This document shows positions 1 through 64,000 of a DNA stretch of 64,000 nt, piece after piece. The notes under the pieces are model-generated. The model was not told the origin of the DNA. It made no database searches and worked only from the letters and a program-made list of their open reading frames with translations. The position numbers and the translations under genes are program-made. How positions within the stretch are numbered: the first letter of the stretch is position 1; every line of letters begins with the position of its first letter. This DNA comes from Botryllus schlosseri (lineage: Eukaryota): positions 8,806,001-8,870,000 of the forward strand of contig CM119372.1 in the NCBI GenBank assembly GCA_051294905.1, read 5' to 3'.

Positions 1-957
1 CGGATCAACGTTCCATGTAACATGAGTCTCACCTAAACGATCGTAAAACACGCCAATCATCTACGCCTGGCTATTGTAATGACACCTATTATGTTGGAAG
101 CTGGGTTTTTGAACAATACTATATCAGATGGCCTGATATAACCCGTTAGTGGTGGCACATGGGTGTGTGACTTGACTCTGCGAGCGTTGGTAAAAGGCCT
201 CGTTCTATAATCTAACTTTACCTTACCTATCTCACGCCATGCGCGTGACTCGGAACATTTGTGAGTGAACGTCAAACGTGAAAGGCTCCTTAGTGCTTGA
301 AGACCCTTGTGATCGCATTGTAGTCTTATATCACAACCAACAGCGCAGAATTCCCTACTTTCGCGAGATCATTCAGAATTTATCCGCTGAGCATTGTTAA
401 GAATATCCTGCGACTGAGGAATAGAGACAAGTCATTTGCAGCATGAGGATTGTTCTTAGCAGTGTCGAAGTTGACAATAAGCAGAATACAATGCCGTATC
501 CTAGTTATATCAAAGGTTAGCATTGGCAAAGGTTTTTAGAGTTCAAACGCGCTACCCTAAGTCACCACGGCGACTTTGTTGCTATGTTTGCATTGGTGTG
601 TAATCATGTAATTGAATAGTGCTTTCAACTTTCTAGGAAAGGTCGGCATCCCTGGCACGAAGCATCCCGTTATCTATTTCTAATTCGTATCGCGGAAACG
701 AATTACAACGATATCTAGTTTCAAGAAGAATACATGTGCTGAACATATACTGTCGTTTTACATGAGCTACACAACAGTCAGTTACCGTATTTAGGAACAT
801 CAATACAAAAGATCATGAGTCTTGATGAGACGTCCAGAATAGGAAACCAATGTCTACCACCAACCAATCTGCATAATCGTCCATTGGTTTCTCGTATAAT
901 AAATTATATATTATATGTATATTTAGAGAAAAATTAGTATTCTGCAATCGGTGCAAG

Positions 958-3900
958 ATGTGGAGAATACTTTTCTCCTATTTCTTGCTGTGCAATTTAT
1001 CATCCAACGGAGGTAAAACAGCACGAATGGGACGTAGTAGAAATGCCTGTGCTGAACTTGGTAGTGAATGCCGTTGCAAACGAGGGAAGCACAATGAGCA
1101 AAACATCATCTGCACAAAACAGAATTGCATGAAAAGGCTGCCCACGAGAGAAGTGCCGAAGGAACAGGCCGGGAAAGTCGTCAGCTTGCTTGTAACAAAG
1201 TAACTATGTCGTTTTCAAACATTCCCTCTGTATTGTGTCTGTGGCAAGTGGCAACTGTATTAACGTCAGAGTTGGATCAATTGTAATTTGTAATTGAGCT
1301 GAATGTAATTATTACATTTTTTCATGTAATTGTAATTGTAATTGAAGCATTTGTAATTTGTGTAATTGTAATTGTAATTTGATGAACATTTTGCAGAATT
1401 ACAATTCCAATTTCATTGTTATGGAAACCTGACAATCACAACCTGAAAGCATCTGAAGGGGGGCGCGAAGCTCCGGTAAACTGAAATTTTTTCCGCGCTT
1501 GGCGCGAATTTCATATTGGAGAATTCTCTCATCAACAGTCATAACCTTCCATACCATCAAACTATCTGTAAGGATTGCTAACATTCTGATTTCATTGTGT
1601 GATATGACGATAAGGGAGGCACGAAATATTTCACTGTTATAAAGAGGGGCGTGTCTGAAAAAGTTGAAGAACATGTGGGCTAAACTAAATCTTAATAATT
1701 CAAAAATGGATGAACAGCAAATAAACTCTTCTGAAACCTGTGCTGAACCATTTTCTACACCACGGTCAGAGTTTTTTGGCCAGTACCGAGGCTTGCCGCA
1801 ACAACTGCAAAACGAAATTCAAATTTCCAACAAAGGCTTTAGCAAACTTGATCACGTATTTGTTGAGATGTTATCCCAATCTTACTTCCAATCTTGGCAA
1901 AATTTTCTGGGGCCAGAAACTTTTCGCACCCTAATGTTCATCAAATGCAATCTAACAGTTTCCGAGCAAGTGAAAATGTAAATGCGAACCAAAATGTTGT
2001 AATTCGTAGTTATCAGGAGGTTCTTTCCTGTTGCATTTATTTTAATTTTACGCACCTTAACGGTATCATCCTTATCGCTGACGCCTTACGAATTACATTT
2101 CATTATCCTCACTCAGCTCTGAGTAGCCTAATCGTTGCATTGCATTTCATTAACTACTGTCCTGTAGCCTATTCGCTGTTAGTCGCTCAAACTTTTGTTT
2201 GTTAACAGTCGCTTGAAACATTTTTCTGTGTTGGTAGTTTTCAGTACTCATGATTAGTAATAGTTCGAATACGTTCGAGTTTTTTTTTTCATGAAATGGT
2301 ATTCTACGTATCATGAATGAAACATGAATACTGAATAGCTTGAGATTGTTGCTAATTACGTCGCTACGGTTGTCAAAAAACACCTCTCTACCGAATCAAT
2401 TACATGTTTAACAGTAATTGCAATTGTAATTGTAATTCATTACATGCTTAACAGTAATTGTCATTGTAATTGTAATTCGATATTCTTAGCATTGAGTAAC
2501 TGTAATGTAATTGAAACATGCAAGGAAGTAATTGTAATTGTAATTAAACTGAATTATTGTAGTTGATCCAACTCTGATTGACGTTGTTTAGAAATAGCAT
2601 AATTTTATGGAAATCGCGCATTAAATACTGCGTGCTGGAGTGAAACTGTAAGGATGTACGAAATATTCGACGACACTATCCATCAAATACTTTAAGAGTA
2701 TTGTTGCCAGTCGTGCTAGGTCACGTGAGGCGACATCAGCCACGAATTGGTACGGTACGGTCTCACTGGATTTGGAAATTTGGATATATTATCATACCCT
2801 ACCAGTTCCGTGACAACTTTAATCGGTGAACAGGAGTAGGCCATGAGTCTTGTGAGAATGGTGTGATATCTTATCTGCTTTTCCGTGGTTTTACCAGGTG
2901 CGAAAACATGCATATGTTGTTGAGGGATAGTATTCATTTAAGGACTAGTACCTTCACTACAATATCCCGTATGCCTATTACCAGCCCGCTATCACAATTG
3001 CATTATTTGTTGTGTACGAGGCTCCACGCTTCAGTGGTTAGTCCGATATTGCGGCCGGAATAAAGTCATAAGGCACGGGCTCATAGCTGTAGCGTACAGC
3101 ATGCGCAATTGCGCATGACTTTCACGCGGATACCACGGATCGAAATCCGTTATCGGTTATATGAATAAGGCAAAGCGAGAATTGTTCAAACAAATCCTTA
3201 TGAGTAAACTCTGTTTGCCACATTTTAGTCATCATTGAATTGGGTTCTATAATCACATTCAAGTACCTGCAGGGTTATACTAAACGGAGACTAACACGTT
3301 TATTATCAAAGGAGCCAGTCACTGGCTGGCACCGATATAATCCTGCCCTCTTCTACGATTACCTCTTTAATTTCAGTTCTAGTGACAAACGATATGTGAA
3401 GTCTGGGGTGTGTGGTCGTTCATTGTCTCTTTGCATATTACGGCATCGTGCTACGATAAGTGCTCAACTGCTCAAGAAATGTTTGATTCACTCGATAATT
3501 TCACAGCCTTTACGACTAAGTTATTAAAATCTCGGGAATCTTTCACCTTGAACTTTCGACAGAAATGCATCATAGCCGAATGACTGTGGGCTCTGAATTC
3601 GCCATCTTTGGTATATGGAAATTTCGATTATCTAAACTGCCCGCCAATAATGAGAATTGGAAAGAATTTCAATATCCTGAATTCAATACGGATAGTGATT
3701 GTATGATACTGGCTGGTATATTTCAGATATAAAAGCTGCATATATCGTATATCTGCGCAGAACCATTATAAAATTGTTAGTCCGAATTTTGAGATACATA
3801 TGCTTCTATTAGAGAAGTACGGATCATGGTTTTCCGGGAAGGGGATCCAATCCTGTTCTATGAAATGGAATCCTGATCCAATCCGGATCCTGTTTCCGTC

Positions 3901-6900
3901 TCAAATGTTTAAATCTGGATCAGAAAATATCCCGCACATGGGAGAGAGAGACAAATATTTATTGATTCGTCCAACCGAAATGAAAATAACATTGACGCAT
4001 GAAATTATAACAAGATACTTAACGGTGTAGGACAGGGTGTAATCGATATGACTCTGGGTAGGGTCAACATGGTTAAGCATCTATTTGTCCCTGTCGTCCA
4101 TATTTTTCTAAATACACCTCGGCAATGCATTGAAGTTTGCGATTATGGATTTTTCGAAATAGCGGCGCAATGCAGAAGTCAACCGAGTCCAATTTCATTC
4201 AAAACATCGAAGTACACAAACAGATAGTCACTTTCATACACTATAAATTTAGAATCCTGCCCTGATCCGGATCCGACAGTCGCCAAAAATGTGAATCCGG
4301 ATCCTATCCTGTACGAGAAAAACTTGCCGGATTCCTGTCCGGTTAGAATCCAAAATCCTGATCCTAGCTTATACGTTTTATAGTACGTGCATCACCCCGC
4401 AATATTCGTATTTCGCTTTAGGCAGCGGAACCTGACTACCATTGGTGGAACTGAGCTACGAAGACTCGGCAACATCACCGAAATCAGAATAACTCGCTGC
4501 AACGTGTCACAAGTATCACCGTATGCGTTTATGGGACTGAACCATGTTCTAACGTGGGTACAATTAGATTAATCACGTAGTAGTAGAATATTTTTCCGAA
4601 TGCTGCTGTCGCTCCACACAATGTGACGATTTATTTGAGAAAAGACAAAATGCTATTTGACGTTAGTTTTAGACGTTACCAATTTGCGTCCCACTGTTTC
4701 GAGCGTTTCCAGTTTTGTGGAAGTATGGCTATAATTTTTTTTAGGCATCGTAAATATTGGTCGTCGATTTAATTTCATCGAAAGTGCGTTCAGCTGTTAC
4801 TTGATACGGTAGTCCTGAAGATGACGTAATGTCATATGTATGTCATCGCAATAGTAATACCTGCTGCTAAATGCGCATTTAATATTATTCTCAAGGTTGG
4901 CCTATTACTCACATACTCGCCTATTACCAGCGACATCAGGATCTAGACATCTTTGCGTCACACACGTCAAACCCGCGGTTATAGTTGTTCGAACCTGGCC
5001 ATAAACTTCTCAAAATTCAAAACGATTTATTGTGATCAGTGGCAGAGGTCTTCGATTGCCAATTTGTCGATTTCCATGAGATTATCTGCGTCCTCCGCAC
5101 TCCGCATAATGTTGTTGTTTGTGGTATTCATGGTGTTTGTCGGCTACTATGGTCATTTACATCAGGCCGATATTCCTTATTTTTGATTCCGTATCTGCCG
5201 ACTTGCAGCACGGCCCACTTCTAGGCTTATTGTAAGACACTGCTTACGCGGATGAGATGGCGAGGAGGAGCCTGGATAAACCTCCAACACTTATGTAAGA
5301 ATTCTGGATGAGTCGACCTCTGTCGGACTCGAACCCACAACCCATTGGTGCTATAGCTGTGGACGATTACACCACTATACCCTATCTCGCCACCCTCCTC
5401 CGCAGTATGGACGGATGAAGAATCATAGGCATAAGTGGCAATATTGGTCACAGTCGGAAGTCAGTTTCTGATCCAGCACATGAAGCCGTACGCTATTGGA
5501 ATCTCATATATATATAATTCATGAACAGTGCCTCTATGATGACAGTCGCCACAAGTGTAGTTGTCGCCAAGTGCTTTGCTATGCTCCATGAAAGCTCCAG
5601 AGGTTACAATTTTCTGTTTCTGTCGTGTCGACGTAAATTGCTCTCGTGGTTGACTGACTACGGTTTTAAATTACGAGTACTGTTCATTGCCATGTAAATT
5701 GAAAACCCGACTGATTGCCCACGTGTTGCTTAGTTTTCGCTCGATACGAGCTAGGTGGTCAAAAGGAACGACCCCCCCCCCCGAAATTTCGACTAGGGCA
5801 TTATGACTTCATTCATTTTCACCGCATCAATGTGGATATTCGTGACAGCAGGTCATCGTGACAGGTATTACTATTGTGATGACATACAGATGACATTACG
5901 TCATCTTCAATTTCCAATCCTGGCTATGCGTATGTCTCTATACCCGTTGTTTCTATTTGTACGAGTCATCGTGATGTGATGAAGTGAATTGTTGTAACTG
6001 CCCCGTAATGCGATTCCTAGTTCACTTTCGAATATTTGTAACAATAGTCGTGATAAATGTTAAGTTACTACCCCAAAATAGTACTTAGAGCAGGGGTTCT
6101 CAACACGCTTATTTTGCGTCCTGCAACATCTTCGATTACGAAAGCAATTACACCGTGTCTGTTTTATTTATCGATAACTCATTCTGGTTTTTTGATACGC
6201 TCGAGGTAAAATTCGTACTGTTTTGATAATCGGTATTCGGACTATGGTTTAAGAGAATCTCGCTGGGTAGAGTGAAGAGCTTCTTGGAGGTACAGAACTT
6301 CAATATTTGTTCATAGAGTGTTACTCTCACCACCACTGACTTGAACAGATCGCGACAAGGAAAGGGAACCACGAAAACTGAGTTTTCAACTAAGTGTGTA
6401 ATAATTAGGGCTGGGCAAAATCGAGTACCTGAGTGATTCGATTCTGAATCACGTAATATGCTTCGAGTCGAGTAATCGAGTATCACTCATTATGACGTCA
6501 TAACAGAATACAATACGTCAAAGTTCAAATATGTACATTTTATGCCACCACAAAGAATATATTGCCTGTTATCCATCTCGTAAATGATACTTTAGAGGTA
6601 TTTTCGACCATACCGAATTCCTGCCACTTGGTGACATTATTGTGGGATAATCATGACTTCGTAAATGTGCTACGTCCAGTAACCTTCGTAGCTTTGTACT
6701 ATATGTTTCGCATGCTACGATAAGGCCAATTAAGGTTTCAAGGTTTCAACAGTGAAAATTAGTATCGAAACTAAAATTCTCGTTGATAAATTAACTTACA
6801 GTGGCGAGCAGCGTATAATTTAAAAAATCATTTTTTACTACTCGACTCAAATCATTAATTAATACTCGATTCAGATTCGAGTACTCGAATGATTGTGCCC

Positions 6901-9900
6901 AGTCCTAGTAACAATAAATTAGCTTTCGCAGAGATACACGGAAACCCGATGTGTCTTATTTGTCTAAGAACAGTTGCCGCAACGAAACGAGGAAGTTTAA
7001 AACGACATCGCTGACAGTTTCATCCGGAGTTCAAAATACATACTACAGTACATACACCTCATCTTAAGACAAAACGTTGCTAGTCAAGTGCCAAATCCAG
7101 CAATCCATATTTCAAGGCATTGTTAAAATTGCCGACAATGTTTCAGAGGCATAGTTCAAAATTGCTTGGAATATTGCTAAAGCCAAGAAGTCAGCTTGAG
7201 AAATGGGATTTGAGAAAACTTTGGCAGACTGTGCGAATTCCCTGTTTCCGGAATTTAGCAACAATGACAACATTACCTGGTAAATCTTGAAGCTACAGTT
7301 GTCTGATTCAACCATGTCCAAATGAGTAACAATAATTTCAGTCAATCTTTCATCGCAGTTTCTGAAATAAGCTGCGGCGTAGGCTACTTTAGCCTTAGCA
7401 TCAGACAATTCCACCGGCTCATAATATGGGTGCATTTTCTTAGCGTGAACTTTGCACACAGTAAATGCTGGCAGATCAAACGTCTGGAGGGGACAGTTGT
7501 TCAGCAATGACGAGCTTTTATCGAGGATCACTCAAAAACATCAACTTATGACAAAGCTGACTTTTGTAATTATTGACGGGGCTCCAGCCATGGAAAAGGA
7601 GAAAAATCGCCGTGATCTGCTTACGCCACCGGAAAATAACAGATTCACACAAATAACTGCAAACTTCCGAACGCTGTCCATTAATGCTTTAGAGTGCATA
7701 AACGTGTATTCAACGCCCGTATACAACTGGTAATTACAGTGAATTTAATAGTAGTCTACGCTCACATAATAATAATTTTCTGCGGCCCGCAGCTCGTTTT
7801 CATGTTAAAAGGCGACCCGTTATACGTGGGAAGTTGAGAACCCCTGACTAAGAGGATTGTGATTGTGATGCCTATAATAATCTGACATGCATTTAGATTG
7901 GACCTTCACAAGAACAATCTCGGTGGCATTCCACCGGCAATAAAACAATTGGCGAATCTGGAATATTTGAATTTGGGAGGAAACAAGATCCAGCATTTTC
8001 AACATGCAGCATTGTTTTCCTTGAGAAAATTGAAGCGCCTCATACTGGGTCGCAATTTTCTTGTCTCGATTCCCAGTATGCTTCCTCCGTCACTGATAAA
8101 ACTCACAGTGAGTGGAAATCAATTGACCGAACTGGGAGACTTGAAGTATTTACGAAATCTCCGGATCTTACTCGCGGACAAAAATAATCTAACCGCGATT
8201 CCGCAACTCCCAAGCACCGTGAAGGTCGTCAGCTTATGTACTAACCAGATAGACGAAGACGTATCGTTGCTCTCTCTACCGAATTTAACCTCGATTAATT
8301 TGAGCAACAACAAGAGAATAGGAGATATCTCAATGATGACATTTTCGAACCAGAGTGGAAGGTTACCTCCTCGAAAGTTGCGAAAGTTTGTGGCAAGAAA
8401 TTCCGGGATAAGGAGTATCACTCCTAACGCTTTCAACTGCTTGTCTCGGTTACGTGTTCTCGATTTATCGTACAACGAGATAAGAAGTTACCGGGAATCT
8501 TGGTTTAGCGGTAACAAAGCAATGCGTAGCGTGCAGATCCGTGGAAATCCTTTTTCTTGTGGATGCGACGTCAATTCAAGCCTGGCGGAAATTGCGGATG
8601 TATTTCGGATGACGAATGAAGTGAAGAAGCGTGAATTTCATAACGATTTCAACCTAGTTACTTGTGAAACTTCAGGTAATTTTATATCCAAATATACGTT
8701 TTTGTTGGATGTCCAATCACATCATCGAATCGGCGAGTTCAACGAGAACCGCCTATATTAGATGATTAAATGCGTTACTATGATTTTGAATGTGATTAGC
8801 CGGCTCTTGCAATTAAACTGTAGGCGAGTAGGCCTCTGTATATTGTATATTGTAGATGTATGTACATTGTAGGCCTACATTGTACATGAGGATTCTTGTA
8901 CGTCGGGACTCGGGATCCATCCCTGTTTTGAGATGAATTTTGAACAAAGTATAATTAACTGATAGTTAGGTCAGCTGATCATTGTTGTTCATACGAGAAT
9001 ATGCATATTTTAGTCGTGGAAAGAGGGCTTTGTGAAACGTTCACACTGACGGCTGACTCATGCTCTATCAGAGGTAAGTCTTGTTTTCATTCAAAACCAG
9101 CCAATTCGTGGGAGTTCAACATATCTTTTTAGCTTACGAAAAAGACGAAATGGACAGAACAACGACAACCACAACAACGCTGAAACCAACAACTGCTAGT
9201 ACCACAACAGGAACTACATCTACTACTACTACTACTACGAAACATCGAAGACCTCTAAGCACAAACGCATTCGACTTCACCACTCGATCTGTATTTAACA
9301 TTGACCTAAAGACGGAGCTTTACACTGTAAGAATGCCGCAACCCCGCCCCGTGACGAGCAGCTTTAGAGGCACAATGACAAGGAACAGAATCGCTACAAC
9401 ACCTGATGTAATGACTAAGACCAGAACTACGACTATGGCTGCAGCGCGCGGCATCAAATCTACTACTACCACTACAACATCAACGGCCACCATGGGAGCT
9501 ATGACGTTGGCTGCAGCGCGAGACATCAAATCTACAACCACTACTGAGCCAACGACCACCAAGACTACGACGAGGACGACGACGACTACGGCTCCAGTAT
9601 CTACCACGACCACATCATCTACCACCACCACCACTACCACTATAGCAACAACAACAACAACAACATTGCCAGCAACAGAACCCCCGACAACTAAAAGTAC
9701 TACGACTTTGAGAGCGACACAACCCAAAACAACACAAAGCTCCACCACAGCTCGACCGACAACGAAACTGCCAACCACCACACATAGCTCCACCTTGCGT
9801 CAGTCAACGACCACTACTTCAAGCCCCACAACCACCTCAAGCACTCTGGTGATACCCTCCGTTGGGCCTGTTGGAGACTTGGAAGAAACAAGTAAGTTCA

Positions 9901-10502
9901 TGAAATGTACAATGGGACACCTACCTACATTTGTAATGGCCGATCACGTTGATTAATGACGACGGATTGTACTTATAGGTCACAATCCATCCAGAATGTT
10001 GGTTTGGGTAGGTCGGAACCCCTACCGTTTCAAACTTGTAATGATGCTCCATGTGGAAAGCGGATACGATTACGATAAAATAAAAATTCACAAGTTGCTT
10101 AAGAATCGAATCTACTTAATTTTGTTTTAGTTAGTTGCGTAATTTTAAAGGTGGTTATTTCCAGTTCTGATTGTACTTGCGACTTTTGAAAAGTGAGTAC
10201 TGAGTAGTTATAATTCTAGTTAAATTAGAGCTAAAACTTTGCAGAGTGTACAACTACAAACAGAATAATATTATATGCGCTTAAATTTTCAAGCTCTTGA
10301 TGTCATTCCACACACCTAACAAGGAACATTATTTTCAGGTGAATCTAAAAAATGGTGTTCGGATGACAGAGCTACGCCTTGTATATTCCCGTTTATTTAC
10401 AATTCGGAGAAAGTGTACGAGTGTGTCGGCTGGGGTAAATGGTGTTCTGAGACTGACAATTATGACAGGGATGGAGAGTGGGGTTACTGTCAGGAATGCT
10501 GA
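958..10502 (+). CDS. Secreted LRR protein with Thr-rich mucin stalk and C-terminal fibronectin type II domain (exons 958-1199, 4422-4553, 7897-8675, 9014-9073, 9133-9891, 10339-10502)
   Basis: All junctions GT-AG with matching phases (2,2,1,1,1). Signal peptide MWRILFSYFLLCNL; Cys-rich LRRNT (CAELGSECRC); LxxLxLxxN repeats; LRRCT GNPFSCGC; poly-Thr exon; last exon PCIFPFIYNSEKVYECVGWGKWCSETDNYDRDGEWGYC matches the FN2 pattern; AATAAA at 10554. An extra small exon near 9979 is possible. Confidence 0.85.
1267..2576. mobile_element. Non-autonomous hAT-type DNA transposon in LRR gene intron 1
   Basis: TIR cagagttggatcaa / ttgatccaactctg; TSD attaacgt/attgacgt (1 mismatch); subterminal tgtaat arrays at both ends. 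Confidence 0.9.
3810..4380. mobile_element. Degenerate MITE with GGATCC/ATCCG subterminal repeats
   Basis: Starts tagagaagtacggatc; clusters of atcc/ggat repeats at both ends; resembles the 14804 element. Ends eroded. Confidence 0.5.
4816..5909. repeat. ~47-bp inverted repeats bracketing ~1.1 kb (probable old DNA transposon)
   Basis: gaagatgacgtaatgtcatatgtatgtcatcgcaatagtaatacctg at 4817 versus its reverse complement ending at 5908, 2 mismatches; no TSD seen. Confidence 0.6.
5186..5390 (-). mobile_element. tRNA-derived SINE
   Basis: Minus strand: gcgagatagggtatagtggtgtaat (A box) ... gggttcgagtcc (B box) then ggtcgactca and an unrelated body; acceptor stem does not pair. 3' end approximate. 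Confidence 0.6.
6091..7846 (+). mobile_element. Degenerate hAT (Charlie/SPIN/GTF2IRD2-like) transposon with transposase remnants
   Basis: TIR caggggttctcaac / gttgagaacccctg; TSD acttagag/actaagag; remnants PMCLICLRTVAATKRGSLKRH (~6946, BED-like finger) and IIDGAPAM (~7570, catalytic DGAPAM motif); frames broken. Confidence 0.85.
6406..6907. mobile_element. hAT MITE nested in the 6091 element (same family as 59371-59890)
   Basis: TIR tagggctgggcaaaatc / gattgtgcccagtccta; TSD gtaataat/gtaacaat. Confidence 0.9.
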
Positions 10503-12064
10503 TGAAGGTTTAAATTGCATTCATCGAAAAATTAATGAACTGGGTCGGTCATGAATAAAATGTCGGCATACATATGCGACATTTTTCTATATCAGTAATA
10601 CGTTCTACTGCACTCCTATCGTTGTTGTCAGATCCGCTTCCAATGTCTAAACGGTGTTTGCTGCGCTTCATGAAAATGCCGTTGTAGCGACATGAGGTAT
10701 AATTCAATGTCTAGTCAATTTAAACTGCATTCTTACACAGCAATCTAGCGAAAGACGACAATATAGGATGTTTGTTATAGTGACTGCAAGATGTGCGGGC
10801 ATTATTTTGACACTGTCGCATTACAATGAATTTGGATTGTCTTAAACTTCACAGCGTCCCTCGTGATCCCATAATGCGAAAATAATCACATTATTTTAGA
10901 AATCAGAATCATTTCATTTATATTTGAAATTGTCATCACTTCAAAGTACCACGACAATTACGACCCCTCGAAAAGAAAGGAAAGAGTCGAAATGACTCCG
11001 CGAGTCGAAACGGCTCTGAGGCGAAGTCGATCAATCAGGTCCACGCTTTGGTACCTACAATATAGTAAGGCAGTCACATCAGCATATAATTATTCAATAT
11101 TCTGGGTCTTCCTGAAATATTATGTGTTTTCTTTTCATTGTCTCATTAATTTTGGTGAGCATGTGTGTGTACTGTGTATATTACATGCGATTTATACATC
11201 GCTTTCTACCTGCTTTGTCATACGTTACTCCTAGTCTTTCTGCCGGATAACCTGGCTGTTTCTCTGTGGTACAATCCCATTGATATATTCGCATACGTGT
11301 ATAGCGTATATCGGCAATACCCAACAAGGGCCACGTGAGAAATTTCTTTCCCAAGACGCGGTCGAAGGGCATGAAAGTTCGAGAAGCCCTTTATGCTTAT
11401 TGCTTTTGCATTGCATCTTGATTGCAACTGAGCGAAGAAATTTGCCAGATGTTGTTGTAGGCTTGGATCTCAATCGTTCTGGCTGGAGGAACTGAAAGGA
11501 AGATGGGGTGCTTTAAAATCGATAAAGTAATAGAACTGTGCGATTTTGAGTATTTTGATACTTTTTCGATCGGTTTCGTACTTTATATAGGATTGAGTAA
11601 AAGCGCAACGATACCAATTTATATTTAGCGATGCTCGATTGCTAATCAACCGCCCACCCTTTGTTTCGTGTTAATCACGGTTAATCGAATATAGAAATGT
11701 CATCATCATTTGAATTTGATTTTAATTCGTGAACTGCAAACAGTGCCAACTGGTGATGAACGCACATTCGGAACATGAACACTACGGAGCCGCTTTTTCT
11801 TGTTATTCGACTTATCGTTGCTTCTCTTCAATGTAGCTGCAGTTCCGTCGATGGGTGTGGTGTGGTTATAGTTTAGTCTTAGTGCATGGGTCCTTAACTA
11901 GTGGTCCATGAACCCCTTGGGGGTACAAAGGTACAAAGCATCAATATAGGGCGTACGGAATGCATTTTCGAGTCATACTATATTTAGCACAAAATTATTT
12001 CGCACATGAACATAAGTGATGCTGTAGTGGTGACGGCGTGGCAGTGGATATATGGAGTAGGATA

Positions 12065-12608
12065 CAGGGTTGTAATGACTCGAGTCATGACTCGACTCTA
12101 GTCCTACTCGAATCACGATTTTTCCGATGACTCGACATGACACTAGTCATTTTTTCAAATGCGTGAATTTGACTCGACTCCACTTGTACTCGAGTCATTG
12201 CGTATGACTCGAACTAAGTCATATGACTCGAGACTGGGACGGCCAAGATAGCGGACATTTCATTATATTCGAAGAATAGTAAAGTTACCACATTATCGGT
12301 ATTTCGTCTATCAGTCCTGATACTTGAAAATATATCCAGAAAGTGTTGAAACTGAAGAAAATTACTATAGAATATTATGAATGCCAGCCATTCTATATCA
12401 CTCGAGTAGAGTTGAAAAAAGTGGTACGAATCGAATTGAACTGTAAAACTTGACAGTGAACATAATGACTTGGACTAGGACTCGAGTCAAAACACTATGA
12501 ATCGGACTCAGACTTGACTCGGTGGTGAATTGAAAATGACTCGAATCAAAACTATAAAAGTGAGATGGACTTATGTGACTCGGAACGTTGTGACTTGATT
12601 ACAACCCA
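12065..12608. mobile_element. hAT MITE with GACTCGAGTC subterminal repeats (family of 21453-21875)
   Basis: Ends cagggttgtaat ... attacaaccc; repeated gactcga/gacttg; homologous to the 21453 element in reverse orientation. Confidence 0.75.
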
Positions 12609-12612
12609 TAGG

Positions 12613-13060
12613 ATCATCATCATCATTGGTTTATTATCAATTTTATCAGTTCAATACACCACAAAAAATGCGATACAATGAAAAGAAAGGAAGATGTCGA
12701 AGCGACTAGGAGTTGTCTATGGAATCGGACACCCACCTTGGCCTAGGCGATGTAAAGAGGAGGCATGCACATTGCACACTGAATGAAAGTAAAGAAAATA
12801 GTATAGAAAAAGAAAGCGACAAGAAATAGGGCGGCATGTCATGGGACGCGAGATCGATAGGTCCGTAATCTTGAGGATGGACTGTATTTATTTAGTAGTA
12901 ATTGCTTGTATTTCGACTTGAATGTGGGCATGCTCGTCGACTGCCGGATGGCCGGCGGGATACTGTTCCACACATCAGGTCCGGCATATTTGATGGAGCG
13001 ATGATGTTTTCGGTCGATCATATGATATTTGGACGACGTGGACGCGCGTGTGTTGTACTA
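12613..13060 (-). mobile_element. 5'-truncated CR1/L2-type LINE 3' end
   Basis: Encodes SIKYAGPDVWNSIPPAIRQSTSMPTFKSKYK, typical of the ORF2 C-terminus, followed by a 3' UTR ending aataaaccaatgatgatgatgat; several other copies in the window. Confidence 0.8.
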
Positions 13061-13380
13061 TAGACACGCGCGTCCACGTCGTCCAAATATCATAGTCTCT
13101 ATAGTTGTACTACGAGAGGTTTTAATGAGATATCAAGTGGTACGAGCACTAAAGGCTTAAGAAATACTGGTTTAATTAGTGTGTTTTGTTGTTCGCTCAC
13201 GGAAGAATTGTTACAGGACTGCTATCCTTTCGATATCTACAACTGGGAATATAGTGATTGTTGGCTTGGAACCACTCGATGTGCTTTGTACAAATTATTC
13301 GGCGATATATTTTACATCGAAAGCTCAACGATGCGAGTTCCAGTTTATTTGTTATTGATCAATAAATAAGGACTAGAAAG

Positions 13381-14297
13381 CAGTGTTGGGATCAAGTCAC
13401 TACCTTCGAGTCACGAGTCATTTCGAGTTATTGCACATTTTGACTCGAGTCAAGTCAAGTCAATCGATTTTCAAAAGTGACTTGAGTCAAGTCAAGTCAC
13501 TCGATTTTTGGAGGTGACTCGAGTCAAGTCGAGTCAAGTCAAGTCAAGTCACGAGTCAAGTCACAATTCAAGTCAAGTTGCCTTTTCGAAGTATGGGGCA
13601 TGATAACGTCATTGCATTTTGCTAGCCGTCTGAAATATAGATTGATTGGTCATTGATTTTGAACCGATGAACGAATATAGATTTAAATATACACGCAAGA
13701 AGGCGCTGTATCGCTCACACATACGTAGAACTGCTAAACCTTACTTTATAGTAACCAGCCAATATAGAGAATAGATACGAATTGATAAGATGCAATAAAA
13801 TTACGCATTTACAAATCGATATGATACAATTCGAGCCTGCGCCAATGGTTGAGGACAAATAAACTACATTCGAATTCAGTTTCAATAAAACAAAAGGTTT
13901 GGTTAAGGAAAAATCGGAGAACAGAAATTACTTCACTATACTAGTTTACGACAACGTAAGCTGTGAGCTTCGATCACTTCGTTTGCGGTCAATTTATTTG
14001 TGAGAGAACAATGGAGGCTCAGTAAAACGCACGATCATTAAATGATTGGTCGCTCTCACGGGTTACACCAGCGATTCGCGATCAATCCGACCATATGCAA
14101 GATACAGTGATGTTTATCGACACCGATCACTTGATGACTTGAAATTGACTCGTGAATATTGCTCCGAGTCACGAGTCAATCCACATTTCTGTTAGGCCGA
14201 GTCAAGTCAAGTCAAGTCATTTTAGCAAAGTGACTCGAGTCAAGTCATATCATACGAAAAAGGTGACTCGAGTCTGACTCGAGTCATCCCAACACTG
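13381..14297. mobile_element. hAT MITE with GAGTCAAGTC subterminal arrays
   Basis: TIR cagtgttgggat / atcccaacactg; perfect TSD ctagaaag; partial second copy at ~26769-27230. Confidence 0.92.
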
Positions 14298-14359
14298 CTA
14301 GAAAGTAGCAACCTGTTTATTGCCGTGATTGCAATCTGACTCATAACTTCAAATTTTAT

Positions 14360-14570
14360 ATAAATTAAAATAATGATCAGGCACTGATCCACCTAGAATC
14401 CGTCTTCCAAGTCGAAATATCGGCATTGTTCGAACAATCGGAGAGTCACAACGGGTCATTGTTACGGTCACTGTGTTGCGGTTACCCGATTGTTCTGAAC
14501 AATTCCGATATTTCAGACTTGGAGGACAGATTCTAGGTGGATCAGTGCCTGATCATTATTTAAATTTATA
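14360..14570. mobile_element. Palindromic MITE
   Basis: ~90-bp imperfect arms taatgatcaggcactgatccacctagaatc... / ...gattctaggtggatcagtgcctgatcatta. Confidence 0.75.
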
Positions 14571-14803
14571 TTTTCGGAATCGGTGCAACAGTAGCTTTCG
14601 ATCAAGACCAGATTCAATAATTTCTGGGCTCGGGAAGATAGCTTTTGGATTGCCAGAAATCCTACAGTCGCTCACGCAAAACAATTCTCCTCTCCAGCCT
14701 CTGCGAAGCGGAACGAAGCTGCAAAATCGGTCGTTGCCGTTCCATTATAGAGACTGTAGGACCTACAGTCTCTATAGTTCCATGTTTAATTTCTATAATA
14801 TGA

Positions 14804-15181
14804 CAGAGATGAGCATTGAGCAATGAGCATGGCTTAGGATTAGGATTTGAAAAAACAGGATTTGTGACATTTTGACGGATTTGGATTGGACTAGGATTTG
14901 ACATTTCTTCCCAATGGATTAGGATAAAGATTTCCCGATTTTCGGGGAGATTGATGTCCTGTGGCGAACGGTGACAAAATTTTACGTACTCTACCATAGT
15001 TACTTCATGTATTTTTTCATTTCTTTTTACAGAATTATAGACATAAGATGTAGGCTTTTTAAATGGAATTCCAAGTTTGAATCGGATTAGGATTGAAACA
15101 TACAAAATTTTTGGATTAGGTTAAGGACTGAAGCTTTGGATTTGGATTAGGACATCGAAATTTCATATCCGCTCTTCTCTG
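14804..15181. mobile_element. MITE with (TT)AGGATT repeats immediately upstream of CZIB
   Basis: TIR cagagatgagc / gctcttctctg; many ggatt(a/t)g repeats; no TSD recognisable. Confidence 0.6.
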
Positions 15182-15272
15182 CCAGGTGTGTAAGCGCCAA
15201 GCATCACACATCCGTTCGTAGCGATATCGCTGTATTTGTTGAGGATATTTGTTTCTGGATCAATTGCTCATA

Positions 15273-15761
15273 ATGGTTAAAATTGGCCTGGAGTTCAAGG
15301 CTGTATTGGAAAATGTCAAGTCGTTACGTACTTGTGGTAAAGATTTCCGATGGTATTTGAAATTTCGGTGCGCAAATTGTGGAGAAGTCTCCCAGTCTTG
15401 GCAGTACGTGTCGGAGGAGATGAGTGCTGAGCTAAAAGGCGGCAGAGGACAAGCAAATATGGTGGAAAAATGCAAAATGTGCGCACGCGAGAATTCTGTC
15501 GCCATAATGGAAGGCAAAGTCAGTAATTATACTGCTGAAGATGATAGTTCAATGAGAGTAATTGTTGGGTTTGAATGCCGTGGACTTGAACCGGTCGAAT
15601 TCGACTTGCGCTCTGGATGGGAAGTTGAATCTAGCTGCTCCAACAAAATATTTTCAGACGTTGACTTGCAGGAAAAGGAATGGTATGATTATGATGACAT
15701 CGGCGGCGACTCAGTAAGCATAACCGAAATCAGTTACTCATTCATAAAGTTGAAAAATTGA
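15273..15761 (+). CDS. CZIB: CXXC motif-containing zinc-binding protein (C1orf123/DUF866), intronless CDS
   Basis: MVKIGLEFKAVLENV ... RWYLKFRCANCGE ... LKGGRGQANMVEKCKMCARENS ... FECRGLEPVEF ... EWYDYD matches the family; ATG at 15273. Confidence 0.93.
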   Translation: MVKIGLEFKAVLENVKSLRTCGKDFRWYLKFRCANCGEVSQSWQYVSEEMSAELKGGRGQANMVEKCKMCARENSVAIMEGKVSNYTAEDDSSMRVIVGFECRGLEPVEFDLRSGWEVESSCSNKIFSDVDLQEKEWYDYDDIGGDSVSITEISYSFIKLKN

Positions 15762-16343
15762 TATCTTGTTACTTATTGCTCTATTTTGTGCCCTATCCAT
15801 ATAATGAGTTTGTTTTCTGCTACCCTGAGAAAGTGTTTTACAATTTGGTTTCACCGTACAGCGTCCCAGGATATTAGTTGAAAATTGTCATTGATGGTGT
15901 GGCAAGATTATGTATACCAAATTGCATTCACACAACATATATTTTGATGCTGTTGAGAAGGTATCATAGCCCTTCTGATTCATCAAAACCACATCCAGTA
16001 CCCTACGGTACTATCTTTGTTTCGTATTAGAATATTTTATCTGTAGCCAATTATTGTGGGGTATTGCACTATTGCATGACCATTCAAAATACCGCAGTCA
16101 CTTGGACAGCAATACATAATGAAGAGAAATATAAGTTTGATGATTCTGTTCCTTATTTAATCAAAATTACTAGCTGATATTCAAAGTAGCATATATCAGT
16201 TCATATAAAGATTCAGGACCAGATTTGTGCAGAAATGTGTCTAATTTATCTGATATATATGTTGGTGCCTATATTTAAAATGTAGAGCTGTAGGCTACTT
16301 CGCCAATCAACACTGCATTATTTCTTTGCAGAAAACATAAACT

Positions 16344-17234
16344 ATGTCTAAGAAACGTATGCTATATGTTGGCGGTCTAGCTGAGGAGGTAAATGAAAAG
16401 ACAGTCCATGCTGCATTCATACCATTTGGAGACATAGTCGATATCAATATACCGCTGGATTTCAAGACTCAGCAACACCGCGGATTCGCATTCATCGAAT
16501 ATGAGATCGAGGAAGACGCAAGAGCGGCCATCGACAATATGAACGAAAGCGAATTATTCGGCAGAACAGTGAAAGTAAACATCGCCCGTCCCTTACATAT
16601 CAAGAGAGAAGGCCTTTCCTTTAGGCCGGTGTGGGCCGATGAAGAGTGGCTCAAGAAATATGCAGTTAAACCTGAAGGTGACTCTGAATCGATGGAGACA
16701 GATGACCAGACTGCTCAAGCTGTCGTCAAACAAAAGATTGAAAACCCACGAGTATATTTCGATATTAGATTCGGAAGCCAGTACGCTGGACGTATCGTTA
16801 TGGAGCTGCGAGCGGATATCACGCCAAAGACGGCGGAGAATTTCCGCTGCCTTTGCACCCACGAGAAAGGCTACGGATACAGAGGAAGCTCATTTCACCG
16901 TATCATTCCACAGTTCATGTGCCAAGGAGGTGACTTCACTAATCATAACGGCACTGGAGGAAAGTCAATCTATGGCAGAAAGTTTGACGATGAAAATTTT
17001 ACATTGAAACACACGGGAATGGGAGTACTGTCAATGGCAAATTCTGGTCCAAACACAAACGGCTCACAATTTTTCCTCTGCACTGAAAAGACCGACTGGC
17101 TTGATGGCAAACATGTTGTTTTCGGACACGTCACAGACGGTCTTGAAATTGTGAAGAAAATGGAAAATTTAGGATCGAAGGAAGGAAAACCAAAGCAAAA
17201 AGTAGTGATTGCTGATTGTGGCGAGCTGAAATGA
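16344..17234 (+). CDS. PPIE: Peptidyl-prolyl cis-trans isomerase E (cyclophilin-33), intronless CDS
   Basis: N-terminal RRM ([19 protein letters not shown]) plus cyclophilin domain ([41 protein letters not shown]); AATAAA at ~17495. Confidence 0.97.
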
Positions 17235-17701
17235 TCCACGACTGGCAGCGACTGTTCAACGGATAAATAATCGGGATCGCCGAAGAGGTGGCAAATGAGC
17301 GGAGACAGCAGCCTGATGTTGTTTGATCAAAGTTGATCACTGTACTGTAGCAAAACTAGGCAGTAAATGGAACAGACAAGATTTTGCAGTTTCGTTCGTG
17401 CTTTACGTTGTACGGGAACTTTTATGGTGTCGCAGCTATCATATAATTAGAACTAAGGCAGTTGCTTAGTTTCCGTATTTTGTATGAATAGAACAATAAA
17501 AGAGGAACTTGATTTGTAGACTTTTGGAGGTATGGAACTTAAATATATAATTGAATAATAATATAGTGATATCGAAATGAACCGGAATATTTTCAGCATG
17601 ACCTGGTCAGCCATTAGTAGTTGGGTTTAACTTTTCCGGTTTCTTTCATAATGGATATGTTATTCAATGATGCATTTGTGTATTATATAAGGAGGTAGAA
17701 A

Positions 17702-18262
17702 TTAGTCGTTTGCTGACGTCAGAAGTGGATGATGATGCCATATTGAGTAAGTGTAGTAGGGATTATCTTCGTGTTCAAGTACGAGTGCCTTGATGTCGGA
17801 GGGAGGATTCAGTCCCAGTTTTTCAGCACGGTTCCAACGGTCCATTCTGCTTGAGTCTATTGATGGAATAGTTATTATAGATTAGTTAGCAGCTACGTAA
17901 GACATGCCTATTGACTGGAATCCTGAAACTTCAGTACTAAGTAATAGGTATCTAACTTACCAATGCTTGGACCAAATGTTGCGTCTAGATCAAATTGACG
18001 AAGTTTCTTGATATCTTCAGACAGTCGATCTGAGACATCTATGCAAATAATTTTAAATTGTAGACATCATGCTGGCCTAATTCCTATGATGCTGTAGTGA
18101 GATTTTCAGGTCATATAATATACCTGTGGCGGGTGAATTTATTTTGGTTCTCAGTGAAGGTCCTTGCGTTTTTCTAGAGTGATTCGATGTTCTGTTGACA
18201 TCTTTTTTCACTTTCATATAGTCATTGATAGACATTTGATGTCCACCTTCCGAGGATTCCAT
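17702..18262 (-). CDS. POLD4: DNA polymerase delta subunit 4 (p12); exons 18262-18124, 18038-17961, 17856-17702; 123 aa
   Basis: Spliced product has a PIP-box-like QMSINDYM, then LRQFDLDATFGPSI and RMDRWNRAEKLGLNPP ... YSIWH, the POLD4/Cdm1 signature; both introns phase 1, GT-AG. Confidence 0.9.
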
Positions 18263-18420
18263 GTTTGCAGTTGAAGTGAAAGCAACAACGAATTATCCAA
18301 ATAAGTTTTATTTGAATAGCTGGTAGTACAAAACTTGAATGATAGCTTTCATTACAACACCCAATGTAGTAATTGATTTATTTATAATGATTGCAAATTT
18401 TATGAGATATATCTATAAAT

Positions 18421-19302
18421 ACTAGTCCATCCTCAAGATTACCGGACCACGACCCGACCTATCGATCTCGCTTTCCATGACATGCCACCCCATTTCATAT
18501 CGCTTGCTTTTTTTCTATACTATCTTCTTTACTTTTCATTTCGACTACTCGGGACCTATCATCTGGAATGCATTACCACCACATATCCGTGACTTGCCTT
18601 ATAATAGATTCAAAAAAGCCCTACTTGATCACCTCTTGTCGTTACACTAACACTGTTGCCCTACCTCGCTTCATTGATCATTTGCTACCATCGTTTAATT
18701 TTTCTTCTATATTATTTTTTTAATCACTGTAACCTTTTTTACAGTCAGACTGTTTAGAGAGAGAGAGAGAGAGAGAATTTATTCGGTCCATGAGCATTGA
18801 TAATACGCAGATCGATAAATACAAAGCAAAGTATATATAATTCAGAACCAGGCTGTAGCGAAGGGATCGGGAGATCATCAAGTCAGCTACAGCCTGAAAG
18901 GATGGTTGTAATATGAAACTTATCACATAATATAACACATTTGCAAGCAAAAAATATAACATATTCACAATGTATCAATGTATGTAGAGTCAAGTGTACC
19001 CGTTTGATGCTGGTGTGATCAGACTAGATGACCTTCACGGTCTTATCGATCATTCCTATCTAATACCGAATACTGTGCAAGCATATTTTCTGTACCACCA
19101 TCACTGCCGTGTGTTATGTATTTTGGTTGGATGAAAATAAAGACTCTCTCTCTTTGGTGTGCAATGCATGGCCCATGGGTGCCTGATTCCATAGACTACT
19201 CCAAGTCGCTTCGACACCTTCCTATCTTTCCATTGTATCGCACTTTTGTGGTGTATTGAACTGGTAAAATTGCTAATTAACCAATGAAGATGACGATGAT
19301 GA
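18421..19302 (+). mobile_element. Interleaved LINE 3'-end fragments
   Basis: CR1-type 3' UTR (tagtccatcctcaagattaccggacc ... aaccaatgaagatgacgatgatg) interrupted by other LINE tails ending aataaa + (TC)n. Confidence 0.65.
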
Positions 19303-19744
19303 TAAATAGTTGCCGTCCAGCAGTAGCCGAAGACAGCAACAGCAACTACATCCTTTGCATCCCCTGCTTTGCTAATGTTTTGATGACGTCATCCCATGCC
19401 ACCACGGTAATCATTGAACATTTTCGGAACGCTAGATCATTATCCTCGTCATTATTACCGTTCTCATTAGTTCAAAACACCAAAAGATTGCGATACAATG
19501 AAAAGATAGTAACTAATTAAAATAGTATTTCAATCAAACACCGACCTTGGCCTACAGATAATAATAAAAGGACATGCACTGCACACTTAAGGAAAAGTAA
19601 CAGTAGATTACATAAAATATACAAGCGTCGATAGGCGAAATAGTTATGTCAAATAGTTAACCAGTATTCTCAATTAGTCTTTTTAGACAGCTCAGTCGTT
19701 TCATGTCTTCCATAACCATGAATATGAAATATTATATTTTATAT

Positions 19745-19867
19745 CGCGAAACAATAACTTCATATTGTTAATTTATTCGCTAAAAGCTTTTCGACTAACT
19801 CTCATCAGTAGCGCTAGTCGAAAAGCTTTTAGCGAATAAATTAACAATATGAAGTTATTGTTTCGCG
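19745..19867. repeat. Perfect 53-bp-arm hairpin, probable Penelope-like element terminus
   Basis: Arms 19745-19797 and 19815-19867 with a 17-nt loop; contains a hammerhead core on the minus strand. Confidence 0.75.
19778..19813 (-). ncRNA. Minimal type I hammerhead ribozyme motif
   Basis: Minus strand: cgcta-CTGATGA-ga gttag tc-GAAA-agct-TT-tagcg; 5-bp stem I, 2-bp stem II, palindromic stem III. Confidence 0.65.
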
Positions 19868-20223
19868 TTATTCTGAAGTTCTGTACCACAAATCACTTGT
19901 TTATATTTTATATGTATATAAAATTGGTATTCGAAGCTAGGTTCCGATGTAACAATAATGCAAGGTATCATATGTAATCCTTGGACAAAGGTGGTTGGAA
20001 ATGATGTATATATATTATATATATAGATACAATATATGATATATCATTGACGGAAGGGGACAAAGTTTACGTTGAAAAGTCGCATACGCTCCGGGCAACT
20101 CGGCTCCGGTATCTTGTTATTGAGCTGACGCGGGAATCCATTGTACATGATCCACTACTGCTAGTACTGCAACCGTTCTGGTTAGATATCTTTCAAGAAG
20201 CGTCAAACTGCATTAGGTACAGT

Positions 20224-21279
20224 ATGGAAGCGTTTTTTAAACCTACCGCTGCCACTATCGCAAAAAGAGCTGCTCAAGCTAAAGCTGCGCAGGAGGCTGA
20301 TGATCTTAAGCCATGGATAGAGAAGTACAGACCAAAATCTGTCCGCGAAATAGCTCATCAAGACGAGGTGGTAGCAGTTCTGAAAAAATGCATCACTGGT
20401 GCTGACGTCCCCAATATGTTGTTTTACGGACCACCAGGAACAGGAAAAACGTCTACCATTCTTGCATTGTCCCGGGACTTGTTTGGTCAGAAATTCAGAG
20501 ACCGTGTTTTGGAATTGAATGCCTCGGATGATAGAGGAATAGCGGTTGTAAGAGAAAAGATCAAAAACTTTGCACAACTGACAGTATCGAGCTTGAGCGG
20601 TGGAAAAGATCCCCATCCTTTCAAAATCGTGATTCTAGATGAGGCGGATTCGATGACCAAAGCAGCGCAACAGGCCTTGAGAAGAACAATGGAGAAGCAA
20701 ACAAAAAACACAAGATTTTGTCTGATCTGCAACTACGTAACCAGAATTATCCCTCCAATAACTTCCAGGTGTTCAAAGTTTAGATTTAAACCATTAGCAG
20801 AGGATGACCAGCGGAAACGATTGAATTTTGTAGCTGAAAAGGAATCAGTAAAAATATCGGAAACAGCACTTGATGCTTTAGTGAAATGTTCTGTTGGGGA
20901 CCTGAGAAGGGCTGTAACATTTCTGCAAACCGCCCATCGACTGAAAGGACAGGACGGTATTGCTGTCGATGATATATTAGAGATCACTGGAGTTATTCCG
21001 GAATCTGTGATTAAGGATTTTGTGAAGAGCTGCTACACAAACTCATTTGAAAAGCTCCGTGAAACTGTTGAAGATGTCAGTGCTGAAGGTTACCCTGCTT
21101 CGCAACTCATTTCGCAGCTCCATGATGAAGTTGTTGCCATGGATTCCTTATCGGATGATCAAAAATGTGAAATAACTGAGAAGCTGGCAGTTATGGACTG
21201 CTGTTTGAATGACGGAGCCGATGAATATCTTCAGTTAATGTCGCTGGGGACTTTAATTCAACAGCAGCTGTGTACTTGA
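20224..21279 (+). CDS. RFC4: Replication factor C subunit 4 (p37), intronless CDS
   Basis: PWIEKYRP, Walker [30 protein letters not shown] motif, DGADEYLQL; start MEAFFK at 20224 preferred over the track's TTG. Confidence 0.95.
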
Positions 21280-21452
21280 ACAATTTGATTCTCATACTTA
21301 ATCTTGATATGGCTGCCATATAAATATGAATTTCTGTATCTCGTCGCTTGGTTAGAAAGAAACATTTTCGACAGAAACACCAGCTGCCTTCAAATGAGTC
21401 CTTTTCATTGCAAAACAAATTCATAATTATGACTATCTTAGGACATGATATC

Positions 21453-21875
21453 CAGGGTTGTAACCAAGTCACAAGGCTCCGAATCACAAGTCAATCTCAC
21501 TTCTTTAGTTTTGACACGAGTCATTTTCAATTCGCCACCGAGTCAAGTCCGACTCCAAGTCATCTAGCAGAGGTTCGAGTCCAAGTCATGGTAATATGAC
21601 TCGAGTCCAAGTCATTGTGTTGACTGTATAACTCTGTTTGGTGATATCGAATGGTTCGCATTTATAATATACCAATTTTCCTCACTTTTAATAGTTTCTG
21701 GTCGCATTTTCAAGTACCAGTACCAATAGACCAACTCCCAATAGGGTGGTTATACTTTACTACTCTTCGAAATTACAAGGAAACCTTGCTCTTGGACGTC
21801 TGAGTCTCGAGTCATGCGTAATGAGAAAATGACTCGAGTCATCAGAAAATTGTGACTCGAGTCATTACAACCCTG
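21453..21875. mobile_element. hAT MITE
   Basis: TIR cagggttgtaa / ttacaaccctg; perfect TSD atgatatc. Confidence 0.92.
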
Positions 21876-22512
21876 ATGATATCTTGAAAATACGACATCT
21901 ATGCATGTCATTAAGCCAGATTGTGTTGAAACACATCACTTTAATAACTTGACTCTCATACGTTCACTAGGTCTGCTCCGATATAAATGAGAATTTTCGT
22001 CACGTCGCTTTGTCAGAAAGCACATTTTTGACATGAACACCAGCTTCTTTTAGACGCACCGTTTGAAAAAACAAATTCATAAAGATAAACCTTTCGAGAC
22101 ATGATATATTACAAATACAATGGCTATGCTTTATGCCATTAAGCCGGAACACTTTGAAAAACCACATCACTTGGATAACTTCATTCTCATACTTCCACTA
22201 GCTGTCAGAAAAACATTTACCAAAGAAACACCAGCTTTCTTCTTACACACAGTTTACAAACGAGTCCTTTTAATTGCAAAGCAAATTCATAAAGATAAAA
22301 TCTCTTCAGACATGATATCTTACAAATACAACGTCTATACTTTATGCCGGATTATTTTGGAATGCCACATTAAAGATGGGCAAGTGGTTCATTGGTTCTA
22401 CGTATAGCATTTTGATTATGAAAACCGCGACCCGAACACAACCAACGCTGTATGACACTAATAGTAGCTTGAAGATATACAAACACTAGATGCGGTCTGA
22501 TATTACGGCGTG

Positions 22513-24534
22513 TTATGACGTGGTCCAGAAGCTTTTGCGGTTCTTGGCTTTTTGCAAAAGTTCAGTTGCCCGTGCTGATGTATGCGATGAAGCAACTGAC
22601 AGCGCATCGTTGTCTCGTTGCAACAAAATAGCTGCCGTCTGGGGCCTACCCGTAGGTCCGCAGTGCTGAAATTCATTATTCCTCAAAGAACCCCTTATCG
22701 GAGCTGTCTTGGCCAACGATCTCTTTTTCATAGTCGGGCTGAAGCCTGCGGATTGTGACCTTGATTTTGAGACTTCTACCTTCGGTGGTTCTTTGCTGCG
22801 GATGGATTTTTGTGGACATTTTGATTGTTTTGGTAGCAAAGGTTGTGGGCTTGAACGTACTAAGCGATGTGGCCGACCCTCCAGCAACGCATGATAGTCA
22901 CGAGTAGGTGACCCAGCAACTTGTGGTTTTTGGCGATCCCGATCCAGCAATGACATTTCACTGGTACTCCTTGTATCGCTCTTCTGTTTTGGTGACGTGA
23001 GAATAGCGCCGCCTACGCAGGGCGTTGTAAGATCATGATGTGTACGTAATGCTCCACCTATTTCATGTAATCGAGGTGTGGAGACTCGTCCTTCTAACAC
23101 GGAAGCAGACTGTGAATTTTGTGACTGCTCCTCGATTTCATCAGGATTTGCTTCCTCAGTCCACGCGTGCTTACGGTCCACTGAGTATTTTGACACTTCC
23201 GACTGCTCGTCCAAGCTATCAGCTTCAACCAGAGTTTCTACTTCTGCAGCCTCCGTTATGTCTTCCACACTATCGCTTCCTTTTTGAGACATTCTGCTCC
23301 ACTTTTCTTCGGAGTCGACCTCTTTAACACTTTGTCTCTCTCGTTCATCTTTCGCGTCCTGATTATCGCCGCTGCCCGTCTCAGATCTTACAGTGCCGTC
23401 GTCGGTAGATACCTCCCACAATTTGTTAAATGGAGAAATGACTTGAGTCGCATGGTCTGGATCTATGTGCGTTCCTTCGTGCTTTTGTTTGTTGTCTTCT
23501 GCCATTTTACGAAGTTCGCCTACGTCGAATTCGCGTGTCGGTTCGTATTGAGATTTGTATTCCGATCTGAAACCCTTTTTATTGTTGTTGTGGGTGAGGT
23601 ACGGCCTTTGCATATCTTTGACTCTCAATTTCATGGACGGTGATCCCGGTGAAGTCGCAGTCTGCGGCCTTCTCTTGTCGTTTCTCGGTGATCCATATTT
23701 TGAAATGTATTCCGACGATTTATTGAATTGCATGCCACTGTGGGGCGGTATAGCAGGTGAAGAGGAGTGCACGACGTCAAGTGCCGATAAGACTGGCGAT
23801 GGTTTCACGGAGAACTTTGGAGCAGCGAAATTCCGTTGATATTCTGACAGGCGGGCTTTAGATTTCCGGGCGATGCCGTTGGGGTTCATGCCAGCCTTGC
23901 GCTCAAGAGGTATGTTTCGTTCATGCCTGACAATTGTTTTCGGGTGTGTCACGTCTTGGTCCATATTGCCGGAAGTGTTTGCTCTATTGGTGGAAATATT
24001 CTTTTCAACACCTTTCTTTTTACCTCTGCTTGTTGAATTCCGCTTGCCGGTACCTTCTTTTTGTGGACTTTTTATGTTAGATGTTGGCCCTTGCTTTACT
24101 GGTGATGTGAGAGAGTTGTTTCTATGAGACAGTGTTCCTTTCTTCAGCGATTTAGGTGGACTTTTCTGTATTCGTTTCTTCAGAGCTTTACTATTCTCTG
24201 AATCACGTTTGACAGTCCGCGATTTAGCTGTCTTATTGATGGTAGAAGCGGCATTGGGGATGTTGCTTTGATCGATTTCAGCATCATCCATGACAGGTGT
24301 ACCACGATCACTTTCAGGCCACCAGTTTAGGCAATGTTGTACTTCCGGTTCTCTATGCCAGACCTTCTTTTTAGTGGTAATTCTTGGTCCGTTCACAAAT
24401 CCGACTTGATCAGATCGCAGACCAGCATCAATAGCATTTTGCTCCAAATTGGGTGAGAATGTGGCTGACCTGTAAGACTGATTCCATCTGTAATTACGGT
24501 CGTACTCACTGCTACCCCGGAATATCACGGGCAT
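22513..24534 (-). CDS. MDM1: Nuclear protein MDM1 homolog (centriolar microtubule-binding protein), intronless CDS
   Basis: N-terminus MPVIFRGSSEYDRNYRW ... AGLRSDQ; repeated SEY...F/Y motifs; GRVSTPRL..IGGALRTHHDLTTPCVGGAIL; C-terminal A.NRKSFW. Confidence 0.88.
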   Translation of the reverse strand: MPVIFRGSSEYDRNYRWNQSYRSATFSPNLEQNAIDAGLRSDQVGFVNGPRITTKKKVWHREPEVQHCLNWWPESDRGTPVMDDAEIDQSNIPNAASTINKTAKSRTVKRDSENSKALKKRIQKSPPKSLKKGTLSHRNNSLTSPVKQGPTSNIKSPQKEGTGKRNSTSRGKKKGVEKNISTNRANTSGNMDQDVTHPKTIVRHERNIPLERKAGMNPNGIARKSKARLSEYQRNFAAPKFSVKPSPVLSALDVVHSSSPAIPPHSGMQFNKSSEYISKYGSPRNDKRRPQTATSPGSPSMKLRVKDMQRPYLTHNNNKKGFRSEYKSQYEPTREFDVGELRKMAEDNKQKHEGTHIDPDHATQVISPFNKLWEVSTDDGTVRSETGSGDNQDAKDERERQSVKEVDSEEKWSRMSQKGSDSVEDITEAAEVETLVEADSLDEQSEVSKYSVDRKHAWTEEANPDEIEEQSQNSQSASVLEGRVSTPRLHEIGGALRTHHDLTTPCVGGAILTSPKQKSDTRSTSEMSLLDRDRQKPQVAGSPTRDYHALLEGRPHRLVRSSPQPLLPKQSKCPQKSIRSKEPPKVEVSKSRSQSAGFSPTMKKRSLAKTAPIRGSLRNNEFQHCGPTGRPQTAAILLQRDNDALSVASSHTSARATELLQKAKNRKSFWTTS

Positions 24535-25305
24535 ATTGGAAAACGACTCACAGTACTGTAACTTCTACGTAAATAGACTTCCAAAAGAACGCAACCGTTC
24601 ACAGCAAAGCTGATCATTCGTAACCAATGACGCTAACGGCGGTCACGGTTGGAATAATCTGGAAAAACTACAAACATGTAGCAATGGTTTCCTCATATAC
24701 TTGATGAAATGACTAATATGAACAAACTTATGCTAAGTAGTTATTTCAGATGCGAAATATGACACCATCGAATGTCAAGTTCGGTGCTGATAGGCATTTA
24801 CCAACTCGGCAGGTTACATACAGTTCATATTACAAAACAGTCTGGTGACCGCATTTCATTATCTTACATCGGTGTTTCGAATCCAAGCACTATATACTAG
24901 TAAATCCGTCATCAACAAAACACATTGTGCAGACAGCGCATGGCAGAGGCATTGACACGTTTGCGTCAGCCAGGCCAGTTGTTAGCAAACCTGATGACGT
25001 GACCAGACCACTGAGCAATTATTTTAAACACCAGACCAGACCTACACAGATAGCATGTAATCAATCGCAGCAAGCAATATATTCATTTTTGTATTATCCT
25101 GATGTATATGCATGATGAATATTTCATATATTATTTCCAACAAGTAGTCCGTGCTTACACTGTATATTTAAATGCTTCTCGTGCTGAACTTTTCACTCCT
25201 TGCCAGAAGCTGGAGTGGAGAAGAACCTGTCGGAGTGTCGGTACATACTCCAGGTTGCTGTTGTAAGAGCATTTTTTACTATCGGTAACACGACATATCT
25301 TCACG

Positions 25306-26437
25306 ATGAGCTTATCTCCAACGCATGACGAGAATTCCAAAAGGAAATGTACAACAGTCCCGGGTGTGATGTATATTAGCATAATACCACCTGGCATGAC
25401 ACCACTTCACTTGCAGCAAATCTTCGAAAAGTATGGCGAAGTTGGTAGAATATTTCTGCAAGCAGATGGTATGCTAGTAATGGATCTCTTTTATATGACT
25501 TGAACTCGAGAGTCTTCAATTTTATTCTAGAAAAGGCTTTCAGACGAGGGAAGAAGCTGAAACCTGGTTTCAACAGAGGCAGATTTTTAGAAGGATGGGT
25601 TGAAATGGCTGACAAGCGTTTAGCAAAACGGATTGCCATGACTATGAACAATACACCTGTCGTTGAGGGGAAGAAAACAAAATCCACCGACTGCTTGTGG
25701 AACATAAAATATCTACCCAGGTAAGCATCCGTAGACTTGTTATCGCATTTGTGTATTAGCTAGGCTTCAGGATTACCGGACCATGACCTAACATCGACCT
25801 CGCCACATCATTTTATCGCTTGCGTCTTATATCCTCTGCATTACTTTTCATTCAGTGTGCATGCCTCTTTTTTACTTTGCCTAGGCTAAGGTGGGTGTCT
25901 GATATTAAAGGCTACTCCAAGTTGTTTCAACACCTTCCTATCTTTTCATTGTATCGCACGATGAAAATATTAATAAACCTGATTGATTGTGTGGTTTATT
26001 GAACTGATAACAATTGCTATTAAACCGAAAAATACAACTGCCAAAGTAACATAATGTATTGATCGCCATAATCTCTGCAGTATTGAGTTGTATTACAAAT
26101 GTTGCAATACCAATATTTACATTGAAGGTTTCGCTGGACTCACTTAGCAGAACGCCTAGCGTATGAAAAAGCAGTGAAATCTCAAAAACTGAGAACAGAG
26201 GTAATTCAAGCACGCAAAGAAGCCGATGCATTCATCACCAACGTTGAGGCGAGCAAGAAATACAGTAGCATAAAAGAGAGGAAGGAGAAGAAGGGAATTG
26301 CATTACCAGAGAACAGAAGAGTAACCAAGTTCAAGCAAAGAAAAACTGTGGAAGAGATGCGGAAAGAACGGCAAAAAAAAGGCGTCGAACCAAACCCGGA
26401 AACAAAAGCAAAGTCGTTATTGTCTAGTATATTTTAA
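25306..26437 (+). CDS. ABT1: Activator of basal transcription 1 / Esf2; exons 25306-25468, 25531-25720, 26128-26437
   Basis: PGVMYISIIPPGM ... YGEVGRIFLQ, FLEGWVEM, LWNIKYLPRFRWTHLAERLAYE; phases match. Start codon uncertain. Confidence 0.9.
25766..26005 (+). mobile_element. CR1/L2-type LINE 3' UTR fragment in ABT1 intron 2
   Basis: ggattaccggacc ... cctaggctaaggtgggtgtc ... tttcattgtatcgca, homologous to 12613-12880. Confidence 0.7.
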
Positions 26438-26872
26438 TACCAGAAAGATGGGTTGCATAAATGTTGGAAAAATGTACGGCATCAATCCATGTACTATGCC
26501 ATCACGATAACATTTTGAGTGAAACTGGCAATGAAGGAGTTGGTCGATAGCGGGAGGCGGAGGAATCGCATACAGTTGATAATGGATTTGCGACAGCTGG
26601 ATCGCCGAAGGACTATAATGCTGAGCAAACAAGTGATGTCATTGTGCAACAAGTTAATAATAAATGCTGTCTCGGGTGCACTGCAATTGGCTTTTATAAC
26701 AGGACTGAAGATGTTGTAAATCTATTATTATCTAATCAGAAAACTTGTGCTGTTGCTGGTACACTTACCAGTGTTGTTGAGATCAAGTCACTACGTTCGA
26801 GTCACGAGTCATCGCACGTTTTGACTCGAGTCATATCAATTGATTTTCGAAGGGGACTCGAGTCAAGCCGAG

Positions 26873-27128
26873 CGAGCGAGATAGTGTAATGGTTATGCGT
26901 CCGGCTTCTCGAGCGGTAGGTCGTGGGTTCGATCCCCGGCCGGGTCATACCAAAGACTCGAAAAATGGTATCCGCAGCTATCCTGCTAGGCGCTCAGCAA
27001 TCACGGATAGCATGGAGAAGAAAAAAAAAAACGGGGGCGCAGACTAGATGACCTCATGGGGCCGTATCGCAACTCCGTCGCCAAAGCATCTCGATGGTGC
27101 AGGCGAGAAAGAATATCATATCTCTCTC
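26873..27128 (+). mobile_element. tRNA-derived SINE (possibly MetaSINE-like core) inserted into a MITE
   Basis: A box tagtgtaatgg, B box ggttcgatcc, core ggtcataccaaagactcgaaaaatggtatcc...ctaggcgctcagca, (TC)n tail; approximate TSD tcaagccgag/tcaagtcgag; second copy at 56557. Superfamily assignment is from recall. Confidence 0.85.
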
Positions 27129-28076
27129 TCAAGTCGAGTCACTCGTTTTTTGGAGGTGACTCGAGTCACGTCACAAGTCGAATTAAATTTTCAAAGTATG
27201 AGTGATGAGTCAAAGTCATTACATTTCGCTAGCTGTGTGTTCTATAAGGTAACGGATAGCAAAATTTCGTACTATATATCTTCATGATTGCATCTATGGT
27301 ATATCTTGGTTGTAGGCTACTATCCAACTTTGCAGTAAGTCTCAGGATTGTCAATGATTAGCTTGGTAATTCCTATTCCATTTTCGAAGTTGGCAATATA
27401 TCGTTGCAAGCTGATCTACCAGATGCTCGACTTCGACATAACTCCGTAAATTATTGAGTCACAGCGGTGAAACTTAGTACAGGACTGGATGACAGCATCA
27501 AATATACCGTACTACATTCTGTCACTCAACCCGATATGGAACACAGTCAAAATGAACAAAGACCGATAGCGGCTTTGCCTTCGATTATTGCTGTAGATGG
27601 ATTGACAATAAAGGCATCTGGGCGTGACAGTCACGTGATTTTCGGAGTGTCCACACCACCTTTAGTACGTTGGTGCCACAGCACTAGTCAACTCATCCAA
27701 CTGCTGATTTGTGTGGACATAACTGACAATTGGCCTACTTCATAGTTACCACTAATCTACAGAAATTTGCTATTCTGAGGTTTTCCAGCAACGCATCAGC
27801 ATGGCAAACTAGAGGTTATCCAGTCGCCCAGTGATATAGAATGAAAACAGCCAGCAGGAACAAGGCGAGTACTACCCAACTAATCATCCTGTTCAGCTAC
27901 ACCGCGGTTTCAATCAGCGTAGAATCTACAACTCATTTCCCACAACTAACAAATAAGCAATAAAACCCAGCAATTCATTCTGTATCCAATTCATAAGGCT
28001 TGTAGAAAACAAACGTATGCCATATCAAAGAAGCCAAAACAGTGATCAAAAGTTCAATCGACAGCATGTGACTCTG

Positions 28077-43523
<15,447 letters not shown>

Positions 43524-43701
43524 CCCGATTTAGATTCCTTCAAGACCTCGAGCTCAGCTGAGACAAGTCTCGAAGGATTTTTCGTCGGAAGAAAACTAGA
43601 AGTCCAATGTGATAACGTCCAATTTTGCAATATTATACCATATCAACTGACAATGAACATCATTTTACACTACGACAAATTATTTGTTACCTGAAAATGC
43701 A

Positions 43702-43836
43702 TCAAAGATTTTGATGGGAATGTATCAATGTCATATCGGTGATTGCAGCACGAATGCAGCAGACACAATTTTGCAGCAAGTTCTGCACCATATCAATACT
43801 AAATCCTTTGAAAAGTGCAAGAAAAAATGCAGCCAT
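43702..43836 (-). CDS. 44-aa upstream ORF in the CHD1 5' leader (MAAFFLALFKGFSIDMVQNLLQNCVCCIRAAITDMTLIHSHQNL)
   Basis: Fills a 148-nt exon (43838-43691) bounded by tattttag| and cag|gtaac; strong context ccATGg; the next exon (from 43595) carries the CHD1 ATG. Confidence 0.75.
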   Translation of the reverse strand: MAAFFLALFKGFSIDMVQNLLQNCVCCIRAAITDMTLIHSHQNL

Positions 43837-45113
43837 GGCTAAAATATAGAAATATATCCATTTATGGAACGGAAGTGTCATGAATAAATTACAGTAACCC
43901 CGATGTGACTAGTTAACTACAGCCACATTACAGTATATACATAATTGCTGCAAAAGTACCCTGTTTTATGTTCTATAAGTATTAATTCACTGACGTTCCC
44001 TGCCAAGGTCAAATTGGGCGTGGTCGAACCGAAACGGTACATGAACATTATACAAGTGTAATATTGTAATTTTGAAAAATACTTGTTCAATAATAACAAA
44101 ATTCCGTGTGACAATGAGTGATTTTGGCTTACAATTCCTCCCCAAAACGCATAGTCAAAAAGACTATAGCAGTGGCTCAATCGATGCCCTGATACGTAAT
44201 TCAATTTCCAGTTCCTGCGTAGTTATTCACATCAATATCTATAGCTTATCAAACACTAATCATAAAGAAAACACGGGTTATCATTACCGACTAGCAACCT
44301 GACTCCAGACCACAGCGATGAAGTCAGCTCCTGGTGTGCGATCAGCAACCGTAAAAGAAAGCTTTTCTTTGCTTATTGTAAATCAATTTGATGCATTATG
44401 GGTATTAATAAAAACGTCATGCGGTACTCAGTCAACCATGCTCGATTCGCTTTTCGGCACCCTCCACCCAATGCAATGATAATATCATTGCTTCAATCAT
44501 AGCAATTTACAACGTTTTTTTCATTATATCACAATCTTGTCGTGTATTTATTTGATCAAAAATTTCATAAATGAAGATGATGATGATGAAGCCGTAGCGG
44601 GTGTAAACATTTGATTGTTTCTGATATCAAGGTAGAGAATGAGAATGCTAAGATATTTCTGATATGGTACGAAATCATACCCCAATACTAGGGTTACCAT
44701 ATGTCCTCCTTTAAGAGGATTTGTCCTCCTTTTTCAGGAAATCGAAAATACTCCGAGGACGCCTAAATGCCCTTCTTTTTGGAAATTCGTCCTCCTTTAT
44801 CGACTTTAAAAGCCAGGTTGATGGACACTGGACAGTCACATTGCACAGCGCCGTAAATGAAGTGAAATCTGCGATGCGGATGTTCAGGTGTGTCTTTCGG
44901 GAGCAATACTTGAACGATGACAGTTTTTAGTCAACCCCACAGCAGTATTGTTATGAAGTATTGGTCATTCGGGAGTCGAGCCGGAAAGATGTCCTTTTTT
45001 TCTTGGTCAACACCTCATAATTTTACGTAAAGGCCAATTCACACATGCACGATTCCCGGCCACGATTTTTGCCGTGCGGTTTTCCATCGTACGGTTATTT
45101 GCCGGCTTAACCG

Positions 45114-45620
45114 TCCGTCCTCAAGATTACCGGACCACGACGAGGCAGGAGGCATGAAACACTGATTAAAAAGTTAAAAAGATAGTATAGAAGAAGCAAG
45201 CGACATAAATGGGGTGGCATGTCACGGAAGGCGATATCGATAGGTCAGCCGTGGTCCGGTAATCTTGAGGATGGACTAGTATTCATTTAGTAGTAAGTGC
45301 TTGTATCGACTTGAATGTGGACATGCTCGTCGACTGTCGGATAGCCGGCGGGATACTGTTCCACACATCAGGTCCGGCATATTTGATGGAGCGATGATCT
45401 TTTCGGTCGATCATATGATATTTGGACGATGTGGACGCGGGGTTGTTGTACTTGGGCGCTTTTGATTCTGAGGTAAAAAAAGTCATTGAAATATTCGGGG
45501 CATCATTGTCTGATACCGAATACTGTGCATGTATATTCTCTGTACCACCATCATTGCCGTCTGTTTGGTATGTATTTTTATAGGATGACAAAAAAAATAA
45601 AGACTCTCTCTCTCTCTCTC
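45114..45620. mobile_element. CR1-type LINE 3' end (minus) abutting a second LINE tail with (TC)n (plus)
   Basis: SIKYAGPDVWNSIPPAIRQS nearly identical to the 12613 copy; 45490-45620 matches 19060-19152 and ends aataaagactctctctc. Confidence 0.75.
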
Positions 45621-46778
45621 TATGGATTTGATCAAAATAAATGATGATGACGCAGTTAATGGTTCACTAGACGAAGATTATTGCGCAATACGACTGACAG
45701 CCACAGTCACAACAAAACTGCTTCAACTTGTTTCGCGTACTCTTGTGATGATATACCATCCCGGATGCATATTCCTGCTTTGTTTGTTCAGCAGTCGGGC
45801 AATGGCGTAAGGTAAAAGATAAGTACGTTCTTATATGACGTTATGATGATTTGGCAGTTTTGAACAGCGCACTATATCGCGTAAACACGTATCCTGAGCA
45901 TTGGTATAAAATGAGTAGATTCTTATAGAGGCCAGGCTGGAATGTGGAATCCCGATAACATTGTAAACAACAAAATTAGTGAGGCAGGATGGCTTCACGT
46001 TTTGCTCACCGTGTAACACCCAGCCGATATTATGAAACCGTGAGGCAAGGTACAAGTATACGTCATAGAAACTCCTATCTCACTTAGGCAGAATTTTAGA
46101 TGAGTATAGAAGTGTTGACCCTATTGTTTTTTTTCCTTTAGTGTGCTGATAACTCCTTATAAATTGTAAGAGGCACCAGAAGTCTTTTGAGTTATAATAA
46201 ATATGTATTCTTGCAATGGATGTTATGATGAATTCAGTTATCATCTTAGAATACCGTATTGCATATAGTGGCTCATAGTGTCAAACATGACTGGCCTGTG
46301 GTTGATCTGTATTATGAAATTTAGTCATCATAATGTGTGTGGGATATGGTTTTCGATGACCACCAGCTATGTCCTCAAATTTCAGATTTGAACATTATGA
46401 CATTGGCTGTTCTGCTTACGTTACGCCACAAATAGGCTAATCTCCATGACATTCCTCCTCCCATATCTTCATCCTGACCATGTGCAGTGCATGTTGATAA
46501 ATCTGGCTAGTCAGAAGCCTGGGTGTGTCAGGAGACATCAGGTTTATATAAATAACTGACATCCAGGGGATGATATATGTTGTGTTAGATGTACAAATTA
46601 TGATCAAACTTTGCACTAAATTTTTAGTTTACTTATAGGACACATAACTATCTCCGATTGATATTTTAGTACATTTGCTATTTGTTTCTGCCTTCATAAT
46701 GAGTAGTAAAATATTGCATACTGTATTACATGCATTTCCTTGATTTTACAGCAGTGATATTTTTGTATCATATCTAAA

Positions 46779-47339
46779 ATGGTGTGCATCCCTTGTATAG
46801 TGATACCTTTTGTGCTATGGGTATATCACAAGTATCTCCAACCGTTTCTTTACCCAATTATTTCAAAATTTTGGACACCAAAACCGATCGATGAAAACAG
46901 CGCGGAAAAAACAGCAAAGGTGGGTAATGACACTCAGATTTGATAAAACTGCAATATGATAAAATTGCAATAAACATATATCTTCATACAAGTTTTCTGA
47001 CCGATTCATGAAGACCTAATATAACTAAATCAATAGGCTAAGTTGGTGCAGATTTTGTTACTGTGATAATGATAGAAACTCAATATTTAGACATTAAGCG
47101 CATGATTACCAGTGGACACCGTCTACAATTCCGTAAATTTGGCAATATGAATGTATTGTTCGTTGTAGTCCCACAAGCTATATTTCTCGAAATACTTAGG
47201 CCCGCTGTATTTATAATTTATGCATAAACTTCATACACCGCTTTGTATCCAGTGCCCGATATCTGGAAAAGAGAAAGCAACATCCAAAGAACCAAATAGT
47301 TCCACAACACCTGCATCAGCCGACAAGAAATCAGATTGA
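46779..47339 (+). CDS. C18orf32: UPF0729 protein C18orf32 homolog; exons 46779-46919 and 47253-47339; 75 aa
   Basis: MVCIPCIVIPFVLWVYHKYLQPFLYPIISKFW is the family N-terminus; phase-0 GT-AG intron; ends DKKSD (KKxx-like); AATAAA at 47466. Confidence 0.92.
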
Positions 47340-48425
47340 AGATGTCCAAAGACGAATGTTTACAGGACTGTGTGCAATCACTATATTTCCTTTGGTGACA
47401 TAAATGGCATTACTTCCGTCCCACCATGTATATATGCCCTACTACTTTGCTGATACTGCATTCAGAATAAAATCGAATTGGATAGCAACATATCCATATC
47501 CATATTACGTACATTATTTGTTTCATCCCGTCTCCTTGGACATCAATTTTTAAAATCCTATATTAGGTACCTTCAATGAAGAGTTTAGCACAAATGCTCA
47601 GGTCAGGTACGTCCGCTATCGGAGATACAGTGAAAATATCATGGTACGACAAGAATAAGAATTTAACGCTGTCCCTATTTTGAGAAATATACCTAGAATT
47701 GATTGTAATGAAGCTTTTGGAAAAGGTTCAAAAAATAGTCATGGAAAATTTACATCAAAGCAATAAAATAAGGTCATGTTTATATGTATAGTAGGCTACA
47801 TGTTGTGCTTGTATGTAAACATGGGTTATAGTTGACTACTAAAGCATGGAATAGCGATTTTGAACCACATCGCCAGGTGTAACAAACAACACATAGTTTT
47901 CTCATCTCAGATTTGCATGTGAAACATATGTATGTTTTGATATAAATAAAATGTCTTATCCATATAAATCATGTGTACAATGTTCTTTGGTATCTGTGAA
48001 TTGCATTATTCATTATATCTTAGTCAAGAGTTGGACTTTCGAAGTACGAGGCATGGTTTTTGTATATAATATTGTTAATCGAACAATGCACATATTGCTA
48101 TCAATTTTTCATCCTCTCTCAGTCCATGTGATCAGAGTTACTGGTAGAGGGAGGAGGTGACTTCAAGCACCACGACACTGCCCTGTTGATGTAGGCTAAA
48201 TTTGTTTGTTCTGACCATACAGGCAACAAATGACACGCCGAGAAATATTCTCTATTTACTAACATTCAATCTTGAAGAATGCACATGCTGATATATCGAA
48301 CAGTAAAATGGTTAGCCAACCGAATGTGGTGTTAGCTCTAGAGGAATAAGTTTATAGTAAAAACATTGCAGTCAGGTTGCTCATATTGATTCTGACTGCA
48401 TTAGTTCCAGGTACCGGACTACAAA

Positions 48426-51400
48426 CTACAAAATTGTGAGGTAACGGTGGTATACAATACCAATAGCACTAGCACAAAACCAGATAGTGCAAACCCACCA
48501 AATAAAAAAGGAAAATATACTATTCAATATAGCTGGAGAAAACACAGCAGTAACTCTTGCAAATGAAACATGGGCATTGAACGCCATGTCAAGATAAGAT
48601 GAATCATCTGTGATAATATTTAATGTACGGTGTTCAAAAACAGTCGCGGTATCGTTTCTATGGTAGTCTGTCCAGACTTGTGACCAAGAATGCCCTCCCA
48701 TACTTTTCATACAAAGTGTGAGCGAAATGACGCCTAAAATTGGGCCGGCGTACTGCAAAGCAACAATGCACAAGTATAGAAAAACACGGGAAACAGTTTG
48801 TTGCACTTCGACATTTGTTGTGTTTCCTGCCTCCTTACGCAACCGACGTAGCTTTACGTAACTCAAATTGAGGTACGCTTGAAGGTGATATCGAATGGCA
48901 GTCAGTTTCAAAACACATAGGGCGACAATAGAAATAATTCTGTTAATGTCATACTGATGATCAGTCAAAATAGGCTTCCGGCCTACGCTGTTATAGGCCG
49001 GAATTGAGCATAGAACATCACGCGAAATGGGCCTAATCCACATGAGGGATATAACAAATGGAGTACCAAAACTGATGTGCAACAGAAGAGTGACAAGTTT
49101 ATCCTTTTTCGCATATTTCAATCCGTCAACGTACATTTGAGCTGTTCGTATCCCGGGAAATGCTAAAAGCGTTGCCATAAGGCCGGCAAGTAATGAGATG
49201 AGGACTTTCAGAACTGGTAGTGAAATCAAGTTGGGACCCTCTGAACTGAAGGAAAGAAGGGTAGAATTTTCCGCAAATTTCTGGTAAGCAGAATGGAAGC
49301 CAAACTCCAGAATATCCCCGTCAAGTAGAAGACTCAACATTGCAGCGACAAAAGAGAAACATCCAAATGTTATGCAAGTTGCTAATTCCCCCGATTCCGT
49401 CTTGAAATACAGTTTCATGATTCCGTAGAGTGCTCTGTAGGTAATCATAAATTAGTGACTACCTACATTTACAAAAATATATAATCACTTACTTGCATAC
49501 GGACAACAGAACTATGCAAATCCATATCATTGAGAGGTTCAGCTCTTGTTGGGGCTTCCAAAATTCCAAGTAAGTTTCCGTGCCAATGTATACAAGCGAT
49601 GCGGATAGGCCGTAGTTTATCAACCACTCAAATTCATCGTATTTCCTGCAAAATTATGAGACTAGAAGAAACCTGGCTAGCCAGATGAGTTATCCAAATG
49701 CATGCAGAAGTGGTTGTACATTCAAAACATAGAACTGAGGCAATAAAAAAAACTTATAAGTTATAAATAAATATCTCACTGAACATTGTATGATTAGTCA
49801 AATTTGGTCTTCTTGTATCATACTGTCCAAATTATATCGGGGGAGCTGGCGTAGTTGATTAATCCAATGCCATCGGTACGATAGACTGCGGGTTGAGTCT
49901 CAGCTGTACACGTTATGATAATCTGAGCTTCTCCACCCCTGTGTCGCTGTTGCTACGGCATCTTACCAAAAGAAATGCAAAAAAAGGTCCGATAAAGGGC
50001 AAATACAAGAGAATGACAAAAGCAGAGAAGCGTCAAAAGAAATTAAGATCAAGATCGCACGCGGTTACAGTGGGCGCTAAAACTAGTAAACCCAGGTCAA
50101 GGTGGTTGTTGGATTGATAGACCAGATCTGGTCATTTTTACGTGTTCTTATCAGTTCATCACATCACATTGTCTTTTCAATTTTTTGTATTTCATTGCAC
50201 ATTGCATGTCTTGAGCGATGTAAATATAGAACTGCTAATTATGATCTTATATTTGAGACTTTTTAAATAATGCTTACGAGTTACGAATGCTCGGAGCGTG
50301 AAGCTTAATACAAGCCAGGAAGCCACATAGTTCCTTACATAATAAGGAAGTTGACAAATAAATATTACTTCCGGGAATTATAACATGATTAACAAAATAA
50401 ATGAGTAATTCTAACGAATGAGCAATATCTCAAGGAAAAAAGAGACTATAGTAAAATATACAGAGTAATTTGAAGTCTAATATAGGGCTTCAGTAATATA
50501 ACACAGGAAGTTGTCATGCTGACCCAAGATGCTGACCCTATGACACGTGAAGATATAATCAGTCGTTCTTAGGTCAGAGGAAATGAACAACTTGTGACGA
50601 AACCTATTATCCTTTGAAAGCAAGTTGAAACAACACAATGAAAAATGATAAGCTTCATATTTTATTGCAATAACATAAAGTACCCACAATCGTAAAGAGC
50701 GCTGGTTGTGTGCACTGTGACGGAAGGACTTTTTAGGCTACAAATAAAACCTTAAGTGGAGAAAATGAATGGAAAATACGGAAGATACAGAAAGAGCAAA
50801 TCTACCCGTGTTAGAAATTCGAACAGGACGAAAGAGGAAAATATCAGTTACAACTTACACAATGATAGAAGGACTGGAGTTGACAGAAGAAAGATGGGAT
50901 TCCGTGGTAAAAGGAAAATACTAAGGTTGGAATCGATGAAAAATGTATTTGCTAACTTGGCTTTAACTGATAACCCGTCAGTTTATGGGAGATCGGAAGC
51001 AAATTCAAAAAGCAATAGGAGCGAGATAAACAGCATGGACAAACGATTTGCAGCTAGAAGAATCACAAGGAGCTCCTCTCTGGGTGTCGAATCATTTATA
51101 AAACCATGCTGCGCGCAGTTGGAAGAACATACAAGCTGGCGCGGGGCAACCAGCTGCAATGTAAGAAACCATACATACAGTTACAACTGGAAACCAACAG
51201 GATCAGGGGAGATATCTCTTGCATACAGTGCAGAACAGGGAATGCATTACTGGGAAGGAACATCAACAAATCCTTCGAAGAAATGTTATATATTTGGACA
51301 TCAGAGTCAAATTTCTGGAGAGTGGCAATATGTAACTAATGTCAATGGGAATGTATATTATAAAAAAATGATGACAACACCAGATTTAATCGACTTGAAG

Positions 51401-52709
51401 AAAGATATTTCTGATCCCAGAGTATTTTATCTGGAGAATGACCGACTTCAATCTGCTGTGCAGACACATTTATATCTTTCCAAGAAACCAAGTGCTGATA
51501 ATACTAGAATGATTCTGGCCTTGAAAGACGTACGACAGTCATTGAATTGGACAATTGGATAATTGGAATGATATCTGCAATTATTTCAATGTCCAATGCT
51601 GAGAAGAATTTGCATTGTGCATGTAACATAAGACTTTGTACGTTGGAAGCAAGATGCTCCATTTTGTTGCTTATGCATAAAGATAAATTACAATGTCGAT
51701 TGACAAAGATCTGCAGATCATTGTTCAAAGTCTCTCTGACTCATGATTTTTACAAAATGTGAATAGAATAAAATTAAATACATAAGAGCAGTGGTTCATG
51801 GGGATGATATGACGAAATTCATTCAATACCCTGAAAGTATTTTTGAGCTTCACAGGATTTTTCAAGCAAGTTCACACTGGATTTTCATAAGAGTTACTGT
51901 CGCCATTCGGGAGAACAATTTCAAAAGAAAACCTTGACTTTATTTTTCAATATATTTTTTAAATAGTTAGTGTATGCAGTTATTAAAAAGAACGGTATGT
52001 GTTATTTAAATATGCTGCCAACGTTTCATAAGGCTCTCCAAGTCTTCATACACATGGTCTAATTTAGTAAGCTTTCCACTACTCCTGGATCTGAGGCTAT
52101 TCAGTGCTGAGCTGAGATTATTACAAGTGACAGACAAGCAACAAAGCTGCAAAAACCATTGCAATTGTAACTCACTCCAATGTAACTGCATCCAGAGTAG
52201 TAATATTTTCTGTGCCCAACACCATATCTGCATTCTTCGGAATCTTGAAAGTTTCATTGCGAGTTTCTGGCAACTTTGCAGAGAGTTTTTCCGTCACTTT
52301 TCGCCTATAAGAAAATGAATCGCACGGTAATAATTTAAATCGTGGATAGGACATATGCCAGACTGGAATTGGTGGCAAACGTCACGCGCAACTTTCCATT
52401 TAATTCCTTAATTATTCTATGGAAGAAACCCTTCTATCACACGCAACTTATTGCCGAAAACAACCACTAATTCCAGTCTGGGACTTATGTAATTTACTTT
52501 TTTGCAGCATTCTTCTCTTTTTTGTGTCCCCGTTTTTCATTGGAATCCTTGCCTATCAGTTTTTTCAAATACTCATTACTCGGATGAAGAAACCGGTACA
52601 GAGACCCATTGCATAATATCCATCGTCCCAGGGAGTAAATGGGAAAGATTTTTTGCATAAATGTAGCCGCAATCAAGGTGAAGCATAGTTGAAAACCAAA
52701 TATCGCCAT
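48426..52709 (-). CDS. TMEM161: Transmembrane protein 161; exons 52709-52498, 52304-52176, 49645-49493, 49434-48426
   Basis: MAIFGFQLCFTLIAATFMQK..SLGRWILCNGSLYRFLHPS; ETFKIPK; EFEWLINY; LAFPGIRTAQM; HLQAYLN; RVFLYLCIVALQY; all introns phase 2, GT-AG. Confidence 0.93.
50765..51562 (+). CDS. Intronless 265-aa ORF nested antisense in TMEM161 intron 2; basic N-terminus, putative IL-1-like beta-trefoil C-terminus
   Basis: 798-nt ORF in AT-rich DNA, upstream acceptor-like ttttag at 50731-50736, AATAAA at 51767, no TE motifs. Fold assignment is an inference from motif order. Confidence 0.7.
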   Translation: MNGKYGRYRKSKSTRVRNSNRTKEENISYNLHNDRRTGVDRRKMGFRGKRKILRLESMKNVFANLALTDNPSVYGRSEANSKSNRSEINSMDKRFAARRITRSSSLGVESFIKPCCAQLEEHTSWRGATSCNVRNHTYSYNWKPTGSGEISLAYSAEQGMHYWEGTSTNPSKKCYIFGHQSQISGEWQYVTNVNGNVYYKKMMTTPDLIDLKKDISDPRVFYLENDRLQSAVQTHLYLSKKPSADNTRMILALKDVRQSLNWTIG

Positions 52710-53774
52710 GCTACTATACCAGTGCCACTTAACAGTGTATGTTTATGGGTATTTTCGATCTAAAAGCAATTTCATAAAAATTTAAGTGCATGTAGTATAA
52801 TGTGATCTGCATTTACAAATATTTGGTTATATCATTGAAATCATATTAGTTGATCTGATTGCCATTGATAAGTTTGTGTAGTACTGCTCGAGTGCTCGAC
52901 TTGATACCATCTTACTATAACAGTTTGACAGCATCGCTATAGTCGCTACGCATGCAGTATATCTACTAAATACTAATTATATTACAATACGACTGGAATA
53001 GCAGATTTTGTGAAAATGCATATCATTTTTTTCTTTATGAACGGATAAAAACATGTCGATCTTGAACCTTTAATCTTGAAGGTGAGTCTGAGCTCTCTAT
53101 CGTTAGGAAGGTCAATATGTAGACTAGTAAATCAATCACGTGTTGACACGATACTCCCAAGACCCCAGCTGCGCTCGCATCCAATATCCAAAAATTGAAT
53201 GAAGTAGTATAGGGTTTTTCTACGCTGTTTGCGAAGTAAGCGTCTCATCTATCACCATGGTATCGATGGTTTCTGATTATCCAGGTTGATGCAGCTCCCT
53301 GGTTTCAAATGAGGTTTCCTAGAAAATTAGGTCAATTGAACCTCGCTTGGAAAATATGTTACGATGCAGAAATAAACTTGTGCAACCGATTAAGTCGCAA
53401 TTTTTACATCGCCTATGCCAGGTGGGTGTCTGATCTCGAAGACTACTCCGAGTCGTTTCGACACCTTCCATCTTTCATTGTCAATCAATCAATCAGGTTT
53501 ATTAATATTTTCACCGTTTCAAACATCACAAGACTGCAATACAATGAAAAGATAGGAAGGTGTCGAAACAACTTGGAGTAGCCTTACCATATTTTGGAAA
53601 TCTAAAAAGAGGACACTTTTTCAGAAATTTGAGACTTGCAACACCGGAGAAGAGTTCTCAAAAACCGGTGAATCTTTCCCACTGGATGACTAAAAAAAAA
53701 GGTCATCTTTCAGCCCAGAGCTACAATCAACCGTTTTTCACTCCGAAATACCCGCCGGAGCGTCACTTCTGTGC

Positions 53775-54210
53775 AAATAGGGTCCATCAAACCACTAGGT
53801 GTCGCCAGACTCTAGGTGGTAACCGCCGTTGTTACGTACGTGGTTGCCGTTATCAGAAACCTGTAGGTTAGTTTCTCGATTGTGTAAGGGTATTTTATAT
53901 GGAAATAATGGCTACAACATATTCTACGTGGACCGTGAGCTCCCTATAATATGAACTAAAACTTCGGAAACTTCTGGTGCTGAGCTGGTAGCCGACATTT
54001 AGTTGACAATTTCACATTCTCACCTAGTTATCAAATCGGCCTTATTTCCTTCCGTAGAAGCTTTCCGAAGTTTTCGTTCATTTTATAGCGAGTTCACGGT
54101 CCCCGTAGAATATGTTACCTACAGGTTTCTGAATACGGCAACCGCATATGTAACAAAGGCGGTTACCACCTAAAGTCTGGCGACACCTAGTGGTTTGATG
54201 GACCCTATTT
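53775..54210. mobile_element. Palindromic MITE flanked by TA, nested in a tagggttaccata/aggac-repeat MITE
   Basis: Arms gggtccatcaaaccactaggtgtcgccagac... / ...gtctggcgacacctagtggtttgatggaccc; host element ends ggtaacccta at ~54369 and is related to the element starting at ~44689. Confidence 0.85.
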
Positions 54211-54374
54211 ACGGCATTTCACTGGCAATTTGCTCTAAATCTGACCTAAATTTTCAAAAAAGAGGACAAAATCTCAAAAAAGAGGACAAAAGGGCGTCCT
54301 CCGAGGACACTTTCAAAAAAGTCAAAAAAGAGGACAAATCCTCTTAAAAGAGGACGTATGGTAACCCTACTTTA

Positions 54375-56480
54375 AGATCAGACACCCACCTTAGCCTAGG
54401 GCCTAGGCGAAGTAAATAAGAGGCATGCACAACTGAATGAAAAGTGATGCAGAGAATATAAGACGTAAGCGACAAAATGAGGAGGCATGTGGCGGCGGGC
54501 GAGGTCGATGTTAGGTCGGGGTCCGGTAATCCTAAAGACTGACTAGTAGGCCTATTCATCTAGAACAGTGGTTCCCAACCTTTTTCGACTCATCGCCCCC
54601 TTTTCAAACTCCACACCGATCATCGCCCCCCAAATATTGGGAACCGAAAAATGGGCATACAGACTGAAATCACCGGCGAGTTGAGGAAAAAGCGTCAACT
54701 TTTCGGCTCGACCTCGAACTTAAGTAATTAATTCTCGCGAAGCGCGAAAAATTTCTATCATTCGTGATTGAATCGGTCAATATGATCGGGAATTGCATAT
54801 ATATTGCTGCCAATTTTTTATCCTCTCTCTGCTCATGTATTCAGATTTACCGGTACAGCTGAGTGAGGTGTCTTGGAAAATGTAGGGCCCGTAAATAATA
54901 ATTGAACATATTCGGGCGGACCCGTGGGTATAATGACTTCGTTACGTAATGACATTTCGTGGCTTGTCTGTTATGTCAAAAGATATTCAAATCGCCCATA
55001 CGTACTAAACTAAAAGACGCACACTATTTCAAATTGGTATTTCTGCACTGGCAATTGATTTTTGTCAACGAGATGGCATTTTTTGTGGGGTTCTGATTGC
55101 CAGCACAGGAACATTTGGCGCCAGCCATTTAGGCACCTATGGACAATTAAATATATATATGTATATCGTATATATATCGAAGTCGGTCAGCATAAAGGCA
55201 GTCCTTTTCCACCAAGGTTTTCTCGTTCTGGCACACTTCTCGGAGTCGCATGTTACATGACCTGAAACTTCATACGTCTTGGTGCGTCATGGTGTGATAA
55301 TGGCTGACGTCGAGATGCCCATTTCTATACATCTTGCGCATTATTTCTTGGAGGAAAGGTATCCAATAAGAAAGAAATATGTGACCACGAAATGGCGCGC
55401 AGTGCGAAATTTTTTTGAACAAGTTTCCTAAATTTCCAAAAGAATATACTTTATAATTAATATTAATTCACGAAAAAATTGTGGGCACCCTTCGAGCTCG
55501 CCCCCCCCCCCCCATCTCAGTTGGGGTCATGGACGCCAATATAGCCATTTCAACGCGCCATCGCCCCCCTATCGCCCCCTTCGTCCGTTTTAGCCCCCCT
55601 ATCGCCCCCTTGGCTATTTTTGCCCCCCTGTACCGACAAATCGCCCCCTGGGGGGCGATATCGCCCACGTTGGGAACCACTGATCTAGAAGAAATTGCTT
55701 ATGCTTGTATTTCGACTTGAACGCCGACATGCTCGACGACTGTCGGATAGCCGGCGAGAGGCTGTTCCACAATTGGGGTCCGGCATAGTTGATAGAGCAA
55801 TGCGTTTTCTTGTATTCAGTCCTGATCATAATAGTAGTTGTTCTTCGTTGACGCGTGTGTGCCGTACTTGTGCGCTTTTGTCTCCGAGGTGAAGAAGTCG
55901 TTGAAATTTGAGGGACATTGACCGCAATGGCACTGATACATAAAGTTGGCAATTTCTAGCTTCTAGCTTGTATCGCAGTCTTATGCTGGTGCATTGATAT
56001 GATGAAAATAGTAGGAATAAATTTAATTGAATTTTCAAAATTTTCTTCTAGTTGCAAGCATAGCGCCTTTGGTTGCAAGATTTTGAAGTGGATTTAGACT
56101 AGAGTCGGCATATCTTTTGAATTTGGACTTCTCTTTGAATCTCGAGTCTGGGACAGGATTGTGATTTGAAAATATAAAATCGGACTTCATATCTGAATAA
56201 TGATTCGGCTCATGCGAGGACTCTGTCGAACACCATAACAACGCCATTATTGCGACCTGCGCGCGGAGTGGCCTCTGAACATTCCACATTAATCCACAAT
56301 CCGCATTCCACATACATACAGTCAACGCTAGAATACGACGCATAGTTTGAATAAGTAACCTACAGTTGGATGAGTCTTCGCCGACATCTGGATGCAGGCG
56401 AAATGGGTGCAACTTTCGCATTAAATCTACGGATGTAAAGGTGGTCATAGTAGCCAGCGTTGACGCCCAAGTAGGAGTAG
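54375..56480 (-). mobile_element. Internally deleted CR1/L2-type LINE interrupted by the 54566 transposon
   Basis: 3' UTR at 54375-54557; ORF2 end SINYAGPQLWNSLSPAIRQSSSMSAFKSKY at ~55700-55810; Cys/Trp-rich, possibly PHD-derived remnant at ~56230-56330. 5' boundary approximate. Confidence 0.6.
54566..55682. mobile_element. Non-autonomous hAT element with ATCGCCCCC subterminal repeats
   Basis: TIR cagtggttcccaac / gttgggaaccactg; perfect TSD atctagaa. Confidence 0.93.
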
Positions 56481-56556
56481 AAGAAACACCGTAAATTTAT
56501 ACTTATAGTTACAAGTAGAAGTAGCGATTCGCAAGATTTGTCAAAACTACTTTAAT

Positions 56557-56813
56557 CGAGCGAGATAGTGTAATGGTTGTGCGTCCGGCTTCTCGATCGG
56601 TAGGTCGTGGGTTCGATCCCCGGCCGGGTCTGACCAAAGACTCAAAAACTGGTATCCGCGGCTATCCTGCTATAGGCGCTCAGCAATCACGGATAACATG
56701 GAGGTGAAAAAAAACGGGGGTGCAGACTAGATGACCTTACTATAAAGGCCGTATCGCCGTCGTCAAAGCATTCTCGATGGTGCAGGCGAAAATGAATACC
56801 ATATCTCTCTCTC
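56557..56813 (+). mobile_element. tRNA-derived SINE, second copy of the 26873 family
   Basis: Highly similar to 26873-27128 over its full length, with a (TC)n tail. Confidence 0.85.
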
Positions 56814-57839
56814 ACTCAAATAAATATAGTATATTATTTGGTCGAGGAGTCGCATACTTTTATAGCAGTTAACCGTAGGTGGCTATTTCAGGGAGGAATC
56901 TGCGTGATCGACACAAAATTACTAATATGACACTACAAATTATCAACATCAGTAATTTCTCTATCATTTATATCAATTCAAGAATTCAACGATTACCTCT
57001 CCTTGAAAAAAATGAATTTTGCTCATAAATTAGGACTTCAATTCTCCACCATTTCGCCGTTCACGTCTCCATCAGCTGACAACCACTAGGTAAGACTTGT
57101 GGTCCTAAGGTACGTTCAAGTTAATGTGTTCATCAGTGTATCACAATCTCGTGATGTTATCAGAAAATCATTCTGAAGTTGTCGAAAGGAGTTACAGATT
57201 TCCGCATTAATAATTGCTATTATGAGTTAGTAAACGTAAAAGAACAGTTGAGGGGTGCCGTATAGATTCTACAATGATGAGGCGAATTCCTACATGTTTC
57301 TCAGATACGAAAACAAAATATCATTGCCTGGTCAAATTGCTTTGTCACTGCGAAAGGAAATGATTCGCTTGCGGGAGGAAGTTGAATAACGACTAATATG
57401 ATTGTGATAAATCATATGCCTACCTACATGTTTGTTCCCCTCACCGAATATATGTTTGACGATACGACTTTCGTCTCGTTTGTGAGCAGTGTGAGTACGC
57501 CCCCTTTTCAATATCTGCAAATGAATGCCGCGGCTCAAGGCTCTCACCTTCCGCACGATCACCGTGACTCGACAAAAGCAACCTGTTCACTGTGTTCACC
57601 CTTCACCTTATTTGTAAACGAGCAGGGCATGAATCGAGCGGTAAACTGCGCAGAAGGAACAGATCGTTCGTGACTCCGGCGCCGTATCTAGCAGTTAGTT
57701 GTAATCTGCCCAAACCCGTTAGTGATGTATATATAGTTCGATGATAAGCGAAAAGCACATTGACTAAGAAAGCAAATTCAACGGCCAATACTTTTTCAGG
57801 GTACTACAGTTACTGCTACGTATACTGTTCAACGAAGAA

Positions 57840-60800
57840 ATGAACAAGGCACTGAAATTCGTAGTTTTTCTTGGCACAACAAGGGAAGGTCGCTTAGGCG
57901 AGAGGGCAGCGAAATTCATTTTAGAACAAATTAAATCTAGAGGCCATCAAGTCGAATTCTTTGGTGAGTCCGAACTATTATTATATTTGATGCTATATTG
58001 AGGTCAATATTTTGGCCCTGACTCTTGAGCAATTGTTCAACAGTTCTCATGAGTGCAGAATACTTTAATTCATCTTGCGAATATGCAATAATTTCGTCTC
58101 GAAAATCTCGTATACTGCATTGCATACTCCCTTCCAATATTATAAAACTTGTCTCAGCAAACCTATTATCAGAAAGCCGTGAAAGGCTGTATCTGCATTC
58201 TGCACCTTCCTTGTCCAGCGGCATATGCGCATCATGCGCTTATGGTATGCATATGTGCAGATTGTCTGTATGTATATCATGAGTTGGTGTATATGCCACA
58301 AAAACATCAAGGACAAAAATATACTACGTCCTTTCCTATTATAGTCAGCAGCTGGACGTCTGTCCTACACTAGCCTACACTGCTACACATGATTGACGAT
58401 TACAGGACTAAGAATGACATTATTGTGTTTACCATCACCGATTTTCGGATTGTGCCCAACGGCATAGGCAAGAGGTGTTTTGGATGTCTGAAACACTCGC
58501 TTTTCCATGATCGAATGCCCTTCATTTTGAATTCCCAATTCCAGCTCCAATTTCATATCATAGTAACCGTTCTTTTGTATTTTGATGCGTGCTTACTGCT
58601 TAGTTATTCCAGCAACCTATACAGTATACACGATGTGACGATGATGCCCCCTTTCTCTCGTACTTTTTTCTCGTCTGTGAAATCGAGAGCAGCGAGGATG
58701 TAGTATCTAAAATCTATGTAGGTCAGGGGTCACCAACAGGCAGGCGGCTCTCGAGGTCATATTTTGCGATCTGATTTGGGATTTCGGAAGAACAGACGCT
58801 AAGCATTCCGAAATGCTCAAATAAATTTAGGTTTCAAAATAGTGTTAATGATGTTCAAAATCAGTTCTCCTCCCTAGTTGAAATCGGTGAAATGGCTTAG
58901 GCAATGACGACAACAACAGCTGATATGAATGGGAAACGGGCAATGGGCATATATTTCCTTGACGTGACAATGGCCCAGACACTTACAAACCGGTTCGTGG
59001 CTTCCCCACAGAATCAAGCGTTACGAGGAGACAAGTCTAGTACCGCTGCGTTGCTCGTTACCCCAAAATCGATTGTTCAATATTGTTCAGTCGCTGGGAA
59101 ACGCTTTCAGGTATCGAGAGCAAATTGGACGTGATGATTGCGATATTTTTGTTGTATTTATATTCCTATAATTAAATTTGTTTCGAGAGAACAAGCCGTT
59201 TTGACGTAAAGTTTTAGAAGCGTATAGTTGATAAACGGTATGGTCTATTTTGTATCGATATTGCATTTTTGCGGCCTCTACGAACTTTGAAAAGTGACCC
59301 TCGACCAGTTTTGAGTTGGCGATCCCTGATGTATGTAGTGTCGACATTACTTCATATTTAACCATATAAATAGGGCTGGGAAAAATCGAGTACCTGAGTG
59401 ATTCGATTCTGAATCACGCATTATGCTTCGAGTCGGGGATTCGAGTGTCACTCATTATGATGTAATAACAGTATGTAAGATGGCCATGTTCAAATCTGCA
59501 CCTTTTATGCGTCCACAAAGAATATAATGCCTGTTTTCCATCACATTGAAGATACTTTGGTATTTCCCGACCATGCCGATTTCATTGCGCTTTGTGAGAT
59601 GTTGTGGATTGATCATGACTTCAGAAATATGTTATTTCCAGTAATATTAGTAGCTGAGTATAGCTTTGTACGATGTGTTTCGTATGCTGCGATACGGCCA
59701 ATCAAGGTTTCAAGGCTACCACAGTGGAAACTAGTATCGAAACTATAATTCTCGTTGCTGAATTAACTTTCAGTGGCGTGGAGCGTATATTTTCAGTACT
59801 TGAAAAATTCGCGTTTTAATACTCGAGTCGAAAAATTAGAATTAGTGCTCGATTCAAATTCGAGTACTTGAATGATTGTGCCCAGTCTTACATATAAATC
59901 GGTTAGAATTGAGAGCAAACCTGTTTTTAGAATGATCTCCTTTTGCATAAACTGGCTACGCGCTTGATATTACCGCTGTAAAAACGCTTGCACATATATA
60001 AATTAAATAGACAATGAAATCGTTGCATGTTCTGGTTCGTCTTATCATTTTCATCATTTCAAAACAGATCCCGAAGTGCTGAAATTACCCATGCTGGTCA
60101 AACCGCTACATTTCTACAGAGATAGATCGACGGCCCCTGCGCAGCTTCTGGAAATGAATCAGAAGGTTATATATGTGATAACGTCGAGCTTTACGCGGGC
60201 AGGTCTTTTACGAATTGGGCCAACTGTTTTCAGATTGTGGATGCAGATGCCATTGTCGTGGTTTCCGCGGAGTACAACCACTCCATTCCTCCTGCTTTGT
60301 CCAATCTGATGGATCACTTTCCCGGAAGCTCATTCTCTTCCAAACCCTCAGGAATTATGTGCTATTCACCAGGTTTGATGTTAATTCTCAATACAGGCGT
60401 CTGCACTGAAAATCTATGTTTCCGAATTTCGACATCGCGGCGCTTATTGAATGCCGAAATTCGATAGAGAGCATTCAAATGAATTGCGCCGCGCAAATCT
60501 ATCCATTTCTAAAGTTACATGCTGCTTTGATAGGGCAATACGGCGGGGTCCGGGCTGCTATGCAGCTTCGTGCCTTCCTCGGCGAAATGGGATGCATCTC
60601 TGTTTCCAATATATTCGCGATACCGAAGATACACGAACGCTTGGATGCGGAAGGCAAACCGAGCGTAAGTCAGCTTCATTGCATACACTTTGCCATACTA
60701 ATAAAATCATATATGTGTTTGTATCCACAGTCGGACAGTGGAACCAATGATAATACCGTGAAAAACGCTGTTACATTTCTGGACCAAGTGCAGTGGTGGG

Positions 60801-60859
60801 CTGAAGCGGCAAGACATCAACGCGAGCTCAGTGCTAATGATAACACAACGAAATTTTAA
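57840..60859 (+). CDS. NADPH-dependent FMN reductase family flavoprotein; exons 57840-57963, 60068-60165, 60234-60372, 60534-60664, 60731-60859
   Basis: VFLGTTREGRLGERAA (FMN phosphate loop), ADAIVVVSAEYNHSIPPALSNLMDH, KPSGIMCYSPGQYGGVRAAMQLR; phases 1,0,1,0 match. Confidence 0.92.
58724..59328. mobile_element. hAT MITE (33630 family)
   Basis: TIR caggggtcaccaac / gttggcgatccctg; TSD atgtaggt/atgtatgt. Confidence 0.85.
59371..59890. mobile_element. hAT MITE (6406 family)
   Basis: TIR tagggctggg / cccagtctta; perfect TSD catataaa. Confidence 0.9.
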
Positions 60860-61105
60860 ACAAAACGGTCTCTGCACTTTAATTTCTTCTTTTTAATATA
60901 TTTCAAAGCTGAAAAGGTTGTTGTAATTTCACTTGCATGATCATTAGATCCTCAGGATTCCTAAAAAACGGTGAATAATTCCGTCACGTCGCCACTCGCC
61001 ATGACCGAAGATCGGATACAGCAGTATTATATATCTTGATGAAGGAATCTAACACTGTACCAAGTTTCAAGGTTGTGACTCAATAATGACAGTATTAGTA
61101 ATTAC

Positions 61106-61713
61106 TAGGGCGGTTTTTTTTTACCTAAAAAAAAGAAAATTTCGACCTAAAAAATCCAAATTTTGACTTTTTTTTGACCTAAAAAAACTGAATTTTGACC
61201 AAATTTTGACCTAACGTATGCAAATTAGGTGTTTTCCCACATAATGTTAAAACTGTACCACTTATCTTCATTTCTGGTTGGATCTGACTGTCCTAACGAA
61301 GTAGTTTGGCCTGAAAAAGCGTTTTTGGCTTAGAAACAGGCAACTTTTTACATGAGAAAAAACAATATTTTAACGAAATCTGGCCCTATGAAGAATTCCA
61401 GTGGTTACAATATGTATTATGGTAGAAATAATTAAAATAACACCATGTCTACCTATTATTTGTTTTATTTGACCGTTTATGATTCACGATGAGCAGACGA
61501 TTAGCCGTTTACAACGGTAGGCCTATAAAATAGGCTAACAGCGGTAAAATATCAAATTATAAGTTCACCGACAGTGCAAAATCTACGATACAAACAAAAT
61601 GCAAGCGTCAAAAATTTTTTGACTTCATGAAAAATTTTGACAAATTTTGTCCTAACGCTACAATTTTGACAAAATTTTGACAAATTTTGACATGTCAAAA
61701 AAAAACCGCCCTA
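61106..61713. mobile_element. hAT MITE with AATTTTGAC repeats nested in an older inverted-repeat element
   Basis: TIR tagggcggtttttttt / aaaaaaaaccgcccta; perfect TSD gtaattac; host has arms acactgtaccaagtttcaagg / ccttgaaacttggtacagtg and a homolog at ~27370-27650. Confidence 0.9.
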
Positions 61714-62235
61714 GTAATTACGTTATCAAAGTCGAGTATCCAGGGTCTGCGTGCGCTGATGTGGCATTGAGCCTAACGCATAAAGGAATTTTCGCAAAAT
61801 TTGATATTGGTATATGTGAATTTTGAAAGTGTTCCATACCGAGATGGATGGCGAAATTCGGTATGCTATATTTTGGTTGTGTTATCCCACTTCGCAGTAA
61901 GTTTCAGGATGGTCACTTAATGCTTAGCATAGTAATTCCGTTATCAAAGTCGGCAATATATCGGTGCGCGCTGATCTACCAGACACTTGAGTTCGACAAC
62001 GAAATTACTACGCTAATCATCGGGTCACAGCCTTGAAACTTGGTACAGTGCTAGATAACAGCATGAAAATATACCATCCTAAATCCTGTCACCCAACTCG
62101 ATATGGAACATACTCAAAATCAACAAAAACCAATAGCGACTTTGTCTTTAATTACTGTTGCACACGGATCGACAATAATATAGTTGTCCAAGGCATCTGG
62201 GCGTGACAGTCACGTGATTTTCCGTGTGTTCACAT

Positions 62236-64000
62236 CAGAGGTGGTCACTGGTCAGTAACGAATTACTTCTACTTTTTCGAAGTACTCAAGTAGTTTTCCT
62301 CTACTTCTGGTACTTCTGGTAAGTAGATCTTATTTTTGCTATCTCTATACTTCTACGTTGTTATATTTTGTGATCTACTTACTTACTTTTCGCCATTTTC
62401 AGTTTGTCAGGTAGAAGTAGTTCAATCCTCCAATCAGAAAGATAGCCTGATGAATTTCGTGACTGTTTTCACGGAGTATCAACATTTAATTTTCATAAAA
62501 GTTGAGTAAAGCCCAGAATTTTCCTCGCGCTTCGCGCACAGTGGATATGGAGTGACCAGCAGTATGATATCACGTAATCTAGCAGCCCATGGCGTGTACT
62601 AATCTGGAAAAGTATACTCTGACTTTTTTAGTTTTAGACCTGTTTTAGCATACCACCTTTGAAACTTTCTGGACTAAAGACATGAAATACATTTTCCGCT
62701 TTTAGAAGTAGTATTTATATTTCATTTTCAATTCCCAGTATCATATTTTGAGATCTAATTAGTATCAGTTCTTTTGTCTGCATATCATACATGTTGACGT
62801 ATAACAGCAAGTGTGCCTTTAATTTTCGGAAATAAAGCTAAACAATATGGCATTTTTACGATCCACCATATTCCACTAATCGTTGCGCGTTTACTAATCG
62901 CGCAAAGTGTTTACACCGTATCCTATACAACTTCTCCGTATTGCTCTTCGACTAAACTACGGGCCCTATGGGGGAGGACGCCATACCATGATATATTCTA
63001 AAACGTGCTTTTCGAGTTACAGAGGATTTACAGATTTCCATATCAATACTATTATTTTCATCCCATGATGCGGACGAATGCTTATTAGGACTCTTCAAAA
63101 ATGACCTTTTTTCTCAAATCGTACTGGCTACTTGATAAAATTGTTAGGTTACCTAATTTAAGCCTACACACAAAATTTGGTTCAATTCCAGCCAGTAACC
63201 GCTTTGCTACAGGAGAAGAAAGTTTCTATTTATTATGTAAAAATAAATAATAAAAAATTTGAAAATTTTCTGTTCACCACATGAAAGTGTTAGGCTGTCT
63301 ATAGAAACGATGCTCACGAAATTTCGTTCAATTCCAACCAGTGGAAGCGGAGTTATTGCCGTCGAAAAATTTGGATTTGAATAAAATAGTATTTACGGTG
63401 ACCGATTCTTTGTTTATTTATTATAGTTGTGCTCACCGTAAATACTATTTTATTCAAATCCAAATTTTTCGACGGCAATAACTCCGCTTCTACTGGTTGG
63501 AATTTAACCAAGTTTGGCGTGCATCGTTTCTATAGACAGCCTAACACTTTCATGGGGTGAACAGAAAATTTTCAAATTTTTTCTCATTTATTTTTAGATA
63601 ATAAATAGAAACTTTCTTCTACTGTAGCAAAGCGGTTACTGGCTGGAATTGAACCAAATTGTGTGTGTAGGCTTAAATTAGGTAACCTAACAATTTTATC
63701 AAGTAGCCAGTACGATTTGAGAAAAAAAAGTCATTTTTGAAGAGCCCTAATGCTTATGCTGTCGAAAATTGGATACCTCTTGGTATGCATCAATATAAAT
63801 CAAGCTCTGTACCCTTCGCATAGCTTAATTTCTAGCTTTTGACAGTCCATGCGAACGAATCACGATCGTTTTCACGATTACTTACTTACTTGAGTAGATC
63901 TAAAAAATGTCAATTCTACTTCTACTTCAAGTAGTTTTAGGTTGCATATGAAAAAAGTACTTCTACTCGTACTTGAGTAGATTTTTTCGTCGCTATTTCT
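62236..64000. mobile_element. hAT-type element with TACTTC/AGTA subterminal repeats, truncated by the window end
   Basis: Begins cagaggtgg...agtaacgaattacttctact; similar repeat arrays resume at ~63880-64000; right TIR not in the window. Confidence 0.6.
63086..63749. mobile_element. 664-bp near-perfect palindromic (foldback) MITE
   Basis: Arms of ~320 bp, termini taggactcttcaaaaatgac / gtcatttttgaagagcccta; perfect TSD atgcttat. Confidence 0.95.

Follow-up and report, generated by a model that had tools for sequence, protein, structure and literature searches.

A nested, single-exon gene of Botryllus schlosseri encoding a leaderless protein with a predicted IL-18/IL-1-like β-trefoil

Within an intron of TMEM161 in Botryllus schlosseri, on the opposite strand, lies a real, tunicate-restricted, leaderless single-exon gene whose product, P0001, has a predicted IL-18/IL-1-like β-trefoil. 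A putative role for P0001 as a cytokine or alarmin is plausible, and we put at about even the chances that this nested ascidian gene corresponds, in tunicates, to a member of the IL-1 superfamily, a cytokine or alarmin of the kind of IL-18, IL-1α or IL-33. The ORF, its nesting, the family, the predicted fold with its nearest neighbours, the missing leader and the presence in cDNA contigs are shown here; IL-1 homology, and likewise retention in the nucleus, processing, export and binding to a receptor, we infer.

In the first-pass annotation of the window (the whole 64-kb stretch of DNA that was analysed), a 265-aa intronless ORF had been placed within TMEM161 intron 2 on the opposite strand, and its coordinates were confirmed exactly: the P0001 coding sequence runs from an ATG through 265 codons to a TAA as a single exon at 50765..51562 (+). 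The stop-to-stop frame spans 268 codons. Since about 3.3e-4 such frames are expected per 64-kb window, and 0/1000 shuffles of the host intron reached 268 codons (mean longest frame 93.5 codons, maximum 198), the ORF is far beyond chance length. The host gene, TMEM161 on the minus strand, was identified by Pfam PF10268 matches at 52497-52742 and 48429-49451. Its exon 1 has its coding part at 52497..52742 (profile positions 1-68, E 4.6e-23) and exon 2 lies at 52175..52303, with spliced cDNA joints at both ends in runs X6 and X7; exons 3 and 4 (49493-49644, and up to 49434) fall within 48429..49644, where the profile matched over positions 148-485 (48429-49451, E 1.8e-97). The contig joints 52303>52497, 49644>52175 and 49434>49493 are all CT..AC, that is, GT..AG on the minus strand. 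The second of these, seen in contigs of both X6 and X7, delimits the 2,530-bp intron 2 (49645..52174) that houses the P0001 gene, and the third, seen in X7, removes the 58-nt intron between exons 3 and 4. Together, the cDNA joints and PF10268 matches place the P0001 ORF antisense in the intron between TMEM161 coding exons 2 and 3. Rfam gave zero matches at E≤1 over 49600-52800.

Transcription over the locus was assessed in the same two runs, which come from one study and whose cDNA nature is shown by the three spliced TMEM161 joints. Unstranded contigs covered the part of the host intron at 50279..52204, with X6 contigs at 50362-51150 and 51152-52204 (0 differences) and X7 contigs beginning at 50279, and they were colinear across the P0001 ORF. 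Contig depth over 50279/50362-52204 was 3.2-7.1, like that of the TMEM161 exons, and 49670-50170 was uncovered in both runs. In a bulk RNA-seq run, X14, of which 6% was sampled, TMEM161 was covered and 0 reads fell on the ORF; a 13% sample of X18 likewise had none on the ORF and almost none on TMEM161. Two flanking signals claimed by the first-pass annotation are present on the plus strand: an acceptor-like CTTTTTAG at 50729-50736, 28 nt before the ATG, which we consider a candidate spliced-leader trans-splice site, and an AATAAA at 51767-51772, 205 nt past the stop codon. Among the contig ends listed, there was no joint or loose end at 50735-50736. Ten ATGs precede the P0001 start within 50279-50764 and would burden a colinear leader, and a TTTATT, equivalent to a minus-strand AATAAA, occurs at 50661. 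These three features, together with the result from X14, the unstranded nature of the contigs and the continuation of the X6 contig 51152-52204 into TMEM161 exon 2, would fit an explanation that we regard as improbable, namely that there is no working gene here and that the RNA signal comes from an unspliced TMEM161 transcript, or from read-through ending in the intron, over a decaying or silent copy. Such a transcript is at odds with coverage that is restricted to 50279-52204 at exon-like depth rather than spread over the whole intron, and decay is at odds with an intact frame of 265 codons, given the chance expectation above.

The preferred reading of a constrained, working gene is further supported by its relatives. 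A search of 1.84 billion representatives returned six (E 9.5e-47 to 8.4e-4). The relatives with names, Styela clava LOC144425170, Ciona savignyi H2YZ47/H2YZ46 and additionally Ciona intestinalis LOC100187150, are all annotated merely as "uncharacterized protein"; a literature search on these four identifiers found no mention of them. The B. schlosseri genome has four family copies, each a single uninterrupted ORF with an open frame of 233-304 aa, and three of them are paralogs clustered on another contig (the C12 cluster). The search for paralogs and orthologs that the first-pass annotation had proposed was thus productive, both in the animal's own genome and in Ciona and Styela. A word-index homologue search found nothing with P0001 as query and P0004 alone with a 10-sequence alignment, and with P0007 as query it brought in P0009 of C. 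intestinalis. As far as these sequence searches reach, the family appears confined to ascidian tunicates. The relative P0002, at 45% identity to P0001, retains the motifs and an unbroken frame, and all 12 residues that are invariant in 11/11 family sequences are kept in P0001; both observations argue against a silent copy. Since these 12 residues are invariant while synonymous sites between subfamilies are saturated, the protein is under constraint.

A 12-strand β-trefoil had been proposed for the C-terminal part of the protein from a match by eye to IL-1β strands. AlphaFold2, run on the 11-sequence family alignment, bore this out with 12 strands and with blocks of pLDDT 70-92 across residues 121-265, the trefoil itself comprising residues 122-265 (51128..51559, +). 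The structural inference rests on 11 sequences and one predicted family member; a single-sequence model of P0001 (mean pLDDT 34) was discarded in favour of the alignment-based one. Each of the seven P0001 segments that had been matched by eye lies on a predicted strand, in the order b1, b4-b5, b6, b8, b9-b10, b11, b12. Using Foldseek against the PDB, we obtained 48 matches at E≤1e-3, and 40 of the 42 listed were IL-18, IL-1β, IL-1α or chicken IL-1β. The best was IL-18 (E 3e-6; TM 0.65-0.77 on target length), followed by IL-1β and IL-1α, so that the best solved neighbours are IL-1-family cytokines, not FGFs or lectins. Human IL-18 (PDB 3wo2_B, 4xfs_A) shares 13-15% identity with P0001 in the structural alignment and gave no sequence-profile match.

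As the β-trefoil is a very common fold, we weighed whether the gene, real as a trefoil gene, is no relative of IL-1, being instead a lineage-specific intracellular trefoil, such as a leaderless lectin or protease inhibitor of cytoplasm or nucleus of the fungal clitocypin, CCL2 or cospin type, or some other binding module, with its closeness to IL-18 due to convergence. Language-model features pointed in this direction, toward trefoil lectins and inhibitors of fungi and bacteria instead of IL-1, in a library unlikely to contain IL-1 clusters, and in a structure search of a representative library IL-1α merely tied with a botulinum haemagglutinin component. By contrast, IL-18 ranked first by both Foldseek and VIA-align, with the longest aligned length (136 residues, versus at most 122) and lowest rmsd, and only 2 of the 42 Foldseek matches listed at E≤1e-3 fall outside the IL-1 family. 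IL-1 family chains aligned over 125-136 residues versus 111-124 for other trefoils, among them HA33, CBM42, clitocypin, CCL2 and cospin, which also have no long basic pro-region. Unlike ricin-type and fungal trefoil lectins and inhibitors, P0001 matched no Pfam lectin or inhibitor family, R-type lectin profiles PF00652 and PF14200 included, and has no Q-x-W repeats in its trefoil. The structural margin of the IL-1 family over other trefoils is modest in these models, and we consider a trefoil unrelated to IL-1 somewhat unlikely. A far less likely candidate, in our estimation very unlikely, is an intracellular FGF trefoil of the FHF kind (FGF11-14 like), which would likewise be leaderless with an N-terminal nuclear signal and would have an intracellular role instead of a cytokine one; there was no PF00167 match, and no FGF chain was found among the best 50 Foldseek rows.

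The reading that P0001 is an IL-1-type pro-cytokine draws in addition on its N-terminal part. Residues 1-113 (50765..51103, +) form a basic pro-region, conserved in the family, with 25.6% K+R and a net charge of +19, predicted to be disordered: pLDDT is below 50 for segments 2-4, 14-40, 43-53 and 65-109, with short exceptions that include most of a helix at 54-63. The R/K-rich, disordered first ~120 residues described in the first-pass annotation are therefore reproduced by the model, and the signal peptide that it reported lacking was not seen either. In a plain hydropathy scan, rather than a dedicated signal-peptide predictor, the most hydrophobic 12-residue window within the first 70 residues had a Kyte-Doolittle mean of 0.64 in P0001 and 0.22-1.04 in the 9 family proteins scanned, with the three C12 paralog translations left out, and no 19-residue window was as high as 1.4. 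A bipartite nuclear localization signal can be written as [KR]2-x10-12-(≥3 of 5 K/R). Residues 35-51 (50867..50917, +) form a conserved NLS-like basic cluster of this kind (RR, a 10-residue spacer and a 5-residue window with 4 K/R), and the rule is satisfied at the aligned place in 5/11 family members. The cluster is followed at residues 53-63 (50921..50953, +) by a motif conserved in the family alignments, R-[LIM]-[DEH]-S-[MIL]-[KQR]-[NK]-[LIV]-[FL], which coincides with the model helix 54-63, and then by a semi-conserved acidic [ED][DE]xS patch. This patch, along with Asp69 and Asp92, provides candidate sites at which a caspase, a calpain or a similar protease might cut off the pro-region.

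IL-1α and IL-33 have nuclear pro-forms and are alarmins, and the IL-18 propeptide is short. The pro-region of P0001, at ~113-121 residues, is far longer than that of IL-18, from which the gene also differs in being intronless, and the pro-regions of IL-1α and IL-33 show no sequence similarity to it. Nuclear placement of P0001 is putative. We know of no counterpart in IL-1α or IL-33 of the conserved R-[LI]-D-S-M-K-N-[LI]-F helix. A long basic pro-region is nonetheless nearer to pro-cytokines than to fungal lectins. In the working model that we find most likely, P0001 would be made as a leaderless pro-form that its basic N-terminal part would hold in the nucleus or cytosol. It could then exit the cell outside the secretory pathway, either upon damage or once a protease has cleaved off the pro-region, and the trefoil might serve as a ligand for a cell-surface receptor.

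Tunicates and vertebrates are sister groups, and transgenesis is available in Ciona. A literature search for a tunicate IL-1-like trefoil turned up, besides an unrelated sea-anemone study, only the work on the IL-1anc family and its preprint, in which IL-1 cytokines were traced to cnidarians by a structure-guided survey (Fontenla-Iglesias et al., Nat Ecol Evol 2026; PMC13736523). We compared the P0001 family with IL-1 superfamily traits, some of them as given in that report. No Pfam profile, PF00340 included, matched any of the 11 family members at E≤10. PF00340 also found no match in the six-frame translation of the animal's own genome, in a weak search, since controls also matched nothing anywhere. 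Family profiles run against 177,635 PDB sequences found no IL-1, only chance proteins (thioredoxin reductase, EtpA repeats, a nanobody). The invertebrate IL-1anc proteins are likewise said there to escape such sequence searches (PMC13736523). The (F/L)ES motif, which the same text locates in strand 9 of IL-1 trefoils and calls "often" or "partially" conserved (PMC13736523), has its place in P0001 at L228-Q229-S230 (51446..51454, +), within the predicted strand 9 (residues 227-230, RLQS). Across the 11 members, this position has L in 11/11, the middle E in 0/11, and S, P or Q as third residue in 2/11, 8/11 and 1/11, respectively.

Other traits were looked for in gene structure and surroundings. 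No PDZ domain was found, there being no Pfam domain in 11/11 members at E≤10 and a predicted disordered N-terminal half; the report mentions a small subset of IL-1anc proteins without one (PMC13736523). The coding part of IL-1 trefoils is reportedly spread over 3-5 exons, and two of the intron phases are conserved (PMC13736523, section 7); these phases are absent from the four own-genome copies, which are all intronless. The genes around P0001 have few introns as well, which makes a secondary loss of introns plausible. Linkage to GCC2, ESD, EIF2A, TRAF3 or an IL-1R gene is reported there in several phyla and not in all clades (PMC13736523). None of these partners was seen among the 88 ORFs of at least 95 aa in the window or among the 114 ORFs of at least 90 aa in the 100 kb around the C12 cluster, in scans that miss short exons. 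A search of the animal's own genome with PF01582 yielded 4 TIR exons. Three are in tandem among LRR exons and of the TLR type (LRR-TIR), and within ~13 kb upstream of the fourth there is neither an Ig nor an LRR ORF of at least 55 aa. No Ig-TIR gene was seen in this search, which scores best candidates only and misses short exons. The earlier suggestion of an invertebrate IL-1/IL-33-like alarmin therefore stands in part: a trefoil nearest to IL-18 and IL-1, the leaderless form and the NLS-like pro-region favour it, while a sequence link, the intron phases and a PDZ domain are missing and the strand-9 motif is partial. Of the outcomes that the first-pass annotation had named as speaking against it, none was observed.

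As far as the published description of IL-1anc extends, its proteins and P0001 share an invertebrate origin, a leaderless form, a C-terminal IL-1-like trefoil that is invisible to BLAST and HMMER and recognised by predicted structure, and a motif in strand 9, and a minority of IL-1anc proteins is PDZ-less as well (PMC13736523). The P0001 family is set apart from that description by having no PDZ domain, no introns (versus 3-5 exons), L-x-[S/P] without E, and none of the reported synteny partners among the ORFs scanned. According to section 7 of the report, the survey found zero candidates in C. intestinalis, B. schlosseri and S. clava (PMC13736523); the P0001 family has members in the first and last of these species too. 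We tentatively suggest, as a possibility short of even odds, that the ascidian family is the missing tunicate IL-1 branch, made up of fast-evolving pro-cytokines that have neither a PDZ domain nor introns, carry a pro-domain of the nuclear type and leave the cell as alarmins or inflammatory signals. Should the family truly be related to IL-1, it would close the tunicate gap in IL-1 distribution, and the closest invertebrate relatives of vertebrates would retain an IL-18/IL-1-like ligand that the 2026 survey did not pick up. A basic NLS-type pro-domain would then have supplanted the PDZ-trefoil architecture, either earlier than the vertebrate IL-1α/IL-33 style or in parallel with it. Tunicate "IL-1-like" activities, including some from Styela, are cited in PMC9020223 and PMC13736523 from work of the 1980s-90s (Beck, Raftos and others), and no gene was ever assigned to them; PMC9020223 states that, at its time, no invertebrate IL-1-like molecule had been molecularly characterized. 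These activities and P0001 come from the same animal group, and nothing connects the gene to them. Under the same premise, members such as the S. clava gene could underlie the never-cloned activities, and there would be a concrete gene for probing the old reports in Ciona. Were the family not related to IL-1, it would still be a new conserved family of leaderless β-trefoil proteins with a distinctive pro-region.

Finally, we considered a viral or transposable-element origin, which we hold to be extremely unlikely. An intronless gene within another gene's intron would suit it, as would the Harbinger-type transposase that lies between two paralogs on the C12-cluster contig. Since the family has few copies (four in this genome) and occurs across ascidian genera, with orthologues in Ciona and Styela, it is not a transposon. 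P0001 contains no transposon or viral Pfam domain. The first-pass annotation had named best matches to viral or transposon proteins as an outcome that would count against its proposal, and the viral matches obtained were weak and generic (3 in the BFVD at E≤1e-3, all generic trefoils, rmsd 17-25 Å). A 273-aa ORF adjoining the C12 cluster (L026:6020-6838) was tried as a further member and rejected as unrelated (hhalign probability 0.3%). Single long ORFs are usual among the housekeeping genes neighbouring P0001 in the window, so the absence of introns is unremarkable at this locus.

The first-pass annotation had proposed an intact reading frame nested antisense to TMEM161, and its position was confirmed: on the plus strand the frame occupies 50765-51562 and runs from ATG to TAA over 265 codons. 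Stop codons are frequent in the window, which is 59% A+T; the stop-to-stop frame is 268 codons, with a chance expectation of approximately 3.3e-4 per window. When the 2,530-bp host intron was shuffled 1000 times, the longest frame had a mean length of 93.5 codons (sd 19.4) and a maximum of 198. TMEM161 (Pfam PF10268) was matched on the minus strand at 52497-52742 (profile positions 1-68, E = 4.6e-23) and 48429-49451 (profile positions 148-485, E = 1.8e-97), and two public runs, X6 and X7, provided contigs with the splice joints 52303>52497 and 49644>52175 (X6 and X7) and 49434>49493 (X7). All three joints have CT..AC ends, equivalent to GT..AG on the minus strand. The presence of spliced TMEM161 forms shows both runs, which are listed with kind '?', to be cDNA-derived. 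The Pfam matches and joints together place the ORF within intron 49645-52174, between TMEM161 coding exons 2 and 3 and on the opposite strand, as had been suggested. The acceptor-like CTTTTTAG (50729-50736) and the AATAAA (51767-51772, 205 nt past the stop) noted in the same annotation are both present.

Within the host gene, a 58-nt intron (49435-49492) was removed in an X7 contig and kept in X6 contig 49200-49452, a difference that reflects either alternative splicing or intron retention. TMEM161 intron 1 also contains a 124-bp MITE-like element (52358-52481); its 13-bp terminal inverted repeats (52358-52370 and 52469-52481) are perfect, and Rfam gave no match to it. Summed contig depth in its bin was 197 in X6 and 619 in X7, with loose ends exactly at both borders, and many copies are therefore transcribed elsewhere.

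X6 contigs 50362-51150 and 51152-52204 spanned the whole ORF without differences, at depths of 3.2 and 7.1, alongside depths of 3-13 for TMEM161 exons in the same run. X7 contigs covered the ORF piecewise, starting at 50279. Since neither run had contig coverage at 49670-50170 of the host intron, the signal is not intron-wide. Coverage by these strandless contigs fits a separate transcription unit, though it may also be TMEM161 read-through that terminates within the intron. In the raw-read RNA runs, the 6% of bulk RNA-seq run X14 that was read covered TMEM161 exons and gave 0 reads on the ORF, while X18 was nearly empty across the whole stretch. The contigs showed no splice joint inside or just ahead of the ORF. 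The contig-covered stretch ahead of the main ATG (50279-50764) has ten further ATGs, which open uORFs of 4-18 codons and would be part of the transcript if the leader is colinear. Spliced-leader trans-splicing is common in tunicates, and trans-splicing at the acceptor-like AG, a putative site 28 nt before the ATG, would remove this problem and offers a lead.

A search of the 495-Mb Botryllus schlosseri genome with the encoded protein (P0001) recovered three further open copies of 233, 261 and 304 aa, all within 16 kb on one other contig, and a reciprocal search with one paralog led back to the same four loci alone. An HMMER search of 1.84 billion representative proteins identified six relatives (E = 9.5e-47 to 8.4e-4); those with names, all 'uncharacterized', are Styela clava LOC144425170 and Ciona savignyi H2YZ47 and H2YZ46. 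Further searching added Ciona intestinalis LOC100187150. In a quick tree, P0001 paired with the relative P0002 (45% identity; SH-aLRT 97), the three clustered paralogs grouped with the relatives P0003 and P0006 (SH-aLRT 98), and the Ciona proteins formed the deepest branch. Twelve positions are invariant in the 11-member alignment (P114, C131, W163, F177, G178, Y189, P206, D217, R219, F221, L228 and W262), and between subfamilies synonymous sites are saturated while protein identity is still 42-49%. The two youngest paralogs, L002 and L003, have a dN/dS of 0.72 over 228 codons; as L002 (L002:1297-1998) also has neither the basic NLS-like cluster nor the helix motif kept by the others, this copy may be under relaxed constraint or decaying. 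An origin from a mobile element is unlikely because the copies number only four, orthologues are found in two orders of ascidians, and neither transposon nor viral domains are present. Within the reach of these searches the family appears restricted to tunicates, and P0001 is very likely a genuine gene belonging to a new and conserved family of this range.

At E<=10, none of the 11 members, P0001 included, matched Pfam, and profiles of the full-length and domain-only alignments retrieved only chance proteins from 177,635 PDB sequences. The IL1 profile PF00340 likewise had no match in the six-frame genome, a result of little weight because control genomes gave none either. AlphaFold2 on the single sequence produced a useless model (mean pLDDT 34), and the 11-sequence alignment was used instead. 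This yielded blocks of pLDDT 70-92 over residues 121-265, with twelve predicted strands at residues 123-135, 141-145, 149-153, 160-167, 173-180, 187-193, 196-201, 221-224, 227-230, 236-241, 248-253 and 262-264. Residues 1-110 were mostly below 50, with short exceptions, among them the greater part of a short helix at 54-63. The seven segments that the first-pass annotation had aligned by eye with IL-1beta were borne out for the window side, the side compared here: all lie on strands of the model, and in the expected order.

Foldseek of this model against the PDB returned 48 matches at E<=1e-3, the top one being IL-18 (E = 3e-6; TM 0.65-0.77 on the target's length). Among the 42 matches listed, 40 are IL-18, IL-1beta, IL-1alpha or chicken IL-1beta entries, including 4hjj_A, whose title names no chain and which we presume to be IL-18. 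The other two are 6lci, at rank 28, and a lectin, SeviL, at rank 48, and no FGF occurs among the best 50 PDB matches listed. IL-1 family chains consistently aligned over more residues than other chains (125-136 vs 111-124). Matches to viral predicted structures were weak and generic, with 3 at E<=1e-3 and rmsd of 17-25 Å. Protein-language-model neighbours of two members, drawn from a largely microbial library, all belonged to trefoil families (clitocypin, ricin-B-like, CCL2-like, I66, fascin and FGF/fascin), which independently supports a trefoil fold and not IL-1 in particular. We hold with very high confidence that the C-terminal domain of P0001 is a beta-trefoil. The main rival to an IL-1 reading of this fold is a non-cytokine trefoil, such as a lectin, an inhibitor or another binder, that came to resemble IL-18 by convergence; the range of language-model neighbours is compatible with such a protein, and the Foldseek matches listed favour the IL-1 family.

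In 9 of 11 members the invariant C131 of strand 1 is followed by [aliphatic]-x-[D/N], which may correspond to an A-x-D feature of IL-1 family strand 1. Predicted strand 9 reads R227-L228-Q229-S230; L228 is invariant, the middle E of the motif expected there occurs in 0 of 11 members, and at the third position S is confined to P0001 and P0002, with P in eight members and Q in one. Strand 9 of IL-1 trefoils bears an often-conserved (F/L)ES motif, according to the figure legends and discussion of a 2026 structure-guided survey (PMC13736523).

The N-terminal half is strongly basic (25.6% K+R and a net charge of +19 over residues 1-113), and no hydrophobic leader was found in the nine family proteins scanned, a set apart from the three clustered-paralog translations. 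A basic cluster at residues 35-51 fits the classical bipartite nuclear-signal consensus, as does the aligned place in other members, for a total of 5 of 11. The six that do not fit comprise two truncated proteins, one with a deletion there, one with an RRRR run, and the relative P0004 and the C. intestinalis protein, in which the region is present. Downstream, the helix motif R-[LIM]-[DEH]-S-[MIL]-[KQR]-[NK]-[LIV]-[FL] is conserved, and an acidic [ED][DE]xS patch follows. This layout is like that of the IL-1alpha and IL-33 pro-forms in kind, but unlike it in sequence.

The family looks like a pro-IL-1-type protein, and among described systems the IL-1 superfamily is nearest to it, in particular the invertebrate IL-1anc proteins, which were defined recently. 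The survey describes IL-1anc proteins as lacking a leader, ending in an IL-1 trefoil, escaping sequence searches and mostly bearing a PDZ domain (PMC13736523). P0001 shares with the superfamily the leaderless state and a trefoil whose nearest structures are IL-1 family members. However, its family lacks an IL1 sequence-profile match and, unlike most IL-1anc proteins, a PDZ domain, and its gene is intronless, whereas conserved introns are a criterion of the IL-1 family (PMC13736523). Section 7 of the survey records no candidates detected in C. intestinalis, B. schlosseri or S. clava, and according to a 2022 review, tunicate IL-1-like activities had been described with no molecular characterization (PMC9020223). 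The literature searched held no mention of LOC144425170, H2YZ47, H2YZ46 or LOC100187150, and nothing else relevant on an ascidian or Ciona IL-1- or IL-18-like trefoil. Whether the family is a true IL-1-superfamily relative is, in our judgment, at or slightly below an even call; a cytokine or alarmin function is more tentative, and we would sooner doubt than assume it. The family merits follow-up because, with named Ciona and Styela genes to work on, one can ask directly whether the closest relatives of vertebrates possess an IL-1-type ligand.

The window also encodes LRR, CXXC zinc-binding, RRM-cyclophilin, RFC-like, MDM1-like, CHD1-like, TMEM161 and FMN-reductase-like genes, and this neighbourhood is intron-poor. 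Several are single long ORFs, namely the CXXC (15243-15758, +), RRM plus cyclophilin (16341-17231, +), RFC-like (424 aa; 20005-21276, +) and MDM1-like (683 aa; 22516-24564, -) genes, so an intronless P0001 gene is not odd in this genome. The LRR-encoding ORF (7886-8758, +) is adjoined by a 292-aa open frame (9078-9953, +) without a Pfam match. The paralog cluster adjoins KIDINS220-like and RPE65-like genes, and none of the reported IL-1 locus partners GCC2, ESD, EIF2A, TRAF3 and IL-1R was found at either locus in a scan limited to long ORFs. Two of the clustered paralogs are separated by a transposon stretch (L006, C12:5930035-5933332) with a 374-aa Harbinger-type DDE_Tnp_4 transposase ORF (L006:35-1156, +; E = 1.2e-31); a Myb/SANT-like ORF (L006:2940-3332, -) also lies there. 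An insensitive TIR search of the genome revealed no Ig-TIR receptor, and recovered a tandem array of three LRR-TIR genes as well as a single, isolated TIR exon. The tandem genes (L017-L019, C13:3.075-3.10 Mb) are of Toll-like-receptor type, with LRR and TIR exons, and two of their three TIR matches contain in-frame stops.
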